Shown in pieces: positions 1-64,000 of a stretch of 64,000 bases of DNA (positions are counted from its first letter, which is position 1; each line of letters begins with the position of its first letter). A model generated the notes under the pieces. The model was not told the DNA's origin, searched no databases, and saw nothing but the letters and a program-made list of their open reading frames with translations. The stretch spans positions 16,195 to 80,194 of the forward strand of contig JBCBTJ010000002.1 of assembly GCA_039818665.1 (NCBI GenBank), given 5' to 3'. The position numbers and the translations under genes were made by a program. Source of the stretch: Pseudomonadota bacterium (GTDB taxonomy: Bacteria > Pseudomonadota > Alphaproteobacteria > Caulobacterales > Hyphomonadaceae).

Positions 1-443
1 AGCCCGGTCTCGATCAAGCGCGCCGCCTTTGCAAAGGCCGCCTCTTCCGTTTCGTCTAAGAACCGGCCCATCGCATCCGTCACAAAAGCGCGGTAGCTTA
101 GGACGCCCTCCAGGCTCGGCCGGGTCACCATGCCGCGGCGAGATCGCGCGTGCCGCGGGCCCACAGCCTCGTAGTAGGAGTTGAACATGAAGTCGTAGAC
201 CGGGTCGGGCGTTTCATACCCTGCCCGCATCGGCTTTAGGAGAAACGTCTCCCAAAACCAGGTCGTATGCGCCAGGTGCCATTTCGTCGGGCTGGCGTCG
301 GGCATGGATTGGATCTGACAATCCTCCGCCGACAAGGGCGCTACGAGCGCCTCGGTGCGCGCTCGTACGCGCTCAAAATCCCGCCGCAGCGCTGCGCGAT
401 ACGCTTCCAGATCGCTCGACGACAGCTCGTTTAGTCCGTACAT
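1..443 (-). CDS. egtB: EgtB-like ergothioneine biosynthesis protein (sulfoxide synthase), N-terminal part; gene runs off the left edge
   Basis: Minus-strand translation from ATG (443-441): MYGLNELSSSDLEAYRAALRRDFERVRARTEALVAPLSAEDCQIQSMPDASPTKWHLAHTTWFWETFLL...FNSYYEAVGPRHARSRRG. The SPTKWHLAHTTWFxE and NSYYE..G segments are typical of EgtB N-termini (DinB-like domain). Absent from the ORF track because it is truncated. Confidence 0.7.
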   Translation of the reverse strand, partial: MYGLNELSSSDLEAYRAALRRDFERVRARTEALVAPLSAEDCQIQSMPDASPTKWHLAHTTWFWETFLLKPMRAGYETPDPVYDFMFNSYYEAVGPRHARSRRGMVTRPSLEGVLSYRAFVTDAMGRFLDETEEAAFAKAARLIETG

Positions 444-530
444 GTCCCGCCCTTCTCGTGACACGCGAAGATTCCAGACTGGCCGGCCGGCCGCAAGGGC
501 GCTTGACCGGGATGGCGCGGATCGTGCCTG

Positions 531-1307
531 TTGAGGGCGATGACCGATGTCCGTATCGCTTTTTCCGCCTCGAAACGGCCCGAAGCCCAGGACGCCCTGG
601 CCGAGCTGACCAAGCGCTACGGCGCCGTCAGCGAAGACGCGGCCGACGTGATCGTCGCCCTCGGCGGCGACGGCGCGATCCTCGACACGCTGCGCCGGCG
701 GTTCGACGACAAGAAACCGGTCTACGGCATGCATCGCGGCACGGTCGGCTTCCTCATGAATGAGTTCGCCCTGGACGAACTCCCGGCGCGGCTCGACCGG
801 GCTGAACGGGCGACGATTTATCCGTTGCGCATGCGGACCATCGACATCCACGGCGAAACCCGGATGCATCTGGCGATCAATGAGGCCTCTCTGTTTCGCC
901 AAACCGCGCAAACGGCGCGCTTTCGCATTCTCGTCGACGGCCGCGAGCGCATGGCGCAGCTGTCTTGCGACGGCGTGATGGTGGCGACGCCGGCAGGCTC
1001 GACCGCCTACAACTTGTCGGCCCAAGGGCCGATCCTGCCGATCGGCGCGAATCTTCTCGCCTTGACCCCCGTTAGCCCGCACCGCCCGAGACGCTGGCGC
1101 GGCGCTTTGCTCCGCCACGACGCCGATGTCCGCATCGAATGCTTGGAGCCGCATCGCCGGTCCGTCGCCGCCGTCGCAGACAATCAGGAAGTGCGAGACG
1201 TGGAGCTGGTCGAAGTGCGCGAAGACCGCTCGCAAGGCGTGGTGCTGCTCTTCGATCCCGGGCACGCGCTCGACGAACGGATCCTGCGCGAGCAATTCCT
1301 CGTCTAA
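531..1307 (+). CDS. nadK: NAD kinase
   Basis: 258 aa. GGDG motif (VIVALGGDGAILD) and ATPAGSTAYNLSAQGPILP segment are typical of NAD kinases. Confidence 0.9.
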   Translation: MRAMTDVRIAFSASKRPEAQDALAELTKRYGAVSEDAADVIVALGGDGAILDTLRRRFDDKKPVYGMHRGTVGFLMNEFALDELPARLDRAERATIYPLRMRTIDIHGETRMHLAINEASLFRQTAQTARFRILVDGRERMAQLSCDGVMVATPAGSTAYNLSAQGPILPIGANLLALTPVSPHRPRRWRGALLRHDADVRIECLEPHRRSVAAVADNQEVRDVELVEVREDRSQGVVLLFDPGHALDERILREQFLV

Positions 1308-1849
1308 GCGGCGGCCGCCACCATGCGGTCCACTTGCGCCTCCAGCGCGTGGCAGATCGTTTTCGCCAGCGTGTCCGCCGAAGCCGACTGGGCGCCGTGC
1401 GCGAGGATCGACCGGCACGCTTCGACATGCAGATGCGCGATCGGGTCGACGCTATCGTCCTGACGCGCTTTCAACAGGCGGCAGAGCGACTGGGTCAAAC
1501 GGCCGATCGCCGGGCTGCCATAAGTCTCGGCCATGCCGTTCAGATTGTGGCTGGCGATGAACAAGCGGCCGCGCGCGCCCGCCTCGCCCGCCGCAACGCA
1601 TTCCCAGGCCTCACGCAGTCGCTCGACGTCGCCGCGCAGCCATGCCTCGTGGTTCGGCGCAAGGTCGTTCACCGCCCGCTCGGCGCGGATCTCCATCTCC
1701 TCTTGATCAAGGATCGGCTCCGCCTCGGCGTCGGCCTTCGGCGCGAGCGCGACGAGGTTTTCTTCGGATCGGGAGCTTTGCCGCGCCGCCGATGTGTCGG
1801 TCTTGCGCCAGCTCCCTTTCAGGATGCGACTCAACATGAGCGCCGTCAT
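1304..1849 (-). CDS. Hpt (histidine phosphotransfer) domain protein
   Basis: 181 aa. ASHNLNGMAETYG resembles the HxLKGxA..G phospho-histidine motif of Hpt domains. Converges on nadK with a 4-nt overlap. Confidence 0.55.
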   Translation of the reverse strand: MTALMLSRILKGSWRKTDTSAARQSSRSEENLVALAPKADAEAEPILDQEEMEIRAERAVNDLAPNHEAWLRGDVERLREAWECVAAGEAGARGRLFIASHNLNGMAETYGSPAIGRLTQSLCRLLKARQDDSVDPIAHLHVEACRSILAHGAQSASADTLAKTICHALEAQVDRMVAAAA

Positions 1850-1901
1850 AGCTGAATATGCTTAAGAGAGGCCTGACGGACGCGGCGAAATTCCGCGGCG
1901 C

Positions 1902-2711
1902 CTACCGCGCCACGTTCTTCACATTCTCAAGCGGCTCGGTGGTCTGGCCATAGCCCGCCTCCGCCGGGATATGCAGGCACGGCGCGCCGGTCTCGTCTTT
2001 CCCGACGACGGGCAGCACGGTGACGATGGGCTCGGCCGAAAACGTGTCGACCGCTTCCGCGACCGTCCTGGCGCGGGCGAGCTTTATGAGGTTCATCCGT
2101 GTCGGGAAGATGATCGTCGCCTCGCCCGCCTTTTCGCGTTCGAGCGCCTTCGACGGGCAGGTCCAGACCGTGTCCGTCGTCTCCCGGCCGTCATGGGCGG
2201 CGATCTGACCCTCGGGCGCGGGGGTCACGTAGAAATGCGTGTCGAAGCGCTTCGGCATCATGTCCGGCGTAATCCAATGGCCGAAATGGACGAGCGTATC
2301 GAGCGCGAGCACCAGGTCGTGGTCGCGGATCAGGCCGAGAAAGCTCGTCTCACGCTTATCGACGGCTTCGCGATGCGGGCCCAGTGCGTCCGCCACATCA
2401 ACGCCCACCAATGGCGCGCCCTGCCCGCGCGCGGCCCGCGGCCGCGCCAGCAAGACGCCGGATTCTTCAAAAGCCTCGCGCGTCGCGGCGATGCGCGCGG
2501 CGCGCTGCTCGCCCTCGAACCCGCCATCCGCCAGGTCCGCCCAGCCGGCGTCCGCGTCTTCGTCATTGGCCTTGCCGCCCGGGAACACCAATGCGCCGGC
2601 CGCAAAGTCGATTTGGTAGTGGCGCTCGACCATCAGCACCTCGAGTTCGGGCGCGTCGCGCATCAGCAAAACAGTGGCGGCCAAGCGCGGCTTGGCGGGC
2701 GGCTTGCTCAT
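1902..2711 (-). CDS. NUDIX hydrolase
   Basis: 269 aa. Nudix box-like FPGGKANDEDAD...REAFEESGVLLA. Confidence 0.8.
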   Translation of the reverse strand: MSKPPAKPRLAATVLLMRDAPELEVLMVERHYQIDFAAGALVFPGGKANDEDADAGWADLADGGFEGEQRAARIAATREAFEESGVLLARPRAARGQGAPLVGVDVADALGPHREAVDKRETSFLGLIRDHDLVLALDTLVHFGHWITPDMMPKRFDTHFYVTPAPEGQIAAHDGRETTDTVWTCPSKALEREKAGEATIIFPTRMNLIKLARARTVAEAVDTFSAEPIVTVLPVVGKDETGAPCLHIPAEAGYGQTTEPLENVKNVAR

Positions 2712-2824
2712 GTTTCCTTCCCCGATTGGTGAAATTTACAAGAAATATCAAAGGCCCCGCACGCGTGATCTTCAGGCCATCTTGGTAAACGCGCTGTCGC
2801 AACACTCCAGAATGGCGGCGCCGA

Positions 2825-3511
2825 ATGCAACACCTCAAATCGATCGAGCGACTTGAACGGGGCCCCGCCCCCCGCCCGCGAGTCCGATTTTCGACCGCCT
2901 TATTGCTCGAGACCGGCGAGGCGGCTTGGGCTTACGCCATGATCGAGCGCGCTTTCGAAGATCGCTGCGCGTTTGGACCAGCCGCCGCCGAACGGGCCGG
3001 CGCAGAATGCCCGTCGGCGTGGTTGTCGCGCCTCGTGCGCGACGTCGCCTCGGAGGCCTCGACTGAGGATTTGATCGGCCGTTTGATCGTGGTCCCGACG
3101 CCGGACGCGGCCTTGTCGGACCTCGCTGCGCCGGCGCTTTGCGACAAGATCGTCGCCGGAACGCGACTCGGACAGCAGGAATTCTGCTTCGAAGTCCGGC
3201 TCTCCGCCATCGCCGCCGCGCCGGAACAGGCGGCGGATTGGATCAAAACCGCCCGCAGCCGCGGCTTCCGCGTCGCCATCGACGCCCGGCGCGCAGCGCC
3301 TTGCCGCGTCGCGCCGTCGACCTGGCTGATGATCGATTCCCTACGCGTCGACGCCGACACGCTTTTCACAGAAGCCGCCGTCGTGGAGTTCATTGAACAG
3401 GCCGTACAGACGGGCGTTTCCGTGCTGGCCGATCGTCCGCGCTGGCGCGACGGCGGCGCGCTCGCCTTGCTCGGCGTTGATTACGGCCTCAATCCGCAAG
3501 CGGACGCTTAA
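2825..3511 (+). CDS. degenerate EAL-domain-like protein (probably catalytically inactive)
   Basis: 228 aa. Collinear with the EAL layout, but the signatures are substituted: FCFEVRLS for lElTE, AIDARRAAP for DDFGTG, LRVDADTLF for KiD, VLADRPRW for AEGVE. Confidence 0.45.
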   Translation: MQHLKSIERLERGPAPRPRVRFSTALLLETGEAAWAYAMIERAFEDRCAFGPAAAERAGAECPSAWLSRLVRDVASEASTEDLIGRLIVVPTPDAALSDLAAPALCDKIVAGTRLGQQEFCFEVRLSAIAAAPEQAADWIKTARSRGFRVAIDARRAAPCRVAPSTWLMIDSLRVDADTLFTEAAVVEFIEQAVQTGVSVLADRPRWRDGGALALLGVDYGLNPQADA

Positions 3512-4659
3512 GCGGCGTCCTCGTCGGCGGCGTCGGCGCGGTAGTCGGAATAGGCGTCCAAGCGCTCCAACAGATAATCGAGATCATCCCGCGGAATCGC
3601 TTGGAACTGCGTCAGCACGCGTTCGATCATCCGCGCACGGAAGCGGATCCGGTCATCCGCCCCGCCGTCATACTCGGTTTCGTGGAACACCTGCACGGCC
3701 GCTTTGAAGGCCGGCAGCAATTTGCGCGGCAGGCCGGCGCGGTCGAACACGGCTTGAAGCCCGAGCGGGCCGGCGTCGTGCACCATGAGCCAAACCCGCG
3801 CATGCGGCACGCCGGACAGCTCTGCGAGCGCATGCTCCACAAAGCCCATATGCCCCATGCACAAGGAGCGCATGATGAGCGAATGGGTGAGCCGGCCATT
3901 CAGATTGAGCTGCGAGACGAAGCGCGGCAGGTCCGAAGCCCGGCCCGCCTGCTCGACCAGGTCCACCGTCGCCCGTTCGCGCGCGCCGGCGGCGAGATCG
4001 ATGGCGAGCTGCGCCGGCAGCTGGTGCTTGTTGACGAGCACGTCGAACAATTGCCCGGAGACCAACGTCACCATTTTTTCGGCGATGTGCATCGGGATCT
4101 CGTCCCGCCCGATAAGCGCTTTGTGGATTTCGCCGTCGTTTTCAAACCGCTGCAGGGTGACATCGAAAGCCGCCTCGTTCAGCGCCGCGCCCTCATTGGC
4201 GGCCAATGCGCGAACGGCCTCCTCGCCGCAATGCTCGGCGATGACCATCGATAGAGGTTCCGAGACCGATTTCCGCCGCGCGATGGCTTCCTGCTTCGAC
4301 GCTGTGACCGAGAGCGCGAGCTCAATCAGGTCCTCGTCAGTGAACACCGGCGAGTTTTTTAGCACAGGGAGCGCCACCGCTTCGACGTCGCGCGCGAGCT
4401 CTAAAGCCATATCCCGCGGCAGGCGCGGCGAATTGCGCAGCGTGACCGCCAGGGTCCGACGCACCAGCTCGGCGGCGTCGCGGGCGAGGATCTCCATGAT
4501 CTCCCGCGCATATTCGACCTCTTGGTCGGACAAGACGTCGAGCGCGATCCGGCGGCAGACGCGGTGCGCGACGGACGCGCGGTCCTCCGGGCTCTCGCCC
4601 CGCACCAGACGGCGGATGTCGCGCTGCGTCAGCTCGGGCCGGATGGACGTGACGCTCAT
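3508..4659 (-). CDS. DUF2336 domain protein
   Basis: 383 aa helical-repeat protein. The N-terminal DIRRLVRGESPEDRASVAHRVCRRI...EVEYAREIMEILARDAAELVRRTLAVTL pattern matches my recollection of alphaproteobacterial DUF2336 proteins. Confidence 0.55.
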   Translation of the reverse strand: MSVTSIRPELTQRDIRRLVRGESPEDRASVAHRVCRRIALDVLSDQEVEYAREIMEILARDAAELVRRTLAVTLRNSPRLPRDMALELARDVEAVALPVLKNSPVFTDEDLIELALSVTASKQEAIARRKSVSEPLSMVIAEHCGEEAVRALAANEGAALNEAAFDVTLQRFENDGEIHKALIGRDEIPMHIAEKMVTLVSGQLFDVLVNKHQLPAQLAIDLAAGARERATVDLVEQAGRASDLPRFVSQLNLNGRLTHSLIMRSLCMGHMGFVEHALAELSGVPHARVWLMVHDAGPLGLQAVFDRAGLPRKLLPAFKAAVQVFHETEYDGGADDRIRFRARMIERVLTQFQAIPRDDLDYLLERLDAYSDYRADAADEDAA

Positions 4660-4760
4660 AAGGCTCCCCCAGGGAATCGTCGAAAGGTCGACAAACAGGT
4701 TTTGCCAAGGCTGGTTAATTTTCGTTTACCCTCGCCGCAGCGAAATTCGAGGGGAGACGC

Positions 4761-5957
4761 ATGCTGGAAGGCATTCGGGTCGTTGAACACGCGACATACA
4801 TGGCGGCCCCGGGCGCCGGCTCGATCCTGCGCGACTGGGGCGCGGACGTGATCAAGATCGAACCGCCGGGCGGCGATCCGATCCGCAACTTCTTCCGCAA
4901 TATCGGCACCGACCTCCAAGACAATCCCGTCTTCGCCTTCGACAATCGCGGGAAGAAATCGATCGTCGTCGACACCTCGAAGCCCGACGGCCAGGCGCTA
5001 GCGCGGCGATTGGCGGGCGACGCCGACGTGTTCCTCACCAATGTGCGCCCCGGCGGCCTCAAGCGCGCCGGGCTTGATTACGAGGCCCTGTCCGCGACCA
5101 ACCAAAAACTCGTCTACTGCTCGCTCACCGGCTACGGCCTGGAAGGCCCCGACGCCGACCGGCCGGGCTTCGACATTGCAAGCTTCTGGTCGCGCTCCGG
5201 CGTCGCGCACTTGACGATCCCGAAGGGCGGCGAACCCTTCGCGCTTCGCACGGCCTTCGGCGACCACACCACGTCCATCGCGGCCGCCGCCGGTATTTGC
5301 GCGGGCCTCGTCGAGGCCGGGCGCACGGGCAAAGGCCGGCTGGTCGAAGCTTCGCTCTTGCGCACCGCGCTCTACGCGATGGGATCGGACTTCGCGATCC
5401 AGCTCTTCTTCAAGCGCATCGGCTCGACCAAGACGCGCGCCGAGCAAATCGTGCCGCTGACGAACTTCTTTCAGACCGGCGACGGGTCGTGGCTCTGCAT
5501 CGTGGCGCGCCAAGGCGACGTCGACTACGCCCCGCTCTGCCGCGTGATCGGGCGCGAAGACCTGATCGAGGACGAACGCTTCACAAGCGCGAAGGGTCGC
5601 CGGCGAAACTCGGCCGAACTTGTCGGGGTCTTCGACGAGGGCTTCGGCAAGCTCACCAAGGCCGAGGCCGCAGCGCGCCTCGACGGGGAGTCCATCGCCT
5701 GGGCGCCGGTCCAGACGCTCGCCGAAGTGGCCGAGGACCCCCAGGTGGCCGCCGCGGGCGCGATCCAGCTAACGCCATCGGCCGACGGCGAAGGCAGCTT
5801 CGCCTCGCCCGGCTCCCCAATCCGGTTCAAAGACGCCGACGACGGCCCGAAAGGCCCCTCGCCCGCGCTCGGCGAGCATACCCGTGACGTGCTTGGCGAA
5901 GCCGGGCTCTCCGCCGATGAGATCGACGATCTGTTCGCCGCCGAGATTGTCGCCTAG
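4761..5957 (+). CDS. CoA transferase, family III (CaiB/BaiF-like)
   Basis: 398 aa. N-terminus GIRVVEHATYMAAPGAGSILRDWGADVIKIEPPGGDP is typical of CoA_transf_3. Confidence 0.85.
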   Translation: MLEGIRVVEHATYMAAPGAGSILRDWGADVIKIEPPGGDPIRNFFRNIGTDLQDNPVFAFDNRGKKSIVVDTSKPDGQALARRLAGDADVFLTNVRPGGLKRAGLDYEALSATNQKLVYCSLTGYGLEGPDADRPGFDIASFWSRSGVAHLTIPKGGEPFALRTAFGDHTTSIAAAAGICAGLVEAGRTGKGRLVEASLLRTALYAMGSDFAIQLFFKRIGSTKTRAEQIVPLTNFFQTGDGSWLCIVARQGDVDYAPLCRVIGREDLIEDERFTSAKGRRRNSAELVGVFDEGFGKLTKAEAAARLDGESIAWAPVQTLAEVAEDPQVAAAGAIQLTPSADGEGSFASPGSPIRFKDADDGPKGPSPALGEHTRDVLGEAGLSADEIDDLFAAEIVA

Positions 5958-7429
5958 CGCTGGAGTTTCACGAGCAGATTGTTGCGTTGGTCGACGCCGA
6001 CGACGCAGATCTGCGTCAGCTGGGCGCTGCAATCGGCGGCGGCGAACGCATCGCCGGCGAAGTCGGCGCAGCTCGGAGACCGGCCGACATCGCACAGCCT
6101 GGCGATCTTGAAGCCGGCCTCATTGAACGCCGCGACCAGGCGCCCGGGGCGATCAAGCGCTTCCATGAACACTTGACGTTCGAGCCCCTCCGGCGCCTGA
6201 GCCCTCACCCCCTGGAAATAAGCTTCCCAGTCCGACGCATCGATGACGACCCCGCGATACGCGCGCGGCGCCCGCGGCAGAACCTTTTCAAGGTTCGCCA
6301 TGTTCACCTGTGTCGTCGCCGAGAACCAAGACACCCCTTGATAAGTCAAAAGGACGGACGGAATCCCGAGCGCCGCGACGACCGTCACCGCGCCGATCCG
6401 TTGATAGCGGCGCGGCAGCAGCAAGAGCGGCGTCGCGGCCAGGCCCGTCGCCAGCGGCGTCAGCGATCGGAACTGCACGTAGATGCCGGACACGATGATG
6501 GCGAGATACGGCGTGATCGCCGTCATCGCCCCATATCCGGCGCGCAGCGGCCGGCCGAAGCGATCTTCCCGGTCGGCCGCCAGCCGCCAAAGCCCCAGCG
6601 CCAGAACAGCGGCGAGCACCGCGAGCGACGAGGCCGGCAGCCAGGTGGAGACCTGAACGATCACTGCGTCCGCACCCCGCGCGACATTGGCGCCGAGCGA
6701 GGCCAAATCTTCCGCCGGGCGCGGATTGCGCCACTCGGCCAGCTCGACGCCGTACGCGCCGAAGAACCAAATGTTCAGCGCTGAGGCGAACACGTAGCCG
6801 GCGATGAGACCGAGCCCCCAAACGACGCCAGGCCCCAGCCCCAAGACGAAGCCGCGCGCGGTGTCGCGCGTGGCGAGCGGGACGGCGGCGAGCGCCAGCA
6901 AAAAGTAGAAATAAGGCAGCGCGCCGAACTGGAGAATCGCAAACACCGGCGCCCACCACCAGCTGAACCTCTGTACGATCAGGACGGAGATCGGAAAGAT
7001 CAAAGCCGCCGGCAGCACGGCGGCTGGCCACATGTTCTGCGCATGAAGTCCGGGAAACAGGCCGATCAAGACGGCGAGCAGCGCGGCGATCAACGCATCA
7101 TCGAACAAGCGGCGGAAAATCAGAAAAACGCCGCCGGCCGTCAGCGCGATGTTTGCGAACCAAGCCAGATGCGGATCCACCCGCCGCGCGAGGTCGAAGG
7201 TAAGATAGTTCAGCCACCGCCCTTCGCTTTGCACCTTCGACAGGATCGCGTTTTCGGAGGCGTACCGGATGGAGTCGTGGCGCCAGTAAGCGATGTCGAG
7301 CGCGGCCCACGCGATCACGATGAACGCGGCCGCGCCCAGTGCGATCAGCCCATAGGCCGCACGCCGCGTCCATTGGTCGATCGGCGGAGGAAGGCTAGAG
7401 ACCGTCTCGGTTGCAGATGAAGACGCCAT
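5954..7429 (-). CDS. polytopic membrane protein with Cys-containing C-terminal soluble domain; possible GtrC/GT-C-like glycosyltransferase
   Basis: ORF 5954-7486. I prefer the ATG at 7429 (MASSSATETV..., AGGA about 9 nt upstream) because it avoids a head-on overlap with the divergent gtrA-like gene. About 10 or more hydrophobic segments are followed by a ~110-aa tail with 4 Cys. Function is inferred from context only. Confidence 0.55.
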   Translation of the reverse strand: MASSSATETVSSLPPPIDQWTRRAAYGLIALGAAAFIVIAWAALDIAYWRHDSIRYASENAILSKVQSEGRWLNYLTFDLARRVDPHLAWFANIALTAGGVFLIFRRLFDDALIAALLAVLIGLFPGLHAQNMWPAAVLPAALIFPISVLIVQRFSWWWAPVFAILQFGALPYFYFLLALAAVPLATRDTARGFVLGLGPGVVWGLGLIAGYVFASALNIWFFGAYGVELAEWRNPRPAEDLASLGANVARGADAVIVQVSTWLPASSLAVLAAVLALGLWRLAADREDRFGRPLRAGYGAMTAITPYLAIIVSGIYVQFRSLTPLATGLAATPLLLLPRRYQRIGAVTVVAALGIPSVLLTYQGVSWFSATTQVNMANLEKVLPRAPRAYRGVVIDASDWEAYFQGVRAQAPEGLERQVFMEALDRPGRLVAAFNEAGFKIARLCDVGRSPSCADFAGDAFAAADCSAQLTQICVVGVDQRNNLLVKLQR

Positions 7430-7473
7430 TGACCCGTCCTGATCCCCACACCCCGCCCCGGTCGCACAGTTTG

Positions 7474-7875
7474 ATGACGGGTTCAACGCAGCGCGCCGTG
7501 CTCTTTCGCTACGCCCTGACCGGCGTCTCCGTGTCCTCGCTTTACGCGGTGTTGCACTTCGCGCTCAGCAGCTTGGGCGGGCTGGACATGTCGATCGCGT
7601 CGGCCGTCGCGCTCACCGCCGCGATCGTCTTTCAATATGTCATGCACGCCCGGTTCACCTATCGCGGGGAATGGCGCGACGCCGGCCAAGCCGCGCGCTT
7701 CGGCGCGGCCATTCTCATCGGCCTCGCGGTCTCGTTCGCTGTGATGGATTGGATCGGCCCGGCGCTCGGCTTGCCGGAGATCGCACGGGTGGTTCTTGTT
7801 ATTGTGATCCTGCCCGTCACGAATTTCCTATTGTTCACGCTTTGGGTGTTTGCGGGCGGCCCCAAGAGTCCCTAA
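7474..7875 (+). CDS. GtrA family membrane protein
   Basis: Internal ATG of ORF 7411-7875 (MTGSTQRAVLFRYALTGVSVSSLYAVLHF...). About 133 aa with 4 predicted TM helices. Size and pattern fit the GtrA-like family, and it sits immediately upstream of a GT2 gene. Confidence 0.6.
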   Translation: MTGSTQRAVLFRYALTGVSVSSLYAVLHFALSSLGGLDMSIASAVALTAAIVFQYVMHARFTYRGEWRDAGQAARFGAAILIGLAVSFAVMDWIGPALGLPEIARVVLVIVILPVTNFLLFTLWVFAGGPKSP

Positions 7876-7898
7876 ACGGATCGCCTCGAGGACGGGTC

Positions 7899-8939
7899 AT
7901 GACGCTAGTGCAAGAGCCGCGGGCCAAAGGCGACACGCAAGCTGTGAGCGACGATCCGGCGCTGTCCGTGGTCGTGCCTTGCTTCAATGAAGAAGAAAAC
8001 CTGAAAGCCCTTCTAGATCGGACCCGGGCCGCCGCTGAGGCGAGCTTCGGCGAAGACTATGAAATCGTCCTGGTCGACGACGGTTCCAACGATCGCACCT
8101 GGCCGATGATCGAGGAGGCCGCCGAGGCCTCAGCACAGATCATCGCCATCAAGCTGTCGCGCAATCACGGCCACCAGATCGCTTTGACATCCGGCCTCGC
8201 GCTCGCACGCGGCGAAGTCATCCTCGTCATCGACGCCGATCTGCAAGACCCGCCCGAGCTGCTGGCCGACATGCTCGCGACAATGCGGGCAGAGGGCGCC
8301 GACGTCGTCTATGGCAAGCGCAAAACGCGCAAGGGCGAAACCTGGTTCAAAAAGGCTTCGGCGTCGCTGTTTTACCGGCTCCTGGCGCGGAACGCGGAGA
8401 TCCAGCTGCCGCTGGACGCGGGTGATTTCAGACTAATGACCCGGCGTGTGGCCCAGGCGCTCGTCGCCATGCCCGAGGGCGATCGGTTTGTCCGCGGCAT
8501 GGTGTCTTGGATCGGGCTGAAGCAGGTCGCTTTCGAATACACCCGCGATGAACGCCACGCCGGCGAGACCAAGTATCCGCTGCGCAAGATGCTGCGTCTC
8601 GCGGCCCACGCCTTTATGGGGTTCTCCATGCTGCCGCTGCGGTTCGCGGCGCGGTTCGCCGCCATCATGTTCTTTTTCATGATCGCCTTCATGATCTACG
8701 CGCTGGCGAGCTGGCTGCTGTTCGAGACGGTCTCGGGCTGGACCAGCCTGATGATCATGTTCGCCTTCTCCAGCGCCATGCAGTTCCTGGTGCTTTCGGT
8801 GCTGGGCGAATATGTCGGGCGCACTTACTTGGCCTCGAAGGGCCGTCCGCTTTTCATTGTGGACCAGGTCGCGGGCGCCCCGCTTGCACGGGTGGACGAA
8901 GCGCGGCAAAGCGCCCGTAATCCGGGAGTTTGGCTATGA
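7899..8939 (+). CDS. family 2 glycosyltransferase, GtrB/ArnC-like polyprenyl-phosphate glycosyltransferase
   Basis: Internal ATG at 7899 of ORF 7671-8939. LSVVVPCFNEEENL, VDDGSNDRT and VIDADLQDPPEL motifs, plus two C-terminal TM helices as in bactoprenol glucosyltransferases. Confidence 0.85.
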   Translation: MTLVQEPRAKGDTQAVSDDPALSVVVPCFNEEENLKALLDRTRAAAEASFGEDYEIVLVDDGSNDRTWPMIEEAAEASAQIIAIKLSRNHGHQIALTSGLALARGEVILVIDADLQDPPELLADMLATMRAEGADVVYGKRKTRKGETWFKKASASLFYRLLARNAEIQLPLDAGDFRLMTRRVAQALVAMPEGDRFVRGMVSWIGLKQVAFEYTRDERHAGETKYPLRKMLRLAAHAFMGFSMLPLRFAARFAAIMFFFMIAFMIYALASWLLFETVSGWTSLMIMFAFSSAMQFLVLSVLGEYVGRTYLASKGRPLFIVDQVAGAPLARVDEARQSARNPGVWL

Positions 8940-9691
8940 GCCATGTCTATAGCGACGCTTTCTACGACTATATCGAACAGGGATCGCGCCGGTCCGCCCA
9001 AGCTTTCATTGAAATTCTAAAAGAACACGTGACTTTCGAATCCGTGCTCGACGTCGGCTGCGGGCGCGGCGCCTGGCTCAGCGAATGGGAGCAAGCCGGG
9101 CTCAAGACCATCGCGGGCCTCGATGGCGACTATGTCGAGCGCGACAAGCTCCACATCAGTCCGAAGAAATTCACGGCCGTTGATCTGTCGCGCCGGTTCA
9201 ATTTGGGAAAACGCTTCGATTTGGTGCAATGCCTGGAGGTCGCCGAGCATCTGCCGGCAACCTCCGCCGCAGGCCTTGTGAATTCCCTCGCCGAGCATGG
9301 CGACATCATCGTCTTTTCAGCTGCGACGCCCGGCCAAGGCGGGGAAAACCACATCAACGAAAAGCCGCTCGGCTATTGGCGCGGCCTGTTTTCAGCGCAC
9401 GCCTACGAGGTCTACGACCCCATAAGGCCGGCGCTCAAAGACAATGACCACATCATGCCCTGGTATCGATACAACACGCTCGTCTACGCCAATTCAGCGG
9501 GCCGAGCGCGGTTCTCCGCCGACTTCAAAGCGACGCACATCCCGATCGACTCGCCGATCCCCCGGGGCGGAGACCTATCCTGGAAACTGCGCAAAGCAGT
9601 GGTCCGCCAGCTGCCCCGCCCGATCGTGAATTGGATCGCGTCAGCGAACGCGGCGCGCACCGCCACCAAGCTGAAAAAGGCCCCTCAATAG
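8936..9691 (+). CDS. class I SAM-dependent methyltransferase
   Basis: VLDVGCGRGAW motif I and LVQCLEVAEHLP. The ATG at 8936 forms an ATGA overlap with the GT2 stop; the track start at 8930 is a TTG alternative. Confidence 0.7.
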   Translation: MSHVYSDAFYDYIEQGSRRSAQAFIEILKEHVTFESVLDVGCGRGAWLSEWEQAGLKTIAGLDGDYVERDKLHISPKKFTAVDLSRRFNLGKRFDLVQCLEVAEHLPATSAAGLVNSLAEHGDIIVFSAATPGQGGENHINEKPLGYWRGLFSAHAYEVYDPIRPALKDNDHIMPWYRYNTLVYANSAGRARFSADFKATHIPIDSPIPRGGDLSWKLRKAVVRQLPRPIVNWIASANAARTATKLKKAPQ

Positions 9692-10857
9692 CTTTTCGGC
9701 AGGCCGAGCACGCGCTCTGAGATGAAGTTCAAGATCATCTCGCGGCTGACCGGCGCGATGCGGGCGAGCATCGCCTCGCGCATCCAGCGCTCTACCTGAT
9801 ATTCCTTGGCATAGCCCATGCCGCCATGGGCGAGCACGGCGGCCTCGCACGCTGTGAAGCCGGCCTCCGCGCCGAGATATTTCGCCGCGTTCGCTTCGGC
9901 CCCGCACTCCTCGCCGGCGTCGAACAGGGCGGCCGCCTTATAAGCGAGCAACTCCGCGGCCGACAGCTCCGCCCAGCTTTTCGCCAGCGGGTGGGCGACG
10001 CCCTGGTTCTGACCGATCGGCCGGCCGAACACGACCCGCTCATTGGCGTATTGCGCCGCACGCTCGATCGCCGCAAAGCCGAGGCCAACCGCTTCCGCAG
10101 CGAACAGAACCCGCTCCGGGTTCAGCCCTTGCAGCAGGTATTTGAACCCGGCCCCCTCCTCGCCGATCAGGTGCTCTTTCGGCACTTCCAGCCCGTCGAT
10201 GAAGAGCGTGTTGCACTCCACCGCCTTGCGGCCCATTTTCGGGATCGGATTGGCCTCGATCCGGTTCCGGTCGAGATCGGTGTAGAAGAGCGACAGGCCG
10301 AGATAGGGCTTGGCGCACTGATCCTTCGGCGTGGTGCGCGCGATGATCAGGATCTTGTCGGCGCGCTGGGCGCCGGTCGTCCAGATCTTGCGGCCATTGA
10401 TCGTGTAGCCGGAATTGGTGCGCTCGGCCTTCGTCTCCAGCGAGGAGGTGTCGAGGCCGGAATTCGGCTCGGTGACGGCGAAGCACATTTTCTCCTCGCC
10501 GGAGATGATCTTCGGCAGGTTCTCCCGCTTCTGTTCGTCCGTCCCGAACTTCTCCAGCGGTTTCGGCCCGAAAATGTTGAGGTGGATCGCCGAGGCGCCG
10601 GAAAAACCCGCGCCGGACCTTGTGACGGTCTGCATCACCAAAGACGCTTCGGTGAGCCCCAGCCCGGCGCCGCCATACTCCTCGGGAAACGCGACCCCCA
10701 GCCAGCCGCCGGCCGCCATCGCATCGGTGAACGCCTCAGGCCAGTCGCCGCTCTCATCGGTCTTGGACCAATACTCGTCGTCGAACTGGGCGCAGGTGCG
10801 CGTCACCGCGTCTTTGATGGCGTGCTGATCTTCAGTCATGGCGCCGATGGCGTGCAT
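9685..10857 (-). CDS. acyl-CoA dehydrogenase
   Basis: 390 aa. MCFAVTEPNSGLD, YTINGRKIWTTGA and a C-terminal ...GGMGYAKEYQVERWMREA are typical of the ACAD family. Confidence 0.9.
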   Translation of the reverse strand: MHAIGAMTEDQHAIKDAVTRTCAQFDDEYWSKTDESGDWPEAFTDAMAAGGWLGVAFPEEYGGAGLGLTEASLVMQTVTRSGAGFSGASAIHLNIFGPKPLEKFGTDEQKRENLPKIISGEEKMCFAVTEPNSGLDTSSLETKAERTNSGYTINGRKIWTTGAQRADKILIIARTTPKDQCAKPYLGLSLFYTDLDRNRIEANPIPKMGRKAVECNTLFIDGLEVPKEHLIGEEGAGFKYLLQGLNPERVLFAAEAVGLGFAAIERAAQYANERVVFGRPIGQNQGVAHPLAKSWAELSAAELLAYKAAALFDAGEECGAEANAAKYLGAEAGFTACEAAVLAHGGMGYAKEYQVERWMREAMLARIAPVSREMILNFISERVLGLPKSY

Positions 10858-10911
10858 GGCTCGTCTCCCTTTGCGGTGAGACTTAGGCCGGCGGTGAAAA
10901 CCCGTCCAGCG

Positions 10912-11991
10912 TCAGGGCGTCGCGGCGGCGAACCGATCCGGCGCGAAGGCGGCGGCGAGCTCGGACGGCGCGCCGCCCAGCGCCATGTCGGCGACGATCT
11001 CAGCCGTGATCGGCGCGAGCAGCACGCCGTTGCGATAGTGGCCGGTCGCGACGAGCCGGGCCGGCGCGGTCCAACCGATCATCGGCGCATGGTCCGGCGT
11101 CGCGGGGCGAACCCCAGCCCAGGCCTCAAGCACGCCGCCCGCAGCGAGCGTCGGACACAAGCGCGCGGCCCGCGCTTGCAAGTCGGCGACGATTTCGGCG
11201 TCGGCGTCGCCGCGGGTCCGCCCGGGCTCGACCGTGGCGCCGATCAGCGTCCGGTCGGATTTCGGCACGATGTAGAGATCGCCGGCCCGGACGACGCGCG
11301 TCGGCCGCCCGGCGTCCGGCGACAGGGACACGACCTGCCCTCCGACAGGCGCGACGCCCTTCGTCCTCCACCCCGTGCACTGAATGCGGACAGCGGCTTC
11401 GGGCGGTTCCGCGTCGGCGAACGCCACGCCGGCCTGGCGCGCGGCGTCAATGAGCGCGGCGACGACGGCGCGATTGTCGACTTGCATATCCGTCGGCAGC
11501 AGCAAGCCGCCTTCGGTCTCCCCCGACAGCGTCGGCTCCAACGCCCTCGCCTCGGACGCCAAGAGCGCCTCGCTTGCGACGCCCTTCGCCGCGAGGGCGG
11601 CTTCAAGCGCGGCGAGTCTCGCGGCCTCGCCCGCACATGTCGCAATCGCGAGCGTCGGCGTTTTGTCGAAGCCGAGCGCAACGCCAGTCGCCGCGGTCAA
11701 CGCATCGGCGAAGTCCGGCCAAAGCGCCGCGCCGGCCAAACAAAACTCAAATAGCTCAGGGTGCGCGCCCTGTTCGCCCGCCGCCTCAAAACCAGGCGCC
11801 AACATGCCGGCGGCCGCCCAGCTTGCGCCGCGTCCCGGCGCGGCGGTGTCGTAGACCGTGATCCGGGCGCCTCGCCGCGCCAGCGCCCAAGCGCAGGACA
11901 AGCCGATGATCCCGGCGCCGATAATGGCGATGTCGGGCGCGCGGCCAGGTCTATCGGCGGAGGCGGCGGTCATCTCGTCGAGGCATAGCAA
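10912..11991 (-). CDS. thiO: FAD-dependent oxidoreductase, glycine oxidase ThiO-like
   Basis: 359 aa. Dinucleotide-binding DIAIIGAGIIGLSCAWALARRG. DAO-family layout ending in ...HYRNGVLLAPITAE, as in ThiO. The start may be the second ATG at 11973. Confidence 0.6.
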   Translation of the reverse strand: MLCLDEMTAASADRPGRAPDIAIIGAGIIGLSCAWALARRGARITVYDTAAPGRGASWAAAGMLAPGFEAAGEQGAHPELFEFCLAGAALWPDFADALTAATGVALGFDKTPTLAIATCAGEAARLAALEAALAAKGVASEALLASEARALEPTLSGETEGGLLLPTDMQVDNRAVVAALIDAARQAGVAFADAEPPEAAVRIQCTGWRTKGVAPVGGQVVSLSPDAGRPTRVVRAGDLYIVPKSDRTLIGATVEPGRTRGDADAEIVADLQARAARLCPTLAAGGVLEAWAGVRPATPDHAPMIGWTAPARLVATGHYRNGVLLAPITAEIVADMALGGAPSELAAAFAPDRFAAATP

Positions 11992-12035
11992 ATCGCGTCC
12001 GCCTGACCAGGCGCCGCAGCCTCATCGCGACGGCG

Positions 12036-12290
12036 TCAATTCGCGCGGCGACGCTCTACCCGCCAAAACTTGAGGAAGGCGGCGGCCCAACGACGATCCT
12101 GAAAAATCAAGGTTTTTTCCAGGCTGTCATGCCGCCATGACGTTTTGACCATGATTTCGGGGGCGTCACGGCACGTGTCGTCGGCAGGGCAGGTTTCCGA
12201 TCGCCAGCGCGTGAACGCGTCGATCGCCTGCGCCAAAACCGACTCTTCCGCCGCGCTTTCAAGGTCGACGCGGACGACGACGTCAGACAT
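12036..12290 (-). CDS. hypothetical small protein (start uncertain)
   Basis: Shortened form of ORF 12036-12521 (MSDVVVRVDLESAAEES...). The longer form would overlap the promoter/operator region and the start of the divergent iron-transporter gene. No family recognised. Confidence 0.3.
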   Translation of the reverse strand: MSDVVVRVDLESAAEESVLAQAIDAFTRWRSETCPADDTCRDAPEIMVKTSWRHDSLEKTLIFQDRRWAAAFLKFWRVERRRAN

Positions 12291-12429
12291 TTCTTGCCCA
12301 CCCCGAACGCTTGTCACTTCAGTGATGCGAGCCTGCGCGACCGCCCTGCCCATGTCAAACCAACCCTTCGCACCTGCGTCAAATTGCTTAAAGACGTCGG
12401 GAAGTCTTGCAGGATCGGGGCCAGCCGCC

Positions 12430-12452
12430 CAATTGCGATTCATTCTCAATTG
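12430..12452. promoter_or_regulatory. Fur-box-like imperfect palindrome upstream of the Fe(3+) ABC transporter
   Basis: CAATTGCGATTCATTCTCAATTG. The core TTGCGATT-C-ATTCTCAA is an imperfect inverted repeat. I count about 11/19 matches to GATAATGATAATCATTATC. It lies 35 nt upstream of the ATG at 12487. Confidence 0.35.
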
Positions 12453-12486
12453 TGATTTGTGGAAGCGAGCTTCTGGAAAAGAGATT

Positions 12487-13518
12487 ATGAGATCAGTTAT
12501 CGCCGCCGCCGGTTTGGCCATCGCCGCATGTTCTCAACCGCCGTCGGACACCGACCCGGCGGACATGGGCGAGATCAACATCTACAGCGCCCGCCACTAT
12601 GACTCCGACCGCATTCTATACGACGCGTTTGAGGCCGAAACGGGGATCACCGTCCGCTTCCGTGAAGCCGGCGCCGCGCAGCTGCTCGAGACGATGAAAG
12701 CCGAAGGCGCGGCGAGCCCGGCCGATGTGGTCATCGCCGCGGACGCCGGCACGCTCTGGCGCTTCCAGGACGCCGGCCTGTTGCAGCCCGTACAGTCCGA
12801 CGCGTTGGACGCGGCCATTCCAGCGCAGCTGCGCGAGGCGGACGGCCACTGGTTCGGTCTCGCCAAGCGCGTTCGCGTGATCGCCTATGATCCGGAGCGC
12901 CTCGCCCCCGAACAAGTCGACGACTATCTCGATCTCGCGGACCCGGGCCTCGCCGGCGAGGTCTGCATGCGGTCGAGTTCGAACGTCTACAACCTCTCCC
13001 TGCTGGGCGACATGATCGAGCGGGTGGGCGCTGAGGCGGCGGAGGCCTGGGCCGGCGCGGTGGCCGAGAATTTCGCCCGCGATCCGGAAGGCGGCGACAC
13101 GGCGCAGATCGAGTCCGTCGCAGCCGGCGCGTGTTCGGCGACCATTGTGAACCACTATTATTGGGTCCGCCTCGCTGCGGACGGCTCGAACGCGCAGAAA
13201 GCCGCCGCCGAAAAGGTCAGCCTGTCCTTTCCCGGTTCAGAGGCCGGCGGCACGCATGTGAATGTCACCGGCGCCGGTGTCGCAGCCAATGCGCCGAATC
13301 GCGACGCCGCGATCCGGTTCTTAGAGTTCCTCGCCACGCCCGATGGCCAAACCATGTTGACGACCGAGACCAAAGAGTTCCCGATCGTCGCCGGCGCGAC
13401 GCCGCCGGCCGGCCTGGACCTGCTGCCAACTTTTGAAGAGGCGACGACGCAGATCGGCGCCTACGGCGAAAACCAGGTCGAGGCGCAGGCCATTTACGAC
13501 CGGGTCGGCTGGAATTAG
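12487..13518 (+). CDS. Fe(3+) ABC transporter substrate-binding protein (FbpA/AfuA-like), lipoprotein-type signal
   Basis: Internal ATG of ORF 12145-13518. MRSVIAAAGLAIAACSQ lipobox, then INIYSARHYDSDRILYDAFEAETGITVRF, typical of ferric-iron binding proteins. Confidence 0.85.
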   Translation: MRSVIAAAGLAIAACSQPPSDTDPADMGEINIYSARHYDSDRILYDAFEAETGITVRFREAGAAQLLETMKAEGAASPADVVIAADAGTLWRFQDAGLLQPVQSDALDAAIPAQLREADGHWFGLAKRVRVIAYDPERLAPEQVDDYLDLADPGLAGEVCMRSSSNVYNLSLLGDMIERVGAEAAEAWAGAVAENFARDPEGGDTAQIESVAAGACSATIVNHYYWVRLAADGSNAQKAAAEKVSLSFPGSEAGGTHVNVTGAGVAANAPNRDAAIRFLEFLATPDGQTMLTTETKEFPIVAGATPPAGLDLLPTFEEATTQIGAYGENQVEAQAIYDRVGWN

Positions 13519-15142
13519 CGCGCTCAACCCTTCGGCCAGCTTCGCGACGGCCCGCCGGCTGTTCCGGCGCGCGGACCTCGTCGCCCTGGCTCTGATCCTT
13601 GCGCTCGGCTTTCCGATCGCGGTGGTTCTGTTCGAAGCCGTCCTCGGCGGCGGCGAGATCTGGCGGCATATCGCATCGACCACGTTGACAGGCTACGCCC
13701 TGAACACCGTCGCGCTGCTCACCATCGCCGCCGTGTTGATGCTGATCACGGCCGTCCCCGCCGCCTGGCTGGTCACCATGCGCGCCTTCCCGGGCCGCGG
13801 CGTATTCGAATGGCTCTTGATCCTGCCGCTCGCCGCGCCGGGTTACGTGCTGGCCGTCGCCTATGCGGACCTGCTCGGCGTCGGCGGACCGGTGCAAAGC
13901 GCCCTGCGCGAGGCCACCGGCTGGGCCGCGCGCGACTATTGGTTCCCGCCAATCAAGAGCGTGCCCGGCTGCGCTTTCGTCCTTGCTTCGGCCCTTTACC
14001 CTTATGTCTACCTCACCGCGCGGGCGGCCTTTGTGAGCCAATCGGTCTGTACGCTTGAGGCCGCGCGCAGCCTCGGCGCCTCGCCGCGGCGGACGTTCTG
14101 GCGCGTCGCCCTGCCCGCCGCCCGCCCCGCCATCGCCGCCGGCCTCGCCTTGGCCTTGATGGAGGCGGCGGCCGATTTCGGCGCGGCGGATTTCCTCGGC
14201 GCGCCGACGCTCACCGTCGGCGTCTTCCGCGCCTGGTCCAGCTATGGCGATGTCGGCGCAGCCGCGCGGATCGCGATCCTGGTCGTGGCGCTGATGCTCA
14301 CTCTGCAATGGATAGAGCGGCGCCAGCGCGGCCAAGCCGGCTCGGCCGCCACTTCGGTCCGCTGGCGCCCGCTCGCGCGGGAACGGATGACCGGTTTGGC
14401 GGCCCTTGGCGCGTCGGCGTTCTGCGCCGGCGTCTTTCTTATCGGCTTCGCTTTGCCCGTCGGCCGGCTGATCTGGGTCGCGCTTGAGACCGCGCCGACC
14501 TCGCCGCCGCTTGGCGAGCATGTCCGCAACTCGCTGGTGCTGGCCGCCGCGGGCGCGAGCGTCGCCTTTGTGTTGGCGCTCTCAGCCGCGCTGCTCGGGC
14601 GCGGCGACCGCCCCTCCGGACGGCTGGCGAACACGATCGTCGCCGCCGGTTATGCGACGCCCGGCGCGGTGCTCGCCCTCGGCGCCCTCGCCTTAGCGGT
14701 CTTGCTGCCGGGCGGACTCGCGGGCGGCGCGGCCATCGCGCTTCTGGTTTGGACCTATGCGGTGCGCTTCACCGCGGCCGGCGCCGCGCCCATCGAGGCG
14801 GCGCTGCGCCGGGCGCCGGCGAGTCTCGGCCATGCCGCGCAAAGCCTCGGCGCAGGGCCGATCCGTCGGACCTTGCAGGTCGACCTGCCGCTCGCCCTGC
14901 CCGGCGCGGCCGCCGCGGCGCTGATCCTGTTCGTGGAGACGCTGAAAGAGCTGCCGGCGACCTTCATGCTCGCGCCTTATGGCTGGGACACGCTCGCCGT
15001 GCGCGCCTACACGCTCGCCTCCGATGAGCGTCTCGCCGCCGCCGCCGCGCCCTCCTTGTTGATCACGCTCGCCGGCCTCGGACCGGTGATCCTGCTCTCC
15101 TGGGGCCTGGCGCGCGCGCGGCCCGGAGCGCCGGGCGCATGA
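13433..15142 (+). CDS. iron ABC transporter permease (FbpB-like, duplicated permease domains)
   Basis: 569 aa with about 12 hydrophobic segments, placed between the SBP and ATPase genes. The start is uncertain: the track start overlaps the SBP gene by 86 nt, and I saw no ATG/GTG/TTG between 13519 and the first TM segment. Confidence 0.75.
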   Translation: MKRRRRRSAPTAKTRSRRRPFTTGSAGISALNPSASFATARRLFRRADLVALALILALGFPIAVVLFEAVLGGGEIWRHIASTTLTGYALNTVALLTIAAVLMLITAVPAAWLVTMRAFPGRGVFEWLLILPLAAPGYVLAVAYADLLGVGGPVQSALREATGWAARDYWFPPIKSVPGCAFVLASALYPYVYLTARAAFVSQSVCTLEAARSLGASPRRTFWRVALPAARPAIAAGLALALMEAAADFGAADFLGAPTLTVGVFRAWSSYGDVGAAARIAILVVALMLTLQWIERRQRGQAGSAATSVRWRPLARERMTGLAALGASAFCAGVFLIGFALPVGRLIWVALETAPTSPPLGEHVRNSLVLAAAGASVAFVLALSAALLGRGDRPSGRLANTIVAAGYATPGAVLALGALALAVLLPGGLAGGAAIALLVWTYAVRFTAAGAAPIEAALRRAPASLGHAAQSLGAGPIRRTLQVDLPLALPGAAAAALILFVETLKELPATFMLAPYGWDTLAVRAYTLASDERLAAAAAPSLLITLAGLGPVILLSWGLARARPGAPGA

Positions 15143-16158
15143 GCTACGCCGCGATCACGCTCGAGCGCATCACGCGCCGATACAAAGGCCGCGCCGTCGT
15201 CGAGGATGTCGACCTAACCCTGCCGCCAGGCTCGGTCACAGCGCTCGTCGGCGCGTCGGGCGCGGGGAAATCGACGCTGCTCCGCCTCATCGCTGGCCTG
15301 GAAGCGCCCGACGCCGGCGAGATCCGCGCGGGCGACGAAGTGCTGTCGTCTCCCACGCGCCTCGTTCCGCCCGAAAAGCGCGGCGTCGGCCTCATCTTCC
15401 AGGACTTCGCGCTGTTCCCGAACATGACAGCGCTCGAAAACGTACGCTTCGGGCTCGCCGATCTGCCGCGCGAGGCCGCGGACGCCCAAGCGCGCGCCTG
15501 GATCGACCGGCTCGGCCTTGCCGAGCGCGCGGGCGCCTATCCGCATCAACTCTCCGGCGGCGAGCAGCAGCGCGTCTCCATCGCCCGCGCCCTGGCCCCG
15601 AAGCCGCGCGCCGTGTTGATGGACGAGCCGTTCTCGGGGCTCGACCCGTCTTTGCGCGAGGAGGCCCGCGCCGCCGCGCTGGGCGCGGTGGCGGCCTCGG
15701 GCGCGCCGGCGCTGCTGGTCACCCATGACGCAGAGGAAGCCCTGTCGGCCGCCGACCAAGTGGCCATCATGCATGGCGGGCGCATCCTCCAGACCGGCGC
15801 GCCCGAAGCGGTCTATTGCGCCCCCGCGGACCCCGTCTCGGCCGCCGCGCTCGGCCCCGTCAACCGCCTGCCCGGCGGCGATCCAACGACCGCGGCCCTG
15901 GCCGCCGCGGCTGGCGCGCCGGCCGGCGCTGATCTGTTCGTGCGTCCCGAAGGCGTCCTCATCGCGTCGGACGGGCCCGTTGAAGCCATGGTCGAGACCT
16001 CGGCCCGCACCGGACCCTTGAGAACCTTGCGCCTCCGAGCCGGCGAGATCGCCTTGCGGGCGGTCGGGCCGCCTGATAGCGCGCCCAAGGCGGGCGACGC
16101 CTGCCGTATCGCGCTGGACCCGCACGCGGTCATCCTATTCGGCCCGACCTCGCGCTAG
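15139..16158 (+). CDS. ABC transporter ATP-binding protein (FbpC-like)
   Basis: Walker A GASGAGKST, signature LSGGEQQRV, Walker B VLMDEPFSGLD. 4-nt overlap with the permease gene. Confidence 0.9.
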   Translation: MSYAAITLERITRRYKGRAVVEDVDLTLPPGSVTALVGASGAGKSTLLRLIAGLEAPDAGEIRAGDEVLSSPTRLVPPEKRGVGLIFQDFALFPNMTALENVRFGLADLPREAADAQARAWIDRLGLAERAGAYPHQLSGGEQQRVSIARALAPKPRAVLMDEPFSGLDPSLREEARAAALGAVAASGAPALLVTHDAEEALSAADQVAIMHGGRILQTGAPEAVYCAPADPVSAAALGPVNRLPGGDPTTAALAAAAGAPAGADLFVRPEGVLIASDGPVEAMVETSARTGPLRTLRLRAGEIALRAVGPPDSAPKAGDACRIALDPHAVILFGPTSR

Positions 16159-16214
16159 GCTGACAAATTCGTCATTCTGCAGGCCGCGTCTCGCTTTGGC
16201 GTTCAACGCGCCGT

Positions 16215-16230
16215 AAATTCGCGCGAATTT
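16215..16230. promoter_or_regulatory. perfect 16-bp palindrome AAATTCGCGCGAATTT upstream of the M48 protease gene
   Basis: Read directly from the sequence. It ends 20 nt upstream of the ATG at 16250. Function unknown. Confidence 0.2.
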
Positions 16231-16249
16231 GATGTTGGAGCGTTATCGT

Positions 16250-17608
16250 ATGACGCATCGTTTCGTTCGGATCGCCTTGGTCGCCGTCGCGGCGGCGTGG
16301 CTCAGCTTCGCCGCAGCGGCGCAGAGCCTCATTCGCGACACCGAGATCGAGGACATCCTGCGCGAGTATACCGACCCGATTCTCGAAGCGGCCGGCCTCG
16401 TGCCGGAAGACGTCGGCCTCTTTATCATCAACGATCCGAGCCTCAACGCCTTCGTCGCCAACGGCCAGCGCATCCACCTGCACACCGGCCTGATCGTCGC
16501 CTCCGAGACGCCCGGCCAGCTCAAGGGCGTGATCGCTCACGAGACCTGCCACATCGCCTGCGGCCACTCGATCAGCCGGGCCCGCGCCGCCTCCGTGGCC
16601 TCGCGGCCGGCGCTGATCTCGATCGGCCTCGGCATTCTCGCCATCGCCGCCGGCGCGCCCGACGCCGGCGCGGCGCTGATCGCCAGCTCTCAGCAATTCG
16701 CCGCGCTCAATTTCTTCGTCCACACGCGCGCGGAGGAAGCCACGGCCGACCAAAAAGCCGTCGACTACCTCGCCGCACTCGGCGAATCGCCGGCCGGGCT
16801 TGTCGAGTTTTTCGACAATTTCCGCTACCAGGAAGTGCTCTCCGAAGCCCGCCGCTTCCCCTATTTCCGCACCCACCCGCTCGCCTCGGACCGGATCCAG
16901 ACGCTGCGCAATCGCGCGGAAGAAACCGGCCTGATGGATACGCCGCCGAGCGAGCGCTCGGTCCGTCAGCTCGAGATGATGCAGGCGAAGATCATCGGCT
17001 TTCTGTACACGACGAACTACGTCTATCAGAAGTATCCGCAGGACGACAAAAGCGATCCGGCCCATTATGCGCGCTCAATCGCCGCGTTGCAGGCCGCCGA
17101 CGTGCCGACCGCCCTGCGCGAGTTGGAGCCGCTGCTCGAGAAAGAGCCGGAGAACCCGTATTATCATGAGCTGAAGGGCGATATTTTCTTCCGGAACGGC
17201 AAAGCCGAACTCGCGGTGGAACACCACGCCCGCGCCGTCGAACTCGCCCCCGGCCGGCCGCTTTTGCTCGTGAACTACGCCCAATCGCTTCTTGGCCGAG
17301 ACGCGGAAGGCGATGTCGCGCTCGCCGAACAAGCGCTGCGAGACGCGCTCATTCGCGAGCCCAACAACGCCTATGGCTGGTCGCAACTCGCCATCGCGCT
17401 GGACAAGCAGGGCCGGCGCGCCGAAGCCCAACTCGCCACAGCCGAGCGCGCCTTCCATATCGGCGACTATCCACGCGCGCAGCACTTCTCCAATCTCGCC
17501 ATTCGCGGATTGGAGCCGAACACGCCGCTCTGGCGCCAAGCCTCCGACATCGCCTCTGCGACCGACCCTCGATTGGCGGAAAACGCGCGCCTATATCGCC
17601 GTCGCTGA
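16250..17608 (+). CDS. M48 family metalloprotease with C-terminal TPR repeats (BepA-like)
   Basis: ATG at 16250 with GGAG 9 nt upstream. Signal peptide, HETCH zinc motif and TPR-like C-terminal half. Confidence 0.8.
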   Translation: MTHRFVRIALVAVAAAWLSFAAAAQSLIRDTEIEDILREYTDPILEAAGLVPEDVGLFIINDPSLNAFVANGQRIHLHTGLIVASETPGQLKGVIAHETCHIACGHSISRARAASVASRPALISIGLGILAIAAGAPDAGAALIASSQQFAALNFFVHTRAEEATADQKAVDYLAALGESPAGLVEFFDNFRYQEVLSEARRFPYFRTHPLASDRIQTLRNRAEETGLMDTPPSERSVRQLEMMQAKIIGFLYTTNYVYQKYPQDDKSDPAHYARSIAALQAADVPTALRELEPLLEKEPENPYYHELKGDIFFRNGKAELAVEHHARAVELAPGRPLLLVNYAQSLLGRDAEGDVALAEQALRDALIREPNNAYGWSQLAIALDKQGRRAEAQLATAERAFHIGDYPRAQHFSNLAIRGLEPNTPLWRQASDIASATDPRLAENARLYRRR

Positions 17609-17699
17609 CTTAAAGACCGGGCGATCCCGCCACAGGCCGCCATAGCCAAATCCGCCAAAGCGCGGCAAAGACGCTCCAGCCGCGACCCAGGAGTTCGAC

Positions 17700-18443
17700 A
17701 TGAGATTTTTGACAGCCTCCGCCTCCCTGCTCGCTTTGTCGGTGACCGCCTGCGCGCAAGAGGCCTCCAACGGCGTGTCCGCCGCCGACAAGGCGGCGAT
17801 CGAGGAGATCGTCCACGCTTACATCCTCGAGAACCCGGAGATCGTTGAAGCGGCCCTCATCCAACTGGGCGAACAACGCGAGGCCGAAGAGGAAGAGCGC
17901 GCGCGCCAAGCGATCCTCGCCCAGGCCGACGCCATCTATAATGATCCGCGCGACTTCAGCATCGGCCCCGCCGACGCGCCGGTCACCGTGGTTGAATTCT
18001 TCGATTATCGCTGCGGCTTCTGCAAAGCTTCCGTGGAATGGGTCACCGCACTGCCCGCCAAACATGACGGCCAAGTGCGCGTGATCTTCAAGGAATTCCC
18101 GATCCTCTCGACCGAGAGCCGCGAGGCCGCGCTCGCCGCGCTCGCCGCCGGGGAACAGGGCAAATATGTCGAGATGCACCGCGCCTTGATGCAATCGCCG
18201 TCGAAACTGTCCGACGACGACATTGAAGAGATCGCCGAGTCCGTCGGGGTCGATATCGCCAAGCTGCGCGCCGACGCGAAGTCGACCGACGTTCAGCGCC
18301 ACGTGGCCGATGTCCGCGCGCTCGCCGAAGCCACGGGCACACGCGCGACGCCGACCTTTATCATCAACGGCGAAGTGGTGTCCGGCTTTGATCGCAGCCG
18401 CCTCGAAGCGGTGATCGACTCCAAGCTGTCCGAGGTCGGTTAG
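17700..18443 (+). CDS. DsbA family thiol:disulfide oxidoreductase
   Basis: 247 aa. Signal peptide and the thioredoxin-fold motif [10 protein letters not shown] (CxxC). Confidence 0.8.
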
Positions 18444-19213
18444 ATCAAACCGGCCAGCGGCGAAGACGGATCGGCGTATCGCTTCTTGCCCATCCGGCCC
18501 GCCAGATAGGCTTCGCGTCCCGCGATCACCGCGTGCTTCATCGCCCGCGCCATCCGCACGGGGTCCTTCGCCTCGGCGATGGCGGTGTTCATCAGCACGC
18601 CGTCGCAACCAAGCTCCATTGCGACTGCGGCGTCCGACGCCGTGCCCACGCCGGCGTCGACGATCACCGGCACGCGCGCCTGCTCGACGATCAGCCGGAT
18701 GTTCACCGGATTTTGCACGCCGAGGCCGGACCCGATCAGCGAGCCGAGCGGCATGATCGCGCAACAGCCCGCCTCCTCCAGCTTGCGCGCATAGACCGGA
18801 TCGTCCGAGCAATAGACCATCACCTCAAACCCGTCTGCGATAAGCTCCTCTGCCGCTTTCAGCGTCTCAGCCATATCGGGATAAAGCGTCTTCTGATCAG
18901 CGAGCACTTCCAGCTTCACGAGCGACCAGCCGCCCGCCTCGCGCGCCAATCGCAGCGTCCGCACAGCGTCTTCGGCGGTGAAGCAGCCCGCCGTATTCGG
19001 GAGGAAAGTGTATTTGTCCGGCGCGACATGGTCGGTCAGCCGGTCTTCGTCCGGATTCGACAAATTCACCCGGCGCAAGGCGACGGTGACGATATCCACG
19101 CCGGCCGCCTCGGCCGCTTCGGCGTTCTGCGCATAAGAGTCGTATTTGCCCGTGCCGATGATGAGGCGCGAGGCGTAAGTCTCGCCAGCGATTGTCAGGG
19201 GGTCGTAAGTCAT
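18440..19213 (-). CDS. thiG: thiazole synthase
   Basis: 257 aa. [20 protein letters not shown] and ...[13 protein letters not shown]... are typical of ThiG. Confidence 0.9.
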
Positions 19214-19266
19214 GGGTGCATTCCATATCTAGTCCTAGAGCGGCCAGCGGCCGGCGCGAGGCGTAT

Positions 19267-20055
19267 TCAGGCGGTGGCGGACGTCTCGTCCGCTGCGAGG
19301 TCGTTTCGATCGAAGACGAAACAGTCGATGGGTTCGATGACGGGGCCCACGGCGTCCGGCGTGTCGCTATAAGCGCGCAAATCGGCGAGCCCTCGCTCGA
19401 ACGCCTCGTCGTCCAATTGGATCAAGGTCGAGTCAGCGCGCAAGGCGATTTTCTTCGCAAATTCCGGCCAGTCGTCTGCCACGCGGCTCTCGACGATCTT
19501 GTGCTCGATCTGCCTGAACCCGCCCTCTTCGAAGCATGACCGCGTCGCCTCGGCGCTTAAGAGGGTGCTGTTCCAAAGCGTCCCCGCCTCTGGAAAGAAC
19601 GGGAGGTAGGGATAACGCAGCGATTGATCGGTCGTCCCCGCCCGCAGGCAGAGGCGGCCTTCCGGGCGCAGCACTCGGCGGCACTCGGCGACGGCGGCGC
19701 CTCGATCGCGAAAGTGATGCAGCGCCATGGAAATGAAGACCAGGTCGACGCCGCCGTCTGGCAATGGAATATCCTCGGCCGGCCCGGATACGAAGCGCAC
19801 TCTGTTGGAGGACACATTGCGCCGGGCGCGGTCTAGCATGGTGGTCGACGGATCGACGCCGATAATGTCGGCTGACAGCCAATCCGCCAGCCGCGCCGAA
19901 TACCGCCCAGTGCCGCAGCCGAGGTCGAGTACGGTCTGGACGTCCACGCCGGCGACAGAATCGACGACCACTCGCCGCCAAAGGGTTTCGGCGTCCCGCC
20001 CATATGCTCGCGCGCGGTCGTACACCGCAGCGGCCGCTGTTTGATCGTAGTCCAT
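19267..20055 (-). CDS. class I SAM-dependent methyltransferase, directly downstream of the TPP riboswitch
   Basis: 262 aa. VLDLGCGTGRY (motif I) and VDLVFISMALHHF. The ATG at 20055 lies 4 nt after the riboswitch 3' end. Confidence 0.75.
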   Translation of the reverse strand: MDYDQTAAAAVYDRARAYGRDAETLWRRVVVDSVAGVDVQTVLDLGCGTGRYSARLADWLSADIIGVDPSTTMLDRARRNVSSNRVRFVSGPAEDIPLPDGGVDLVFISMALHHFRDRGAAVAECRRVLRPEGRLCLRAGTTDQSLRYPYLPFFPEAGTLWNSTLLSAEATRSCFEEGGFRQIEHKIVESRVADDWPEFAKKIALRADSTLIQLDDEAFERGLADLRAYSDTPDAVGPVIEPIDCFVFDRNDLAADETSATA

Positions 20056-20057
20056 AA

Positions 20058-20135
20058 ATGACTCCCTACGCTGGCATTACCCAGACAGGTTCAACGGGTA
20101 TGATCTCAGCCCGTGCGGGCACCCCGGTCAGATGA
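20058..20135 (-). promoter_or_regulatory. TPP (THI-box) riboswitch
   Basis: The minus strand reads GACCGGGGTGCCCGCACGGGCTGAGATCATACCCGTTGAACCTGTCTGGGTAATGCCAGCGTAGGGAGTCATTTATG. It contains the conserved GGGGTGC, CTGAGA, ACCC, GAACCTG..CTGG.TAATGCCAGCGTAGGGA blocks in the correct order. Confidence 0.85.
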
Positions 20136-20164
20136 GTTTTCGCCGAACGGCGTCTCGTGTCAAT

Positions 20165-20365
20165 TCAACCGCCGCCGACGAACTGGACGACCTCCAAGCG
20201 GTCCCCCTCGCCGAGCGCGGTCCGCCCATGTTCGGATTTCGGCACGATTTCGCGATTGCGTTCGATGGCGACGCCGCGCGGGTCTCCGCCGAGCGTGGCG
20301 ACGAGCTCGGACAAGAGCAGGCCTTCGGCCACGTCGCGCGCCTCGCCGTTCACATAAATCCGCAC
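20165..20365 (-). CDS. thiS: sulfur carrier protein ThiS
   Basis: 66 aa, MRIYVNGE...VVQFVGGG, with a C-terminal GG. Confidence 0.85.
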
Positions 20366-20425
20366 CGCAAATCTCCTCTCCGCCGGGCTTGCTTTGCGCG
20401 GCGTTCCGGCGCAAGAGCCCTCGTC

Positions 20426-20869
20426 ATGTCAAAACCCATTTATGTTCTCAATGGGCCGAATCTCAACCTGTTGGGACAACGCGAACCGGAGATCTACGGG
20501 TCGGCCACGCTCGACGACATCCGCCGCCGCCTCGAAGACAAAGCCGGGTCCACGGCGATCGAGTTCCGCCAAACCAATCACGAAGGCGAGTTGGTCGATT
20601 GGATCCAAGAGGCCTCAGCCAATGCCGCTGCGGTCATTCTAAACGCCGGGGCGTACACCCACACCTCCGTCGCGGTGCACGACGCCCTGCGCGCCTGCGC
20701 GCCGCCGGTGATCGAAGTCCACCTGTCGAACCCGGCCGCGCGCGAGCCCTTTCGCGCCGCGAACTTCGTCGCGCCGGCCGCCCATGGGTCGATCACGGGA
20801 CTCGGGGCATATGGATACGAACTGGCGCTCGACGCCGCCCGCCATCTTGCGACTGAGGGGGATCGTTAG
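20426..20869 (+). CDS. aroQ: type II 3-dehydroquinate dehydratase
   Basis: Internal ATG of ORF 20132-20869. [25 protein letters not shown]...HLSN are canonical AroQ motifs. Confidence 0.9.
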
Positions 20870-20872
20870 ATC

Positions 20873-21349
20873 ATGTCCAACGCAAAGCCCAAGCTAGACA
20901 CAAGCCTTGTTCGAGAACTCGCCGCCATACTCGGCGAGGCCGACCTCGGCGAGATCGAGGTCGAGCATGACGGCCTGCGCGTCAGGGTCTCCAAACCGAC
21001 CCCGCCGACGATCGCCCACGCCATGGCGCCCGCCTTTGCAGCGCCGCCTCAGGTTCATTCCGACGCGATGACGACCGAGACCGCGCCCGCGGGCGAGCCG
21101 GCCGCCGCGCCGCCCCAAAACGCCATCACGGCCCCCATGGTCGGCACCGCCTACCTCGCCCCGGAGCCCGGCGCGAAGGTGTTCGTGAATGTCGGCGACA
21201 AGGTCAAAGCCGGCGACACGCTGCTGCTCATCGAAGCGATGAAGACCTTCAACCCGGTCGAGGCGCCGAAGGCGGGCACGGTGAAAGCGATCCTTGTCGA
21301 AGACTCCCAGCCGGTCGAATTCGGCGAAGCCCTCATCGTGGTGGAGTGA
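20873..21349 (+). CDS. accB: acetyl-CoA carboxylase biotin carboxyl carrier protein
   Basis: 158 aa. Biotinylation motif EAMKTFN and an Ala/Pro-rich linker. Confidence 0.9.
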
Positions 21350-21359
21350 CGACGCGGAC

Positions 21360-22712
21360 ATGATCGAAAAAGTCCTCATCGCGAACCGGGGCGAAATCGC
21401 CCTGCGCATCCATCGCGCCTGCAAGGACATGGGCCTGCAGACCGTGGTGGTGCACTCAGAGGCCGACCGCGACGCCATGGCCGTGCGCCTGGCCGACGAG
21501 AGCGTCTGCATCGGCCCGCCGCCCTCCTCCGACAGCTATCTCAAAAAATCCGCCATCCTCGCCGCCGCAGAGATCACCGGCGCCGACGCGATCCACCCGG
21601 GCTACGGCTTTTTGTCCGAGAACGCCCAATTCGCCGAAATGGTTGAAGCGCACGGCCTCATCTTCATCGGCCCGAAAGCCGCGCATATCCGCGTCATGGG
21701 CGACAAGATCGCCGCCAAGCAGGCGATGATCGATGTCGGCGTGCCCGTGGTGCCCGGCTCCGACGGCGGCGTGAACTCGATCAGCGAAGCCAAGCGCGCG
21801 GGCAAAAAGATCGGCTATCCGGTCTTGGTCAAAGCCGCCTCCGGCGGCGGCGGGCGCGGCATGAAGGTCGCGCGCACCGAGAAAGAGCTGGAAAACGCCG
21901 TCAAAACCGCCAAGACCGAAGCCAAAGCCGCCTTTGGCGACGACACGGTCTACCTCGAAAAATACCTCGAAAAGCCGCGCCATATCGAGATCCAAATCAT
22001 CGCCGACGGCCACGGCAATGTCGCCCATCTCTGGGAGCGCGACTGCTCGATCCAGCGCCGCCACCAGAAAGTCTTCGAAGAAGCCCCCTCGCCGGCCCTC
22101 AATCAGGCCCAGCGCGACGAGATCGGCGGCGTCGTCGCCCGCGCCGTCAAGGAGATGGGCTATCTCGGCGCGGGCACTATGGAGTTCCTCTACGAGGACG
22201 GGGCCTTCTATTTCATCGAAATGAACACGCGGCTCCAGGTCGAGCACCCGGTGACCGAGATGATCACCCGCGTCGACATCGTCCGCGAACAGATCCGCAT
22301 CGCCAACGGCGCGAAACTGTCTTTCTCGCAAGAAGAGCTCACCCTGGTGGGCCATGCCATCGAGTGCCGGATCAACGCCGAGCATCCGCGCACCTTCATC
22401 CCTTCGCCCGGCGCGATCACCGACTTTCACGCCCCCGGCGGCCCTGGCGTGCGCCTCGATAGCGCCGCTTACGCCGGCTACAGGATCCCGCCCTATTACG
22501 ACAGCATGATCGGCAAGCTCATCGTGCATGGCCGCACGCGCCGCGAATGCGTCACGCGCTTGCGCCGGGCCTTGTCGGAAATGGTGGTCGGCGGGGTTGA
22601 GACGACGCTCGATCTGCACCGCGCCTTGGTCGAAGTCGACGACATCATCGAGGGCGCGTACGACATCCACTGGCTCGAGCGTTATCTTGCGGAGCCAGCG
22701 GCCGACGCATAG
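21360..22712 (+). CDS. accC: acetyl-CoA carboxylase biotin carboxylase subunit
   Basis: Internal ATG at 21360. [25 protein letters not shown]..., ATP-grasp motifs and [14 protein letters not shown]. Confidence 0.95.
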
Positions 22713-22721
22713 ATTCCGCTT

Positions 22722-23375
22722 ATGTCTCAACGTTTCGGCCCGGACGAACTGCTCTCTTGCTATCGGCGCGGCGTTTTTCCGATGGCCGACGCGCATGATG
22801 ATCCGAACCTTTTCCTGATCGACCCGGACGAGCGGGGCGTGCTGCCGCTGGAGACCTTCCATATTCCCACGCGCTTGCGGCGAACGCTGCGCCAAGAGCC
22901 TTATGACGTGACCGCCGACATGGCGTTCACCCGCGTTATCGAAGCCTGCGCGGAACGCACCTCGGATCGCCAAAGCACCTGGATCAATGCGACGATCTTG
23001 AACCTGTACGCCGCGCTTCACAGACGCGGCCGCGCTCATAGCATCGAGTGCTGGCTCGGCGATCGATTGGTCGGCGGGCTATACGGCGTCTCTCTCGGGG
23101 CGGTCTTCTTCGGCGAAAGCATGTTTTCGCGTGAGCGCGACGCCTCGAAGATCGCCCTCGCGCACCTCGCCGCGCGCCTCATCTCAGGCGGCTATCGCCT
23201 GCTCGACGCGCAGTTCCACAACCCGCACTTGGAACAGTTCGGCTTGGAGGAGATTTCCCGCGCGGAGTTCAAAGCGCGGCTCGCGGACGCTCTGGAAAGC
23301 GAAGGCGACTTTTACTCGCCCTCCGCGCCCTCGACGGGGCGGGGCGTGGTGCAGTTGATCACCCAGATGTCGTAG
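22722..23375 (+). CDS. aat: leucyl/phenylalanyl-tRNA--protein transferase
   Basis: 217 aa. LLSCYRRGVFPM, TWINATILNLYAALHRRGRAHSIE and GGLYGVSLGAVFFGESMFS are typical of Aat. Confidence 0.85.
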   Translation: MSQRFGPDELLSCYRRGVFPMADAHDDPNLFLIDPDERGVLPLETFHIPTRLRRTLRQEPYDVTADMAFTRVIEACAERTSDRQSTWINATILNLYAALHRRGRAHSIECWLGDRLVGGLYGVSLGAVFFGESMFSRERDASKIALAHLAARLISGGYRLLDAQFHNPHLEQFGLEEISRAEFKARLADALESEGDFYSPSAPSTGRGVVQLITQMS

Positions 23376-23773
23376 ACGGGGTGCTCCAAGGCGCTGAGGC
23401 CGGGCGACGAAGCGAACATCCACCCATTGAACAGCGTCGGATTATCGTCGGCCACCGTGTCCACCTCGGATGCGTCGACCGCGTCCTCCATCGATTCGAC
23501 CTGCACCGGCTGGGTCGAGAGGATCTTCAAGAACGCCGCCGATTCAGGCGTCACTTCGGGCGGCTTTTGGAAGCATGCCTGCAGCTCAACGTTCAGTGAG
23601 CCGTAGACGATCGGTTCGCCAACGGCCACTTCGATGTCGGTCGAACGGCCCGTGATCTTGTCGAGCGCCCTGAGCGTGGCTTTCTCATAGGGTTCGTAGT
23701 CGACCGCCGCCGCCGGCGCGCCGAAGGCGCCGAGAACGATCAGGGCTGCTAAGACGCGCATTCTCTCGCTCAC
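23312..23773 (-). CDS. DUF2155 domain protein (secreted)
   Basis: 153 aa. Signal peptide and LRALDKITGRSTDIEVAVGEPIVYGSLNVELQAC. It co-occurs with NDUFA12-like genes in alphaproteobacteria, as far as I recall. Confidence 0.55.
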   Translation of the reverse strand: MSERMRVLAALIVLGAFGAPAAAVDYEPYEKATLRALDKITGRSTDIEVAVGEPIVYGSLNVELQACFQKPPEVTPESAAFLKILSTQPVQVESMEDAVDASEVDTVADDNPTLFNGWMFASSPGLSALEHPVYDIWVINCTTPRPVEGAEGE

Positions 23774-24231
23774 TCTTCAGCTGTGCCGGATGCGACCGAG
23801 CCGACAAGGGTCAACAGGTCGACGCTGCCGCGCGTAAAGATGATTTCGCCCGTGCCGTCCGTGGGGATGGTATCGAGCCCGCCGCCTGGCTCCAAAGCCA
23901 CATACGACCCGCCGAGCAGCCCGTCCTGCGAGATCTTCGCGTCCGTGTCGTCGGGCAGATTGTTCAGATTGTTGTCGAGCGCCAGCGTCACCACGGCGTC
24001 ATAGCGGTCGAAATCAGGCGTGATATTTTGAACCACGCCGACCTTGACCCCGGACAAGCGCACGTCGCTGCCCCGGGCGATGCCGCTGACATTGTTGAAC
24101 CGCGCCGTCACTTCGTAGCGCCCGTTGGAGCCGCTATCGTCGCCGCCGGTGTCCAAAGCGTACCACAGGAAGACCGCGCCGACCGCGACGACGGCGATCC
24201 CGATCAGCGTCTCGGCGATCGACTCACGCAT
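23770..24231 (-). CDS. mlaD: MlaD-like (MCE domain) outer-membrane lipid asymmetry protein
   Basis: ATG at 24231 (MRESIAETLIGIAVV...). N-terminal TM anchor, then an MCE-like segment YEVTARFNNVSGIARGSDVRLSGVKVGVV. 8-nt overlap with the upstream gene. Confidence 0.7.
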   Translation of the reverse strand: MRESIAETLIGIAVVAVGAVFLWYALDTGGDDSGSNGRYEVTARFNNVSGIARGSDVRLSGVKVGVVQNITPDFDRYDAVVTLALDNNLNNLPDDTDAKISQDGLLGGSYVALEPGGGLDTIPTDGTGEIIFTRGSVDLLTLVGSVASGTAEE

Positions 24232-24616
24232 CGGGGGTCCACGCTTCATAATCGGCTGACGTCTTCGCACGCTCGCCGCCCTCGGACAGCGCCCCGCGCG
24301 GGCGTTCCGCGAACACAGTGCCGGTCATGTTCGGCTTGTGATCGATCTCCCAAGACCGGCGCTTCAGCGGCGCTTCTGTCGGCGGGTCTTCAAAGGTGTG
24401 GTGCAGCCACCCGTGCCAGTCCGCCGGCACCTTCGACGGCTCGGCGAGGCCGCGATACACCACATAGCGGCGCTTGCGCCCTTCAAGCGACACTTTGCGG
24501 TCCTCGAAATACCGATTGCCGTACTCGTCCTCCCCAATGAAGTTCGAGCGGCGCTTGATGTCGAACAGCGTGCTTATCGACGCGCCGTTCCACCAGGTGA
24601 AGACTCTTTCCAACAC
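24224..24616 (-). CDS. NADH:ubiquinone oxidoreductase subunit NDUFA12 family protein
   Basis: GTG at 24616 with AGGA about 8 nt upstream gives MLERVFTWWNGASISTLF...DEYGNRYFE...VPADWHGWLHH, the typical NDUFA12 pattern. The track ORF extends spuriously to 24739. Confidence 0.75.
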   Translation of the reverse strand: MLERVFTWWNGASISTLFDIKRRSNFIGEDEYGNRYFEDRKVSLEGRKRRYVVYRGLAEPSKVPADWHGWLHHTFEDPPTEAPLKRRSWEIDHKPNMTGTVFAERPRGALSEGGERAKTSADYEAWTPDA

Positions 24617-24689
24617 AAAGGGAATCCTGAGTTTGTTTTCCGGCGGGAATATGGCGCGAGCCGCATCGGGAATCCAGTGACGCCGACAA

Positions 24690-24705
24690 CCACAATATCT
24701 TGTGG
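24690..24705. promoter_or_regulatory. NrdR-box-like palindrome
   Basis: CCACAATATCTTGTGG (CCACAA-TATC-TTGTGG). I count 13/16 matches to the published NrdR box consensus acaCwAtATaTwGtgt. It lies 85 nt upstream of the NrdJ-like CDS. Confidence 0.5.
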
Positions 24706-24789
24706 GTGCTGTCCCACAAATGAACAATCTGTGTTGCACGAGGCCCCGCGGCCGGCCACTCTCACCGTGTAAATGCGGAGGCGAATCGA

Positions 24790-27048
24790 ATGAGCGGCGA
24801 GCGTCGAACCGAGTTGATCGAACAGTTGGGCGCCGAAGCGGCGGAGGTCTTGGTCGAAGCCGCCGAGCAAAGGCGGATCACCTATCCCGCGCCGCTCGCC
24901 GAAATCACGGCGTTCGGCGAGGCGGTGGACGGCGGCGAGGCCAGGCCGGAAACGCTGGAGCGCCATGCGCGCGCCATGCGGCTGACATCGCTCGCTGCGC
25001 GCGGACGCCTCGCAATCGCGGAAATGCTCGAGGCCGCCGGCGACGCGCCGCGCAATGAAGATCTCGCCGATCTGCTGGGCGCGGGCCTGCCCGAAGAGAT
25101 TCTCGAAGACGGCTTGCGCCACGCTGGCGGCCTGCGCGGCGCGGCGGCGGACCTGCGCCGCGGCGCGGCCGAGGACCAGTCAGCCCGCCTTCTGCTCCGC
25201 GGCGCGCCCGATCAGGACGCCTCGCCTGCGCTTCAGGCGCTGCTCGACGAAGGCGGGACGGCGTGGTTCATCGACCTCGCCGGCGCGGACCCGGCCGCGC
25301 CTTCGGCGGCGATCAACATCGCCGCCTTCATGACGCCGGACGGGATCGACGCCGACGCGCTTGAGACGGTGCTGCGCGCCTGCGGTCCGGCCTTGGACAA
25401 GGGCGTCGTCTGCCTTGCGGGGCTCGCCGCCGCCGCGCTCGCGCTCGGCGAAGACTACGCCGACCCGAACGGCCCGGCGGCCGCCGCGGCGCTGTGCGCC
25501 CTGGTTCGGTCCATCGTGTCCGGATCCGCGCTCACGGCGGCGAACGCCAAGCGGCTGGGCGTCAAAGCGCGCCGGGCGGCGAACAGATCCAACATCGCGG
25601 TCGTCGCATTGCCGCTGTCTTCCGCGGCTGAGATCTGGCTCGAACCGGAAAGCCAGGGCGCCGACCCGGCGCATATCGGGCTCGCCGCACGGGACGACGG
25701 CGCGGATCTGCCGGACAGCGCGCGGCTGGGCCTGGCGCGCCGCGCGCCCGAGACGCTCGGGCCTTTGATGGCCTCGCTCGACCGCGCGATCGACCTTGAT
25801 GAAACGCCGGGCCTCGGCGTCGATCGGCTGCGCGCCCGCGGCCTGTCGAGCCAGGCCATCGACCGCGTGCGCAGCGCGCTCAGCGAGGGCCTGCCGCTCA
25901 ACGCCGCCTTCTCCCGCTGGGTGCTGGGCGACGAGATCATCGCCCGGGATTTGAACCTTGCGCCCGAAGCCTTCGACGCCGACGGCCGCGCTCTGCTCTC
26001 AGCCATCGGCTTTTCGCGGAAAGACATCGACGCCGCCGAAGCCGCCCTGGACGGCGCGCGCGAAGCGCTGGCGGCCCGGACGCTGGCGGAGGCCGGCTTC
26101 ACCGCGAGCCCGGATCTTCAAGCCCGCATCGCCTTCGCCGAGGCGATCGCGCCGCATCTGTCGGCGCCGCCCGTATTGACCGCCGAAACCGCCGGCGACG
26201 CGATCGAGATCGCTTCGAAAGGCCTTGGCGCCTGCGCCCAGGGCGGCCGCACGCCGGCCGACCAGAGCATTCTGGACCGCCTCGCCGACGCCCGCCGGCT
26301 GCTGGAGGAGCCGCCGACCGCGGCTGCGCCGGTCCAGCCGGCGCCGACGGTCGAGGACGGCGGCGACGCGCCGGAGCCCGCCTCGCGCGCCCGCCTGCCG
26401 GACCGCCGCAAGGGCTATATCCAGAAAGCCACCGTCGGCGGCCACAAAGTCTATCTGCACACCGGCGAGTTCGAAGACGGCTCGCTCGGCGAGATCTTCC
26501 TCGACATGCACAAGGAAGGCGCCGCCTTCCGGTCGCTGATGAACAATTTCGCCATCGCCATCTCCATCGGCCTGCAATACGGCGTCCCGCTGGACGAGTT
26601 CGTCGACGCCTTCGTCTTCACCCGCTTCGAACCCGCCGGCGATGTCACCGGCAACGACCGCATCACCCGGGCGACCTCCATCCTCGACTACATCTTCCGC
26701 GAGCTCGCCGTCTCCTATCTCGGCCGCGAGGACCTCGCCGAAGCCGGCCAGGACGTCACCCATGACGGCCTCGGCCGCGGCTTGCAGGACGGCTCCGGCT
26801 TCGACCGCGAGGCCGCCAAAGTCATCTCCCGCGGCTTCTCCCGCGGCCAGCTGCCCGACAATATCGTCATCCTCGACAAGCGCCGCGCCGAAGCCGAAGC
26901 CGTCGAAGACGCGGCCTCCGCCGCGGAGGCGGCCCCCGCCTATCTCGGCGAGCCCTGCCCCGAATGCGGCAGCTTCACCTTGTACGCGGTCGAGGAGGGC
27001 GGCGCGGCCGTCTGCGACGCCTGCGGGGCCGAATCCTCGGCCGTCTAA
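24790..27048 (+). CDS. class II (B12-dependent) ribonucleotide reductase NrdJ-like protein, N-terminally truncated with degenerate catalytic region and conserved C-terminal domain plus Cys4 zinc ribbon
   Basis: 752 aa, with GGAGG 9 nt upstream of the ATG. The C-terminal [79 protein letters not shown]...[17 protein letters not shown] is near-canonical for long NrdJ. It ends with CPECGS...CDACG. See findings for the degenerate middle region. Confidence 0.7.
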
Positions 27049-27160
27049 CCGCCTAAACAATTGGTAATATTGATGATCCCGGGCCACAGGTGCATGAAAA
27101 CGCCTGTCTCACTGTTTGTTTTGTTTCACAGCCCGAACGCAACCAGATAGAAGACCGCTC

Positions 27161-27871
27161 ATGGGATTACGCGCTCTGCTCGCCGCCGCCGTGGCTGGCT
27201 CGTTCGCCGGGTCCGCAGCCGCGGACGGCCCGAAAAAGGTGACCTGGCAGCCGGCTTATTCCGGCTCTTGCGAAAAGTGCCAGCTCGCCAACAAACACTT
27301 GTCCTATTGGGACCTCGCCGGCGCCAATTTCCCCGACGCGGACCTCTCGCACGCCACCCTGCTCGGCGTCACCGCCGCCGGCGCGGATTTCTCCAACGCC
27401 GTCGCGCCCAACGCCAACTTCACCCGCGCCAACCTCCAATCGGCCCGCTTCGAAGGCGCCGATCTCGGCCACGCCGTGCTGCACGGCGCTGATGCGGCCG
27501 GCGCGCACTTCGCAGGCGCGACCATGGACCGCGCCGATCTACGCCGCGCCATTCTGATCGGGGCGAATCTCGAAGGCGTCAGCGCGGTGTCGGTGAAAGC
27601 CGAGAGCGCCGACTTCTCCGGCGCGAATTGCACCGGCGCCATCTTCCGCGAAGCCAAGCTGCGCCGCGCCGTGTTCGACGGCGCCATCCTCACCAGCGCG
27701 ACCTTCGACGGGGCGGACATCGCCGGCGCCAGCTTCCGGTCGGCCCGGCTGATCGACGCCGACCTCTCCGGCGCGGCCGGCTATGAGAACGCCGATTTCT
27801 CCGACGCTTGCGGCTCCGAGACCACGCAAACCCCGCCCAGCCTCGACCTGCCCCTCTGCGCGACGAATTAG
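27161..27871 (+). CDS. secreted pentapeptide-repeat protein
   Basis: Internal ATG at 27161 (MGLRALLAAAVAGSFAGSAAADG signal peptide). Long run of A(D/N)LxG/A(D/N)FxG pentapeptide repeats (ADLSHATLLGVTAAGADFSNAVAPNANFTRANLQSARFEGADLGHA...). Confidence 0.75.
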   Translation: MGLRALLAAAVAGSFAGSAAADGPKKVTWQPAYSGSCEKCQLANKHLSYWDLAGANFPDADLSHATLLGVTAAGADFSNAVAPNANFTRANLQSARFEGADLGHAVLHGADAAGAHFAGATMDRADLRRAILIGANLEGVSAVSVKAESADFSGANCTGAIFREAKLRRAVFDGAILTSATFDGADIAGASFRSARLIDADLSGAAGYENADFSDACGSETTQTPPSLDLPLCATN

Positions 27872-27876
27872 ACGGC

Positions 27877-27899
27877 GCGGCCCGGGCGGGCCCGGCCGC
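27877..27899 (+). terminator. GC-rich hairpin after the pentapeptide-repeat gene (no U-tract)
   Basis: GCGGCCCGGGCGGGCCCGGCCGC: 6 bp plus 2 bp stem with one mismatch, starting 6 nt after the stop codon. It lacks a T-run, so function is uncertain. Confidence 0.25.
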
Positions 27900-28459
27900 T
27901 CCGGGCAGCCCGCCAAACAGCGCGAGACGCTCGTCCAGACCAACGCATAGGCCGCCGTCTCCTGATCGGCATGATCCAATTGCGCCGGCGACCGGGGTCG
28001 ATCAGCGAACCCGGCCGCGGACCGAGGATCAGCGCGTCGGTTGCGAGCGCGCCAAGCCGGGCGCCGGCATGCCCGCCGCACGGCCCGGGCGACAGCGTCA
28101 GGACCCGGCCTTTGCCTTGCGTTTGCGGCGGCCCGCGGACGCGTCAGCCTAGCGTCCACGCTCAATCAGAACAACCGAAACGCGCCGAAGGCGGCCACAT
28201 GGCGTTTGATGTCGGACGACTACTATGGGCGCATTTTGAGACATTAGAAGCTGATCATTCCAACGGCCGGAGTTGGCTCTTCTCAGTCCGAGACCACCGA
28301 ATGGGCGAGCGACTTAAGTCGCCCTAAAATGGACCCTCACCGCTTGGCGACCGATGCCCGAAGTGCTAATTTTTCGGCTGCTCGACGGAAGAGGAGTTCG
28401 AAGCCCATTGCGGACTTGCCGCTGCGTGCATCTCACATAGTGATAGTCGGTATCGTTTC

Positions 28460-28475
28460 GCAGAATAGATTCTGC
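28460..28475. promoter_or_regulatory. perfect inverted repeat GCAGAAT-AG-ATTCTGC upstream of islet ORF A
   Basis: Read directly from the sequence: 7-bp arms and a 2-nt spacer, ending 23 nt upstream of the GTG at 28499. Candidate operator or small hairpin. Confidence 0.3.
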
Positions 28476-28498
28476 ATATGGATTAGAACGCGTATGGG

Positions 28499-29503
28499 GT
28501 GAACACTCATCAGGAAGAACAAGTGAGTAAACTGCATAATGAGATGCTCAATTGGGCAACCCCGATCATAACCGGGGAAGATTGGCACTGGTTTGGTTGG
28601 CTGTTTGCGCAACGACCTACACGACCGTTTGTAACCCACTTAGTTGATGCTTGCGTCGAATGCGAATTGGGGCTCGAAGGGTTAGGATGGTCCCTGCTTA
28701 AAGACGTGGCCAGCATCTCGGGAAAAGAAAAGCACGAACCACATTACGAGATGCTGCTGCAGAAGCTCTCAGAAATCTTGATTCTCAATCAGCTCTTAAA
28801 GCTCCCCTGGCCTGAAGAGGCATCCTTCGAGCATGAGCCTTCGGCGGCACCAAATGGCAAAAGACCGGAATTGAAGGTTGAGACCCATCAACAAGTTTTC
28901 CTGTTTGAGGTGAAAGCGCCGGCGTTGTTATCGCATCAGCGCGCTAGAGCACTGAATCCGCTTCAGTATCCGGGGCGAATGTTTGATATGTCGATGCGCG
29001 CCATACTGTCGGGAGAGCAAGGCTCAACCTTACCCCGTGATAATCCGGTAAAGGACTTCCTGATCAGTGCGCAGAAAAAATTCTCAGAGTTCAATTTCGA
29101 GAAAGAGACATTCGGAATTCTCATCATAGTATGGGACGATTTTATATATGAACCTATAACCAGCTTGGTTCATGAAGAAAGCCAGGGGCTATTGACGGTG
29201 AATTCTTTTGCCCAAGACGAGGACGGAGCACCGTTAGAGTTCCCGAATATTAACTCGGTCATTGCAGTAAGGCATCTGCTCTATTTCCAAAAAGAAGTAG
29301 CGGAGACGTCACTCGAACGCAGCCACTGCTTCGATTTTGGAGGCGAGCATGACCTTCCGAATGTTGCGATATCAGTTCCTGGCACACTGGATGTTCCAGA
29401 GTTTGTGAAAGCGGGCCTTCGTGCTCTGGACTATGACGATGAGCGAATTAGCAGATCTGCAGACTACCGTCCCCAAGAATTGGTTATGTGGCTTAACATC
29501 TAA
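28499..29503 (+). CDS. islet ORF A: hypothetical protein with a PD-(D/E)xK nuclease-like motif arrangement
   Basis: 334 codons open in ~42% GC DNA, where stops should be frequent. GTG start at 28499, alternative ATG at 28544. Motif layout: helix HEPHYEMLLQKLSEILILNQL, then KRPE(124)LKVET, then VFLFE(137)VK(139)AP, then helix DNPVKDFLISAQKKF, then strand FGILIIVWDD. Confidence 0.6.
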   Translation: MNTHQEEQVSKLHNEMLNWATPIITGEDWHWFGWLFAQRPTRPFVTHLVDACVECELGLEGLGWSLLKDVASISGKEKHEPHYEMLLQKLSEILILNQLLKLPWPEEASFEHEPSAAPNGKRPELKVETHQQVFLFEVKAPALLSHQRARALNPLQYPGRMFDMSMRAILSGEQGSTLPRDNPVKDFLISAQKKFSEFNFEKETFGILIIVWDDFIYEPITSLVHEESQGLLTVNSFAQDEDGAPLEFPNINSVIAVRHLLYFQKEVAETSLERSHCFDFGGEHDLPNVAISVPGTLDVPEFVKAGLRALDYDDERISRSADYRPQELVMWLNI

Positions 29504-29615
29504 CCCAAGCCCGATTTGTCCGCGTTGATGGTATTCGCGAACGGCTTAAGCCCGCCCCATCTAAGACACTTGTGATTTCTGGAATGGGCGCAGAAGCAGT
29601 CGTTAGAAGTTACCT

Positions 29616-29915
29616 CTAAGATCTATACCAGTCCTGATCTGGTAGCTGACGTAACAATTGCCCTACGACTTCCAAGGCTCCGTTGTTATCGGCCCATACC
29701 AACAACTCAACGAGCCTATCGTTCTTCTCTCGATCAGTGCTTAGCGTCCATCCGCTGAGGACAAGCGGATGAGGGGGCGTCCACCGCCGATCGTGCTGGC
29801 GCAGTCTTTCCCAAAGAGTTTTCCACGGGATTGGCTTAGGACTCACCCGATCGTCGACGCAGCATTGGCGCAAGACTAACCGCGCTTCATCGCTAATGTT
29901 GTTGTTCTCAGGCAC
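29616..29915 (-). CDS. islet ORF B: small Trp-rich hypothetical protein, translationally coupled to ORF C
   Basis: 99 aa. GTG start at 29915 overlaps the last codons and stop of ORF C by 8 nt, with GAGG about 10 nt upstream. No internal Met and no TM segment. 6 Trp (IPWKTLWERL, RRWTPPHPLVLSGWTLS, LLVWADNNG, DQDWY). Confidence 0.45.
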   Translation of the reverse strand: MPENNNISDEARLVLRQCCVDDRVSPKPIPWKTLWERLRQHDRRWTPPHPLVLSGWTLSTDREKNDRLVELLVWADNNGALEVVGQLLRQLPDQDWYRS

Positions 29916-30591
29916 CTTCGTTTAACCTCATGACCCAATTTGAAATGGCGTCTACAAATAGTGGAATAATCGCCGCAGCAGCCGTCACACCGAATAGTAT
30001 TGCGAAGAACAAACCAACAATTTGCAGTGTCAAATTCAGTCGTCTGGTCCATTCCGGAATAACACGAGTGATCAATAATTTTCCGGGAAACACCAGTCCG
30101 TCGTTGGTGCGTACCTGTATGATCTGCGGCCCTTGATCCACGTAGTGCACATGGATTTGAAGAAGCTCCTGAGGCCCCAAATTTCCGAGCCTCAAAGTGC
30201 AGTGTCCTTCAGCTATGGTTTCCACGCCAAAGTTACGGTTCGGGACGACCCGCAGCTGCCAATCCATCGGACGAAAACTTAGCACAACTTCGCAGTCTTC
30301 CGCCGTTTCGCCGCCCAAATTCTGCAGAATTACGACCTCCGAATGCACCTGAGATGGTGGGTGGCCTTGCTCCTGGGTTGGGATCAAAAAGGATGCACGA
30401 GGTAAGACATTCCAGAATAAGTCTGGTTTTCTTCGGAGTTGATCCTTGACCCTCCACACAATCATTGCAGTGAGCACGGCTGAAATCGCACTAATGACTT
30501 GAGATGCAATCAAGCCCAACACTCCATCATGCGTGAAACCAACGACCCACGAGTCGTCTCGCACCCTAATTCTCGGAAAAGGGATACGCAA
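29908..30591 (-). CDS. islet ORF C: hypothetical two-TM membrane protein with a central beta-rich domain
   Basis: 227 codons open in low-GC DNA. TM1 is GVLGLIASQVISAISAVLTAMIVW and TM2 is LTLQIVGLFFAILFGVTAAAAIIPLF, flanking a ~135-aa soluble segment. The start is non-ATG: TTG 30591, GTG 30564 or GTG 30522. Confidence 0.6.
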   Translation of the reverse strand: MRIPFPRIRVRDDSWVVGFTHDGVLGLIASQVISAISAVLTAMIVWRVKDQLRRKPDLFWNVLPRASFLIPTQEQGHPPSQVHSEVVILQNLGGETAEDCEVVLSFRPMDWQLRVVPNRNFGVETIAEGHCTLRLGNLGPQELLQIHVHYVDQGPQIIQVRTNDGLVFPGKLLITRVIPEWTRRLNLTLQIVGLFFAILFGVTAAAAIIPLFVDAISNWVMRLNEGA

Positions 30592-31076
30592 CGATCATGG
30601 CGGCGGCCTTGTCTGCTCCCGTCGCTAGCCGGCGACAAGAAGTCATCCAGCTTCGTCGATATTTGGTAGCTGTATTTCATGATGTGCTAGACATATGAGC
30701 GCTTGGCGGGAGGGTCTGCGCGGCCAATGACTGCAATTGGGATCAACCCGCCATTCACACGATCATGTCCAAGCGGTGCAAACGGCCAAATTCTGTCGTT
30801 TTGATTGAGTATGAACCTATGGGAGGTCCGTCGCTGGATGACGCAGAACCGTGCGTCTCGGCGGACCCCGCTAAGGTACGCCGTCGACCGCCAGGCGCGC
30901 CAAGCCCGGCGCGCTCGGACCGCCCATATGCACTCTTCCAGCGCGGACCGGGACTCTTCGGCCAATATCCATAGGCCCTCGCCAGGCGCATCGACACTGT
31001 CGATGGGGCCCGATTCCAGGCGCCGATCATCGTGGATAGATTGCGCGGCGGCGGCGCGGGCGCCGGGCCTGGGGTT

Positions 31077-32909
31077 TTAAGATTTCGCCTGTGGGGCGAG
31101 CCGGATGTTGAGCTCGCGCAGCTGCGCGTCGCTCACCGGCGAGGGCGCGCCCATCATCAGATCGCGCGCCTGCTGGTTCATCGGGAACAGCGTCACGTCC
31201 CTCAAATTCTCGACATCCGCCAGCAACATGACGATCCGGTCGACGCCGGGCGCGATGCCGCCATGGGGCGGGGCGCCATAGCGGAAGGCGTTCAGCATGC
31301 CGCCGAACTCGGCCTCGACCACGTCGGGCCCGTAGCCGGCGACCTCGAAGGCTTTCAGCATGATGTCCGGCCGGTGGTTCCGGATCGCGCCGGAGGACAG
31401 CTCGATCCCATTACAGACAATGTCGTATTGGTAGGCTTTGAGATCGAGGATCTCGTCGTCCGTCTTGGCGCCCTCCAGCGCGGCCAGCCCGCCTTGGGGC
31501 ATGGAGAAGGGGTTGTGCGAGAAGTCGATCTTCTTCGCGTCCTCGTCATACTCGTACATCGGAAAATCGACGACCCAGCAGAAGCGGAAGACGTCTTTTT
31601 CAACGAGATCAAGGTCTTCGCCGATTTTGAGACGCGCCGCGCCGGCGAGCTTGTAGGCGTCGGCGGGCTTGCCGGCTGAGAAGAACACCCCGTCGCCGTC
31701 GCCGAGCCCGGTCTCTTTGAGGAAGGCCGCGAGATGATCGGGGTCGAAGTTTTTGAGCGCGGGGTCTTGGCTCGCGACCGCGCCGCCCTCGCCGGTTTTG
31801 AGGCGCGCATAGCCGAGGCCCGGCGCCTGCATCTCTTTCTTCGCCCAGCCGTCGAGATCGTCGAAGAATTTGCGCGATTGGGCCGCGGTCGCCTGGGGGG
31901 CCGGGATGGCGACCACTTCGCCGCCGCCTTTGATGATTTTCGCGAAGATGCCGAAGCCGGTCTTGCCCTCGTCGACGAAGAAGTCGGTGACGTCCTGCAG
32001 CTCGATCGGGTTGCGCAGGTCCGGCTTGTCCGAGCCGTATTTCGCCATCGCCTCGGCGTAGGGAATGCGCGGGAACGGGCCGCCGGGAACGGTCCGGCCC
32101 TTGCCCCGCCAGTCGGCGAACTCCTCGAACACCCCGCGCATCACCGGCTCGATCGCCTGGAACACGTCCTCCTGGGTGACGAAGCTCATCTCCACATCGA
32201 GCTGGTAAAACTCGCCTGGCGAGCGATCGGCGCGCGCGTCTTCATCGCGGAAACACGCGGCGATCTGGAAGTACCGGTCAAACCCCGAGACCATCAGCAA
32301 CTGCTTAAACTGCTGCGGCGCCTGCGGCAGCGCATAGAACTCGCCGGGGTGCAGGCGGGAGGGCACGAGAAAGTCGCGCGCGCCTTCCGGACTGGAGGCC
32401 GTGAGGATCGGCGTTTGATATTCGGTGAAGCCCTGCTCGACCATGCGCCGGCGGATTGCGGCGATGACCTCTGAGCGCAGGATCATATTGGCGTGCAGCG
32501 TCTCGCGGCGGAGGTCGAGATAGCGGTGAGTCAGTCGGATATCTTCGGGATAGTCCGGTTCGCCAAACACCGGCAGCGGCAGCTCGGCGGCTTCGGACTG
32601 CACCTCGATCTCGCCCGCGACCACTTCGATCTCGCCCGTGTTGAGATTGTCGTTCACAAGCTCTGCATCGCGCGCGACCACTTTGCCTTCGACGGTGAAT
32701 ACGCTTTCAGCCCGAAGCCGCTCCACGGTCTCAAAGCCCGCCGCGCCCGGATTGAAGACGATTTGCGTCAGCCCGAAATGGTCGCGCAGATCGATGAAGA
32801 TCACGCCGCCATGGTCGCGCCGGCGGTGTAGCCACCCGGACAATTTCACCGTCTCGCCGACATGGCGTTTGCGCAGTTCGCCGCAGGTGTGTGAGCGATA
32901 GGCGTGCAT
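31077..32909 (-). CDS. aspS: aspartate--tRNA ligase
   Basis: ATG at 32909 ([13 protein letters not shown]...), AAGGA upstream. Class II aaRS motifs: [17 protein letters not shown] and [14 protein letters not shown]. Confidence 0.95.
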
Positions 32910-33006
32910 GCGTGTCTGGTCCTTATTCAATCCCTTGGGGGCAAGCCGGGCGCAGACGCGCAGCGCCGCTAGCCTTTGTCAAGCCGATCGGCTACCGGTG
33001 CGCGCC

Positions 33007-34182
33007 ATGACGAACACCCCCCTGACGCCGATCATCGATCAGGACGCGCTGGAGCGCTTTTGCGACGCGCTGTCCGAGCACGATTTCATCTGCGTCGACA
33101 CCGAATTTCACCGCGAGACAACCTTTTGGCCGCAGCTCTGCCTAGTGCAGGCCTCCGCGCCGGGCGTCGAGGGGCTCATCGATCCCCTGCACGGCGATTT
33201 GGACATCGGCCCGTTCCTGCGCCTCATCGAGGCGGAGAGCCGCGTCAAAGTGTTTCACGCCGCGCGCCAGGATCTCGAGATCTTCACGCGCCTGATCGGC
33301 CATCCGCCCGGCCCGATCTTCGACACCCAGATCGCGGCCATGGCCCTCGGCCTCGGCGACTCGATCTCCTACGACAATCTCATCCAACAGGTGCTGCGCC
33401 GGAAGGTCGACAAATCCTCCCAGTTCACCGACTGGACCCGCCGGCCTTTAAGCGAAAAGCAGCTCGCCTACGCCCTCGGCGACGTCACCCATCTGCGAGA
33501 CGCCTATCTGGAAATGAAGCGCCAGCTCGAGGACAAGGACCGCCTCAGCTGGGTGCACGCTGAAATGGCCGAGCTTGAAGAGCCGTCGCTGTACGATACC
33601 GCGCCGGAAAACGCCTGGCAGCGCCTCAAGCTCCGCAAGCCGAAGAAAGACTACGCCGCGATTGTCGCCGCCGTCGCGGCCTGGCGCGAGGCGCGCGCTC
33701 AAGAAATCGACAAGCCGCGCCGGCGCATTTTAAAAGATGACGCGATCCAAGAGATCGCCGATCAAAAACCGCGCACTGAGCAGGCCTTTGACACGCTGCG
33801 CGCCGTGCCCAAGGGCTTTATCCGCTCACGGCACGCCGAAGGTCTGCTCGAAACAGTGCTCGCCGCGATCGAGGATCCCGAAGGGCACGCACCCAATCTT
33901 CCGCCAAGAGCCCAAAACGCACAAACGCCCGCCGGCGCGCCGGAGATGCTTAAAGTGCTGCTTAAGCACGTCTCCGACGAGGCTGGCGTCGTGCCGCGCC
34001 TGATCGCAAACGCAGCCGACATCGAGCGCATCGCGCGCGGCGAGGAGGACGGCGTGCCGGCCTTTTCAGGATGGCGCGACGAGGTGTTCGGAAAGCGCGC
34101 CCGCGCGCTCTTGTCGGGGCGCCTCGCGCTGTCTTTCGAAAAGGGCCAGGTGCGATTGTTCGAGACCGAGGCGGCGAGCTAA
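33007..34182 (+). CDS. rnd: ribonuclease D
   Basis: Internal ATG at 33007. DTEFHRETTFWPQLCLVQ DEDD exonuclease motif, YALGDVTHL, and an HRDC-like C-terminus. Confidence 0.85.
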   Translation: MTNTPLTPIIDQDALERFCDALSEHDFICVDTEFHRETTFWPQLCLVQASAPGVEGLIDPLHGDLDIGPFLRLIEAESRVKVFHAARQDLEIFTRLIGHPPGPIFDTQIAAMALGLGDSISYDNLIQQVLRRKVDKSSQFTDWTRRPLSEKQLAYALGDVTHLRDAYLEMKRQLEDKDRLSWVHAEMAELEEPSLYDTAPENAWQRLKLRKPKKDYAAIVAAVAAWREARAQEIDKPRRRILKDDAIQEIADQKPRTEQAFDTLRAVPKGFIRSRHAEGLLETVLAAIEDPEGHAPNLPPRAQNAQTPAGAPEMLKVLLKHVSDEAGVVPRLIANAADIERIARGEEDGVPAFSGWRDEVFGKRARALLSGRLALSFEKGQVRLFETEAAS

Positions 34183-34194
34183 CCCGCTGCATTG

Positions 34195-35682
34195 TCAAAC
34201 CAATTGCAGCTCCGGCTTCAGCCCTAAAATGTCCGCCGCTTGATTGAGTCGGCGAGAAACAGCCTCCGAAATCATGCCCTCGCGCGACTTCGAAACGACG
34301 AGCGTCAAAGCGCCGTCCGCCGTCTGGAGGGAGCTTGAGGCGAGTACGTCGGCCGAGCGCCCTGAAAGCACCGCCCCCAAACGCATGCACGCCCCGAGCT
34401 GACGCGCAGCGAGCTCAGACTCTGGCGACAAAAGCGGCGTCATATCGCTCGGCGCGCGAAACCGGCGCGAATACCGCGCTGCGACGGCCAGCGCGATGAA
34501 CGCCCGTTCCGCATGATCGGCGCCGGCATAAGCGCCGCGAAGCGCCAGCTGATACGCCAGCTGCGCGCGGTGGTCGGGGTGCAGCCGGGCGCCGGAGTCC
34601 GCCAACAGACACGCGGCCTGGTCGATGCGGGCGCGCTCGGTTCCCAAACCGAAAAGATTGGGCTCGGGCTCAATCGCCGGCGAGACGAAGCTGTAGAGCG
34701 CGTCGCCAAACCGGCGCTGGCCGGGCCCCAGCCGGGCCGACAAGGCGATGCCTGCGAGGAGCGGGTCGTCGCGAGATCGTCCCACGAGGTCGAACAGCAC
34801 GCCTTCGCGAAGTCCATGGGCCGACAGAATAGCCTCGCTGAAACGTCCGGCTTCGCACATCTCTTCAAGCAGCACCGCAGCGTAGGGAAGCGTCGCGGAC
34901 CGCCGGCCGGCGACCGAGTCCCGCCGCGCGCGGCTGACCGTGTCCGTCGCCAGCGCTGCTTTGGCCGCCGAACGCACAGCCTTCGGACTCATGCGATAGC
35001 CATGGAGAAGACGCAAAGGATACTCCGTCAGCTCCATGTGAAGTTTCGCCAGGCTCCGCCAGGCGCCGCCGACCAAGTGGAAAGAGCCGCCCTGCCCGCG
35101 CACGACGGACGAGCCCTTCAAGGCTTTCCGGACCTCTCGGCGAATCGACTTTTCGTCGAACCTGACATCGGGCGTCATGATCAAGGGTCCGAGCAGGTGG
35201 GTCTCGGTGCGTCCGATCCGGCCATCGCCGATCTCCGACACTTCAAGGCTCGAGCCGCCTAGGTCGCCGGCGATACCGGTCGCGGTCGCGGACCCGGTCA
35301 GCACGCCAAGCGCCGACAGGCGGGCCTCGTCATCGCCCGACAAGACCCGTACGGGCACGCCTAACGTCTCGGCGGCGCGCGCGGCGAAGTCCGCCCCATC
35401 GTCTGCGTCCCGCACCGCGGCGGTGGCGACGCCGGCGGCTTGCGACACGCCGAGCCCATCGAGCACCGCGCGGAACCGGATCAACGCGCCCATCGCCATC
35501 TCTACGCCGTCGGTGGACAAACGCCCGGTTTCGCGAACGCCGCGCCCGAGGCCCGCCATGACTTTTTCGTTGAAATGGGCGAGCGCGCCGGCGCCGGAGA
35601 CGTCATAAACGACCAAGCGAACGGAGTTCGACCCAATATCGATCACCCCGGCCCTGACCGCTCCGCCCCCCGGCGGCGTCAT
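34195..35682 (-). CDS. ppx: Ppx/GppA family exopolyphosphatase
   Basis: The ATG at 35682 forms an ATGA overlap with the ppk stop. [15 protein letters not shown] and [10 protein letters not shown] are typical of Ppx/GppA. Confidence 0.85.
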
Positions 35683-37859
35683 TTGCCGCTTCGCTTCCTG
35701 GGGTTGAGACGCGGCGGCAAACGAATCTCCAGTCCGGAACCCCTGCCTGACAGGCTGGGATTGTTCATGAAATAGCCATGCGCGCCGAAGCCCGCCGCGT
35801 CCTTCGGCGGTTTGACCCGATGGAAATCGCCATCGGCGTCCAGCGTCCAACTTTGGGTGTCGTCGTTGAGATTGGCGACCATGATCTGATTGAGCACCTG
35901 GCGGTGCACAGTCGGGTTCTCGATGGGCACCAGCGTCTCGACCCGGCGCTTCAAATTGCGCGGCATCCAGTCGGCCGACGAGATAAACACTTTTGCTGTC
36001 GAAGACGGCAGCTCCGCGCCGTTGGCGAAGACGACTATTCGGGAATGCTCAAGAAACCGGCCGACGATGCTCTTCACCGTGATTGTTTCGGAGAGCCCTT
36101 TGATCCCAGGGCGGAGGCAGCAAATGCCGCGCACGATCAGATAAATCGGCACGCCCGCCTGGCTGGCCGCGTAGAGCGCGTCTATCACGTCCGGATCGAC
36201 CAGGGAGTTCATCTTCGCCCAAATGCCAGCAGGTTCGCCCGCCTTCGCTTTGGCCGCTTCCGCTTCGATCAGCTCCAACAGCTTCGGCTCGAGCGAGTTG
36301 GGCGACATGGCGAGCTTCTCAAGCGGCGGGTCCTTCGGCGGCGGCTCTTTGTAGGCGGTTACGAAATTGAACAGTCGGCCCGCATCGCGTCCAAGCGCCG
36401 GGTCGGCGGTGAAGAGCGACAGATCGGTGTAGATGCGCGCTGTGACCGGATGGTAATTCCCCGTCCCGAAATGGGTGTAGTAGCGCAGCGCCCCTTCTTC
36501 CTCGCGGACGATCAAGCTGACCTTGGCGTGGGTCTTATACTCGATGAAGCCGTAGACCACTTGGACGCCGGCGCGCTCCAAATCGCGCGCGAGGCGGAGA
36601 TTTGTCTCCTCATCGAACCGCGCTTTGATCTCGACCAAGGCCGTCACATTCTTGCCCGCCTCGGCCGCTTCGACGAGCGCCGCGACAATCGCTGAGTTGG
36701 GCGTGGTCCGATAAAGCGTTTGTTTGATGGCCACGACGTTCGGATCGTTCGCGGCCTGCCTGATGAACTGCACCACGACGTCGAACGACTCGTAGGGGTG
36801 ATGGACGATGATGTCTTTTTGGCGAATGGCCGCGAAGCAATCTCCGCCATGCTCGCGGATCCGCTCCGGATACCGGGGCTCATAGGGCGGGAATTGCAGG
36901 TCAGGTCGATCGTCGACAATCAGCTGAGACAGCTGAGCCATCCCTAAGATCCCGTCCGCCAACACCACGTCGTTCGGCTCCGCCTCGATTTCGGTCAGCA
37001 CCCGATCACGCAGATCCTCCGGCGCGTCGGCATTGATCTTGATCCGCACAATCCGTCCGCGGCGACGTTGCTTCAGCAAGATCTCAAACTCGCGGATCAG
37101 GTCTTCGGCCTCTTCCTCGATTTCGATGTCGCTGTCGCGCACGATCCTGAAAACACATCGTCCCTTGTCTTCGAAGCCTGGAAACAGCGTATCTAAGAAG
37201 AGCGGGATCACGTCTTCCAAGGCGACGAAACGGATCTTATCGCGGTCGCCGCGCGGCAGGCGGATGAAACGCGGCGTGAAGGTCGGGATGGGAACCAGGC
37301 CCGTCATCCGCTCTTGGCCGTCGTCGGACACAAGGTTGATCGCCATTGCGAAGCCAAGATTGGGAATGAATGGAAACGGATGGGCCGGATCGACGGATAA
37401 GGGCGTCAACACAGGAAAGATTCGGTCTTCGAAATGCCGGCGGAGCCAGGTTTTGTCTCCCCGCTTAAGGTCGGACGCGGAGAGTATTCGAATCCCATTG
37501 CCGTCGAGCTCGGTCTTCAGCGCTTTCCAACGTTCTTGTTGGCGCGTCATCAGCGCTGCAGCCACGTCCTCGATCTGCGAGATCTGCTGTTGCGGCGTCA
37601 AGCCGTCCTGACTGAGGCCGCCGAGACCGGCCCGGGCTTGCTCCCGCAAACCCGCATAGCGAACCATGTAGAACTCATCGAGATTGCTCGCTGAGATCGA
37701 CAAAAACCGGAGCCGCTCCAACAATGGATGGGAGTCGTTGGCCGCTTCATCCAACACGCGCGCGTTGAATGCGAGCCATGAGATTTCTCGATTGAAGAAG
37801 CGGTTTGGCGAAGCCGCGATGTCCGGGGGAGCGGTCGCTTCGGCGGCGGTGTCGGCCAC
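35679..37859 (-). CDS. ppk: polyphosphate kinase 1
   Basis: 726 aa. [19 protein letters not shown], the HxK PLD-like segments ([10 protein letters not shown] and [11 protein letters not shown]) and the length fit PPK1. Confidence 0.95.
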
Positions 37860-37868
37860 GATGGGCTC

Positions 37869-38591
37869 CTATTCGAACAGATCCGGCTGATCCGCGTCAG
37901 CCTCCAGCGCCTCTCGCGCCAAGGGGATCGTCGGGCGCCGGCCTGTCTTGTCGACCAGCGCGTCCAAACGCTCCACAAAGCGCTCAATCCCGGCATAGGT
38001 CCTCTCAAGCCGAATGCAAAGATAGTCGACCACGTCGTCGGGAAGTTTCATGTATCGTCGACGGCACGCCGATCTAAGCCGCAAAGCCGTCATCTCCTCG
38101 TCCGGCGGCTCGATCTCCACGACGGGCGCGGCGCTCAAACGCGAGCGCAGATCCTTGGATAGCACATCCCAGGCCGCGGGCGGGCGACGCGCCGTCAGCA
38201 AAACCCGCCCATCATCCGCGCCGGCTTGATTGAGCAAGGTCAACAACGCCCCTTCGTCCTGAATCAAGTCGGCATCGTCGATCGCGACCGCCGCCGTCGA
38301 CGCGACCGAGTCCACATCGGCGGCGGCCACACACCGTCCGCCCGCCTCTTTCGCCCAGGCGCGCGAAAGCGTCGTCAAACCGCAAGCCGGCGGCCCGACA
38401 ACGCAGAGGGCGGGCGCCGGCCATTCCCGCCAACGCCGCACGATGCGAAGCGCCGCCGCATTGGACGGCGACGCGTCGAGGCTGGAGAGCGTCGGCTCCG
38501 CCGCTCCGAAATCCAGTTTAGGAGGCGAGCCTTCAGGCTCCTGCGGCGCGTCGGTCACGGCGCTCCCGAAATCGCGGAGGTCAGGGTCCAA
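37869..38591 (-). CDS. hdaA: HdaA-like DnaA-related regulatory protein (degenerate P-loop)
   Basis: 240 aa. Size, position beside purM and a DnaA domain III-like layout (VVGPPACGLTTLS...IDDADL...LLTARRPP...RL) fit HdaA. An alternative GTG at 38558 would give a GTGA overlap with the upstream gene's stop. Confidence 0.6.
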   Translation of the reverse strand: MDPDLRDFGSAVTDAPQEPEGSPPKLDFGAAEPTLSSLDASPSNAAALRIVRRWREWPAPALCVVGPPACGLTTLSRAWAKEAGGRCVAAADVDSVASTAAVAIDDADLIQDEGALLTLLNQAGADDGRVLLTARRPPAAWDVLSKDLRSRLSAAPVVEIEPPDEEMTALRLRSACRRRYMKLPDDVVDYLCIRLERTYAGIERFVERLDALVDKTGRRPTIPLAREALEADADQPDLFE

Positions 38592-39568
38592 CCGTTCTCA
38601 TCAACGCCGATGGCGACGCCGCGCTGGCGCAGCTCCGCCGCGAACCGCTCGATCTCGCCGGCGAAGGCGAAATCGACGATCGCGCCGCCACGCGAAATCG
38701 CTTTGATGCTAAAATCCGACACGAGCGGGGATTGCGCCAACGCCGCGCGCAAGGTGTTCCACTCGACGATGGACGTGTAGGCGACATTGGCTTCGACAAA
38801 GGTTCGCGAGGCCCCCAAGCCGACCAGCGCCTGGTTCTTCCAGGCCCGCTCCAAAACGCTGCGCGCCGCGACCACGGCCGCATCGAGGTCCGGCACAGCC
38901 TGTGTTGATCCGATCGGACTGGCGCCGCCCGCCGTGACAAGCGACAAGCGGACGCTGTAGGCGCCCTCTAATCCGCGCAGATTGGCGATGATCCCACGTT
39001 GCGCGCCGACTTGGGTCGCTTCGACAACCATGTCGTCCCAGGTGGCGAACGGCCCGTAAAAGTCGGCCGCCGTCACATAGGGCGCCAATGTCGCCGCCCG
39101 GCCCGCCTCCCAAGCCGTCGACCAAGCGATCTGATTGTCCGCGCTGGTTGGCGCAAGCAGCGCCAGAGGCGCTTGCGTGTCGAGATAGGGAATGCCGCGC
39201 TGCTCTAGAAGCGGGCGGACCGTCTGCGGGTTCAAAACGACAGACAGCACGCCGAGATAGCGCCCGCCGCCGCGCGTCTCTTCTTGCACATCGACAGCGC
39301 TGGCGAGCGTTTGGGCAAGCTCCAAATCAATTGGAACGCCTCCCACTGCGGCGCGGTCGGCCGGTTGCGTGATCCGCGCCACCAAGGCCCGCGCCGCGAT
39401 CAGCCGCGCTTGCGCGAATGCGGCCTGTTGGGCTTCGATCACCGTGTCCGCGCGTTCGTCCACAGGGATGTCGCGGATCGTATAGACGTCGCGAATGTCG
39501 GCCGAAGCGGTCGCGGCGGCGAAGAGAGCGGCGGTCGCCGCGATGAGAAAGCGAATCATTGCGCGCAT
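38555..39568 (-). CDS. hypothetical secreted protein
   Basis: 337 aa. Signal peptide MRAMIRFLIAATAALFAAATASA. No family recognised. Confidence 0.5.
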   Translation of the reverse strand: MRAMIRFLIAATAALFAAATASADIRDVYTIRDIPVDERADTVIEAQQAAFAQARLIAARALVARITQPADRAAVGGVPIDLELAQTLASAVDVQEETRGGGRYLGVLSVVLNPQTVRPLLEQRGIPYLDTQAPLALLAPTSADNQIAWSTAWEAGRAATLAPYVTAADFYGPFATWDDMVVEATQVGAQRGIIANLRGLEGAYSVRLSLVTAGGASPIGSTQAVPDLDAAVVAARSVLERAWKNQALVGLGASRTFVEANVAYTSIVEWNTLRAALAQSPLVSDFSIKAISRGGAIVDFAFAGEIERFAAELRQRGVAIGVDENGWTLTSAISGAP

Positions 39569-39663
39569 ATCTCCCTTTGCCTCGCTTCTAGCAGCCGTCC
39601 TGTCGGCTCGGAACCGCCCGCCTCCACTGGCGAGCCGGTTTTCCCCATGCTAACGCGCCGCGG

Positions 39664-40689
39664 ATGAATGATTCCAAATCGCCGCCTCTCTCCTATCGCG
39701 ACGCCGGTGTCGACATTGAGGCGGGCGGGCGCCTAGTTGAGGCGATCGCGCCGCTCGCCAAAGCGACGCGCCGCGCCGGCGTCATGGGCGGCCTCGGCGG
39801 TTTCGGCGGCCTCTTCGATCTAAAAGCTGAAGGCTTCGAAGACCCCGTGCTCGTGTCGGGAACGGACGGCGTCGGGACGAAATTGATGCTGGCCTTCGAG
39901 ACAGGCCGGCACGACACGGTAGGTCAAGATCTCGTCGCCATGTGCGTCAACGATGTGCTCGCCCAGGGCGCAGAGCCTTTGTTCTTCTTAGATTATTTCG
40001 CCTGCGGGCGCCTCGACGCCGGCGTGGCGGAAGCCGTGATCGCCGGGGTCGCCAAGGGATGCGCGGAAGCCGGCTGCGCCCTCATCGGCGGCGAAACGGC
40101 CGAAATGCCCGGCATGTACGCCGATGGACACTATGACCTCGCCGGCTTCGTCGTCGGCGCGGCCGAGCGTGCGCGGATGCTGCCCGATCATCATCTTATG
40201 GCGGCGGGCGACGTGCTGATCGGCCTCTCAGCCTCCGGCCCCCACTCCAACGGCTACTCCCTGATCCGAAAAATCGTGGAGCGGTCAGGCCTCGCTTATG
40301 ACGACCCCGCCCCATTCGCGAACACCAGCCTCGGCGAAGCCTTGCTGACGCCGACGCGGCTTTACCCGAAGCTCATCCTACCCCTCATTCGCGCAGACCT
40401 TCTGACCGGCGTGTCGCACATCACCGGCGGCGGTCTCATCGAAAACGCGCCGCGCATGTGCCCGGAGAGCCTCGCGCCCCATATCGACTACACCGCTTGG
40501 ACACCCCCCAAAGTGTTTGAATGGCTGCAAACGGCCGGCGGCGTCGAGACAGATGAGATGCGCCGAACCTTCAATATGGGTATCGGCCTCATATTGGCCG
40601 TTCCGCAGGACAAGGCCGGCGATGCGCTGGCCGCGCTCAAAGACGGCGGCGAACAAGGCGTCGTCATTGGCGAGATCGCTGAACGGTGA
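39664..40689 (+). CDS. purM: phosphoribosylformylglycinamidine cyclo-ligase
   Basis: 341 aa. SYRDAGVDIEAG, DGVGTKL and GGETAEMPG are canonical PurM motifs. Confidence 0.95.
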   Translation: MNDSKSPPLSYRDAGVDIEAGGRLVEAIAPLAKATRRAGVMGGLGGFGGLFDLKAEGFEDPVLVSGTDGVGTKLMLAFETGRHDTVGQDLVAMCVNDVLAQGAEPLFFLDYFACGRLDAGVAEAVIAGVAKGCAEAGCALIGGETAEMPGMYADGHYDLAGFVVGAAERARMLPDHHLMAAGDVLIGLSASGPHSNGYSLIRKIVERSGLAYDDPAPFANTSLGEALLTPTRLYPKLILPLIRADLLTGVSHITGGGLIENAPRMCPESLAPHIDYTAWTPPKVFEWLQTAGGVETDEMRRTFNMGIGLILAVPQDKAGDALAALKDGGEQGVVIGEIAER

Positions 40690-41273
40690 CGCGGATCCAA
40701 GTCGGCATCCTCATCTCTGGCCGCGGCTCCAATATGGAAGCGCTTGTCAGGGCCATGCAGGCGCCAGAGTTTCCCGCCGAACCGGCACTTGTGCTCTCGA
40801 ACCGACCAGAGGCCGCGGGCCTCGACATCGCCGCTTCGCTCGGCGTCGAGACGGCCGCCATCGATCACAAACCTTTCGGCAAAGACCGGGAAGCGTTCGA
40901 ACGCGAGGTCGACGCGGCGCTGCGGCGCGCCGGCGTAGAACTTGTCGCCCTCGCCGGCTTCATGCGCGTGCTGACGCCCTGGTTCGTCTCTCAATGGCGC
41001 GGACGGCTGATCAACATCCACCCCTCGTTGCTGCCAAAGCACAAAGGCATCGACACGCACGCCCGCGCGCTGGAAGCCGGCGACACGGAAGCCGGCTGCA
41101 CGGTCCACTTCGTCAATGAAGGCGTCGACGATGGCGAGATTATTGACCAAGCGCGCGTGCCGATCGTCGACGGCGACACGCCTGAGACGCTCGCCGCACG
41201 CGTCTTGGTCGAAGAGCACAAGCTCTATCCGCGCGCGCTTTTGAAAGTCTGCGTGCGCCTTAGCGCCGGCTAA
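40686..41273 (+). CDS. purN: phosphoribosylglycinamide formyltransferase
   Basis: 195 aa. ILISGRGSNMEAL, INIHPSLLP and GCTVHFV are PurN motifs. 4-nt overlap with purM. Confidence 0.9.
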   Translation: MTRIQVGILISGRGSNMEALVRAMQAPEFPAEPALVLSNRPEAAGLDIAASLGVETAAIDHKPFGKDREAFEREVDAALRRAGVELVALAGFMRVLTPWFVSQWRGRLINIHPSLLPKHKGIDTHARALEAGDTEAGCTVHFVNEGVDDGEIIDQARVPIVDGDTPETLAARVLVEEHKLYPRALLKVCVRLSAG

Positions 41274-41626
41274 ATCGGTTCTGAGAGGGCTATGACCACC
41301 GCTTTCAAAAGCGCGTCTTTGCGACGCTCCATGGTCGGCAGCTCTTCATAGGGCACCATCATCGGATGGGTCTTGGCTTCGGGATCCTTCTCAGCGCCGT
41401 GCCGCCAGCCGTCCCGCTCCTTTTGCCGCATCCACTGATCGTGCTGAGCCGAAGGCGGCGCGGACGGATTGGCGATCGTGAACTCGACGCTCTCGGCCGT
41501 GGAGTCGCGCATCCAATCGGGCGCCTCATCCCATTCCGGCAGCAAAGGCTGACCGTTGGCGACCGACCAGGCGCGTATGGCGTCATGCACCACGCGCGAG
41601 ATGGCGGTGATATCCGGTTCGCTCAT
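41270..41626 (-). CDS. RyR (ryanodine-receptor repeat) domain protein
   Basis: 118 aa. HDQWMRQKERDGWRHGAEKDPEAKTHPMMVPYEELPTMERRKDALLKAVV matches the bacterial RyR-domain pattern H..W......GW..G........HP.lvpYeeLp...k..d. AAGGAGG lies upstream of the ATG. Confidence 0.65.
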   Translation of the reverse strand: MSEPDITAISRVVHDAIRAWSVANGQPLLPEWDEAPDWMRDSTAESVEFTIANPSAPPSAQHDQWMRQKERDGWRHGAEKDPEAKTHPMMVPYEELPTMERRKDALLKAVVIALSEPI

Positions 41627-41672
41627 ATCAAGGCGTCCCTCCTTGGAGAGAGACTAACGCTCCGCGCCCAAA

Positions 41673-41687
41673 GCCGCAAAAAGCGGC
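41673..41687 (-). terminator. weak terminator-like hairpin after ndk
   Basis: The minus strand reads GCCGC-TTTTT-GCGGC followed by TTTGGG, 4 nt after the ndk stop. The stem is only 5 bp. Confidence 0.3.
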
Positions 41688-41690
41688 CGC

Positions 41691-42113
41691 TCAGCCAACG
41701 ATGTCAGCTTCTGAAAAGAACTGCGCGATTTCGATCGCCGCATTCTCGTCGCTGTCCGAACCATGCGCGGAATTCTCACCGATCGACTTGGCGAATTCAG
41801 CTCGGATCGTGCCGGGATCAGCTTCTTCAGGGTTCGTCGCGCCCATCACTTTCCGATACGCGGCGACCGCGTCTTCGCCTTCCAACACCTGCACGACGAC
41901 GGGGCCGGAGGTCATAAACTCGACCAGTTCGCCAAAGAACGGACGCTCTTTGTGCACGTCGTAGAAGCGTTCAGCTTGTTCGCGCGTCATGCGGATGCGG
42001 CGCTGTCCGACAATGCGCAGGCCGGCCTTTTCGATGAGCGCGTTGACCGCCCCGGTCAGATTGCGCGCCGTGGCGTCAGGCTTGATGATCGAAAACGTGC
42101 GTTGGACGGCCAT
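41691..42113 (-). CDS. ndk: nucleoside-diphosphate kinase
   Basis: 140 aa. [10 protein letters not shown] and NSAHGSDS (catalytic His). Confidence 0.95.
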
Positions 42114-42196
42114 GAAACGGCGCTCCTGTCTGAACTTCCGGGGAATTTGCGCGCCCTATAGCGGCCGCCCCCGGCGAGCACAAGCGGCCTTGCCCG

Positions 42197-42646
42197 CTAG
42201 GTCCGCTCTTTCCAGCCGCGCCCAGCCTGCTGGAAGTAGCGAACCTCCAAGCCGGCGTCCTTCGCTGCCTTGAACTGGGCCCGTGCGACGGCGCGCACCG
42301 GCGCGTCGCCATCTTCGAACATCACCATGCACCGCTCAAACGGCGCGTCCGGCGGCGCTTCGCCGCCGTCGAACAAAAGCGCCGCTTTCGCGCCGTTCGC
42401 ATTGTCCAATGTCGGCGAGATCAAGACCGGTTGCCGCCCCGCCTCGCCGTCGCCGTCAGAGCGCCCGTGCGGCAGGAAGCTGCCGTCGGCGAATGTCCAC
42501 AGCGCTTCGTCCAACTCGGCGCGACGCCGCTCCGACGGGCTGACGGCGAGGACCCGCCAATCGCGCTCCAAGCATTTCTCGATTAAGGGCGCAGCCGCCA
42601 GCTCCGGCCGGCTGCGCTCAAGATGATAGAACCACCAGGCGGCCAC
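42197..42646 (-). CDS. holC: DNA polymerase III subunit chi
   Basis: GTG at 42646 gives MAAWWFYHLERS...LIEKCLERDWRVLAVSPSERRRAELDEALWTFADGSFLPHG, the chi-subunit pattern. It follows pepA as in many proteobacteria. Confidence 0.8.
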   Translation of the reverse strand: MAAWWFYHLERSRPELAAAPLIEKCLERDWRVLAVSPSERRRAELDEALWTFADGSFLPHGRSDGDGEAGRQPVLISPTLDNANGAKAALLFDGGEAPPDAPFERCMVMFEDGDAPVRAVARAQFKAAKDAGLEVRYFQQAGRGWKERT

Positions 42647-42654
42647 GACGCGCC

Positions 42655-44121
42655 TCAGCCCTCGTAATTGTCGCGGATCCAACGCTCCAACAGGCGCGGC
42701 CCGAAGCCGGACGCCCAAGATGGATCGAGCGGGCTCTTCTCGCCTTCTTTCCAAGCCACGCCGGCGATGTCCAAATGCGCCCAGTCGACGCCCTTCTCGA
42801 TGAAGCGCTGGAGGAACTGAGCCGCGGTGGCCGAGCCCGCCGCCCGGCCGCCAATGTTCCGCATGTCGGCGAATTTCGATTTTATGAGCTTGTCGTAGTT
42901 CTCGCAGAGCGGCATGCGCCACACCGGCTCGCCCTCCGCTTCGCCGGCCGCAGTCAGTTCTTTCGCCAGTCTGTCGGAGTTCGTGAACAAACCGCCATAT
43001 TCGTGGCCGAGCGCGAATATGATCGCGCCGGTGAGCGTGGCGAGATCCACGACAGCCTTCGGCTTGAACTTATTCTGCGCGTACCAAAGCACGTCAGCGA
43101 GGACGAGCCGGCCTTCAGCGTCGGTGTTTTGAATTTCAATCGTTTGTCCGGACGCGCTGGTGACGATGTCCCCCGGGCGTTGGGCATTGCCGTCCGGCAT
43201 GTTCTCCACGAGGCCGACAAGGCCGACCACGTTGACCTTCGCCTTCCGAGCCGCCAGCGCCTTGATCGCGCCGGCGACCGCCGCCGCGCCGCCCATATCG
43301 CCCTTCATGTCCTCCATCTGAGGCCCGGGCTTCAGCGAGATGCCGCCCGTATCGAAGCAGACCCCTTTGCCGACGAGCAGCAACGGATCCTGGTCGTCAG
43401 GCCCGCCCATCCATTTCATGATGCCTAGCTGGCTTTCTCGGACGCTGCCTTGGCCGACGCCGAGCATCGAATGCATGCCGAGGCTCGCCATCTTTTTCTC
43501 GCCGAGGATCTCCACCTCGACGCCATCCGCCTCTAGCTTTTTGAGCCGATCGGCGAACTCGCCGGGATGCAGAATGTTGGGCGGCTCGTTCATCAAGTCG
43601 CGGGCGAGCTCAGTCCCGCTGGCCCCGGCCTCAAGCGGCGCATAAGCCGCCTTCGCCGCTTTAACGTCAGCTGTGGCGAGCGTAAGCGTGCCGAGGCTCG
43701 GCTTCTGCTCGGGTTTCAGCTTTGTGAAATAAGTGTCGAACCGATAGGCCGCGAGCCGAGCGCCCAGCGCCGCCCGCGCCGCGCTTTCGGCGTCGTCAAC
43801 GTGTAACACTGCCGTTTTGTGCCCGCTTAGCAGATTGTCTTTCACCAAAGACGCCCCGAGCCGCTCATAGGCGCGCTCGCTTCGATCTTTGGGCTTTCCG
43901 CCGCCTAGCAAGACCGCTTTGGCCGGGCCCGCGTCCTTCGGCAGAACCACGTTCGCGGATTGACCGGCGCGACCCTTGAACCGGCCAGCCTCGGCGGCGG
44001 CTGACAATAGGCCGCCGACCGCCGCATCCAGCGCCTCGGCCTCCTCCGGAAGCCCCGCGCCCTCATCGACGATGAACGCCGCGATGTCTGCGTCGGCCGA
44101 GCCCGCGAACTTGATTTTCAT
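42655..44121 (-). CDS. pepA: leucyl aminopeptidase
   Basis: 488 aa. M17 motifs VGKGVCFDTGGISLKPG and NTDAEGRLVLAD. Confidence 0.9.
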   Translation of the reverse strand: MKIKFAGSADADIAAFIVDEGAGLPEEAEALDAAVGGLLSAAAEAGRFKGRAGQSANVVLPKDAGPAKAVLLGGGKPKDRSERAYERLGASLVKDNLLSGHKTAVLHVDDAESAARAALGARLAAYRFDTYFTKLKPEQKPSLGTLTLATADVKAAKAAYAPLEAGASGTELARDLMNEPPNILHPGEFADRLKKLEADGVEVEILGEKKMASLGMHSMLGVGQGSVRESQLGIMKWMGGPDDQDPLLLVGKGVCFDTGGISLKPGPQMEDMKGDMGGAAAVAGAIKALAARKAKVNVVGLVGLVENMPDGNAQRPGDIVTSASGQTIEIQNTDAEGRLVLADVLWYAQNKFKPKAVVDLATLTGAIIFALGHEYGGLFTNSDRLAKELTAAGEAEGEPVWRMPLCENYDKLIKSKFADMRNIGGRAAGSATAAQFLQRFIEKGVDWAHLDIAGVAWKEGEKSPLDPSWASGFGPRLLERWIRDNYEG

Positions 44122-44217
44122 ATGCGAAAACTCCTGTTTTACTGGAAACTAGTCATCGACGCGCCCTGTGCAACTCGCTAGCAATTCGGCCATGCCAAAG
44201 CGACACGGCGGCCTGCC

Positions 44218-45354
44218 ATGACCCGCATGCAGCGTTACATCTATTATCAGACCCTCCGCACGCTTCTGATCATCATTGTCGGGCTGGTGCTGATGGCGCT
44301 CTTGGCCGAGGGGCTGTCGCGCACCGACCTAATCGTCGAGAACCGGCAATCGGCCCTCACCTACCTGAAAGTGGTGGCCCTCGGCGCCCCCCAGGTGATC
44401 TCGCTGCTTCTCCCGCTGGCTGTGTTCGTCGCGTCGGTATGGACGCTGAACAGGATCCACCGCGACTCCGAAATCGTCGTCGCGCAGGCCGCCGGCATGA
44501 CGCATTGGGGCGCTGTCTCTCCAATCCTGCGGCTCGCCGCGATGGTGGCGCTGGTCCACCTGGGCATCAATCTTTGGGTTCAGCCCGCCGCCCAGACCGA
44601 GATGCGCGCCACGATCTCCGAGGCGCGCGCCAATCTCGCCACCACGTTGATACGGCCAGGCCAGTTCACCCATATCGGCGACGATCTCACCTTCTTCGCG
44701 CGGGAGAATCGCGGCGGACGGCTCAGCGACATTTTTATTTCCGACGCGTCCGATCCCGACAGTCCCATCGATTACTTAGCCCAAACCGGCGCGTTTGCAC
44801 GCGTCGCCAATGCGCCCGCGATTGTTATGCAAGACGGGCAGATACTAGAGCGCGACGAAGCCGGCGGTTTGTCGATCCTCGATTTCCAGCTCTACGCCTT
44901 CAGCCTCGCCGAATTCGACGCCGGCGACTCCGACCTTGTCCTAAAGGCGTCCGACAGAACGTTGGACGATCTGTTCTTCGTCGATAGTAACAATTATGTC
45001 GAGATGCTCGATGTCAATCGCTATTACGCGGAGGGGCACTTGCGGCTCTCAAGCCCCTTAATCAGCTTCGTCATGGCCCTGCTGGCGGTCGCCGCGATCT
45101 TACGCGGCGATTTCAGCCGCCGCGGCTATAGCGGCCGCGTCATGGTCGCCACGGCCGGGGCGCTCGGCATTGTTGTCCTGCAAATGGCCGCCGCCGCCAT
45201 CGCGACGGGCGCCCCGATTCTAAACCTGATCCAGTGGGCGGTGCCGGCCGGCGCCGTCTTAACGATCGTTGCATCGGGCGCGCTCGGCCGTCGTCTGGCC
45301 AAGTTCCGTTTAGACCGCGCCAATCAGCGCCTCGGCCAGAGCGCGCCGGCATGA
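44218..45354 (+). CDS. lptF: LPS export ABC transporter permease LptF
   Basis: 378 aa. YjgP/YjgQ-type permease layout (3 TM, periplasmic domain, 3 TM). Divergent from pepA and followed by its paralog. Confidence 0.8.
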   Translation: MTRMQRYIYYQTLRTLLIIIVGLVLMALLAEGLSRTDLIVENRQSALTYLKVVALGAPQVISLLLPLAVFVASVWTLNRIHRDSEIVVAQAAGMTHWGAVSPILRLAAMVALVHLGINLWVQPAAQTEMRATISEARANLATTLIRPGQFTHIGDDLTFFARENRGGRLSDIFISDASDPDSPIDYLAQTGAFARVANAPAIVMQDGQILERDEAGGLSILDFQLYAFSLAEFDAGDSDLVLKASDRTLDDLFFVDSNNYVEMLDVNRYYAEGHLRLSSPLISFVMALLAVAAILRGDFSRRGYSGRVMVATAGALGIVVLQMAAAAIATGAPILNLIQWAVPAGAVLTIVASGALGRRLAKFRLDRANQRLGQSAPA

Positions 45355-46457
45355 GCCCGATCAACCGAATACAGCGCTATATATTCGCCGAGTGCTTCGC
45401 AGCGCTCGCCCTCGTCGTCGGTATCATCGTGTTGGCGATCATGATCGTCGACGTGGTGGAACAGATGCGCACCATCGGCACCCGGGCGGACATCACGCTG
45501 CTCGCGGCCGCCCGCCTCAGCGCGATGAAGCTGCCCATGCTGATCGAACAAACTCTACCGTTCGCAATGTTGGTCGCCACCATGATCGCGTTTTCGCGCC
45601 TTAGCCGGCGGGCGGAGCTGCCGGTGATCCGGGCCAGCGGCGTATCGGCCTGGCGTTTCGTGTCTCCCGCGCTTCTGCTCGCAGTACTTGCCGGGCTTTT
45701 CGCCACGATGGCGCTCAATCCCGTCGGCTCGGCCTTGAAGAATATGTTCGACGACGAGAGCGCGCGCATACTTGCGACGGATGGGCGGCCAGATGCGGCC
45801 GAAGCGCAGGTTTGGCTGCGCGACAGCACAGACGCGCGCCAAATCATCATTCGCGCAGGGAGCCTCGTTCCGAACTCCACGACCCTCGAAAACGTCGTGA
45901 TGATCATTCAAGGCCAAGGCCGCGGCCAAGACGGCATGCAATTCGAACGGCGCATCGACGCCGGCCGCGCGACACTCGCGGAGGGCTACTGGCGGCTAGA
46001 AGACTATGTCGTGAATTATCCAGGCGAACGTCCCCGCGCCGGCGACATGTTGTCGGTGCGCACCGAATTGGAGCGCGAAACCTTGATTGAACGGTTCGGA
46101 TCGCCCGCAGCGATTGGATTCTGGGACCTGCCGGAGTTCATCCGGCAGACCAGCGAGGCGGGATTTGGCGTGACGCGATATCAGATGAGGTGGCACCAAC
46201 TCGCCGCCGCGCCGGCCATGTTCGCCGCCATGGCGATGATCGGCGCCTTGACCTTTTTGCGCTTAGCCCGCCTCGGCGGCGCGACGCGCCTGTTCCTCAT
46301 CGGTGTCGGCGCGGCCATGGCGCTGTTTTTCATCGCGCAATTCTTCGCCAGCCTCGGCGCGGCGGGCGCGTTGCCGCCTCTGACCACGGCCTGGGCGCCG
46401 CCGCTGTTCGCGCTTTTCACGGGGTTCACGATGCTCGCCTTCCAGGAGGACGGTTGA
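45351..46457 (+). CDS. lptG: LPS export ABC transporter permease LptG
   Basis: Internal ATG at 45351 (MSPINRIQRYIFAECF...) forms an ATGA overlap with the lptF stop. Same permease family. Confidence 0.8.
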   Translation: MSPINRIQRYIFAECFAALALVVGIIVLAIMIVDVVEQMRTIGTRADITLLAAARLSAMKLPMLIEQTLPFAMLVATMIAFSRLSRRAELPVIRASGVSAWRFVSPALLLAVLAGLFATMALNPVGSALKNMFDDESARILATDGRPDAAEAQVWLRDSTDARQIIIRAGSLVPNSTTLENVVMIIQGQGRGQDGMQFERRIDAGRATLAEGYWRLEDYVVNYPGERPRAGDMLSVRTELERETLIERFGSPAAIGFWDLPEFIRQTSEAGFGVTRYQMRWHQLAAAPAMFAAMAMIGALTFLRLARLGGATRLFLIGVGAAMALFFIAQFFASLGAAGALPPLTTAWAPPLFALFTGFTMLAFQEDG

Positions 46458-46519
46458 GTCCAAGCGCTTGACTCGCCCGGCGCCCACGCACACTTTCCGC
46501 CGCCTTCGAGGGAGCTTGC

Positions 46520-49072
46520 ATGAAAGTCGTCGTTGTCGAGTCCCCCGCCAAGGCCAAGACGATCAACAAATATCTCGGCAAGGACTTTAAAGTTCTCGCC
46601 TCCTACGGACACATCCGCGATCTGCCGTCGAAGGATGGGTCGGTTGATCCGGACAATGATTTCGCGATGAAATGGGAGGCGGATTCGAAGTCCGCCAAGC
46701 GCATCCGCGAGATCGCCGACGCGGTCAAAACCGCTGACAAACTGATTCTTGCGACCGACCCGGACCGCGAAGGCGAGGCGATTTCCTGGCACTTGCTGGA
46801 AGCGTTGAAAAACCGCCGCGCGCTGCGGAAGGATCTTCAGGTCGAACGCGTTGTCTTCAACGCCATCACCAAGCGCGCCGTCACCGACGCGATGGAAAGC
46901 CCGCGCCAGATCGACGGCGAACTCGTCGACGCGTACCTCGCGCGCCGGGCGCTCGACTATCTGGTCGGCTTTTCCCTGTCCCCCGTGCTTTGGCGAAAGC
47001 TACCCGGCTCACGCTCGGCCGGGCGCGTCCAATCCGTCGCGCTGCGCCTCGTCTGCGAACGCGAACTCGAGATCGAGACCTTCATTCCGCAGGAATACTG
47101 GCAGGTCCAAGCCAAGCTCCGCGCGCCGGACGGCTCCGAGTTCGAAGCCCGCCTCGTCGAGCTTGACGGGGACAAGCTCAAGAAATTCTCCCTCGGCGAC
47201 GCCGGCGCCGCCGACAAAGCGCTCGAAGCCGTCAAAGCGGGCGGTTTTTCTGTCGGCTCGGTCGAGGCCAAGCCGGTCAAACGCAATCCACCGCCGCCCT
47301 TCATCACCTCGACGCTGCAGCAAGAGGCCTCCCGTAAGCTTGGCATGGGCGCCAAGCGCGCGATGCAAGCCGCGCAAAAGCTCTACGAAGACGGGCGCAT
47401 CACCTATATGCGGACCGACGGCGTGAACATGGCCGAAGAGGCCTACACAGCCGCGCGCGACCAGATCCAATCCGACTATGGCGCGCGCTATCTGCCGGAG
47501 AAAACCCGCCGCTACTCTTCCAAAGCCAAAAACGCCCAGGAGGCCCATGAGGCCATCCGCCCAACAAGTTTCGCACTGCGGCCGGACGATTTCAAAGCCG
47601 AGCAAGACCTCTGGAAGCTCTACGCGCTGATCTGGCGGCGCGCCGTGGCCTCGCAGATGGAGGCGGCCCAGTTCGAACGCACCACAGTCGAGCTGCCGAG
47701 CAAGGACAAGCGCGCCGTATTGCGGGCCACAGGCCAAGTCGTCGTCTTCGACGGCTTCATCAAGCTTTACACCGAAGGCCGCGACGAGCCGTCCGAAGAG
47801 GACGACGAAGGCCGCCTGCCAAAACTGAACCAGGGCGACCACGCCGACCTGATCGAAGCGACGAACAGCCAGCACTTCACCGAACCGCCGCCGCGCTTCA
47901 CAGAAGCGACGCTCGTGAAAAAGCTCGAAGAGCTCGGCATCGGCCGGCCGTCCACCTACGCCTCGACCCTCGCGACGCTGGAAGACCGCGAATATGTGCG
48001 GATCGAAAAAAGCCGCCTGATCCCCGAGGACAAAGGCCGCCTCGTCACCGCCTTCCTGGAGAACTTCTTCCAACGCTACGTGGAATATGATTTCACCGCG
48101 GATCTGGAAGAAAAGCTCGACATCATCTCCGACGGCAAGCTCGAGTGGAAAGCCTTCCTTCGGGATTTCTGGAAGCAGTTCGAAGCCGCCATCGGCGAGA
48201 CGAAGGATCTGCGCGTCTCCGAGGTTCTGGACGCACTGAATGAAGCGCTCGGCCAGTATGTCTTTCCGTCGAAAACAGCCGATGGCGAAGAGATCGAAAA
48301 TCCTCGGCTCTGCCCGTTGTGCAAGGAAGGCCAGCTCAGTCTGAAGCTCGGCCGGGCCGGCGCCTTTGTCGGCTGTTCGCGCTACCCCGATTGCCGGTTC
48401 ACCCGCGCCTTCTCTGTTAACGGCGACGACGGCAACGCCCTGCCGCCAGAAGGCAAGGAATTGGGGACCGACCCCGAAACCGGCCTTCCCGTCACGCTCC
48501 GCTCCGGCCGGTTTGGACCCTACGTCCAGCTCGGCGAGGCCGAAGACGGCGAGAAACCAAAACGCGGCTCGATCCCCAAAGGCTGGGAGGCGGCGACGCT
48601 GGAGCTTGACCAGGCGCTCCTGTTGCTCTCGCTTCCGCGCGAGGTTGGTACGCACCCCGAAGACGGCGAACCGATCCTCGCCAATATCGGCCGCTACGGG
48701 CCCTATGTGCAGCACTTGAAGACCTATGCGAACCTGCCGGGCGTTTCGGACGTGTTCGAGATCGGTTTGAACCGCGCTGTCACAGTGATCGCCGAGAAAC
48801 GCGCCAATCCTGGCCGCGGCCGCGGGGCGGCGGCCAAGCCTCTGAAAGAGCTGGGGAAACACCCCGACGACGGCGAGTCCGTCAACGTCTTCGAGGGACG
48901 CTACGGACCTTATGTTAAGCACGGCAAAACCAATGCGACGCTGCCCAAAGACGTCGCGCCGGACGCCGTCACCTTAGACCAGGCCGTCGAACTGATCGCC
49001 GCGAAAGCCAAAAAGCCGGCGCGCAAGAAAAAGGCGCCCGCGAAAAAGAAGGCGCCCGCCAAAAAAACATAA
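46520..49072 (+). CDS. topA: DNA topoisomerase I
   Basis: 850 aa. MKVVVVESPAKAKTINKYLG, Toprim DPDREGEAISWH, active-site region ITYMRTDG, C-terminal Zn-ribbon repeats and a Lys-rich tail. Confidence 0.95.
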   Translation: MKVVVVESPAKAKTINKYLGKDFKVLASYGHIRDLPSKDGSVDPDNDFAMKWEADSKSAKRIREIADAVKTADKLILATDPDREGEAISWHLLEALKNRRALRKDLQVERVVFNAITKRAVTDAMESPRQIDGELVDAYLARRALDYLVGFSLSPVLWRKLPGSRSAGRVQSVALRLVCERELEIETFIPQEYWQVQAKLRAPDGSEFEARLVELDGDKLKKFSLGDAGAADKALEAVKAGGFSVGSVEAKPVKRNPPPPFITSTLQQEASRKLGMGAKRAMQAAQKLYEDGRITYMRTDGVNMAEEAYTAARDQIQSDYGARYLPEKTRRYSSKAKNAQEAHEAIRPTSFALRPDDFKAEQDLWKLYALIWRRAVASQMEAAQFERTTVELPSKDKRAVLRATGQVVVFDGFIKLYTEGRDEPSEEDDEGRLPKLNQGDHADLIEATNSQHFTEPPPRFTEATLVKKLEELGIGRPSTYASTLATLEDREYVRIEKSRLIPEDKGRLVTAFLENFFQRYVEYDFTADLEEKLDIISDGKLEWKAFLRDFWKQFEAAIGETKDLRVSEVLDALNEALGQYVFPSKTADGEEIENPRLCPLCKEGQLSLKLGRAGAFVGCSRYPDCRFTRAFSVNGDDGNALPPEGKELGTDPETGLPVTLRSGRFGPYVQLGEAEDGEKPKRGSIPKGWEAATLELDQALLLLSLPREVGTHPEDGEPILANIGRYGPYVQHLKTYANLPGVSDVFEIGLNRAVTVIAEKRANPGRGRGAAAKPLKELGKHPDDGESVNVFEGRYGPYVKHGKTNATLPKDVAPDAVTLDQAVELIAAKAKKPARKKKAPAKKKAPAKKT

Positions 49073-49178
49073 CGCTGGCGCCAAATGTCGACGGATCGCG
49101 CGGCGCCTATCTGAAAATTCAGCGCATGCGTGAATGTGCGGCCTGGCGAACACTGCGTCTTCGGCTATATCGCGCCCT

Positions 49179-49910
49179 ATGAGAGAGATCCCACGCTTTA
49201 CACCCGTCGCCTGTCTCGCCTTCGCTGCAACGCCAGCCTCGGCCCAGAGCCTGAGCGGCGTCTTCAGCCCGGACGTGCGGCCCGGCAGCAAGGCCGCCGA
49301 ATACCGCATGGCCTTCACCCCGTCCGACGACGGCGATCCGGACGCCTTCGCCGCCCGCCTCCATTACCAGCAATCGGTGACCGATAATCTGCGCCTGCGC
49401 GGCATTGTGGTTGGCGAAGAGAACGATGACGGCGCCTTCGCCTTCGACTCGGTTCAATTCGAGGCCCAATGGCAATTCCGCGAGGATGACATTCACGGCT
49501 ACGACAGCGCCCTGCGTTTCGATTTCGAGGTCGGCGCCCGCGGCGTGCCGCATGAGGTCAATCTCAACTGGACCAACCAGATCTTCCTGGGCGGGCCCTG
49601 GTTTCTGCGCGCCATTGCAACCGCAGATGTCGAGTATGGCGACGACTCCGATCCCGGCGTCGAGTTCGGTACGCGTTTCGGCCTCAACCGACGTCTCGGC
49701 GGCGGCTACCGCGCCGAGATTCAGATGTTTAACAGCTACGGATCCACCGCCGACTTTCCAGGCTTCGACGACCAGCGCCACGTCGTCGGCCCGGCCATCA
49801 CAGGCCCGATCGGCGACAGCCCCTGGAGCTTCCAAGCGAGCACTCTGTTCGGCTTCTCCGAAGCCGCCGCGGACCTCGACGCACGGCTGTTCATCATTCG
49901 CAGCTTTTAG
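49179..49910 (+). CDS. hypothetical outer-membrane beta-barrel-like protein
   Basis: Internal ATG at 49179 (MREIPRFTPVACLAFAATPASA signal peptide). Alternating-hydrophobicity strands and a C-terminal ...LFIIRSF ending in Phe. Confidence 0.45.
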   Translation: MREIPRFTPVACLAFAATPASAQSLSGVFSPDVRPGSKAAEYRMAFTPSDDGDPDAFAARLHYQQSVTDNLRLRGIVVGEENDDGAFAFDSVQFEAQWQFREDDIHGYDSALRFDFEVGARGVPHEVNLNWTNQIFLGGPWFLRAIATADVEYGDDSDPGVEFGTRFGLNRRLGGGYRAEIQMFNSYGSTADFPGFDDQRHVVGPAITGPIGDSPWSFQASTLFGFSEAAADLDARLFIIRSF

Positions 49911-49962
49911 ATCGATGCGTCTTTAGAAGCCGCGCGCCGCAGAATCCCCTATATGGGCGGGA

Positions 49963-52179
49963 ATGCCTGAACTCACCCGACAGACCGTCCTCGATTTCCT
50001 CGCCGCCAATCCGGAGGCCGGGACGAAGCGCGACATCGCCAAAGGCCTCGGCGTCAAAGGCGAAGCGCGCCGGGAGCTGCGCGAGATCCTGCAATCCCTG
50101 GAACAGGACGGAACGCTGGAACGCACCGGCAAGCGCGCCTGGGCGTCGGCCGATCGCCCGCCGCCAACGGGGATCATCGCTTTCGAACGGATCGACGAGA
50201 ACGGCGACCTGATCGGGCGCGCCGTGGGCCGGGCCGGCCCCTTCGGTCCGGAAATCCGCTACGCCGGGCGCGCCTCCAAGCGCGGCCGCGGGCGCGAGCC
50301 CGGCGTCGGCGACCGCGCGCTTTGCCATGTGGACGAGACCCGCGACGGCTTCGCGGCCCGCATGATCAAGCTCATGGAGAAGCGCGCCGGCGAGGCCCTG
50401 ATCGGCCTCTATGAGCGTACGCACCGGGCCGGGCGCGTCACGTCGGCGGACAAAAAGGACAAGCGCGAGTTTCTGATCGAGGAGGCCGACCGCAACAACG
50501 CGGAGGATGGCGACCTCGTCCGCGCCGAACCTCTGCGCAGCGCCCATCGCCACCCGCGCGGCCCGCGTTTCGGCGTGATTAAGGAGGTGATCGGCAAGGC
50601 CGGCGATCCCCGCGCGGCGAGCCTTCTGTCCATCCACGCCCAGGGCATCCCGACAGAGTTTCCGGACGAGGCGCTGAAGCAGGCTGAGGCCGCCGAAGCG
50701 ACCGAGGCGCCGCGCGAGGATCTGCGCCAGGTTCCCCTCATCACCATCGACCCGGCCGACGCCCGCGACCATGACGACGCCGTCTTCGCCGAACAGCTCG
50801 AAGACGGCTGGCGCGTGATCGTCGCCATCGCCGATGTCTCGGCCCATGTGCCGGAAGGGTCCGCGCTCGACCAAGAGGCGCTGAAGCGCGGCAACTCAAC
50901 CTACCTGCCCGACCGGGTGGTGCCGATGCTGCCCGAAGCGCTTTCGGCCGACGCCTGCTCGCTCCGCGAGGGGGAAGACCGCGCCTGTCTCGCCGTCGAG
51001 ATGATCTTCGACGTCTCAGGAACGAAGCGCAGCCACCGCTTCATGCGCGGCCTGATGCGCTCTGCCGCCAAGCTCTCCTATGAGGAGGCGCAGACCGCGG
51101 TGGACGGCAAGCCGGGCGAGAAAGCCGGTCCGCTGCTGGAGACGGTGCTGCAGCCGCTCTGGGGCGCCTATGCCGCGCTCACCAAGGCCCGGGTCAAGCG
51201 GGGACCTCTAGAGCTGGAGCTGCCGGAAAAGCGGGTCCACTTCCACGATGACGGGACCGTCGCGGGCATCCGCGTGCGCGAGCGGTTCGACGCGCACAAA
51301 CTGATCGAAGAGATGATGATCCAAGCCAATGTCGCCGCCGCCGAAACCCTGGGGAAGGCGCGCCAGCCTCTGCTCTACCGGGTCCACGACCAACCCTCGG
51401 ACGCTAAGATCGCCGCGCTGGCCGATTTCCTGGGCACGCTCAACATCAAATGGCCGAAGGGCCAGAAGCCGGAGCCCCGCCGCTTCAACAAGCTGCTCGC
51501 CGACACGGGCGCGGACGGCGAGCATTCGGTCATGATCTCAGAAATGGTGCTGCGCACCCAGGCCCAGGCGATCTACGCGCCGGAGAATCTCGGCCATTTC
51601 GGCCTCAATCTCCGCCGCTACGCCCATTTCACCTCGCCGATCCGGCGCTATGCCGACCTCGTCGTCCACCGTGCGCTTATCCGCGCCGAAAAACTCGGCC
51701 CCGACGGCCTGTCGGACGAACTCGCCGTGCGCCTCGAAGAAGTGGCCGAGCATCTGGTCATGACCGAGCGGCGCTCCATGGCGGCCGAGCGAGACGCGGT
51801 GGACCGCTATCTCGCCCTTTATCTCGCAGATCGCGTCGGCGCTGAGTTCGAGGGCCGGATCGCCGGCGTCGCCAAGGCGGGGCTCTTCGTCCGGCTCGCC
51901 GAAACCGGCGCGGACGGGCTCGCGCCCATCTCGGCCCTGTCGGACGAGTATTGGATCCATGACGAGGCGGCCCAATCCCTGGTCGCCACGGGCTCCGGCC
52001 GGCGCTACGATCTCGGCATGGAAGTCTCCGTCCGCCTCAAAGAAGCCGCCCCCGTCACCGGCGGGCTAATCCTCGAAATGCTCACCAAGCCGCGCCCGAA
52101 ACGCGCCGGCGAAAAAGCGCCGACGCGCCATGGAAGCCACCGCCACAAGACCGCCCCGCGGCGGGGGCGGCGGCGATGA
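49963..52179 (+). CDS. rnr: ribonuclease R
   Basis: 738 aa. RNB motifs ITIDPADARDHDDAV and HFGL...YAHFTSPIRRYADLVVHR, an S1 domain and a basic tail. Confidence 0.9.
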   Translation: MPELTRQTVLDFLAANPEAGTKRDIAKGLGVKGEARRELREILQSLEQDGTLERTGKRAWASADRPPPTGIIAFERIDENGDLIGRAVGRAGPFGPEIRYAGRASKRGRGREPGVGDRALCHVDETRDGFAARMIKLMEKRAGEALIGLYERTHRAGRVTSADKKDKREFLIEEADRNNAEDGDLVRAEPLRSAHRHPRGPRFGVIKEVIGKAGDPRAASLLSIHAQGIPTEFPDEALKQAEAAEATEAPREDLRQVPLITIDPADARDHDDAVFAEQLEDGWRVIVAIADVSAHVPEGSALDQEALKRGNSTYLPDRVVPMLPEALSADACSLREGEDRACLAVEMIFDVSGTKRSHRFMRGLMRSAAKLSYEEAQTAVDGKPGEKAGPLLETVLQPLWGAYAALTKARVKRGPLELELPEKRVHFHDDGTVAGIRVRERFDAHKLIEEMMIQANVAAAETLGKARQPLLYRVHDQPSDAKIAALADFLGTLNIKWPKGQKPEPRRFNKLLADTGADGEHSVMISEMVLRTQAQAIYAPENLGHFGLNLRRYAHFTSPIRRYADLVVHRALIRAEKLGPDGLSDELAVRLEEVAEHLVMTERRSMAAERDAVDRYLALYLADRVGAEFEGRIAGVAKAGLFVRLAETGADGLAPISALSDEYWIHDEAAQSLVATGSGRRYDLGMEVSVRLKEAAPVTGGLILEMLTKPRPKRAGEKAPTRHGSHRHKTAPRRGRRR

Positions 52180-52901
52180 ACAAGATGCTGAACGATCCCT
52201 TCGACAAGGAAGAGGACGACGATGTCGTCGTCACAGACCAGCCAAGCCCCCGGCCGAAGGACGCGGCGACCATCATTCTGATCCGAACCGATACGGGCGC
52301 GCCCACCGTGCTGATGGGCAAACGCTCGGGCCGGCACGATTTCATGCCGGACAAATACGTTTTCCCCGGCGGGCGGGTGGACCCCCAAGACGGGCGCGTC
52401 CCCTCACTCACCGAACTACACCCGCGGTCCGAAGAGAAGCTGCGCATCGGCGCGCGCCGCCAGCCGCGCGCCTTCGCCCTTACCGCCGTGCGGGAATTGT
52501 TTGAGGAGACCGGCCTCATCGCCGGCAAGCCCGCCGAGATGCCGGTTCGAGCCTCGCCCGGCTGGGAGCGGTTCCACGACATGGACGTCGCCCCCTGCCT
52601 CCACGGCCTGCGCTTTATCGGCCGGGCGGTGACCCCGCCCTACCGTCCGAAGCGCTTCGACGCGCGGTTCTTCATGGCGCTCGCCGACGAGGCTCTGATC
52701 GACGATCGACCGCCGGCCGACGGCCACGAATTGCACGACCTGCAATGGGTCACCCTGGACGACGCCATGGCCCTCGACCTGCCCTCGGTCACCCGCTTCA
52801 TGCTCGGCGAGATCGGCGAGCGGCTGAAGCGCCCAAGCGACCAGCCCGACCCGCCCTTCCTGCGCTGGACCCAACGCGGGCACAAGATGGACCGGCTCTA
52901 G
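52176..52901 (+). CDS. NUDIX hydrolase
   Basis: 241 aa. FPGGRVDPQDG...AVRELFEETGL Nudix box. 4-nt overlap with rnr. Confidence 0.75.
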   Translation: MNKMLNDPFDKEEDDDVVVTDQPSPRPKDAATIILIRTDTGAPTVLMGKRSGRHDFMPDKYVFPGGRVDPQDGRVPSLTELHPRSEEKLRIGARRQPRAFALTAVRELFEETGLIAGKPAEMPVRASPGWERFHDMDVAPCLHGLRFIGRAVTPPYRPKRFDARFFMALADEALIDDRPPADGHELHDLQWVTLDDAMALDLPSVTRFMLGEIGERLKRPSDQPDPPFLRWTQRGHKMDRL

Positions 52902-52955
52902 GCCAAAAAGGCTTGAACGGATGGGGCCCGGCTGGGTGCGCGTCGAGGCGCGCTG

Positions 52956-53648
52956 CTAGCCGCCCGCCACGTCCTCGCCGAACCGGGCGAGCGCGGCGTT
53001 GAGCGTGTCGAAATCGTGGTGGACCTCATGAGCGCCCGCGGCGTCCAACTCATGCGGCGCGCCGAAGCCCCAGCTGACGCCGAAGGCGCTCGCGCCGGCG
53101 GCGCGGCTCATCTGCATGTCATGCACGGCGTCGCCGATGACGACCGTGCCCGCCGCCGCCGCGCCAACAGCCTTCATCGCTTGTTCTACCATGAACGGAT
53201 GCGGCTTGCCCGGCCCGTCGTCGGCGCACCAGATCGTGTCGAACAGCGGCTCCATCGGATGGCGCTCGAACACCGCGCGAATGCCGCGATGCGACTTGCC
53301 CGTCGCCATGGCGATCAGCCAACCCGCCTCGGCGAGCCCCTGCAGCGCCTCCAGCGCACCCGCATAGAGCGGCTCTTCAAAATCCGGCGCGGCGCGCTGG
53401 GCGATGAAGGCGTCCTTATAGGCTTCGACCAAGCGCGGCAGCTCCCGCGGATCGAAGCCTTCAGGCGTCAGCCGCCGGCAGGCTTCGTCCAAACTCAGCC
53501 CGACGATCTGGCGCGTCGCGTCATAGGGCGGCGGCGCCAAGTCCAGCGCTTCGAACGCACGCGCCATCGCGCCTTGGATCACCTCCCGCGAGTCGACGAT
53601 CGTGCCGTCCATATCCCAAACGGCGAGCTTCAAGCCTCGCATCGCCAT
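52956..53648 (-). CDS. HAD family hydrolase (phosphoglycolate phosphatase-like)
   Basis: 230 aa. VWDMDGTIVDS (motif I), ATGKS and GDAVHDMQM (motif IV). Confidence 0.8.
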   Translation of the reverse strand: MAMRGLKLAVWDMDGTIVDSREVIQGAMARAFEALDLAPPPYDATRQIVGLSLDEACRRLTPEGFDPRELPRLVEAYKDAFIAQRAAPDFEEPLYAGALEALQGLAEAGWLIAMATGKSHRGIRAVFERHPMEPLFDTIWCADDGPGKPHPFMVEQAMKAVGAAAAGTVVIGDAVHDMQMSRAAGASAFGVSWGFGAPHELDAAGAHEVHHDFDTLNAALARFGEDVAGG

Positions 53649-54635
53649 CTAAAGAAATGGCTCCAGCGGATCGGGGCCCGCCTCGCGCGGGTCGAAACCG
53701 AGCGTCTCGAACGTCTCCGTCATATGCGGCGGCAGGGCCGCTTCGATCAGGATCGGCCCGCCGCGTTTGCGCGGCACAATCAGCGCCCGGGCGTGCAGAT
53801 GCAGGCCCTTGGCGACGCCTTGGGGAACCTCCCGCCGCGTGGCGTATTTCGCATCGCCCAAAATGCTCGTCCCGATCTCCATCATATGGAAGCGCAGCTG
53901 GTGCATGCGCCCGGTCTCAGGCTTCAGCGCCACCCACGCCGCCCGTTGGCCGGCGTTTGCGATCACCGCGTAGTTGGTGATCGCATGCCGCGCGCCCTCA
54001 TCGGTTTGGACCGCCGCCACCATCCGCTCTTTGTCCTCGCCGGGACCGGCGCCCTTGGCCATCCAAGACCGCACCTGGCCGGCGCGCGGATTTGGGACTT
54101 TGACCGTGACGGCCCAATAGACCTTGTCCATATCCCGGCTTCGGAACAGCTCCGTCAGCCGCGCGGCGGCCGCCGGCGTGCGCGCCAGCAAAAGTACGCC
54201 GGACGTGTCGCGGTCCAAGCGATGCACCAGGCGCGGGCGATACTCGCCGGTCTTCAGCGCGTCCAACATCCCGTCCAGATGCCGCGCCGTCTTCGTGCCG
54301 CCCTGCACCGCAAGGCCCGCCGGCTTGTTCAGCGCGATCATCTCCTCGTCTTCGTAGACGACGAGCTCGCGCACAAAGGCGGCGTCCCGCTCTGAAATCT
54401 CGCCGCGCTTCGGCTTTTCGGCCGCCTTTGGCTTCAGCGGCGGAATGCGCACCGATTGGCCGGCCTCCAGCCGTGTGTTCGCCTTCGCCCGCGCGCCGTC
54501 GACGCGGATCTGGCCGGTGCGGAGCATCTTCTCAACCTCGCCCTGGGTGACGCCCGCGAAGCGGCGCTTGAACCACCGGTCGAGCCGCGCGCCGGCTTCG
54601 GCCTCCGGCACAGTGATCGAATAAACCCCGCTCAT
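53649..54635 (-). CDS. RluC/RluD-type 23S rRNA pseudouridine synthase with S4 domain
   Basis: ATG at 54635 (MSGVYSITVPEAEAGARLDRWF...). HRLDRDTSGVLLLA catalytic motif. The long upstream extension in the track overlaps crcB and is rejected. Confidence 0.85.
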   Translation of the reverse strand: MSGVYSITVPEAEAGARLDRWFKRRFAGVTQGEVEKMLRTGQIRVDGARAKANTRLEAGQSVRIPPLKPKAAEKPKRGEISERDAAFVRELVVYEDEEMIALNKPAGLAVQGGTKTARHLDGMLDALKTGEYRPRLVHRLDRDTSGVLLLARTPAAAARLTELFRSRDMDKVYWAVTVKVPNPRAGQVRSWMAKGAGPGEDKERMVAAVQTDEGARHAITNYAVIANAGQRAAWVALKPETGRMHQLRFHMMEIGTSILGDAKYATRREVPQGVAKGLHLHARALIVPRKRGGPILIEAALPPHMTETFETLGFDPREAGPDPLEPFL

Positions 54636-55015
54636 GCGAACACCCGCCGTGCGACCCAAAGGCCGGCGAACAACGCCGCGACCCCGATCGCCAAAGAGCC
54701 GCCCGCGTAGAGCGCGGCTTTTCCATGCTCGCCGGCCCGTAACATCTCGGCGAGTTCCAAGCTGAAGGCCGAGAAGGTCGTAAAGCCGCCGAGCAGCCCG
54801 GTCGCGAAGAACAGGCGCATCTGCTCGCTGGTCCCCGCTTCGCGCGCGATCAACCAGCCGACGAGCACGCCCATCAGCAGGCTGCCGACCATATTCACCG
54901 CGAAGGTCGCGTGCGGCCAGGCGGGCGAGAGGTGGCGCGCCGCGGCCAATCCGACGCCATGGCGCAAGGACGCGCCCAGGCCGCCGCCGATCGCCACAAT
55001 CAGGAATCCGTTCAT
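54632..55015 (-). CDS. crcB: fluoride efflux channel CrcB
   Basis: ATG at 55015 (MNGFLIVAIGGGLGASLRH...GGFTTFSAFS). 4 TM helices, about 127 aa. 4-nt overlap with the downstream pseudouridine synthase start. Confidence 0.85.
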   Translation of the reverse strand: MNGFLIVAIGGGLGASLRHGVGLAAARHLSPAWPHATFAVNMVGSLLMGVLVGWLIAREAGTSEQMRLFFATGLLGGFTTFSAFSLELAEMLRAGEHGKAALYAGGSLAIGVAALFAGLWVARRVFA

Positions 55016-55100
55016 GCGCCTCCCATACGCCCGCGGCGCGGCGACCGCCAGAGTGCGTCGCGGCAACCTTTTTTTTACCGGCGCGTCGCATTTTAGCCGC

Positions 55101-55466
55101 ATGAGTAAACGTCACGTCTTCCTCGCCGCCAGCGTCTGCGTCGCCTATACGGCCTATGCGATGTCGGAAAACGTCGCCTCAGCCGCCGCCCTCAACGCGA
55201 TCGGCTCGCCGGATCTCGAGCTGGTGCGCGGCGACGAGCATGAGTGGGAAGTGGTGCCGATCTCGCCCCGCCCGAACCCCGACCCGCAATCAGGCATGGC
55301 CGCGCCGGCGGGCGGCGAAGGCGTGATGTGGGGCCAGAAGATCTGGTACGAGCTGCCCTATGGCGAACGCGTCTCCTGCGTCGTGCGTTGGGACCAATGG
55401 GAAGCCTGCAGCGGCGGTTGGCGCGTGCGCCCGGCGCAACCCGAATACGCCGCCCCGCAAGCATAA
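55101..55466 (+). CDS. hypothetical secreted protein
   Basis: Internal ATG at 55101. MSKRHVFLAASVCVAYTAYA signal-like N-terminus. No family recognised. Confidence 0.4.
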   Translation: MSKRHVFLAASVCVAYTAYAMSENVASAAALNAIGSPDLELVRGDEHEWEVVPISPRPNPDPQSGMAAPAGGEGVMWGQKIWYELPYGERVSCVVRWDQWEACSGGWRVRPAQPEYAAPQA

Positions 55467-55475
55467 GCGTCCCCT

Positions 55476-56189
55476 CTAACTCAATTTATCGATCAGAGCC
55501 TGCATGTCAGGCGGACTGGCCGCTGCAAGGTCCAGCGCGCCGCCGTCCGGGTGCGGCAAGGCGAGGCGCGCCGCATGCAGCATGAGGCGCGGGGCCGAAA
55601 GCGCGCCCGCGCCGTAAATCGCATCGCCCAGGATCGGGCAGCCAAGATGCGCGAGGTGAACCCGGATTTGGTGCGTCCGCCCGGTTTCCGGGCGCAGCTC
55701 GAACAAAGCCGTATCCTCTGATCGCGCCACGATCCGCCAAGCCGTGCGGGCGCTTTGAGCGCTCTCGGCGTCAGAGACGGTCATCACCTCCCGGCCGCCG
55801 CGGTCTGATCGCACGCGCTTCATCGCCTGATCGACCACGCCGGCCTCGCGGTCCGGCAAGCTCCCGCGCGCGAGCGCCAGATAGGTCTTCTCCGCCCGCC
55901 TCTCAGCGAAACTCGCCGACAGCGACGCCGCCGCCGGCTGGGTGCGCGCCGCCACGATCACGCCGGATGTCCCCGCATCCAAACGGTGCACCAGACGCGG
56001 GCGCTTGCCGTTCGACTTGGCGAACGCCCAGAGCAGGAAGTCCAATGTCGGGCCGCGCCCGCCGCGCGTCTGCACCGCCAAGCCCGACGGCTTGTTGAAC
56101 CCCAGCACCGCGGCGTCCTCGTGAATGAGCAGCGACCGCGCAAAGGCGGCGTCCTCCGGCTTGATGTTCGGGATCGGACGGTTGCGCAT
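55476..56189 (-). CDS. RluA family pseudouridine synthase
   Basis: ATG at 56189 (MRNRPIPNIKPEDAAF...VLGFNKPSGLAVQ...HRLDAGTSGVIVAA). Longer track forms would overlap rarA. Confidence 0.8.
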   Translation of the reverse strand: MRNRPIPNIKPEDAAFARSLLIHEDAAVLGFNKPSGLAVQTRGGRGPTLDFLLWAFAKSNGKRPRLVHRLDAGTSGVIVAARTQPAAASLSASFAERRAEKTYLALARGSLPDREAGVVDQAMKRVRSDRGGREVMTVSDAESAQSARTAWRIVARSEDTALFELRPETGRTHQIRVHLAHLGCPILGDAIYGAGALSAPRLMLHAARLALPHPDGGALDLAAASPPDMQALIDKLS

Positions 56190-56271
56190 CGCGCGGGCAT
56201 AACCCTCGCCCCGATCCACGTCGAGGCGCAGAACCAATTCATAGCACGGCCCCCGAAGCGGCCTTGCAGGT

Positions 56272-57576
56272 CTATGAACCCCGCGTCCGCCGGAGCTCGG
56301 CCCAACGCTCCAGGCGCTCCCGGATGGCCGCCTCGCGCCCCTCGCCCTTCGGCGCGTAGAAGACCGGCCGCTCCATGCCGTCCGGAAAATAGTTCTGCCC
56401 GGAGAACCCATCCTCGGCGTCATGGTCATAGGCGTAGCCGTCGCCATAGCCCTCGTCTTTCATCAGCTGGGTCGGCGCGTTGAGGATGTGCTTCGGCGGG
56501 CTCAGCGACCCCGTCTCGCGCGCCACCCGCATCGCGCCCTTGTAGGCCTTGTACACCGCATTGGATTTCGGCGCGGTGGCGAGGTGGACGAGCGCATGGG
56601 CGAGCGCCAACTCGCCTTCCGGGCTGCCAAGCCGCTCATAGGCGCGGGTGGCTTCGTTCGTGATCATCAGCGCCGTCGGGTCGGCGAGGCCGATATCCTC
56701 CGACGCCATGCGGATCATGCGCCGCGCGAGATAAAGCGGGTCCTCGCCGCCGACCAGCATGCGCGCGAACCAGTAGAGCGCCGCGTCCGGATCCGATCCG
56801 CGCACGGCTTTATGCAGCGCTGAGATGAGATTGTAGTGCTCGTCGCGGTCCTTGTCGTAAGCCGGCGCGCGTTTCTGCAGCGCGGCCGAGAGCGCCGGAG
56901 CGTCCAGCGGCGCCTCGCCGCCCAGGGTGAACGCCTGCTCGGCGAGATTGAGCAGATACCGCCCGTCCCCGTCCGCCATATCGACCAGCGCCGCCCGCGC
57001 GCCGGGATCCAGCGGCAGCGCCGCGCCCTCTTCAGCTTCGGCCCGCGCAAGCAGTGCCTCTAGCGCCTCCGGCTCCAGCCGTTTCAGCGTCAGAACCTGG
57101 CAGCGCGAGAGGAGCGCGCCATTGATTTCAAAGCTCGGATTCTCAGTCGTCGCCCCGACCAGCGTCACCACGCCCCGTTCAACGAAAGGTAGGAACCCGT
57201 CCTGTTGAGCGCGATTGAACCGGTGGATCTCATCGACGAAGAGCAACGTGCCCTGGCCGGCGGACCGGCGCGCCTCGGCCCGGTCGAAGGCCGCGCGCAG
57301 GTCTTTCACGCCGGAAAAGACCGCCGAGACCGCCTCATATTCCAGCTCCGCCGCCTTGGCGAGCAGCTGGGCGATCGTGGTCTTCCCAACGCCGGGCGGT
57401 CCCCACAGAATGATGGAAGAAAACCGCCCGGCCGCGAGCATCCGCCCGATCGGCCCGTCCGCGCCCAGCAAATGATCCTGACCGACCACCTCGTCCAAGC
57501 TTTGCGGGCGCAGCCGGTCCGCGAGCGGACGCGGCGCGCCGTCAGAAAGGCCGGAGGCGGCGAAGAGGTCTGACAT
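56272..57576 (-). CDS. rarA: replication-associated recombination protein A
   Basis: ATG at 57576 (MSDLFAASG...). Walker A GPPGVGKTT, LFVDEIHRFN and a MgsA C-terminal region (YDEHYNLISALHKAVRGSD). Confidence 0.9.
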   Translation of the reverse strand: MSDLFAASGLSDGAPRPLADRLRPQSLDEVVGQDHLLGADGPIGRMLAAGRFSSIILWGPPGVGKTTIAQLLAKAAELEYEAVSAVFSGVKDLRAAFDRAEARRSAGQGTLLFVDEIHRFNRAQQDGFLPFVERGVVTLVGATTENPSFEINGALLSRCQVLTLKRLEPEALEALLARAEAEEGAALPLDPGARAALVDMADGDGRYLLNLAEQAFTLGGEAPLDAPALSAALQKRAPAYDKDRDEHYNLISALHKAVRGSDPDAALYWFARMLVGGEDPLYLARRMIRMASEDIGLADPTALMITNEATRAYERLGSPEGELALAHALVHLATAPKSNAVYKAYKGAMRVARETGSLSPPKHILNAPTQLMKDEGYGDGYAYDHDAEDGFSGQNYFPDGMERPVFYAPKGEGREAAIRERLERWAELRRTRGS

Positions 57577-57620
57577 GGACGCGAAACTAGCGCCGCGCAC
57601 GCCGAACAGCCAGCGAAGCC

Positions 57621-59060
57621 CTAGATCCGAACCTGCGCATTGATCCGGCGGCCATTCCGCTCGATCTGGAAGCGCCAATTCCGCCCACCGTCGTCGCGCG
57701 CCAGCGTGTCCTCCAACTCGTCCAGCGAGCGCACAGGCTCGCCGTTGATCTCGACGATCATGTCGCCCGGCCGCACGATCCGACGCGCATAAGCGCCGCG
57801 CAGGACACGCGTCACCAGCACGCCCGTGGCGAACGGGTCGCGGCCGAGCTCTTCGGCCAGCGCCGGCGACAATTCCGCCACCTCGGCGCCGTTGAAGGGA
57901 TTGTCGCCCTCGATCAGCACAAGATCGGCTTCCGTCGCGCCCGGCGGCGGGGCGAGGCGCACGCGCACCGTCTGCGGCTCGCCGCCGCGCAGTACGTCCA
58001 GCGTCACCTGATCGCCCGGAGAATTGATGGCCGCGAGAAACTTCAGCCCGCGCTCGTCAAACACTTCGCGGCCTTCAATGGCGGTGATCAGATCGCCGCG
58101 CCGCAGCTCCGCGAGGTCGGCCGGGCCTTCGGGGTAGACCTCGGTGACGATCACGCCCACGGGCCGCTCCAGCCCCTGGGACTTGGCGATGTCGAACGTG
58201 ACCGACTGGCCCTTTAGGCCGAGCCAAGGCCGCACGATCCGGCCTTCATTCACCGCCGCGTCGACCACACGTTTCACCATTTCCGACGGGATCGCGAACC
58301 CGATGCCGTTGGACCCGCCCGACCGCGAGAAGATCGCCGTGTTCACGCCCACCAGCTCGCCGGCCGTGTTCACCAACGCGCCGCCGGAATTGCCGGGATT
58401 GATGGCCGCATCCGTCTGCAGGAAGAACGCATAGTCGCTGACGCCCACATCCGTGCGCGCCGTCGCCGAGATGATCCCATTGGTGACCGTCTGGCCAACG
58501 CCGAACGGATTGCCGATGGCGAGCACCAGGTCGCCCACCTGTACGTCGCGCGTGTCGGCATAGGGCAATGTCGGCAGCGCGCCGCCGTCTGCGTCGATCT
58601 TCAAGACCGCGAGATCGGTCCGTTCATCAGCGAGAATCAGCTCCGCGGCGTACTCCCGCCGATCCGCAAGCACGACCTGGAACTCCTCCGCGCCGTCGAT
58701 GACATGATTGTTCGTCACGATCACGCCGTCCGATCCGACGATCACGCCCGACCCCAGAGACGATTGCACCCGCTCGCGCGGCATGCCGCGGAACCGGCCG
58801 AAGAAGGGATCGTTTGCGAAAGGCGAGGTCCGCTGGCGCACCACGCGCTGGGAATAGACGTTCACCACCGCGGGCGAGGCGTCGCGCACCAGCGGCGCGA
58901 AGGTCAGCTCGATCTCCGCTTGGCTGCGCGGCAGCAATTGCGCCTGCGGCTTGGCCTGGAAAATCGGCGCGACCGCGATCACCAAAAGCACCGCCACCGC
59001 CACACAGGCGACGACCAGCAGTTTCGAAACATGACGCGTCATAGGTTGAGGCATAGACAT
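57621..59060 (-). CDS. DegP/DegQ (HtrA) family periplasmic serine protease
   Basis: Catalytic residues in TNNHV, D...LAVLK and GNSGGAL, plus two PDZ-like regions. The start is uncertain: ATGs at 59060, 59054 and 59042 precede the TM anchor. Confidence 0.85.
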   Translation of the reverse strand: MSMPQPMTRHVSKLLVVACVAVAVLLVIAVAPIFQAKPQAQLLPRSQAEIELTFAPLVRDASPAVVNVYSQRVVRQRTSPFANDPFFGRFRGMPRERVQSSLGSGVIVGSDGVIVTNNHVIDGAEEFQVVLADRREYAAELILADERTDLAVLKIDADGGALPTLPYADTRDVQVGDLVLAIGNPFGVGQTVTNGIISATARTDVGVSDYAFFLQTDAAINPGNSGGALVNTAGELVGVNTAIFSRSGGSNGIGFAIPSEMVKRVVDAAVNEGRIVRPWLGLKGQSVTFDIAKSQGLERPVGVIVTEVYPEGPADLAELRRGDLITAIEGREVFDERGLKFLAAINSPGDQVTLDVLRGGEPQTVRVRLAPPPGATEADLVLIEGDNPFNGAEVAELSPALAEELGRDPFATGVLVTRVLRGAYARRIVRPGDMIVEINGEPVRSLDELEDTLARDDGGRNWRFQIERNGRRINAQVRI

Positions 59061-59185
59061 GGAAAATGGCTCTATTGCGGCCGATGAGAAGAGGCAAGTT
59101 GGCTGAAAAAACATATCGCGCAGCTGAACGCGGCGCTCAGCTGATGGATAGATAACGGCGAAGCGAATCGGCCGGGGACAACATA

Positions 59186-59887
59186 TTGAAGAGAATAGGT
59201 TTGATCGGCGGCGTCAGCCCCGAAAGCACGGTCGTCTACTACCAACTGCTGAACCAAGCCGCCCGGCGCGCCCTGGGCGGGGATCATTCCGCCGACATCG
59301 TCATCCACTCTCTGGATTTCGGCGTCATGCACCAGCTCTATGACGCGGCCGACTGGGACGGGTTCACCGCAAAAGTCGCCAGCGCCGCCCGTGGCCTCGA
59401 GGCCGCCGACTGCGAGCTCATCGCCATCTCATCCAACACGACCCAAGTCGCCGCCGAAGCCTCCGCCGCCGCGGTGGACGCGCCTTTCGTCTTCCTCATC
59501 GACGCCCTCGCCGACGCCATCCGCGCCAAGGGCGCCGCGCGGCCCCTGCTTCTCGGCACGCGCTTCGTCATGGAGGGCCATTTCTATCGCCCGACGCTCC
59601 AAGAGCGGTTCGGCATCGACTGCGTCACGCCGTCCGAGCCCGACCGGGCCGAGGTCGACCGCATCATTTTCGAAGAGCTGTCGCTCGGCGCCATCCGCGA
59701 CGCCTCCCGCGCGCGCTTCCTCGAGATCATCGAACGCGGCCGAGACGCCGGCGCCGACAGCGCCATTCTCGGCTGCACCGAGTTCAACCTTTTCGACTGC
59801 CCCAGCCGAACGGAGACGCCCCTGTTCGACACGACGCTCATCCACGCCGCCGCGATCGCGCGGGCCGCCTACGGCGAACCGGCCTAA
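59186..59887 (+). CDS. aspartate/glutamate racemase family protein
   Basis: 233 aa. TTG start (MKRIGLIGGVSPEST...), ISSNT and LGCTEF motifs containing the two catalytic Cys/Thr positions of Asp/Glu racemases. Confidence 0.7.
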   Translation: MKRIGLIGGVSPESTVVYYQLLNQAARRALGGDHSADIVIHSLDFGVMHQLYDAADWDGFTAKVASAARGLEAADCELIAISSNTTQVAAEASAAAVDAPFVFLIDALADAIRAKGAARPLLLGTRFVMEGHFYRPTLQERFGIDCVTPSEPDRAEVDRIIFEELSLGAIRDASRARFLEIIERGRDAGADSAILGCTEFNLFDCPSRTETPLFDTTLIHAAAIARAAYGEPA

Positions 59888-59957
59888 TCCATCGTCCGCC
59901 TTCAGCCCAGGCTGCAGGAATGGTAGTGTCGATCCGGCGGATCGGGGGAGGACAGCC

Positions 59958-60407
59958 ATGGCGGTGATGACGCCCGCTGAGATCATCAATCTGCAGCTCA
60001 TGGCGAACCAGACGTCGGCGATCATCATCACCGGAGCATTCACCCTCGTTTTCGGCTATATCGGTTCGCTCTACTTCTTCATTCGCCACACGGCGTTCCA
60101 TGTGAGAGCGCTGGCGTTCGCGATCTACTCGCTCAGCTTGTTCTTTCTGTATTGGGCGATCTTCGGATTGAACCTGCAGTGGTACAACTGGATCCATCAC
60201 CTCTACAAATCCGCTGAGGCCGGCGTCTGGACTTCGGCCATGTCGGTCGGCCGCGAAAGGCTTACCCGAATGGTCGACATCGGATTCTACACCACCAACA
60301 CGGTGTTTGCGACCGCCTGGTTGGCCGCGTTATATTTGACGTTTTTGTACGGGTGGCGAACCAAGGAAGAGCGCGCAGCCCGCGCGACCCAATCCAAACA
60401 GGCCTAG
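59958..60407 (+). CDS. hypothetical membrane protein (4 TM)
   Basis: Internal ATG at 59958 with GGGGGAGGA upstream. Four hydrophobic segments. The upstream part of track ORF 59340-60407 is the shadow of the racemase gene. Confidence 0.5.
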   Translation: MAVMTPAEIINLQLMANQTSAIIITGAFTLVFGYIGSLYFFIRHTAFHVRALAFAIYSLSLFFLYWAIFGLNLQWYNWIHHLYKSAEAGVWTSAMSVGRERLTRMVDIGFYTTNTVFATAWLAALYLTFLYGWRTKEERAARATQSKQA

Positions 60408-60414
60408 CCTCAGC

Positions 60415-60837
60415 CTATTCCTCGACCATCTCCGCTTCGGCCTCGACGCGCGCGCGGTCCGCGGCGCCCTTGGCCTCTTCGTCGCGGTCGACAAGCTCGA
60501 TCACCGCCATCGGCGCGCTGTCGCCATAGCGATAACCGGCCTTCAGCACGCGGGTGTAGCCGCCATTGCGCTCGGCATAGCGCGGGCCCAGCGTCTCGAA
60601 GAGCTTGCGGACCATCTTCTTGTCGCCGACCTTGGCGATGGCGCGGCGCCGGGCGGCGAGGTCGCCCTTCTTCGCCAGCGTCACCAGCTTGTCCATCACC
60701 GGCTTCAGCTCTTTGGCCTTGGGCAAGGTCGTGACGATCTGCTCATGCTCGATCAGCGAGGCCGCCATATTGCTGAACATCGCCTTGCGGTGAGACGAGG
60801 TGCGGTTGAGCTTTCTGTGCGCGAGACCGTGGCGCAT
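60415..60837 (-). CDS. rplQ: 50S ribosomal protein L17
   Basis: [25 protein letters not shown]... is a canonical L17 N-terminus. Confidence 0.95.
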
Positions 60838-60863
60838 GGGATCCTCCTGAGGGCGCGGCGCGC

Positions 60864-61901
60864 CTAGTGTTCGTCGTAGCGCTTGGCGAGCGCCTCAATG
60901 TCTTCCGGCGGCCAATCCGGCACGTCCATGCCGAGATGCAGGCCCATGCCCGCGAGCACTTCCTTGATCTCGTTCAGCGACTTCCGGCCGAAGTTCGGCG
61001 TGCGGAGCATCTCCGCTTCGGACTTCTGAATGAGGTCGCCGATATAGACGATATTGTCGTTCTTCAAGCAATTCGCCGAACGGACCGACAGCTCCAGCTC
61101 GTCCACCTTCTTGAGGAGGACCGGATTGAAGCCGAGATCGGCCTCTTGCTGGGTCTGGTCTTCGACCTTCGGCTCGTCGAACGTGATGAACAGCTGAAGC
61201 TGGTCCTGGAGAATGCGCGCGGCGTAGGCGACCGCGTCCTCCGGCATCACCGAACCGTCCGTCTCCACCGAGAGGGTCAGCTTGTCATAGTCGAGCACTT
61301 GGCCTTCGCGCGTGTCCTCGACCTGGTAGCCGACGCGGCGAACCGGCGAGTAGATCGCGTCCACCGGGATGAACCCGATCGGGGCGTCTTCCGGACGGCT
61401 CTGATCGGCCGGCACATAGCCCTTGCCCGTGGCGACCGTGAACTCCATGCGCACGCTGGCGCCTTCGTCCAGGTGGCAGATCACGAGATCCGGGTTGAGG
61501 ATGTGCACATCGCCCGGCGTTTCGATCTGGCCGGCCTTCACTGGGCCCGCGCCCGAGGCGGATAGAACCATCCGCTTCGGCGTTTCAGACACCATGGAGA
61601 TGGCGACCTGCTTGAGGTTCAGCACAATCGTCGTGATGTCCTCGCGCACGCCGGCGATGGCCGAAAACTCGTGCACGACGCCGTCGATCTGAACGCCCGT
61701 GATCGCCGCGCCCTGAAGCGAGGAGAGCAGCACCCGGCGCAGCGCATTGCCAAGCGTCGTGCCGAAGCCGCGCTCAAGCGGCTCGACAACCAGCTTCGCT
61801 TTGCGCTTGCCGTCGACGCCCGGCTCGATCACCGGACGGTTCGGGCGGATCAGTTCTTTCCAATTGCGGTCGTTGACGGATGCGTCGGCGGCTTGGCTCA
61901 T
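60864..61901 (-). CDS. rpoA: DNA-directed RNA polymerase subunit alpha
   Basis: 345 aa. NWKELIRP..., [17 protein letters not shown] and a C-terminal [21 protein letters not shown]. Confidence 0.95.
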
Positions 61902-61940
61902 GCCAGGCTCCTTTGGCTCAAATGTATCGATCCCAGGGGC

Positions 61941-62330
61941 TTAAACGCGGCGGCGCTTGGGCGGCCGGCAGCCATTGTGCGGGATCGGCGTGGTGTCTCG
62001 AATGCTGGTGACGGTGAGGCCGACGGCCTGCAGCGCGCGAAGGGCGGATTCGCGGCCCGAACCCGGTCCGCGCACATTCACCTCGACGGTGGTCATGCCA
62101 TGATCCATCGCCTTCTTGGCGGCGTCCTCGGCGGCGACCTGCGCGGCGTACGGCGTCGATTTGCGCGAGCCCTTAAAGCCCATGGCGCCGGCCGACGACC
62201 AAGAGATCGCATTGCCCTGCGCATCTGTGATCGTTATGTTGGTGTTGTTGAACGACGAGTTCACATGAGCGACGCCCGAGGCGATGTTCTTTTTCTCGCG
62301 GCGACGGACGCGGGTGGTGTCGCGGGCCAT
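61941..62330 (-). CDS. rpsK: 30S ribosomal protein S11
   Basis: 129 aa. [18 protein letters not shown]...[14 protein letters not shown]. Confidence 0.95.
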
Positions 62331-62342
62331 GGATCGGTCCTC

Positions 62343-62711
62343 TTATTTCTTCTTGCCGGCGATCGGCTTGGCCGGGCCTTTGCGCGTACGCGCGTTCGTA
62401 TGCGTGCGCTGGCCGCGCACCGGAAGGCGCTTGCGGTGGCGCAGGCCGCGATAGCAGCCAAGGTCCATCAAGCGCTTGATGTTCATCGAGGTCTCGCGGC
62501 GCAAATCGCCCTCGACCGTATAGTCCGCGTCGATCGTCTCGCGGATCTGGATCACTTCGGCGTCCGACAGCTCATTAACTCGGCGGTGAGGCTCAACGCC
62601 CACTCTGCCGCAGATATCACGGGCCATGGCCGGGCCGATGCCGTGAATATAGCTCAGCGCGACCTCGACGCGCTTGTTGGTCGGAATATTGACACCTGCG
62701 ATGCGGGCCAA
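62343..62711 (-). CDS. rpsM: 30S ribosomal protein S13
   Basis: TTG at 62711 gives [26 protein letters not shown]..., the canonical S13 N-terminus. The track start at 62741 is probably too far upstream. Confidence 0.9.
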
Positions 62712-62801
62712 ATCTAAACTCCTGCCAGTAGAAAAGCCCAACCGCGCGACACGTGAATCCGCACCGCGCGCCAGGCGCCAGCCTTCTCAACGAAGAGCGT
62801 G

Positions 62802-62829
62802 GTTATAAGCGCGGCGCAGCGCGCGTCAA
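62802..62829 (-). promoter_or_regulatory. sigma70-like promoter for the rpsM-rpsK-rpoA-rplQ operon
   Basis: The minus strand reads TTGACG - 16 nt - TATAAC, about 90 nt upstream of the rpsM start, in the adk-rpsM intergenic region. Confidence 0.4.
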
Positions 62830-62845
62830 TAGGATATTCCGCGTC

Positions 62846-63415
62846 TCAAACGGCTTCTTTCAGCGCCGCGTCGATCGCCGCCGAGACCTCCTCGATGCCG
62901 CCCATGCCGTCGACCTCGGTCAGTTTGCCGCGTTCGGCGTAGATCGGCACCAGCGGAGCCGTGTCGCCATTGTATTTTTCCAGCCGCGTTGAGAAGGTCG
63001 CCGGATTGTCGTCCTTGCGCCCCTGCTCTTCGAACCGCTTGGTCACGCGCTCCAGAAGCTTTTCTTCGTCGACCACCAAGCGGATCACCAAATCCACCTG
63101 CGCGCCCCTTTTGGCGAGGGCCGCGTCCAGCGCTTCGGCCTGGCCGACCGTCCTCGGGAAGCCGTCGAAAATAAAGCCCGGCGCATCGGTGTTGGCTTCC
63201 AGCTGCTCTTCGATCAGCGCGATCACCACCTCGTCGGAGACGAGCGCGCCCTCTTCCAAGATCGACTTCACCCGCTGGCCGAGCTCCGAGCCCGACGCGA
63301 TCGCCGCGCGCAGCATGTCGCCGGTCGACAATTGGATATAGCCGCGCATCTCCACGAGCCGCTTGGCCTGCGTGCCCTTCCCGGCCGCCGGCGGCCCGAA
63401 CAATATCAGATTCAA
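62846..63415 (-). CDS. adk: adenylate kinase
   Basis: 189 aa. MNLILFGPPAAGKGTQA P-loop and the short (zinc-less) LID form. 4-nt overlap with the secY stop. Confidence 0.95.
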   Translation of the reverse strand: MNLILFGPPAAGKGTQAKRLVEMRGYIQLSTGDMLRAAIASGSELGQRVKSILEEGALVSDEVVIALIEEQLEANTDAPGFIFDGFPRTVGQAEALDAALAKRGAQVDLVIRLVVDEEKLLERVTKRFEEQGRKDDNPATFSTRLEKYNGDTAPLVPIYAERGKLTEVDGMGGIEEVSAAIDAALKEAV

Positions 63416-64000
63416 CGCTTGCGCCCTCCCAGCCGCGACTTCTTCACCAGGCCCTCATACTGGTGCGCGATGAGGTGCGACTGGATCTGGGTCACAGTAT
63501 CCATTGTCACAGAAACGACAATCAAGAGCGACGTTCCGCCTATATAGAAGGGGATGGCCGGGTATTCTCGTCGCAAGACCTCCGGCAGCAGGCAGACGAA
63601 ACACAAATACACCGCGCCGATCGTCGTCAGCCGCGTCAGCACGTAGTCGAGATAGGCCGCCGTGTTCTTGCCGGGCCGGATGCCGGGAATGAAGCCGCCA
63701 TATTTTCGGAGATTGTCCGCCGTCTCGTCCGGATTGAACACGATGGACGTGTAGAAGAAGGCGAAGAAGGCGATCAGCACCCCATAGGTGATGATGAAGC
63801 CCCACGAACTCGGTCCGAAATTGATTTGGAACCATTGCAGCCAGCCGCCTGCGCCGGCGGCCGGGTCCGTCCCGCCGGAGAAGCCGGCCACCGTCGTCGG
63901 CAGCAAGAGCAGCGCCGAGGCGAAGATCGCCGGAATGACGCCTGACGTGTTGATCTTGATCGGCAGGAACGAGTTCTGTCCCTGCATCATCTGCGCGCCT
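63412..64000 (-). CDS. secY: preprotein translocase subunit SecY, C-terminal part; gene continues beyond the right edge
   Basis: ...INTSGVIPAIFASALLLLP...ADNLRKYGGFIPGIRPGKNTAAYLDYVLTRLT...GGTSLLIVVSVTMDTVTQIQSHL are canonical SecY segments. Confidence 0.9.
   Translation of the reverse strand, partial: GAQMMQGQNSFLPIKINTSGVIPAIFASALLLLPTTVAGFSGGTDPAAGAGGWLQWFQINFGPSSWGFIITYGVLIAFFAFFYTSIVFNPDETADNLRKYGGFIPGIRPGKNTAAYLDYVLTRLTTIGAVYLCFVCLLPEVLRREYPAIPFYIGGTSLLIVVSVTMDTVTQIQSHLIAHQYEGLVKKSRLGGRKR

Follow-up and report, generated by a model that had tools for sequence, protein, structure and literature searches.

A TPP riboswitch between thiS and thiG directly precedes a probably inserted methyltransferase gene with switch-linked homologues at other loci

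In this study, we find that a resident TPP riboswitch-thiG unit probably took in a methyltransferase gene in register behind the switch, and that the methyltransferase (hereafter MT) is a predicted member of the TPP regulon and likely a thiamine-related enzyme. On the minus strand of the window (the whole stretch of 64,000 nucleotides analysed), thiS (20365-20165) is followed by the riboswitch, MT (20055-19267) and thiG (19213-18440). The first-pass annotation of this DNA had offered two alternatives for MT, a thiamine-related role or an insertion between switch and thiG. Our comparisons support both, and the two hold together.

At the level of sequence, the riboswitch itself is confirmed as a genuine TPP riboswitch. 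The Rfam covariance model RF00059 (cmscan) matches the aptamer, or THI element, at 20046-20136 on the minus strand over its full length (model positions 1-105 of 105), with 73.8 bits against a gathering score of 54.3 and an E-value of 1.2e-12. The aptamer has the compact form without the optional P3a hairpin, and in the Rfam alignment its P1 strands fall at 20131-20127 (5′) and 20062-20058 (3′). The ligand-contact cores, CUGAGA in the pyrimidine-sensor arm and ACCUG and GCG-AGGGA in the pyrophosphate-sensor arm, are present and are invariant in 17 homologous switches. RNAalifold applied to these 17 recovered P2-P5, with compensatory changes on both sides of four P3 pairs, and did not recover P1; the single-sequence minimum free energy fold of the leader was uninformative (z = -0.44). 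Between loci, the aptamer cores agree at about 85% of positions over some 70 nt. Two TPP switches are present in the assembly as a whole, the second of them upstream of thiC.

The genes around the switch are readily assigned. Upstream, and outside the riboswitch-controlled unit, lies thiS (20165-20365, minus strand), which starts with GTG and encodes a sulfur-carrier protein of 66 aa (TIGR01683, 78 bits, cut-off 37.45; PF02597, 54 bits). Divergent from it across a 60-bp spacer is aroQ, a type II 3-dehydroquinase (20426-20869, plus strand; PF01220, 183 bits). Downstream of MT, thiG (18440-19213, minus strand) encodes a thiazole synthase of 257 aa (PF05690, 372.5 bits) that is 72-91% identical to the main thiG copy of relatives (40 of 40). 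A scan of this strand of the 53-nt MT-thiG spacer (19214-19266) found no terminator-like site, and thiG is probably co-transcribed with MT. An unlinked thiO-like FAD oxidase gene (10912-11991, minus strand), which scores just below its cut-off (TIGR02352, 243.9 against 250.8 bits), is without a riboswitch, the RF00059 match described above being the single one in the window. In line with these results, the first-pass annotation had placed thiS at 20365-20165, a THI-box at about 20135-20058, the MT ATG at 20055 and a 53-nt gap before thiG; it had also seen no THI-box at the thiO-like gene, and had read AGGGAG as the ribosome site of MT within the 3′ segment of the switch. The positions and gaps were borne out, with the thiS stop at 20165, the aptamer from 20136, the MT ATG at 20055-20053 and 53 nt from the MT stop to the ATG of thiG, as were the THI-box and its absence at the thiO-like gene by the covariance model, and the ribosome site by the Rfam alignment and the sequence.

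A promoter-like box, TTGACA (20163-20158), 17 nt and AAAACT (20140-20135), occupies 20135-20163 on the minus strand; its start lies 2 nt past the stop codon of thiS and its end 4 nt ahead of the 5′ strand of P1. Across the 17 aligned switches and seven further loci of one related genus (g2), the TTGAC and the A and T of the -10-like hexamer show little or no variation and keep a constant distance to the aptamer. Because TTGAC(A) and A..T -10-like boxes abut the aptamer in 24 of 24 compact switches compared, the switch probably has its own promoter and would not merely lie inside a thiS-thiG transcript. A consensus promoter scanner calls no site at this box, where the -10 matches at three of six bases, and the -35/-10 pattern by itself occurs three times in the window against 1.1 expected, and so is not rare. 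Transcription is predicted to start at, or inside, the 5′ strand of P1. The Shine-Dalgarno sequence of MT, AGGGAG (20062-20067, minus strand), stands 6 nt upstream of the ATG and is formed by the last three bases of the P4 3′ strand, two junction bases and the first base of the P1 3′ strand. All 14 other MT-linked switches show the succession of AAGGGAG, 4-9 nt and a start codon. Translational control through a Shine-Dalgarno sequence inside the aptamer 3′ end fits this alignment, and given its location within the 3′ strands, TPP binding should block translation of MT. How the ribosome site is hidden is uncertain, since the predicted start lies within or at the P1 5′ strand and P1 was absent from the RNAalifold consensus.

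Comparison with relatives indicates which parts of this arrangement are old. The gene order aroQ<->thiS-thiG<-dsbA is kept in relatives; of 29 thiG loci compared, nearly all keep aroQ<->thiS and 27 have thiS upstream of thiG. In most of the bacterial family, thiS and thiG lie 20-60 nt apart without any switch. In nine relatives, namely one genome of the same genus (G001), one of another genus (G008) and seven of the third genus g2, the same promoter-like box and compact switch stand directly before thiG without MT (RF00059 58.1 bits in G001 and 62.1 bits in G008), and there the ribosome site GGAAGGA serves thiG directly. The genome under study (G000) and G001 have in common GCGT-AGG and the TTGACAC...TTCGGCGAAAACT box. 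As judged from these alignments, genomes of this sub-lineage normally have an internal switch ahead of thiG, and the switch is not misplaced. The first-pass annotation was correct in placing a riboswitch inside the thiS-thiG cluster, but this position is no oddity of the present genome, since nine relatives have the same switch before thiG.

What sets this genome apart is MT, which is missing in 39 of 40 relatives, including the same-genus genome, and was found in one of 400 genomes of the class. By this distribution, the insertion of MT at the thiS-thiG site is particular to this genome, and the suggestion that it had inserted between switch and thiG is supported both by its absence from these 39 and by the nine relatives in which the switch directly precedes thiG. 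Aligning the locus with G001 and G008, we found that GGAATGCA (19224-19217) in the MT-thiG spacer is also present at the switch-thiG junction of G001 and marks the right edge of the insertion. Three more specific signs of how the insertion arose were sought and rejected. A decayed second copy of the switch after MT, as would be expected from Campbell-type integration, is not apparent: 19211-19330 aligned with 20053-20175 no better than shuffled sequence did, an equally good score being reached by 167 of 1000 shuffles in local and by 51 of 500 in global alignment. Capture of the first thiG codons by MT was considered since MT begins MDYDQTAA and the ThiG of G008 MDDDQTAG, but because MDYDxT is invariant in the MT family this likeness is chance or at most microhomology. 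Nor could the switch be read as a visible chimera of a resident 5′ part and an incoming 3′ part, its AGGGA being the Rfam consensus and foreign bases few at most. Separately, the thiS-thiG spacer of four relatives (G002, G019, G016 and G015) has acquired other, unrelated genes.

MT (19267-20055, minus strand) encodes a class I SAM-dependent methyltransferase of 262 aa (Methyltransf_11, PF08241, 97.9 bits, cut-off 21.2; Methyltransf_25, PF13649, 94.1 bits). The protein itself is known from this one contig only. It has more than 1000 homologues, the best of them 50% identical, in an uncharacterised family whose members are about 250 aa long and share an invariant N-terminal MDYDxT and an invariant motif I (LDLGCGTGR, residues 43-51). 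MT retains 61 of the 63 family positions conserved at 90% or more, and its AlphaFold2 model is confident (pLDDT 95.3, pTM 0.91) with a Rossmann-like seven-strand fold. From these conserved positions and the predicted fold, MT looks functional. Foldseek matched the model with a probability of 1.00 to RebM, AtmM, GtmA and others (E-values 1e-17 to 1e-14); as modelled, the fold is that of small-molecule methyltransferases. MT reaches no NCBIfam equivalog cut-off. UbiE/MenG quinone C-methyltransferase, the name that some sources give to homologues, was rejected (TIGR01934, 80.7 against 158.35 bits; NF001244, 71.4 against 216), and its models align to the SAM-binding half of MT only. BioC, ArsM, Tam, CmoB and the other named NCBIfam methyltransferases likewise fell away, all 25 listed families scoring far below their cut-offs. 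A PDB sequence search matched the SAM-binding core alone (residues about 40-137) and gave no clue to the substrate.

Evidence that MT belongs with thiamine comes from other loci. At 14 of them, an RF00059 match above the Rfam cut-off directly precedes an MT homologue (44-50% identical to MT), with 60.4 bits in G128, 65.6 in L080, 62.3 in L083 and 58.1-65.4 in 11 metagenome contigs. The design is constant throughout: a TTGAC box, an aptamer without P3a, AAGGGAG, 4-9 nt and the start codon. The methyltransferases at these loci have diverged and are not copies of one another (52-92% mutual identity), and their surroundings differ. Among 15 homologue loci examined regardless of a switch, three have a TPP switch in front; the remaining 12 have neither switch nor thi neighbour, and most of the family members examined lie in unrelated, variable contexts. 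Because the genomes here hold one to three TPP switches each, a random gene would follow one with a chance of about 1 in 1000, and the linkage seen is about 200 times that rate. The thiamine-related role raised in the first-pass annotation is thus supported by family co-occurrence with THI-boxes, and since homologues at 14 other loci follow a TPP switch of this design, the insertion of MT does not look like that of a random passenger. By the same evidence, relatives with their own switch in at least 14 other places, MT probably belongs to thiamine metabolism as an enzyme not studied so far. As no thi gene adjoins any of the 14 loci, nothing in their neighbourhood points to the substrate. A NUDIX hydrolase adjoins the homologue in L072, L082 and L083 and was considered as a conserved partner, but these three hydrolases are not orthologues. 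As a unit, switch plus MT is short and self-contained, and many members of the family stand alone as single-gene units, each behind a TPP switch of its own.

In the family tree, 11 of the 12 switch-linked sequences known at the time of its construction fall in one clade; MT lies outside this clade, on a long branch of 0.89, and joining MT to it gave p = 0.047 in the AU test. Since MT branches outside the main switch-linked clade, its linkage to a switch may be a separate event. The switches themselves differ in one signature, GCGTAGG being found in all thiG-type switches and in G000, and GCGAAGG in all 14 other MT-type switches. G128 has three TPP switches, upstream of thiC, thiO and the MT homologue, of which the one before thiO is also of the compact design.

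Several other histories could have given this locus. MT might be a neutral hitch-hiker that landed by chance between switch and thiG, without a relation to thiamine, its TPP control a positional accident. Such a history would agree with the absence of MT from the same-genus genome and 38 other relatives, with the switchless and variable contexts of most family members examined, with the uptake of unrelated genes into the same spacer in G002, G019, G016 and G015, and with the codon fit of MT to its neighbours, the poorest among 12 genes. We nevertheless regard it as unlikely: the 14 other switch-MT loci, with their divergent proteins, differing surroundings and about 200-fold enrichment, are hard to reconcile with accident, and so are the MT ATG in register with the ribosome site of the switch and the 61 of 63 conserved positions kept. 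The order of events might instead be reversed, a promoter-switch-MT cassette having entered the spacer in an ancestor and MT having later been deleted in all lineages but this one, so that the thiG switch would descend from an MT switch. The thiG-type and MT-type switches do follow one design, in TTGAC distance, lack of P3a and a ribosome site in the aptamer 3′ end, and with most of the bacterial family having no thiS-thiG switch, the switch must have been gained once somewhere. Yet at least three independent precise deletions of MT would be required (in genera g1, g8 and g2) against a single insertion, and the GCGTAGG signature unites G000 with the thiG-type switches against the GCGAAGG of the 14 others. 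The occurrence of this design before thiO in G128 also shows it to be generic in these bacteria and no mark of the MT unit. We consider this reversed order improbable, more so than accidental hitch-hiking.

Least probable by far is a mis-join of the metagenome-assembled contig through the conserved aptamer, with MT not truly beside thiS and thiG. The assembly is in 86 contigs and 83% complete, MT is known from a single contig, and the similarity of aptamer cores between loci would provide the means. A mis-join in the aptamer, however, accounts for the left junction only; the right junction has no repeat and keeps the thiG leader GGAATGCA, GC content is even across the region, and the contig extends over 95 kb with conserved synteny on either side.

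The preferred reading, an in-register insertion into a resident unit, can be put as a mechanism. In this sub-lineage, the ancestral unit would have consisted of a sigma-70-type promoter right after the thiS stop codon and a compact aptamer with its ribosome site in the 3′ strands, gating thiG. MT would then have been inserted in register behind the aptamer, its ATG occupying the place of the thiG ATG of relatives; in G000, thiG is displaced 842 nt downstream. Most economically, the shared aptamer sequence of about 70 nt may have allowed an incoming TPP switch-MT unit to recombine with the resident one of TPP switch and thiG, a route that we infer from a junction of only a few bases. When TPP is plentiful, the aptamer would fold around it, P4 and P1 would close over AGGGAG and MT would go untranslated; when TPP is scarce, MT would be made. 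On the same transcript, thiG would be read from a weak ribosome site of its own (GGAA, 7 nt upstream of the ATG), and its control by TPP would now be indirect only, if any, through polarity or mRNA decay. MT most likely acts on a thiamine-related compound, in salvage, damage control or detoxification of a precursor analogue.

Riboswitch regulons are a productive guide to missing vitamin genes, and many thiamine transporters and salvage enzymes were found behind THI elements. To our knowledge, the textbook thiazole, pyrimidine and salvage routes have no methyltransferase. The MT family, linked with a TPP switch at 15 loci that have diverged from one another and here sitting between thiS and thiG, would point to an undescribed methylation step in thiamine metabolism, damage control or antivitamin defence. 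A wider proposal, which we regard as possible rather than probable, is that the MDYDxT family is an undescribed thiamine enzyme, made only when TPP is scarce, that methylates a thiamine-related small molecule, and that the aptamer serves as a homology patch by which riboswitch-gene units move into thi loci. Under that proposal, the enzyme might, for example, salvage a pyrimidine or thiazole precursor that has been demethylated or damaged, or disarm a soil-derived precursor analogue. The locus also illustrates how a riboswitch may change its target, an insertion in register with the ribosome site having apparently deprived the original target, thiG, of direct control.

A translational TPP riboswitch (THI element, RF00059) is known before E. 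coli thiM, where the ribosome site is hidden when ligand is bound, and in 2002 Rodionov and colleagues reportedly predicted translational TPP riboswitches for thi genes of Gram-negative bacteria. The present switch resembles the thiM type in its canonical CUGAGA, ACCUG and GCG-AGGGA cores, its P2-P5, its 5′ leader position and, as we infer here, its hidden ribosome site. It differs in having no separate expression platform, the ribosome site lying within the aptamer's own 3′ strands; in a promoter-like box that abuts the aptamer, which therefore leaves P1 at most 4-5 bp; and in a first controlled gene that encodes a methyltransferase and not a protein of thiamine synthesis, salvage or transport.

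Among methyltransferases, the model of MT shares a Rossmann core and a C-terminal cap with RebM and AtmM (sugar O-methylation), GtmA and TmtA (thiol S-methylation of gliotoxin-type compounds; Foldseek TM-score up to 0.72) and TTHA0223. These are only 18-25% identical to MT, and the N-terminal MDYDxT...YD..R helix and the C-terminal half of the family are without a characterised counterpart. In a full-text literature search, we found no paper on a stand-alone methyltransferase controlled by a TPP switch; the sole precedent found is the bacimethrin operon. The thiaminase I/bacimethrin operons of Paenibacillus are regulated by a TPP riboswitch and include a SAM-dependent methyltransferase that acts on a pyrimidine analogue of HMP, together with a glycosyltransferase, a thymidylate-synthase-like enzyme, a Nudix hydrolase and thiaminase I (PMC5627462). 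Our loci are alike in placing a SAM methyltransferase under a TPP riboswitch, but none of these partner genes lies next to any of the 15 switch-MT loci, a distinction drawn from gene context. Also closely similar are the thiS-switch-thiG loci of G001, G008 and the seven g2 genomes, which agree with the present locus in the position of the switch, the TTGACAC box, the compact aptamer, GCGTAGG and the flanking aroQ, thiS, thiG and dsbA, and from which it differs in the approximately 826 nt, with MT, that intervene here.

Searching the 64-kb window with the Rfam covariance models, we found a TPP riboswitch (RF00059) as its sole RNA family, at 20046-20136 on the minus strand, where the match spans the whole model at 73.8 bits (gathering score 54.3). 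On the same strand, thiS (20165-20365; TIGR01683, 78 bits) stands upstream of the switch, and behind it follow a 262-aa ORF (19267-20055; hereafter MT), which its Methyltransf_11/25 domains identify as a class I SAM methyltransferase, and, 53 nt further on, thiG (18440-19213; PF05690, 372 bits). MT reached no NCBIfam equivalog cut-off, the UbiE/MenG model giving 80.7 bits against 158. AGGGAG (20067-20062), 6 nt ahead of the MT ATG, spans, in the Rfam alignment, the junction (2 bases) together with the last 3 bases of the P4 3′ strand before it and the opening base of the P1 3′ strand after it. These RF00059, TIGR01683 and Pfam matches agree in every particular with a first-pass annotation, which had read the order thiS-switch-MT-thiG, the gaps and the embedded AGGGAG from the sequence and had proposed confirming the switch with RF00059. 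Its further claim that the thiO-like gene (10912-11991) has no THI-box also stands, the window containing only this one TPP switch. Elsewhere in the assembly, which comprises 86 contigs and is 83% complete, are a single second TPP switch, ahead of thiC, and the genes thiE and thiD. The MT-thiG spacer contains a short GC-rich hairpin (CGGCC-GCT-GGCCG, 19241-19257, minus strand), by eye with no T-run behind it, which might serve in RNA processing or stabilisation, or have no role.

Comparison with relatives indicates that the switch is thiG's own regulator and that MT was inserted behind it. The arrangement aroQ<->thiS-thiG<-dsbA is conserved throughout the order, and in most relatives thiS and thiG lie 20-60 nt apart with the switch absent. 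In G001, the one further genome from the window's genus, a TPP switch (58.1 bits) lies within a 154-nt thiS-thiG spacer, and the 3′ end of this switch, GCGTAGGAAGGAATGCATG, leads directly into thiG. A TPP switch likewise directly precedes thiG in G008, from another genus (62.1 bits), and in seven genomes of genus g2. All of these share the signature GCGTAGG with the window switch, and the stretch TTGACAC...TTCGGCGAAAACT is nearly all common to the window and G001. Since position and signature are shared, the window switch is the vertical counterpart of the relatives' thiG switches, and a thiS-thiG switch is normal in this sub-lineage of the family. Genus g24, which belongs to a different family of the order, also has an internal thi-cluster switch; there it is found some 40-55 nt behind thiG (G031:C3:305988-306115, G035:C2:618501-618628 and G039:C2:335251-335377) and would gate the next gene. 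Besides its syntenic pair, the genome G002 carries a second, divergent thiS-thiG pair (L094, G002:C59, 635-2909) that encodes a ThiG of 52% identity and follows a TPP riboswitch of its own (67.2 bits).

A full-length MT homologue was found in one of the 40 relatives searched (G029, 50% identity), where it has no switch and is flanked by a response regulator gene on one side and an Ada-like gene on the other; of 400 genomes from the class, a single one has a homologue. In G001 (98% complete), matches were restricted to the SAM-binding core, with no full-length MT. The insertion's left boundary falls among the few bases that separate GCGTAGG from the ATG, a distance of 9 nt for MT, 9 nt for thiG in G001 and 8 nt for thiG in G008. 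The right edge lies just ahead of GGAATGCA (19224-19217), which G001 has between switch and thiG ATG. The C-terminus of MT is extended by 12 residues relative to its family, and its codon fit to its neighbours is the poorest among 12 genes, with ordinary GC content. MT retains 61 of the 63 positions that are ≥90% conserved among 64 relatives and is therefore not decaying. In this bacterial family the thiS-thiG spacer is a hot spot for insertions, having acquired other genes in four relatives: a multi-pass membrane protein of 319-334 aa on the opposite strand in G002 and G019 of genus g2 (L031 2489-3448, plus strand; L030 244-1248, minus strand), a 177-aa secreted-looking protein in G016 (L035 923-1456, minus strand) and a 109-aa ORF in G015 (L037 2353-2682, minus strand).

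The MT family (1075 proteins at E ≤ 1e-20) includes no characterised member and none closer than 50% to the window MT. We inspected 15 homologue loci irrespective of switch presence; 12 had no switch and varied, unrelated surroundings, and three had a TPP switch above the Rfam cut-off ending at the MT start codon (G128, from another family of the class, 60.4 bits; L080, 65.6 bits; L083, 62.3 bits). With 1-3 TPP switches per genome here among roughly 3000 genes, this is about 200 times the chance rate (p of order 1e-6 by a rough binomial estimate), and MT is not a random passenger. A pattern combining the aptamer cores with the MT N-terminus (CTGAGA...GAACCTG...ATGRAYTAYGAYNNNAC) matched 12 metagenome contigs, 11 of them with RF00059 (58.1-65.4 bits) directly before an MT homologue. 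The switch-linked MTs are 44-50% identical to the window MT and 52-92% to one another, and are thus old, diverged copies rather than a single clone. Their loci, mostly single-gene units between convergent or divergent genes, have a common design: TTGAC box, aptamer without the optional P3a hairpin, GCGAAGGGAG, 4-9 nt and start codon. Of the 12 switch-linked rows known at the time, a maximum-likelihood tree of 67 family members placed 11 in one clade (SH-aLRT 94), which also took in a member verified to be switch-less. The window MT belongs to a different clade (SH-aLRT 97), where its branch is long (0.89) and its companions are P0002 and P0004, both switch-less, and P0028, whose switch linkage was found only after the tree was built. 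Constraining the tree to place the window MT in the main switch-linked clade lowered the log-likelihood by 24 units (p-AU 0.047). Either the linkage to switches is therefore old and was lost repeatedly, or it arose more than once, and either history speaks for selection. Among the neighbours, 6S RNA (ssrS; L054 2149-2304 and L067 2240-2398, both plus strand) lies upstream of two switch-less homologues, and a 5-formyltetrahydrofolate cyclo-ligase gene immediately precedes the homologue of L067. NUDIX hydrolase genes (L072 82-597, minus; L083 1774-2169, plus; L082 3367-3861, plus) adjoin three homologues; the one in L072 shares its TPP switch with the MT, whose stop it overlaps. As a conserved partner NUDIX was rejected, the three proteins having only the Nudix box in common. 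Transposase or integrase genes beside homologues (L064 1-2760 and 6129-6804; L069 1386-1988; L081 4114-5245) fit a gene moving between genomes.

How MT came to its place is suggested by the aligned sequences. On the left side, the aptamer of an incoming switch-MT unit would have recombined with the resident thiG aptamer, and on the right an illegitimate join would have formed before the thiG leader. Recombination between aptamers is proposed because the MT family recurrently carries its own TPP switch, because resident and incoming aptamers share sequence (about 85% identity over roughly 70 nt, as estimated from aligned switches), and because the MT ATG fell precisely into register with the ribosome site of the switch. 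No decayed second copy of the switch was found when the sequence downstream of MT was searched for one. The first residues of MT resemble those of G008 ThiG, a likeness accounted for by the MT family's own invariant N-terminus. The opposite history, in which the cassette arrived first and MT was later lost from all other lineages, is unlikely: it requires at least three precise MT deletions and is at odds with the GCGT/GCGA signature. Nor does the shared switch design point to an origin in an MT unit. The three TPP switches of G128 precede thiC, thiO and the MT homologue, and its thiO switch is compact too (L099, G128:C419, 1501-1593, minus strand; TTGACA box, GCGAAGGGAGC, 6 nt, ATG), so the design is generic in these bacteria.

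The switch probably has its own promoter, judging from conservation. TTGACA (20163-20158) begins 2 nt past the thiS stop codon; a 17-nt spacer separates it from AAAACT (20140-20135), whose last base lies 4 nt ahead of the P1 5′ strand. A consensus promoter scanner did not call this site, and the loose pattern was seen 3 times in the window, where 1.1 occurrences are expected. In all 17 aligned switches and the seven g2 loci, however, TTGAC and the −10-like hexamer's A and T keep a fixed distance from CCGGGG and are (nearly) invariant, while the bases in between vary freely. The distance from the end of the −10-like box to CCGGGG is 7-9 nt in each of the 24 compact switches (20127-20140 in the window), so transcription would start within or at the P1 5′ strand. 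From the 17 switches, RNAalifold recovered P2-P5 but no P1, four pairs of P3 showing compensatory changes; the Rfam alignment has 1-3 non-canonical P1 pairs in the window's genome, G001 and G008. These aptamers may need hardly any closing helix to function. When TPP is bound, P4/P5 together with such P1 pairing as can form (possible pairs U20130-A20059, G20129-C20060, A20128-U20061 and C20127-G20062 in the Rfam alignment) would enclose AGGGAG, and MT translation should be off at high and on at low TPP. A scan behind MT found no terminator-like site, so thiG is most likely on the MT transcript; it would be translated from GGAA, 7 nt ahead of its ATG, having lost direct gating, and polarity or decay of untranslated mRNA may still act on it. 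As in relatives, thiS lies outside the switch-controlled unit.

Because its family is recurrently targeted by TPP riboswitches, MT likely has a thiamine-related function. The first-pass annotation had offered such a role or an insertion between switch and thiG, and both readings are supported, relatives having thiG directly behind the switch without MT. The co-occurrence it had suggested checking was found for TPP switches, which recur before MT homologues; no thi gene adjoined the other switch-MT loci. The AF2 model of MT is confident (pLDDT 95.3), and its top structural matches are small-molecule methyltransferases (RebM/AtmM, TTHA0223 and GtmA/TmtA), the thiol S-methyltransferases GtmA/TmtA giving the highest TM-score (0.72); by sequence, MT matches solved structures in the SAM-binding core only. 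In the literature we found no stand-alone TPP-controlled methyltransferase, the sole precedent being the bacimethrin SAM methyltransferase, which is under TPP-switch control in Paenibacillus thiaminase I operons (PMC5627462). The partner genes of that enzyme are absent here. The kind of riboswitch and its mode of action are known; the novelty, as variants, lies in the gene family that is regulated and in a resident switch having been taken over in register.

Follow-up and report, generated by a model that had tools for sequence, protein, structure and literature searches.

A low-GC islet of 2.66 kb, located between two conserved host genes in the 64-kb window (the whole stretch of DNA that was analysed), was very likely acquired horizontally and does not represent a conserved trio of genes. 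The islet was estimated to be composite acquired cargo rather than one system, and we consider this reading, in which one of its genes (ORF A) is a candidate stand-alone defence nuclease, to be the probable one. A second gene (ORF C) would encode a small membrane protein unrelated to A, and a third open reading frame (ORF B) is in all likelihood no gene.

The islet (28154–30816) has a G+C content of ~0.50, compared with 0.65 for the genome. On either side, the 3' ends of a pentapeptide-repeat protein gene (27116–27871, plus strand) and of aspS (31077–32930, minus strand) converge on it; both genes are host flanks outside the islet and show synteny in relatives. In 400-bp windows, the G+C content changed from 0.63–0.76 to 0.47–0.52 across approximately 28200–30750, and a finer profile placed the transitions at ~28150 and ~30810. 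In 500-bp windows over the 64 kb, the mean was 0.652 with a standard deviation of 0.045, and all windows below 0.56 fell at 28251–30750. The sharp drop reported in an earlier note on this DNA was thus confirmed by sliding windows, 28154–30816 being the only part of the window below 0.56. The three ORFs listed in that note were also recovered, namely A (28499–29503, plus strand, 334 aa), B (29616–29915, minus strand, 99 aa), and C (29908–30591, minus strand, 227 aa), as were their non-ATG starts (GTG, GTG, and TTG, respectively), of which those of A and C were refined. ORF A and the C–B pair are in convergent orientation, with an overlap of 8 bp between C and B. The overall G+C content of the ORFs was 0.49–0.54, and that at third codon positions was 0.52, 0.60, and 0.52 for A, B, and C, respectively, compared with 0.80–0.88 in the flanking genes.

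The genes around the islet encode the pentapeptide-repeat protein, AspRS, RNase D, and a TSCPD-domain protein, the first three of which the earlier note had named as core-gene neighbours. The order rnd–aspS–pentapeptide–TSCPD was found in 13 complete Hyphomonadaceae loci, where the gap between aspS and the pentapeptide gene was roughly 30–300 bp. Neither A nor B nor C was encoded in any of the 30 Hyphomonadaceae-grade loci tabulated (L005–L034), and no low-GC dip was seen 3' of aspS in the 24 relatives whose sequence extends that far. Because the islet is absent from the loci of syntenic relatives, it was judged to have been acquired, as the earlier reading had proposed. The absence of GC dips in the 24 relatives also ruled out the site downstream of aspS as a general hotspot. 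A strain-level empty site was not retrieved; an exact look-up with the pentapeptide protein returned the same contig alone. No integrase or transposase domain was found in the islet by family-library searches, nor did it contain a methyltransferase or an Rfam match, and no tRNA was present within the 64-kb window. No direct repeats or target-site duplication flanking the islet were seen in the sequence. The expectation of an islet devoid of such genes and repeats therefore held, and none of the features that mark an integrative element, transposon, or IS (integrase, transposase, tRNA, and flanking direct repeats) was present. Promoter, terminator, and Rfam scans of the islet gave results no better than chance. 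Searches of Pfam, NCBIfam, PADLOC, and PHROGs returned no family match for A, B, or C, consistent with their description as members of no named family; in PADLOC-DB v2.0.0 (2023), this was true for all three at E ≤ 1.

ORF B (29616–29915, minus strand, 99 aa, GTG start) was doubtful and unsupported as a gene. Its length is within the range of chance, as 1058 of 5000 shuffles of the 412-bp segment were open for at least 99 codons; long open frames had been regarded as surprising in this AT-richer DNA, and for B they are not. Relatives of B were found neither among 5.8 billion proteins nor in plasmids, phages, and 260 fetched loci, and the gene finders did not call it. A DUF2795 match (E 0.011; 16 bits, cutoff 25) was judged to be noise.

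ORF C probably starts at TTG 30513, giving a protein of 201 aa (29908–30513, minus strand) instead of the 227 aa of the maximal ORF extending to 30591. In favour of this start, alignments with the relatives begin at query residue ~28, and NCBI/Logan called a protein of 201 aa. The structural model (pLDDT 93) contained two long helices and a sandwich, in the order transmembrane helix, beta-sandwich, transmembrane helix. The family comprised 163 distant relatives, mostly of 180–205 aa and aligning end to end, and the closest named ones belonged to other Hyphomonadaceae. Neither the family libraries, including PADLOC, when queried with 39 family members, nor plasmids and viral contigs, when queried with C, gave a match. 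The sandwich (58–167) resembles those of bitopic or hairpin membrane proteins with Ig/CBM-like domains, matching CBM2 and chitin-binding modules at E 1e-4. However, C lacks a sequence-family match, its sandwich is located between two membrane helices, the conserved QNxGR...E of the family is no known sugar-binding signature, and the fold match is generic. By the positive-inside rule, the sandwich of the model would be cytoplasmic. A hidden partner was also considered, but the 367–370-aa genes convergent with relatives of C in two loci (L090 and L091) were unrelated to each other and to A.

ORF A probably starts at GTG 28523 (28523–29503, plus strand, 326 aa) rather than at GTG 28499, which opens the maximal ORF of 334 aa; the inner start was favoured because a relative (L001) has an in-frame TAA just 5' of it and because the gene call is 326 aa. 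The DNA of L001 shares 85% nucleotide identity with the window from 28397 onward; the similarity sets in ~100 bp before the start and stops at the stop codon. The upstream region (28397–28522, plus strand) is thus conserved at the DNA level and appears promoter-like. It contains a palindrome (GCAGAAT-AG-ATTCTGC, ~28460–28475), which a three-way alignment showed to be present only in the closest relatives; a conserved operator was rejected, as the palindrome is missing from distant relatives.

At least 403 relatives of A were detected at E ≤ 1e-3, with identities of 42–87%, in Alpha- and Betaproteobacteria. Among 62 family sequences, 37 columns were invariant, including E92 (in helix 80–100), P123-E124 (before strand 125–128), and E137-V-K139 (in strand 132–139). 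The canonical PD-(D/E)xK order consists of a helix Glu, an acidic residue starting core strand 2, and (D/E)-x-K in strand 3. ORF A contains this catalytic motif as E...PE...ExK with all positions invariant, and a Peribacillus plasmid protein (Bacillota) of 32% identity retains the same residues. In the AF2 model (pLDDT 93), the order of secondary structures fitted an alpha-beta-beta-beta-alpha-beta core. Foldseek searches (PDB and BFVD) gave weak matches confined to the core (best E 0.02, TM < 0.25). Those that could be interpreted were nearly all PD-(D/E)xK proteins, including N.BspD6I, McrC, Cdn1, Hjc, R2 endonuclease, HincII, RecU, and Mrr. The fold assignment leans mainly on the motif and the order of strands and helices. 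Sequence searches of the PDB with A and with its profile returned nothing.

Within the PD-(D/E)xK superfamily, A shares the helix-Glu...P-E...E-x-K arrangement with stand-alone members such as Mrr, McrC-type, and NERD proteins, and, as a single gene without a methyltransferase, it also resembles type IV (modification-dependent) enzymes. However, it is matched by no library model, and its N-terminal helical domain (1–100) and invariant RDNPxKDF and WDDxxYEP have no recognised counterpart. The 62 relatives likewise matched nothing in Pfam, NCBIfam, PADLOC, and PHROGs; TetR_C_15 hits in 10 of them (best E 6e-4) were judged to be noise. No reader domain known to Pfam was found in the N- or C-terminal regions of A or of these relatives, in contrast to type IV enzymes defined by an SRA, YTH/EVE, or winged-helix Mrr-N reader, although they may have a reader of a new kind. 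Classification as type II restriction-modification was not supported either, there being no methyltransferase in the islet and no conserved neighbour in 94 loci with A relatives. Overall, the motif and model make A a candidate member of a PD-(D/E)xK-type family lacking a model in any library searched, and favour, with some reserve, the prediction that it is an active nuclease. Of the nuclease, membrane protein, and small partner listed previously, the first stood as a PD-(D/E)xK-type motif and fold class and the second as the two-helix membrane protein C, whereas B did not stand as the third.

The relatives of A in 94 other loci were always alone, with no recurrent neighbour and no relative of B or the C family (0/94); for example, the neighbours differed among L001, L002, L003, L085, L087, and L088. 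A weak similarity of C to a 564-aa protein encoded 3' of the A relative of L002 (bit score 29) did not hold up against the C-family HMM and was dropped. The low-GC dip of L001 was exactly the size of the gene and located inside a peptide ABC-transporter operon, and in every host examined the G+C content of A was foreign. Some relatives were near SIR2, YobI-ATPase, Schlafen AlbA_2, integrase, or recombinase genes. No A was found in 50,697 GenBank phage records, and A was nearly absent from plasmids. ORF A and ~100 bp of its own upstream DNA would thus form a self-contained single-gene cassette, which occurs alone, as a gene-sized low-GC dip, at unrelated chromosomal sites.

This putative cassette is also found as a moron within a common prophage family, where it fills a hypervariable slot for cargo. 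Such morons and defence hotspots are variable cargo slots in otherwise conserved prophage genomes, as in P2/P4-like elements. In six loci (L109 and L174–L178), A was flanked by a phrog_6367 gene on one side and, on the other, by the tail terminator in a terminase–portal–capsid–tail module, and had a G+C content of 0.53 compared with 0.65–0.72, so that a gene of deviant composition stands among conserved phage genes, as expected of a moron. The slot was occupied in all 68 related phage contigs (513–2760 bp) by dozens of mostly unrelated cargo families. The cargo of other members, often of anti-phage defence type, included DarT with a NADAR antitoxin, PDC-S31 (E 4e-82), a PD-T4-5/Abi_2-like protein, NERD, NYN, HEPN RiboL-PSP, and ParE. 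Apparently non-defence cargo, as judged by eye, was also present (metal/sulfate/chromate transporter-like proteins, a kinase, and an acetyltransferase), so the link between A and the slot is no more than suggestive. A literature search yielded no description of such a slot, located before the tail terminator, in this uncultured phage family. The A relatives resemble moron-hotspot genes in occupying one fixed slot, in having a G+C content below that of the phage, and in sharing the slot with defence-type cargo. In contrast, the A copy of the window is chromosomal, lying between aspS and the pentapeptide-repeat gene with no prophage or phage genes nearby.

The suggestion that A, C, and B form one three-part system for defence or abortive infection, in which a nuclease effector is joined by a membrane part and a small partner, draws on their tight packing, their similar G+C content (0.49–0.54), and the 8-bp overlap of C and B. 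Moreover, an imperfect inverted repeat, whose left (28154–28179) and right (30791–30816) arms fall on the respective GC transitions and are complementary at 20 of 26 positions, exactly brackets the three ORFs. Nevertheless, no C-family or B relative occurred at the 94 loci of A relatives, A and B were absent from all four other contexts of C relatives (4/4), B has neither relatives nor a gene call, and A is convergent with C and therefore not co-transcribed with it. The earlier note had itself named a lack of co-occurrence elsewhere as grounds for abandoning the trio. The co-occurrence test largely refutes the trio reading, and we regard a three-part system as very unlikely; the suggestion of a defence-like role accordingly failed for the trio and stood for A alone, only by way of the prophage cargo hotspot. 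Since the repeat is on both edges of the islet, it hints at joint arrival of A and C as one unit, which would make two independent acquisitions less likely while leaving their functional unlinking intact. In its full form, this reading holds that the whole 2.66-kb islet is a non-autonomous cassette with 26-bp terminal inverted repeats, moved by a transposase from elsewhere. Like small islets and mobile insertion cassettes, it is foreign, without a mobility gene, and bounded by an imperfect terminal inverted repeat, which was equalled in 7 of 2000 shuffles of the boundary windows, a value computed after the repeat had been noticed and uncorrected. Unlike mobile insertion cassettes, it shows no target-site duplication, other copies, or cognate transposase, and its repeat is weak. 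The outermost bases of the repeat pair less well than the inner ones, no further copy was found in the window or in 179 loci, and the A cassette of L001 is not surrounded by such repeats. Such a cassette, delivering A and C together, was considered quite unlikely. Finally, the source is a metagenome-assembled genome and the composition changes abruptly, as would be expected if foreign reads had been joined into a chimera; however, an independently assembled Logan contig (L004, 4840 bp) matches the window at 100% identity across both islet junctions, on the aspS side and on the pentapeptide side, though it may stem from the same reads, and a chimera appears extremely improbable. Composite acquired cargo remains the preferred reading of the islet.

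For A itself, the most likely role is that of a stand-alone nucleic-acid-cutting conflict or defence protein, which would act without a conserved adjacent methyltransferase, antitoxin, or other partner. The N-terminal helical domain and the C-terminal region around the nuclease core may serve in target sensing or self-restraint. Action in phage defence or genetic conflict is a serious possibility, which we rate somewhat below even. It is unlikely that A is a selfish homing-type endonuclease gene, cutting alleles that lack A and being copied in during repair, and it is to the same degree doubtful that homing would account for its solo insertion between conserved genes. ORF A has a nuclease motif and no partner gene, and it forms gene-sized insertions inside an operon (L001) and between phage head and tail genes; free-standing phage homing endonucleases sit in such positions, and some homing endonucleases have the PD-(D/E)xK fold. 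However, its insertion sites are mutually unrelated, and the strong conservation of the whole protein (330 aa) across classes is unusual for homing endonucleases. Furthermore, the prophage slot alternates among dozens of unrelated cargo families rather than between A and an empty site, so that cargo turnover needs no activity of A. A non-conflict function is likewise improbable; in this reading, A would travel widely yet be either a dispensable enzyme of DNA repair or metabolism or a binding protein with an inactive nuclease fold. The lack of a match to any defence model (PADLOC-DB v2.0.0, 2023), the very high sequence conservation, the many housekeeping chromosomal contexts, and the non-defence cargo in the prophage slot would all fit such a function, whereas the patchy and solo distribution, the foreign composition in each host, and the recurrence of A beside mobile and defence-type genes argue against it.

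The stand-alone conflict or defence role raises the tentative prospect, which we hold with limited confidence, that A founds a new and widespread family of anti-phage nucleases, combining a PD-(D/E)xK core with sensing domains not seen before and spreading as a promoter-plus-gene cassette of ~1.1 kb through chromosomes and a prophage hotspot. Such cassettes might even move in a new way, without a resident recombinase, with the inverted repeat at the islet edges as its mark. For annotation, the islet cautions that adjoining orphan genes of similar foreign composition need not be one system, and that a 99-codon ORF in DNA of 50% G+C requires no explanation. The slot of the common uncultured prophage family is very diverse and could be mined for further candidates. 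If A is an active defence nuclease, it would add a compact one-gene system that has hundreds of proteobacterial relatives and a new regulatory or sensing domain, and its small cassette, of only ~1.1 kb, makes it easy to test.

G+C content in 400-bp windows dropped abruptly from 0.63–0.76 to 0.47–0.52 at ~28200–30750, and all 500-bp windows below 0.56 (mean over the 64 kb, 0.652; sd, 0.045) fell within 28251–30750. A finer profile placed the transitions of this islet (28154–30816) at ~28150 and ~30810. Third-position G+C was 0.52, 0.60 and 0.52 in ORFs A, B and C, respectively, compared with 0.80–0.88 in the flanking genes; thus, the sharp compositional change described in the earlier note was confirmed. 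The islet is flanked by genes for a TSCPD-domain protein, a pentapeptide-repeat protein (27116–27871, plus strand), AspRS (aspS; 31077–32930, minus strand) and RNase D. No tRNA was detected in the window and no Rfam family in the islet, where promoter- and terminator-like sites occurred at or below chance frequency. Inside aspS (31203–31451), a weak match to Rfam asponA (23 bits; gathering score, 113) was judged to be noise. In the gene for the 752-aa TSCPD-domain protein, the part encoding the N-terminal two-thirds (24800–26400) was unusually G+C-rich (0.72–0.76) and Ala/Arg-rich, with numerous long shadow ORFs on both strands.

An aspS-based scan of GTDB genomes placed the window in Hyphomonadaceae, with the top AspRS identity (86%) to Henriciella and Hyphomonas MAGs. 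The order rnd-aspS-pentapeptide-TSCPD was found in 13 complete Hyphomonadaceae loci, where aspS and the pentapeptide gene were ~30–300 bp apart, compared with 3.2 kb in the window. A, B and C were not encoded by any of 30 tabulated Hyphomonadaceae-grade loci, and in the 24 of these that extended downstream of aspS, no low-GC dip was seen there. The islet DNA is therefore foreign, as had been proposed, and was inserted, in this lineage specifically, into the spacer between two convergent genes, a site that is no general hotspot. Local synteny was unlike both the window and the remaining Hyphomonadaceae in the ten genomes whose AspRS was most similar (83–86%): there, rnd was separated from aspS by ~2 kb, and aspS was not followed by a pentapeptide gene.

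The three ORFs were present as originally described, with non-ATG first starts (GTG, GTG and TTG for A, B and C, respectively). For ORF A (28499–29503, plus strand, 334 aa), the Pfam, NCBIfam, PADLOC and PHROGs libraries contained no matching model and the PDB no matching sequence, in agreement with the initial failure to assign it to a named family. Its 403 relatives (E ≤ 1e-3) were all unnamed 'hypothetical proteins', from sources including Variovorax, Pseudoduganella, Propionivibrio, Pulveribacter and Bradyrhizobium. In an alignment of 62 sequences, 37 columns were invariant, and the AlphaFold model built from it (pLDDT 93) placed E92 within helix 80–100, P123-E124 directly before strand 125–128, and E137-V-K139 within strand 132–139, following the canonical order of PD-(D/E)xK enzymes. 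Foldseek returned nothing significant from the PDB or viral libraries (top E 0.02, TM <0.25); in both libraries, nearly all interpretable weak matches were PD-(D/E)xK enzymes, namely N.BspD6I, McrC, Cdn1, Hjc, R2 endonuclease, HincII, RecU, endonuclease I and Mrr. A Peribacillus plasmid protein 32% identical to A retained Q88, E92, PE124, E137-x-K139, WDD and EP. Based on the motif order, the model, these matches and the retained residues, we accept A as a predicted nuclease-fold enzyme of a new family. Its start is most likely at 28523, since in L001, the locus of a close relative, an in-frame TAA lies just upstream of the corresponding GTG, a good AGGA precedes it, and gene callers predicted 326 aa for the ORF in the window.

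The surroundings of the three closest relatives of A (87, 78 and 62% identity) were unrelated: the first was embedded in a peptide ABC-transporter operon (L001), the second followed a TetR-family gene (L002) and the third adjoined a resolvase (L003). Among more distant relatives, the L085 copy lay next to a gene resembling Schlafen AlbA_2 and a gene for an unknown 1115-aa protein, the L087 copy next to E2-like, Tle1-like and cyclase genes, and the L088 copy next to an integrase, insertion sequences and a YobI ATPase; the Peribacillus plasmid copy adjoined a recombinase and a SIR2 protein. The low-GC dip in L001 was exactly the size of the A gene (0.50 versus 0.68), and DNA identity with the window began ~100 bp ahead of the start codon and ended at the stop codon. 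This upstream stretch (28397–28498), conserved as DNA in unrelated genomes (85% in L001, partly in L002), contained a perfect 7+7 palindrome, GCAGAAT-AG-ATTCTGC, which was not conserved in more distant relatives. A 30-nt near-perfect hairpin (93% complementary) was also seen at 7130–7208 of L001, in a ~1-kb non-coding stretch upstream of A inside the operon. Just downstream of the A relative in L003 (9476–10531) lay a 351-aa protein without a Pfam match that by eye resembled another PD-(D/E)xK-type nuclease (QTDLSW, LLIESKV).

ORF C (29908–30591, minus strand, 227 aa) retrieved only itself in a word-indexed search (NCBI 'hypothetical protein AAFX03_00930' of the MAG Pseudomonadota bacterium), and exhaustive phmmer over 1.84 billion representatives yielded 163 relatives, the closest named ones from Hyphomonas and another Hyphomonadaceae genome. 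These were mostly 180–205 aa and aligned from query residue ~28 to the end, favouring a 201-aa start at 30513. None of 39 family members matched a Pfam or PADLOC family. The model (pLDDT 93) comprised helix 21–52, a beta-sandwich (58–167) resembling CBM2 and chitin-binding modules (E 1e-4, a match to a generic fold), and helix 180–226. Positive charges on the sandwich side of both helices suggest a cytoplasmic sandwich by the positive-inside rule, and the family is predicted to consist of uncharacterised small membrane proteins. ORF B (29616–29915, minus strand, 99 aa) had no relatives by any search and was called by neither of two pipelines; its length was equalled in 1058 of 5000 shuffles, and its codon-position G+C pattern fitted the opposite strand equally well. 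B is thus unsupported as a gene, and it is the only feature of the 404-bp spacer that separates the convergent A and C stop codons (29504–29907), where no terminator-like hairpin was detected.

The earlier note had combined a nuclease, a membrane protein and a small partner into a possibly defence-like module. The first two components agree with the models of A and C, and the third was not upheld. Across 94 loci (80 metagenomic and 6 viral loci were fetched), neither a C-family HMM nor phmmer with B detected a relative near A, and clustering of all neighbouring ORFs revealed no recurrent partner. A and B were likewise absent from four mutually different C contexts, in one of which (L089) C again lay within a small GC dip of its own. 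The trio is therefore not a conserved module, and A and C are two real families without library models, each occurring independently of the other; a three-gene system is very unlikely. Still less probable is an assembly artefact, because L004, a Logan contig assembled independently, carried both junctions at 100% identity over 3.9 kb. The longest inverted repeat of the region (28154–28179/30791–30816; 26 nt, imperfect, 20/26 complementary) coincided with both GC transitions and was matched in only 7 of 2000 shuffles of the 250-bp boundary windows, a test made after the repeat had been noticed. It is compatible with joint arrival of A and C as one passive, repeat-bounded cassette, which would not exclude other readings. 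However, no target-site duplication was found at the islet edges, no further copy in the window or 179 loci, and no analogous repeat around the L001 cassette, and we consider such a cassette improbable.

A was absent from GenBank phage records. Its sole recurrent context comprised five prophage contigs (L109, L174, L175, L176 and L178) with the order terminase, portal, protease/major head, decoration, phrog_6367, A, tail terminator, tail and tape measure, where A had a G+C of 0.53 versus 0.65–0.72. A tail-terminator scan of IMG/VR found at least 589 close relatives, indicating a very common, uncultured prophage family. The slot between the phrog_6367-like gene and the tail terminator (L178:5825–7007; equivalent in L181–L260) was occupied in all 68 contigs with both flanking genes (513–2760 bp), by dozens of mostly unrelated families with a mean G+C of 0.56 versus 0.66. 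Ten representatives of this hypervariable cargo included DarT with a NADAR antitoxin, PDC-S31 (E 4e-82), a PD-T4-5/Abi_2-like protein, and NERD, NYN, HEPN RiboL-PSP and ParE proteins. Proteins resembling, by eye, transporters, a kinase and an acetyltransferase were also present; the link with defence is suggestive but not exclusive.

Taken with the motif, the solo and patchy low-GC distribution, and the lack of a partner, the sharing of this slot with recognised defence and toxin genes indicates that A is probably a stand-alone nuclease, and tentatively that it may act in genetic conflict or defence. A homing-type selfish endonuclease and an enzyme unconnected with conflict both appear unlikely. 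A would represent a new family of an already known kind, namely the stand-alone PD-(D/E)xK genes found as morons or islets, and nothing in the islet is categorically new. Both the A family and the prophage slot offer concrete leads that are cheap to test.

What the first reader, a model, noticed from the sequence alone, without database searches (positions are those of the whole stretch)
28499..29503. Islet ORF A has the motif order of a PD-(D/E)xK nuclease, with no cognate methyltransferase nearby
Seen in sequence, in order: a helix with an acidic residue (HEPHYE84MLLQKLSEILILNQL), a short strand (ASFEHEP), KRP-E124-LKVET (codon at 28868-28870), VFLF-E137-V-K139-AP (28907-28915), an amphipathic helix DNPVKDFLISAQ192KKF, and a hydrophobic strand FGILIIVWDD. 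This alpha-beta-beta-beta-alpha-beta order, with (P)E...ExK spaced by 12 residues, is the restriction-endonuclease-like fold signature. That signature is established knowledge; applying it here is inference, and PE instead of PD is atypical. The ~120-aa N-terminal and ~120-aa C-terminal regions are unassigned. No DNA methyltransferase is encoded in the islet, so it is not a standard type II R-M pair.
Basis: partly seen in the sequence, partly recalled or inferred. Interest (0 to 1): 0.7.

Follow-up and report, generated by a model that had tools for sequence, protein, structure and literature searches.

The report
Orphan PD-(D/E)xK-type nuclease gene family
ORF A is a real, intact gene from a rare, unnamed, horizontally transferred protein family that very probably folds as a restriction-endonuclease-like (PD-(D/E)xK) nuclease, travels alone without a methyltransferase or any fixed partner, and is sometimes found in anti-phage defence islands.

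Summary
The ORF (28499-29503, +; likely true start GTG 28523, 326 aa) is real. It belongs to a family with no Pfam, NCBIfam or PADLOC match: 403 clusters, or 217 representatives among 1.84 billion proteins. Found in 76 of ~185,000 species genomes across more than 10 phyla.

P123-E124 and E137-x-K139 are invariant or nearly so down to 24% identity. The conserved helix residues are E92 and K194, not E84 and Q192.

An AlphaFold model (pLDDT 91.8) shows the predicted alpha-beta-beta-beta-alpha-beta order, with E124 before beta2 and ExK ending beta3. No Foldseek hit is significant (best E 0.013, TM <=0.34), but nearly all top hits are PD-(D/E)xK nucleases. hhalign against an Hjc profile finds one weak match (P 0.008), and it pairs P123/E124/E137/K139 with Hjc P39/D40/E53/K55.

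No neighbour is conserved in 80 loci. Methyltransferases are ~2 of 142 nearest neighbours, and there is no small partner ORF. Gene GC is below its flanks in 68 of 75 loci. Some copies abut SIR2-HerA, Avs2 or Tiamat.

Verdict: a new family within a known superfamily. The fold and active-site assignment is well supported. A defence role is inferred. Substrate and regulation are unknown.

The parts
28499..29503 (+). ORF A. The maximal ORF is 334 aa from GTG 28499. The probable real start is GTG 28523 (326 aa). It is the founding window copy of an unnamed, conserved family of about 330 aa.
   Evidence: 403 clusters; 217 representatives at 50% identity; 326-aa gene calls
28512..28517 (+). Shine-Dalgarno-like AGGAAG, 5 nt upstream of the internal GTG at 28523
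   Evidence: sequence; conserved in L001
28772..28774 (+). Codon of E92, the invariant acidic residue in helix alpha1 (H80-100). Proposed to help build the metal/water site.
   Evidence: 50/50 conserved; helix assignment
28865..28870 (+). Codons of P123-E124, the 'PD'-equivalent immediately before strand beta2 (E125-128)
   Evidence: P 50/50; E 47/50 plus D 3/50; aligned to Hjc P39-D40
28907..28915 (+). Codons of E137-V138-K139, the '(D/E)xK' at the end of strand beta3 (E132-139)
   Evidence: E 50/50, K 50/50; aligned to Hjc E53-V54-K55
29078..29080 (+). Codon of K194, an invariant lysine in helix H184-196 that follows the highly conserved LPRDNPVKDFL motif (residues 178-188)
29132..29152 (+). 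Codons W212-D213-D214 ... E218, a conserved acidic cluster at the end of beta4 (E203-212) and the start of the next helix. E218 is invariant.
28397..28498 (+). Upstream region of about 100 bp that travels with the gene. It is 85% identical to L001 and contains the perfect palindrome GCAGAAT-AG-ATTCTGC at 28460-28475. It is presumed to be a promoter or operator; this is not demonstrated.
28150..30850 (.). Low-GC islet holding ORF A plus an ORFan (29908-30591, -) and a doubtful 99-aa ORF (29616-29915, -). It lies between a pentapeptide-repeat gene and aspS.

Best explanation
ORF A encodes a stand-alone enzyme with a PD-(D/E)xK (restriction-endonuclease-like) fold. It belongs to a previously unnamed family of about 330 aa that spreads by horizontal transfer as a single-gene module carrying its own ~100-bp upstream region.

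Proposed mechanism. This is inferred from the established chemistry of the superfamily and is not shown here. E124 (before beta2) and E137 (in beta3) would coordinate Mg2+/Mn2+. K139 would position or activate the attacking water. E92 from helix alpha1 would complete the site. R150, K194 and the LPRDNPVKDFL and WDD..E218 motifs would line the substrate groove. The reaction would be hydrolysis of a nucleic-acid phosphodiester bond.

Proposed role. The gene has no methyltransferase, no NTPase, no antitoxin and no other fixed partner, yet it repeatedly lands in variable or defence regions. The most likely biological role is therefore a self-contained anti-mobile-element nuclease. Its N-terminal helical bundle and C-terminal elaborations would restrict it to foreign or abnormal nucleic acid, or keep it auto-inhibited, by analogy with Shedu or type IV enzymes.

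How sure each step is. The fold and active-site assignment is about 0.85. Catalytic competence is about 0.7. A defence role is about 0.4. Substrate and trigger are unknown.
For: - Real, conserved gene: 403 homologous clusters, 217 representatives in an exhaustive scan, and 76 species across more than 10 phyla.
- Invariant E92, P123, E137, K139, K194 and E218, and near-invariant E124 (E or D), down to 24% identity.
- AF2 model with pLDDT 91.8 and pTM 0.91 has the canonical element order. In the beta2/beta3 hairpin, E124 faces residues 136-137. The core-only model gives the same topology.
- Fold-search hit lists are composed almost entirely of PD-(D/E)xK nucleases: Hjc/Hje, McrC, both BspD6I subunits, R2 RLE, HincII, Cdn1, HerA-DUF4297, LmuA, RecB-Nuc, RecU, and arenavirus and hantavirus endonucleases.
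- hhalign against the Hjc profile gives a single gapless match in the catalytic register, P=0.0077. A second alignment reproduces the register.
- Solitary module: no conserved neighbour of 70 aa or more and no conserved small ORF. DNA shared with the closest relative covers only 28397-29498.
- Horizontal transfer: gene GC is below its flanks in 68 of 75 loci. Integrases, transposases and a resolvase occur nearby.
- Defence context in a subset of loci: SIR2-HerA 46 nt upstream (L043, L073), Avs2 11 nt downstream (L009), Tiamat TmtA (L017). LmuB, a CBASS cyclase and effector, SoFic, BilD, AbiEi, Old and DrmD appear among nearest neighbours. BREX, Dpd and Qat genes lie 7-10 kb away.
Against: - No individual structural match is significant: best Foldseek E = 0.013, TM-scores <=0.34, and zero hits at E<=1e-3.
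- hhalign probability is only 5%. Comparisons with single McrC and Mrr sequences gave nothing.
- No Pfam, NCBIfam, PADLOC or PDB sequence hit.
- I could not inspect model coordinates, so the clustering of E92, E124, E137 and K139 is inferred from secondary-structure register, not measured.
- The defence association is weak. In the window and in the closest relatives the gene sits among housekeeping genes. The within-locus control showed a similar rate of defence hits 7-10 kb away, and I have no measured genome-wide background.
- The gene is absent from about 50,000 phage genomes and present on 1 of about 72,000 plasmids, so the vehicle of transfer is unknown.
Confidence: 0.6

Rival explanations
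1. Orphan type II (or IIS-like) restriction endonuclease whose cognate methyltransferase is encoded elsewhere or has been lost.
For: The fold and motif are those of restriction enzymes. The top full-length Foldseek hits are the type IIS-related Nt.BspD6I nickase (E 0.013) and HincII. One C5 and one N6/N4 methylase occur among 142 nearest neighbours.
Against: Methyltransferases are next to the gene in only about 2 of 142 neighbour positions, and none is in the window islet or within about 4.5 kb of it. An unprotected, sequence-specific type II enzyme would be lethal, yet most copies are intact. The family is strongly conserved over its full length (47% mean column identity in A1), which is unusual for fast-diverging type II enzymes (general knowledge).
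Confidence: 0.1
2. Modification-dependent (type IV-like) restriction nuclease that cuts only DNA carrying foreign base modifications and therefore needs no methyltransferase.
For: It is a solitary nuclease gene with no partner. McrC is among the best structural matches. It occurs in variable and defence regions. This is really a sub-case of the best explanation.
Against: No recognisable modified-base reader domain was detected by Pfam (SRA, EVE/ASCH/YTH, Mrr_N, and so on). There is no GTPase or ATPase partner like McrB. hhalign against E. coli McrC and Mrr gave nothing.
Confidence: 0.15
3. Housekeeping-type structure-specific nuclease (Holliday-junction resolvase or repair nuclease, Hjc/RecU-like) serving a mobile element or the host, not a defence gene.
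For: The highest Foldseek probabilities and the only profile-profile match are to Hjc/Hje. The acid-to-acid spacing is the same as in Hjc (13 residues) and both carry a literal EVK. Integrases, transposases and a resolvase occur near some copies.
Against: The protein is 2.5 times larger than Hjc, with many family-specific invariant motifs. The gene is far too rare and patchy (76 of about 185,000 species) for a repair function. It is absent from phage genomes. It is not consistently linked to any recombinase.
Confidence: 0.1
4. Toxin of a toxin-antitoxin or addiction module, or a selfish free-standing nuclease gene that promotes its own spread.
For: It is a single-gene module inserted between or within housekeeping operons, for example inside an ABC-transporter operon in L001. 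GC is strongly deviant. At least 7 of about 76 genomic copies are fragmented or interrupted by IS21, which suggests a cost to the host.
Against: No conserved adjacent antitoxin-sized ORF was found and no conserved larger neighbour. No flanking repeats are shared among loci. The mobile DNA unit shared with L001 ends at the stop codon, with no recognisable homing site.
Confidence: 0.1
5. A PD-(D/E)xK-like fold that is catalytically inactive or is not a nuclease (for example a DNA-binding regulator).
For: Nuclease activity is untested. Structural matches are weak. Non-catalytic PD-(D/E)xK derivatives exist (general knowledge).
Against: Inactive derivatives typically lose the acidic/lysine constellation. 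Here E92, E124, E137 and K139 are invariant across phyla.
Confidence: 0.05

Closest known systems
Archaeal and rudiviral Holliday-junction resolvases Hjc/Hje (Pfam PF01870), the minimal PD-(D/E)xK core
   Same: Same element order. Same catalytic layout: E in alpha1, P-(D/E) before beta2, and E-V-K in beta3, with the identical 13-residue acid-to-acid spacing. Highest Foldseek probabilities (1ob9: prob 0.84, rmsd 4.3 A over 54 columns).
   Different: ORF A is about 330 aa against about 120-140 aa. It has an extra N-terminal helical bundle, long insertions between beta3 and beta4, and C-terminal strands and helices. It has no PF01870 hit. It is bacterial, rare and horizontally mobile. Nothing points to junction resolution.
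Cap4-like defence nucleases: DUF4297 of the HerA-DUF4297 system (PDB 9c1m), Lamassu LmuA (9nxx) and the cA3-activated Cdn1 (8z4i)
   Same: Best geometric superpositions of the core model (rmsd 5.5-5.6 A over 131-153 columns; TMq 0.30-0.34). These are PD-(D/E)xK effectors of anti-phage systems. Two ORF A homologues lie 46 nt downstream of a SIR2-HerA pair, and one lies next to LmuB.
   Different: No sequence-profile match to any PADLOC model of these proteins. Those nucleases depend on a partner (HerA, LmuB/C) or a fused sensor (SAVED and similar), whereas ORF A's family has no conserved partner or sensor domain.
Shedu (SduA, DUF4263), a single-gene PD-(D/E)xK defence nuclease
   Same: Same concept: one gene, a PD-(D/E)xK catalytic core plus a non-catalytic N-terminal region, and no methyltransferase. 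In Shedu the N-terminal domain auto-inhibits the nuclease, and variants lacking it are proposed to act like restriction enzymes (bioRxiv 10.1101/2023.08.10.552793, read).
   Different: No DUF4263 or SduA profile match. Shedu N-terminal domains are hypervariable, whereas ORF A's N-terminal region is conserved family-wide (W29-H30-W31, P40). Shedu is common (about 8,000 homologues in that paper), while this family is rare.
Type IV / type IIS restriction catalytic subunits McrC and Nt.BspD6I / R.BspD6I
   Same: Top-ranked full-length Foldseek matches (E 0.013-0.06). They are nucleases of the same superfamily.
   Different: TM-scores are only about 0.2. There is no McrB-like GTPase or small-subunit partner. 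hhalign against E. coli McrC and Mrr gave no match.

Membership tests
PD-(D/E)xK phosphodiesterase superfamily | Core alpha-beta-beta-beta-alpha-beta topology with a central mixed sheet | tested here: met
   AF2 model (pLDDT 91.8, pTM 0.91) gives H80-100, E109-112, E125-128, E132-139, H143-152 / H184-196, E203-212. The core-only model reproduces it. This is a prediction, not an experimental structure.
PD-(D/E)xK phosphodiesterase superfamily | Conserved acidic residue at the start of beta2 and (D/E)xK in beta3, usually with a further acid in alpha1 | tested here: met
   P123 50/50; E124 47 E plus 3 D; E137 50/50; K139 50/50; E92 50/50 in sequences down to 24% identity.
PD-(D/E)xK phosphodiesterase superfamily | Significant structural similarity to solved members | tested here: inconclusive
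   No hit at E<=1e-3. Best E is 0.013 and TM is <=0.34. However, nearly all top-50 hits in three searches belong to the superfamily, from about 12 independent families.
PD-(D/E)xK phosphodiesterase superfamily | Sequence-profile similarity to a recognised member family, with catalytic residues in register | tested here: inconclusive
   hhalign against Hjc (PF01870) gives a single 22-column gapless match in the correct register, with P=0.0077 but probability 5%. One family member gives a weak PDDEXK_9 hit, E=0.048. No Pfam hit for the window protein.
PD-(D/E)xK phosphodiesterase superfamily | Divalent-metal-dependent phosphodiester cleavage that is abolished by mutating the motif | not testable with these tools
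   Needs biochemistry.
Type II restriction-modification system | Cognate DNA methyltransferase encoded next to the endonuclease | tested here: not met
   No methyltransferase domain in the islet ORFs or in window flanks 23.8-34.2 kb. Only about 2 methyltransferases among 142 nearest neighbours of homologues.
Shedu (SduA) | DUF4263 nuclease domain | tested here: not met
   No Pfam DUF4263 or PADLOC SduA hit for the window protein or for 50 family members.
Cap4 / DUF4297 / LmuA nuclease effectors | Profile match to the family, plus an obligatory partner (HerA, LmuB) or a fused sensor domain | tested here: not met
   No PADLOC hit. HerA is adjacent in 2 of 80 loci and LmuB in 1. No conserved neighbour overall.
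Holliday-junction resolvase Hjc (PF01870) | Pfam PF01870 match and a minimal domain of about 120-140 aa | tested here: not met
   No PF01870 hit at E<=1. The protein is 326-334 aa with large family-specific elaborations.
Type IV restriction (McrBC, Mrr) | Homology to McrC or Mrr catalytic domains; an NTPase partner (McrB) or a modified-DNA reader domain | tested here: not met
   hhalign of the family profile against E. coli McrC and Mrr found no meaningful alignment. No partner and no reader domain in Pfam. Functional modification dependence was not tested.
Toxin-antitoxin module | Conserved adjacent small partner gene | tested here: not met
   Clustering of 25-160-aa ORFs within 700 bp of the gene in 80 loci found no cluster shared by more than 3 loci, and that cluster appears to consist of fragments of broken copies.

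The most novel reading that the evidence does not exclude
The family is a new single-gene anti-phage or anti-plasmid defence system. It would be a self-regulated PD-(D/E)xK nuclease whose conserved N-terminal helical bundle (WHW motif) and C-terminal elaborations sense infection or foreign DNA. It would be unrelated at sequence level to Shedu, Cap4 or type IV enzymes, and mobile as a 1.1-kb gene-plus-operator cassette.
Probability: 0.35. Interest if true: 0.55.

Novelty: new member of a known kind. Interest (0 to 1): 0.35.

Why it matters
PD-(D/E)xK nucleases are the catalytic engines of restriction, recombination and many newly found defence systems. Yet families this divergent escape every profile library: there was no Pfam, NCBIfam, PADLOC or PDB sequence hit here. 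This work defines a compact, rare, pan-bacterial family with a clear predicted active site and no partner genes. That gives a clean, easily testable candidate for a stand-alone immune or conflict nuclease, and a seed alignment for a new profile-library entry. If the family is confirmed as a defence gene, it would add a single-gene system whose regulation must be built into one 330-aa polypeptide. If it is not, it remains a routine addition to a very large superfamily.

Tried and rejected
- Pfam, NCBIfam and PADLOC scans of ORF A and both islet neighbours: nothing.
- PDB sequence search with the protein and with a 50-sequence profile: nothing relevant.
- Pfam scan of 50 family members: only stray weak hits, plus a SEC-C zinc motif on a long subfamily.
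- Core-only re-prediction (residues 74-300) to sharpen Foldseek: same hit spectrum, still not significant.
- hhalign of the family profile against single E. coli McrC and Mrr sequences: no alignment.
- The Hjc profile had to be built from a shallow rudivirus set (57-100% identity), which limits its power.
- The idea that the 99-aa and 227-aa islet ORFs are partners of ORF A is rejected. They do not match the similarly placed ORFs in L003. They are not part of the DNA shared with L001. The 227-aa ORF is an ORFan whose only database hit is itself, and the 99-aa ORF is not called in an independent assembly.
- The within-locus control for defence enrichment did not give a clean background. Defence genes are about as frequent 7-10 kb away, so only an island-level association can be claimed.
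- The search for an 'empty site', using the flanking pentapeptide gene in metagenomes, found only distant paralogues (<=49% identity). The islet boundaries and the 18-nt flanking repeat therefore remain untested.
- The promoter/terminator scan of the islet was no better than shuffles. There is no Rfam family in the islet and no tRNA in the window.
Full report

All quoted peptide strings and codon coordinates check out. It lies in a low-GC islet at about 28.15-30.85 kb (45-56% GC, against 65-70% outside). The islet sits between a pentapeptide-repeat gene and aspS. Further out are MlaD, NDUFA12, a TSCPD-domain protein and RNase D.

The start is probably the internal GTG at 28523. It has an AGGAAG Shine-Dalgarno sequence 5 nt upstream. 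Both the closest homologue and an independent assembly of the same organism call the gene as a 326-aa protein.

The bare motif proves nothing on its own. 21% of shuffles of this protein contain P[DE]-x9-20-[DE]xK, and 87% contain the version without the proline.

**2. Is it a real gene, and how conserved is the motif?**

The large homology search found 403 clusters, nearly all about 330 aa. None carries a Pfam domain, and every name given by a source is 'hypothetical protein'. An exhaustive HMMER scan of 1.84 billion representatives found only 217, so the family is compact and rare.

- In 39 sequences with >=42% identity, about 40 columns are invariant. These include E92, E113-P114, P123-E124, E137, K139, H146, R150, R180-D181-N182, D186, K194, W212-D213-D214, E218-P219 and R258-H259.
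- In 50 sequences reaching 24% identity, the invariant set shrinks to E92, P123, E137, K139, K194, L208 and E218. E124 is 47 E plus 3 D.
- In the most divergent subfamily (about 460 aa), E92, P114, P123, E124, E137, V138, K139, R150, K194 and G230 are still invariant.

His helper residues need correcting. E84 (32/50) should be E92, and Q192 (9/50) should be K194.

**3. Fold**

AlphaFold2 with the 39-sequence alignment gives a confident single-body model, with pLDDT 91.8 and pTM 0.91. The element order is:

- an N-terminal helical bundle (residues 3-72);
- helix 80-100, which contains E92;
- strand 109-112, followed by E113-P114;
- strand 125-128, preceded by P123-E124;
- strand 132-139, ending in E137-V-K139;
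- helices 143-152 and 164-171;
- helix 184-196, which contains K194;
- strand 203-212, ending in W212-D213-D214;
- helix 217-224, which contains E218;
- further strands at 253-258, 288-292 and 309-311.

This is the canonical alpha-beta-beta-beta-alpha-beta core. Strands beta2 and beta3 form a hairpin, so E124 faces residues 136-137.

Foldseek against the PDB and BFVD with the whole model gave no significant hit (best E 0.013, TM <=0.34). A second model of the core alone (residues 74-300, pLDDT 83.9) did no better. The hit lists are nevertheless strikingly uniform. They contain Hjc/Hje from four archaea, McrC, both BspD6I subunits, the R2 retrotransposon RLE domain, HincII, Cdn1, HerA-DUF4297, LmuA, the RecB nuclease domain, RecU, and arenavirus and hantavirus cap-snatching endonucleases. 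About a dozen independent PD-(D/E)xK families fill the lists, with almost nothing else (3fov, a protein of unknown function, is in the core-model list). The best geometry is with the Cap4-like defence nucleases: 9c1m_G at rmsd 5.6 A over 131 columns, and 9nxx_B at 5.5 A over 153 columns. The highest probabilities are with Hje and Hjc (0.84 and 0.72).

**4. Residue-level test**

I built a profile of rudiviral Hjc. All members carry PF01870, and the invariants are E11, P39-D40 and E53-V54-K55. hhalign of the ORF A family profile against it returns one alignment only. It is gapless over 22 columns and pairs P123 with P39, E124 with D40, E137 with E53 and K139 with K55 (P = 0.0077, probability 5%). 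The core alignment gives the same register. The statistics are weak, but the register is the one the hypothesis predicts. The 13-residue acid-to-acid spacing is also identical in the two families. Comparisons with single E. coli McrC and Mrr sequences gave nothing.

**5. Genomic behaviour**

A scan of one genome per species found 76 loci among about 185,000 species. They span Alpha-, Beta- and Gammaproteobacteria, Desulfobacterota, Bdellovibrionota, Cyanobacteria, Acidobacteriota, Actinomycetota, Bacteroidota, Bacillota, Chloroflexota, Planctomycetota, Nitrospirota, Chlorobiota and Cloacimonadota. One copy is on an Anabaena plasmid.

- **No partner.** All-against-all clustering of ORFs of 70 aa or more in 80 loci found no conserved neighbour. 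The recurrent clusters are shadow ORFs inside the gene itself. Clustering of 25-160-aa ORFs within 700 bp found no conserved small partner either.
- **Neighbour types.** The nearest neighbours of 150 aa or more belong to 47 (upstream) and 65 (downstream) different Pfam families. Only one C5 and one N6/N4 methyltransferase appear among 142 neighbours. Phage integrases (4), IS66, IS21 and IS110 transposases and a resolvase are present.
- **Deviant composition.** The gene's GC is lower than its flanks in 68 of 75 loci (median -6.6 points; -16.6 in the window).
- **Module boundaries.** DNA shared with the closest relative (L001, 85% identity) spans only 28397-29498, which is the gene plus about 100 bp upstream. 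In L001 that cassette sits inside an ABC-transporter operon.
- **Upstream region.** The upstream 100 bp is conserved in the three closest relatives and contains a perfect palindrome, GCAGAAT-AG-ATTCTGC, at 28460-28475.
- **Decay.** At least seven genomic copies are fragmented, and some are next to IS21 IstB-type genes.
- **Vehicles.** The family is absent from 50,697 phage records and present on 1 of 72,556 plasmids.

**6. Defence context**

Some homologues sit directly against known systems:

- SIR2-HerA ends 46 nt upstream on the same strand in two Cloacimonadota loci.
- Avs2 starts 11 nt downstream in a Hydrogenophaga locus.
- A Tiamat TmtA abuts a truncated copy.
- The Peribacillus plasmid copy lies near a recombinase and a 1,174-aa SIR2 protein.

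PADLOC hits among nearest neighbours include HerA, LmuB, a CBASS cyclase and 2TM effector, SoFic, a DRT-type NUDIX, BilD, AbiEi, Old, DrmD and a type I S subunit. This amounts to roughly 9 of 73 upstream and 6-8 of 69 downstream neighbours.

A control set taken 7-10 kb away in the same loci also hit BrxL, DpdF, QatA, PsyrT and PDC candidates, at about 7 of 69. The signal is therefore that some copies lie in defence islands, not that the gene is linked to a particular system. I have no measured genome-wide background. That roughly 10% is above typical defence-gene density rests on general knowledge. In the window itself, and in the two closest relatives, the neighbours are housekeeping genes.

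**7. The rest of the islet**

The 227-aa minus-strand ORF (29908-30591) is an ORFan. Its only database match is itself, annotated as a hypothetical protein of a 'Pseudomonadota bacterium' MAG. The 99-aa ORF (29616-29915) is not called in the independent assembly. Neither has a family hit, and neither travels with ORF A.

An 18-nt near-identical repeat, GCGCGCCAAGCC(G/C)GGCGC, lies just outside each edge of the islet, at 28047 and 30895. I estimate roughly 0.1 such pairs by chance in this GC-rich stretch. With no empty site available, its meaning is open.

**8. Interpretation**

Shown here:

- ORF A is a real, intact member of a conserved, rare, horizontally mobile, single-gene family.
- The residues under the strongest constraint are E92, P123-E124, E137-x-K139 and K194.
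- The predicted topology is the PD-(D/E)xK core.
- The fold-search neighbours are almost all from that superfamily.
- There is no methyltransferase and no other fixed partner.

Inferred from established knowledge of the superfamily: E124 and E137 bind the catalytic metal, K139 activates the water, and E92 assists. The substrate is a nucleic-acid phosphodiester.

Inferred from context, and weaker: the role is as a stand-alone conflict or defence nuclease whose conserved N- and C-terminal elaborations provide specificity or auto-inhibition. Conceptually this resembles Shedu, where an N-terminal domain restrains a PD-(D/E)xK core (10.1101/2023.08.10.552793). It also resembles type IV enzymes.

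Not a member of: type II R-M pairs, Shedu/DUF4263, Cap4/DUF4297/LmuA, Hjc (PF01870), McrC or Mrr. In each case a defining feature was tested and not met.

**9. Verdict**

The finding is a new family inside a very large, well-known superfamily. It is useful as a candidate single-gene defence nuclease and as a seed for a profile-library entry. It is not surprising in kind. Interest is 0.35.

Noticed in passing
window 29908-30591 (-): This 227-aa ORF (called as 201 aa elsewhere), with hydrophobic N- and C-terminal segments, is an ORFan. Its only match among 5.8 billion clusters is itself, annotated 'MAG: hypothetical protein AAFX03_00930 [Pseudomonadota bacterium]'. That match also reveals the window's source organism.
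   Followed up: partly
window 29616-29915 (-): This 99-aa ORF overlaps the start of the 227-aa ORF by 8 nt. It has only a sub-threshold DUF2795 hit (E 0.011) and is not called as a gene in an independent assembly of the same locus (L083). It is possibly spurious.
   Followed up: partly
window 28047-28064 and 30895-30912: An 18-nt near-identical, partly palindromic repeat, GCGCGCCAAGCC(G/C)GGCGC, sits just outside both edges of the low-GC islet. It could be an insertion-site duplication or a chance GC-rich match. No empty site could be found to test this.
   Followed up: partly
window 28460-28475: A perfect palindrome, GCAGAAT-AG-ATTCTGC, lies about 25-50 nt upstream of the candidate start codons. 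It sits inside the ~100-bp upstream stretch that is conserved with L001 and L002. It may be an operator or a small 5' hairpin.
   Followed up: no
L043 2068-6627 and L073 6413-10978 (Cloacimonadota MAGs): A complete SIR2-HerA defence pair (PADLOC E about 1e-170 and 1e-260) is followed 46 nt later, on the same strand, by an ORF A homologue. The solved structure that best superposes on the ORF A core is the nuclease partner of HerA (DUF4297). This could be a three-gene variant or just a defence-island neighbour.
   Followed up: partly
L009 10950-15551; L017 10774-15417: A full-length Avs2 (1,533 aa) starts 11 nt after the ORF A homologue in Hydrogenophaga. A Tiamat TmtA (1,547 aa) abuts a truncated copy in Ideonella.
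   Followed up: partly
L037, L076, L077 (and fragmented copies in L017, L061, L067, L072, L079): Several genomic copies are truncated or frameshifted. In three loci the broken copy lies next to a shared gene pair of ~242 aa and ~534 aa. The smaller protein matched IstB_IS21 in the two of these that were scanned. This looks like an IS21 insertion and suggests recurrent inactivation of the gene.
   Followed up: partly
P0241, P0243, P0244, P0250, P0267, P0268; L081 6770-8203 (Peribacillus plasmid NZ_CP068052): A divergent subfamily of about 460 aa adds a C-terminal helical extension of about 130 aa. In some members the extension ends in a SEC-C-type zinc knuckle (CxCGS...CC; Pfam E 1.6e-8).
   Followed up: partly
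L001 7034-9051: In the closest relative (87% aa identity) the gene cassette sits inside a peptide ABC-transporter operon, between the permease genes and the substrate-binding-protein gene. Gene GC is 51% against 69% in the flanks.
   Followed up: no
window 24790-27048 (+): This 752-aa ORF has only a C-terminal TSCPD domain and a terminal zinc ribbon. Its long N-terminal part is alanine-rich and has no Pfam match. It was not examined further.
   Followed up: no

Follow-up and report, generated by a model that had tools for sequence, protein, structure and literature searches.

A low-GC islet with a predicted membrane protein of an unnamed family, a nuclease-like gene and a small overlapping reading frame

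A patch of about 2.6 kb with low GC content, lying within a 64,000-nucleotide stretch of contig JBCBTJ010000002.1 (the window), is best explained as horizontally acquired DNA in which two unrelated solitary accessory genes, ORF A and ORF C, stand tail to tail with a small reading frame, ORF B, between them. We favor this reading with modest confidence, a judgment that applies to it as a whole (the islet, the solitary ORF C, the probable orphan ORF B and the separate ORF A). The GC content of positions ∼28150–30750 is ∼0.49–0.54, as compared to ∼0.66 for the rest of the window and chromosome. Genes for TSCPD-domain and pentapeptide-repeat proteins flank the islet on one side, and an aspartyl-tRNA synthetase gene and an RNase D-like gene flank it on the other. 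The low GC content of the islet had not been part of the original prediction made for this DNA. The features of the region are as follows.

28150–30750, no strand: low-GC islet, between a pentapeptide-repeat gene on one side and an aspartyl-tRNA synthetase gene on the other
28397–29503, plus strand: ORF A unit (ORF at 28499–29503; annotated CDS at 28523–29503, 326 amino acids, tag AAFX03_00925)
29504–29615, no strand: convergent spacer of 112 bp, from the ORF B stop to the ORF A stop
29616–29915, minus strand: ORF B, 99 amino acids, GTG start; unannotated, probably coding
29908–29915, minus strand: overlap GTGCCTGA, containing the ORF B start codon and the ORF C stop codon
29908–30513, minus strand: corrected CDS of ORF C, 201 amino acids, TTG start; annotated product P0001 / MEO0981197.1, tag AAFX03_00930
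30514–30591, minus strand: 26-codon N-terminal extension of ORF C as first predicted; most likely a 5′ leader, judging from homolog alignments

The original prediction described ORFs C and B as an overlapping two-gene operon whose products form a complex of fixed stoichiometry, and whose expression could be coupled to that of the convergent ORF A. The arrangement on which it was built was confirmed from the sequence. The end of ORF C (GGT GCC TGA) and the start of ORF B (GTG CCT GAG) share the 8 nt GTGCCTGA, and the ORF A stop at 29503 leaves a convergent gap of 112 bp. ORF B comprises 99 amino acids from a GTG start, with six tryptophans, no internal methionine and the segment WTPPHPLVLSGWTLS.

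ORF C and its family

The longest minus-strand frame for ORF C (29908–30591) would encode 227 amino acids from its first TTG, and this was the length originally proposed. Homologs begin aligning at about query residue 28–36 in this numbering, with few before residue 27 and none over residues 1–19. A GGAG sequence at 30525–30522 lies 8 nt 5′ of the TTG at 30513, and the 201-amino acid product that begins there is called by both the NCBI and Logan annotations. Taken together, the start of the homolog alignments, the GGAG and the two gene calls indicate that the TTG at 30513 is the true start.

An indexed search of 5.8 billion proteins with ORF C retrieved only the protein itself, a 201-amino acid hypothetical protein from a Pseudomonadota metagenome-assembled genome. 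An exhaustive HMMER search (phmmer) recovered 163 family representatives at E ≤ 1e-3 (best E 2.5e-54), three of which score below 1e-30. The members are uniform in size, at ∼190 amino acids each and nearly all between 176 and 205, and the window protein is similar to the family over its full length. In an alignment of 60 sequences, N65, G67 and G167 are invariant, the last of these within the second transmembrane (TM) helix, and P82, L112, E116, P129 and R135 are near-invariant (L112, E116, P129 and R135 at ≥90%). Recurring motifs are Q-N-x-G, L-G-x-x-E and V-R-x-x-x-G, along with an R-P/K-x-x-x-W segment that follows the first TM helix. No significant match to ORF C was found in Pfam, NCBIfam, PADLOC or PHROGs, which bears out the earlier statement that it belongs to no recognized family. 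Pfam searches with 60 family members gave only scattered single sub-threshold matches, PDB sequence and profile searches with the family gave no match, and neither did a scan of metagenome contigs for the close subfamily. Viral contigs held no relative of ORF C, and none of ORF B. These sequence relatives show that ORF C is a real gene and that its family is unnamed and uncharacterized. With no entry in the Pfam and NCBIfam copies searched, the family could be described as a new domain family.

Two apparent relatives of ORF C were rejected. P0131, a protein of 1078 amino acids with 13 matched stretches that suggested a multi-domain relative, proved to be a tandem-repeat artefact, and a 564-amino acid gene beside the ORF A homolog in locus L003 (tblastn E 0.005–0.008) had an hhalign probability of 0.3%.

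An AlphaFold2 model of ORF C built from the family alignment has a mean pLDDT of 96.9 and contains a helix at residues 2–26, ten β-strands across residues 32–141 and a helix at residues 154–200. Hydropathy agrees with two hydrophobic helices. As modeled, the protein is thus an N-terminal TM helix, a ten-strand β-sandwich of ∼110 amino acids and a C-terminal TM helix, so that the two TM helices and β-rich middle of the original prediction stood, and its 227-residue length gave way to the 201 residues indicated by homologs and gene calls. Lysine and arginine cluster next to both TM helices on the side that faces the domain, with family means of 2.83 after the first helix and 2.17 before the second; the tails average 0.48 and 0.68. 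The bias has the same sign in 58 of 60 family members. Under the positive-inside rule, the Lys/Arg-rich side of a TM helix is the cytoplasmic one. By this charge rule alone, the sandwich is predicted to lie on the cytoplasmic face of the membrane, with both short tails outside. Such an arrangement, with a TM helix at each end fixing a β-sandwich to the cytoplasmic face, would be an unusual topology.

Comparison of the model with PDB and BFVD using Foldseek returned only generic β-sandwiches with low TM-scores (0.3–0.5). The best PDB match was a CBM2 domain (6qfs, E 2e-4, TM 0.5); other matches included TRAP subunits (8b5l_v and 8rjc_5, E ∼1e-2) and accessory domains of chitinases and hexosaminidases. 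Membrane-anchored Ig-like or CBM-like sandwiches, such as CARDB/DUF11-type domains, CBM2 and TRAP-β, resemble ORF C in combining an all-β sandwich of ∼110 amino acids with TM helices. Its motif V-x-Q-N-x-G-x-x-x-A-x-x-V/I-E-V also recalls the strand motif N-x-G known from CARDB/DUF11 domains. However, the window protein has no Pfam match to CARDB or DUF11, and just one of 60 family members matches DUF11 (E 0.022). No carbohydrate-binding residues were identified in ORF C. In addition, CARDB/DUF11, CBM2 and TRAP-β domains are extracytoplasmic, whereas the ORF C sandwich is bracketed by TM helices and predicted to be cytoplasmic.

The reading frame between ORFs C and A

In our judgment, ORF B is probably a true orphan gene restricted to this lineage. 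The main alternative, which we regard as possible but doubtful, is that ORF B is not a gene at all, that ORF C is monocistronic, and that positions 29504–29907 are a non-coding 3′ region or the decayed remnant of foreign DNA, in which one frame lacks stops by coincidence. Several results fit this alternative. A k-mer-indexed protein search at E ≤ 1e-3 returned no homolog of ORF B, nor ORF B itself, and its exact sequence is absent from a collection of 15 billion proteins. Searches of plasmids and phages by tblastn and of the PDB by sequence and profile likewise gave no match, although remote homologs may lie beyond the reach of these searches. The annotated genes for ORF A (AAFX03_00925, MEO0981196.1) and ORF C are numbered consecutively, so nothing between them was annotated by NCBI, and PGAP and the Logan gene caller both passed over ORF B. 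Shuffling the 412-nt gap left 99 or more codons in a row free of stops in 21% of cases (p ∼0.2). The length of ORF B alone is therefore unremarkable, and its reality rests on other evidence. Its start signal is weak, with a Shine-Dalgarno-like GAGG 10 nt from the GTG. Trained on the local ORFs A and C only, the codon-usage test gave ORF B a z of 1.45 (p 0.07, given that the frame is open). Finally, none of the ten loci with ORF C homologs has a consistently coupled small ORF downstream.

Set against these results is evidence that the frame behaves as a coding sequence. Training on 3,274 codons from ORF A- and ORF C-family genes at other loci gave ORF B a z of 2.2 (p 0.006). In the same test, chunks of an independent low-GC gene scored 2.55 and 3.56, and six shadow ORFs of the islet scored between −1.57 and 0.96. 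GC content at codon positions 1, 2 and 3 is frame-specific (0.60/0.42/0.60 for ORF B, 0.59/0.35/0.52 for ORF A and 0.58/0.39/0.52 for ORF C), and the ORF B frame has the top score of all six. Residues 70–99 align with positions 21–49 of the 54-position DUF2795 domain (PF11387) at E 0.011, whereas none of ten shadow ORFs matched any Pfam family at E ≤ 0.1. This alignment is partial and its 16 bits lie below the cut-off of 25, so that ORF B has no significant match over the whole domain, or to any other model in Pfam, NCBIfam, PADLOC or PHROGs; the literature mentions DUF2795 only in passing. A single-sequence AlphaFold2 model, run without a negative control, consists of four helices with a pLDDT of 70.9 and a pTM of 0.57, and Foldseek found no match to it at E < 2. 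The 112-bp spacer, read as minus-strand RNA, has a minimum free energy of −40.2 kcal/mol (z −2.26, as compared to +0.40 for the plus strand). Its stable hairpins lie directly 3′ of the ORF B stop rather than of the ORF C stop, and a consensus scan found no T-run terminator in the spacer. The 404 low-GC nt that extend 3′ of ORF C lie outside the ORF A unit and are longer than the 0–175 nt usual after ORF C homologs. ORF B is also a case in which standard annotation pipelines have overlooked an ORF that is plausibly coding. Its translation, if it occurs, would draw on the ORF C transcript, with re-initiation at the GTG 5 nt ahead of the ORF C TGA.

Loci of ORF C and ORF A homologs

To place these genes in context, ten loci with ORF C homologs (L005–L014) and thirteen with ORF A homologs (L002–L004 and L015–L024) were compared. 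Neither an ORF A homolog nor a B-like sequence in any frame was found at any of the ten ORF C loci, and no homolog of ORF B or ORF C was found at any of the thirteen ORF A loci. The neighbors of the ORF C homologs include genes for LepA, MoaA, a glyoxalase, a D-Ala-D-Ala carboxypeptidase, a response regulator, BtpA, an FGGY-type kinase, a metallophosphatase, a Suv3-type helicase, a Mur-ligase fragment and a penicillin amidase. These are unrelated housekeeping genes, and there is no conserved gene partner across the ten loci. At three loci (L005, L006 and L008) there are neighbors without a Pfam domain, which are unrelated to one another.

A comparison of gene neighborhoods was the check that the original prediction had itself proposed, and it had named the lack of shared adjacency as the outcome that would count against it; no such adjacency occurs in any of the 23 loci. 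The proposed operon survives in part, in that ORF B looks coding and is plausibly placed for co-transcription with ORF C and re-initiation after its stop, although the pair is adjacent at none of the ten ORF C loci. The further proposals fared worse. Because ORFs B and A are absent from all ORF C loci, neither a fixed C–B complex nor coupling of the pair to ORF A is supported, and ORF B is best explained as not being a conserved partner of ORF C.

Base composition sets the ORF C genes apart from their surroundings in nine of the ten loci (GC 0.46–0.59, as compared to 0.57–0.68 in the flanks); the exception, L005, is a contig of 1.3 kb with low GC along its whole length. At the other ORF C loci, the low-GC stretch measures 620–820 nt and ends 0–175 nt from the stop codon. 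The window departs from this solitary-insert pattern, as ORF C here shares its islet with ORFs B and A.

Homologs of ORF A number at least 403; all are hypothetical proteins lacking a Pfam domain, and the ORF A protein itself has no match above threshold in Pfam, NCBIfam, PADLOC or PHROGs. Four residues (P123, E124, E137 and K139) are invariant across 32 family sequences, and the arrangement P123-E124 plus E137-x-K139 is PD-(D/E)xK-like, with no Pfam or PDB profile match. At the nucleotide level, the window is 85% identical to L002 and L015–L021 over positions 28397–29498 only. This shared DNA runs from ∼125 nt upstream of the annotated start to the end of the gene, and in the related loci the unit sits beside a peptide ABC transporter. 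Since the homology stops at the ORF A stop codon, ORF A appears to have arrived independently of ORFs B and C. ORF A genes also differ from their flanks in GC content (0.46–0.51 as compared to 0.56–0.68). ORF A is therefore best explained as a separately acquired, putatively nuclease-like and independently mobile solitary gene, whose convergent position in the window is probably incidental. In L004, a 100-amino acid gene convergent with the ORF A homolog was considered as a relative of ORF B and was rejected as unrelated.

As both the ORF A and ORF C families occur as low-GC islets in unrelated contexts, the window locus is most readily seen as a juxtaposition of independently acquired units rather than a conserved module. 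In this it resembles ORFans in AT-rich acquired islets, given that ORF B is without homologs in the searches run and that ORFs A, B and C lie 12–17 GC points below the chromosome. It differs from such islets in that no integrase, tRNA gene, attC site or clear direct repeats were found here. No tRNA gene was detected anywhere in the window, and short repeats flanking ORF A or the islet did not exceed chance expectation. For comparison with integron gene cassettes, a simple attC motif rather than a covariance model was used (RYYYAAC ... GTTRRRY, 50–150 nt); it had no match on either strand of 28000–31100, where 0.62 are expected by chance. No Rfam family was found in the islet, a promoter and terminator consensus scan of the region gave results at chance level, and literature searches yielded no relevant match. 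Both families thus appear as gene-sized low-GC inserts in unrelated chromosomal contexts, without a recognizable mobility gene, which raises the question of how single genes move as sharp-bordered inserts.

Possible roles and alternative readings

In our proposed reading, ORF C would insert into the inner membrane as a helical hairpin, with the sandwich in the cytoplasm and the invariant glycine in the C-terminal TM helix. The conserved face of the sandwich (QNxG, LGxxE and VRxxxG) may bind a ligand or a protein at the membrane. With no conserved gene partner in the family, ORF C is most likely to work by itself or as a homo-oligomer. Its patchy distribution, foreign base composition and orphan-gene company point toward an accessory role, which we infer is probably conflict-related or envelope-related. 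That company includes the nuclease-like ORF A family, a member of which is found elsewhere two genes away from a gene with a TIR domain. A search of known anti-phage defense systems (PADLOC-DB v2.0.0) identified no family for ORF A, B or C at E ≤ 1, and the conflict-related role is consequently held only weakly.

A different reading of the C–B pair, which we judge improbable, is that of a lineage-specific two-component module, for example an effector in the membrane whose small soluble partner, a regulator or antitoxin, is kept at a fixed ratio to it through translational coupling. Both genes are on the same strand with an 8-nt start/stop overlap and ORF B is probably coding, and the closest ORF C homolog (L005, 47% identity) is followed after 28 nt by a co-directional gene. 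That gene, however, encodes an unrelated membrane protein of at least 196 amino acids, and the other nine ORF C loci have no co-directional accessory partner. Overlaps between start and stop codons are also common between functionally unrelated neighboring genes. Type II toxin-antitoxin modules present a superficial likeness, as ORFs C and B are small, co-directional, overlapping and located in foreign DNA. Unlike such modules, the C–B adjacency is kept at none of the ten loci with ORF C homologs, no toxin, antitoxin or defense model matches either protein, ORF B is an orphan, and ORF C, a membrane protein, stands by itself at its other loci.

Slightly more doubtful still is the notion that the ORF C family represents a new class of inner-membrane protein, solitary and horizontally mobile, that serves as a one-gene exclusion or abortive-infection device, in which the cytoplasmic sandwich would sense an invader and the hairpin would act on the membrane, with ORF B as a young or de novo coupled modulator. 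Were this true, ORF B would have been captured by ORF C, or have arisen from it, in this lineage and would be fast-evolving.

Very unlikely, finally, is a single three-gene system of nuclease, membrane protein and small partner, for example in anti-phage defense: the three ORFs do share one low-GC islet, ORF A carries the PD-(D/E)xK-like motif, and one ORF A homolog elsewhere sits two genes from a TIR-domain gene, but ORFs A and C co-occur in none of the 23 related loci, the sharp homology borders of the ORF A unit exclude ORFs B and C, PADLOC matches none of the three, and the convergent arrangement speaks against one shared operon. If our preferred reading of juxtaposed, independently acquired units stands, the three-gene system can be dropped, and the locus becomes another example of a small accessory islet made up of hypothetical genes.

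Gene-sized low-GC inserts of the two families

The ORF A unit of the window (28397-29530) has copies in other organisms at 85% DNA identity, at locus L002 (4875-5976) and at loci L015-L021, and the homology breaks off sharply, ∼125 nt ahead of the annotated start codon on one side and at the stop codon on the other. The copies at L002 and L015-L021 adjoin a peptide ABC-transporter binding-protein gene, a context different from that in the window. At every locus, the A-family genes take the form of a ∼1.1-kb low-GC islet, and no mobility gene is visible at the A-family loci.

At the ten loci with homologs of ORF C (L005-L014), the C-family genes are low-GC inserts that are likewise gene-sized (620-820 nt) and flanked on both sides by unrelated housekeeping genes. 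In nine of these loci, the GC content of the insert is 5-20 points below that of its flanks. Clusters of the C family contain one to three members each and no more, and the named sources of members are Hyphomonas and Hyphomonadaceae.

Start codon and neighbors of ORF A

The longest form of ORF A starts with a GTG at 28499 and encodes 334 aa, while the NCBI call starts at 28523 and encodes 326 aa. Both lengths are represented among the homologs (P0003, 334 aa; P0002, 326 aa). At L015, a gene at 1267-2445, two positions upstream of the A homolog, encodes a 392-aa protein with a PADLOC match to a TIR effector (E = 1.9e-8), a sequence match hinting that the A family can reside among defence-type genes.

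Repeats and other features of the window

Two pairs of repeats were seen, one around the whole low-GC islet and one around ORF A:
28047-28064 and 30895-30912, 18-nt GC-rich sequence GCGCGCCAAGCC(G/C)GGCGC, one copy on each side of the islet
28225-28250 and 29584-29609, imperfect 26-nt direct repeat ATGGGCGCA...TTAGAAG bracketing ORF A

The copies of the 18-nt sequence are 17/18 identical and partly palindromic; they could mark the borders of the insertion or could be a chance occurrence in GC-rich DNA. The 26-nt repeat (73% identical) is probably without meaning, because, by our own estimate, chance alone should yield an exact 9-nt seed ∼20 times in this region.

A sub-threshold Rfam match to asponA (31203-31451, plus strand; score 23 bits, gathering cutoff 113) lies antisense within the aspartyl-tRNA synthetase gene and is almost certainly due to chance. 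The most extreme composition of the whole window is found at 14001-16000, where GC reaches 0.74 and the AT skew is -0.21.
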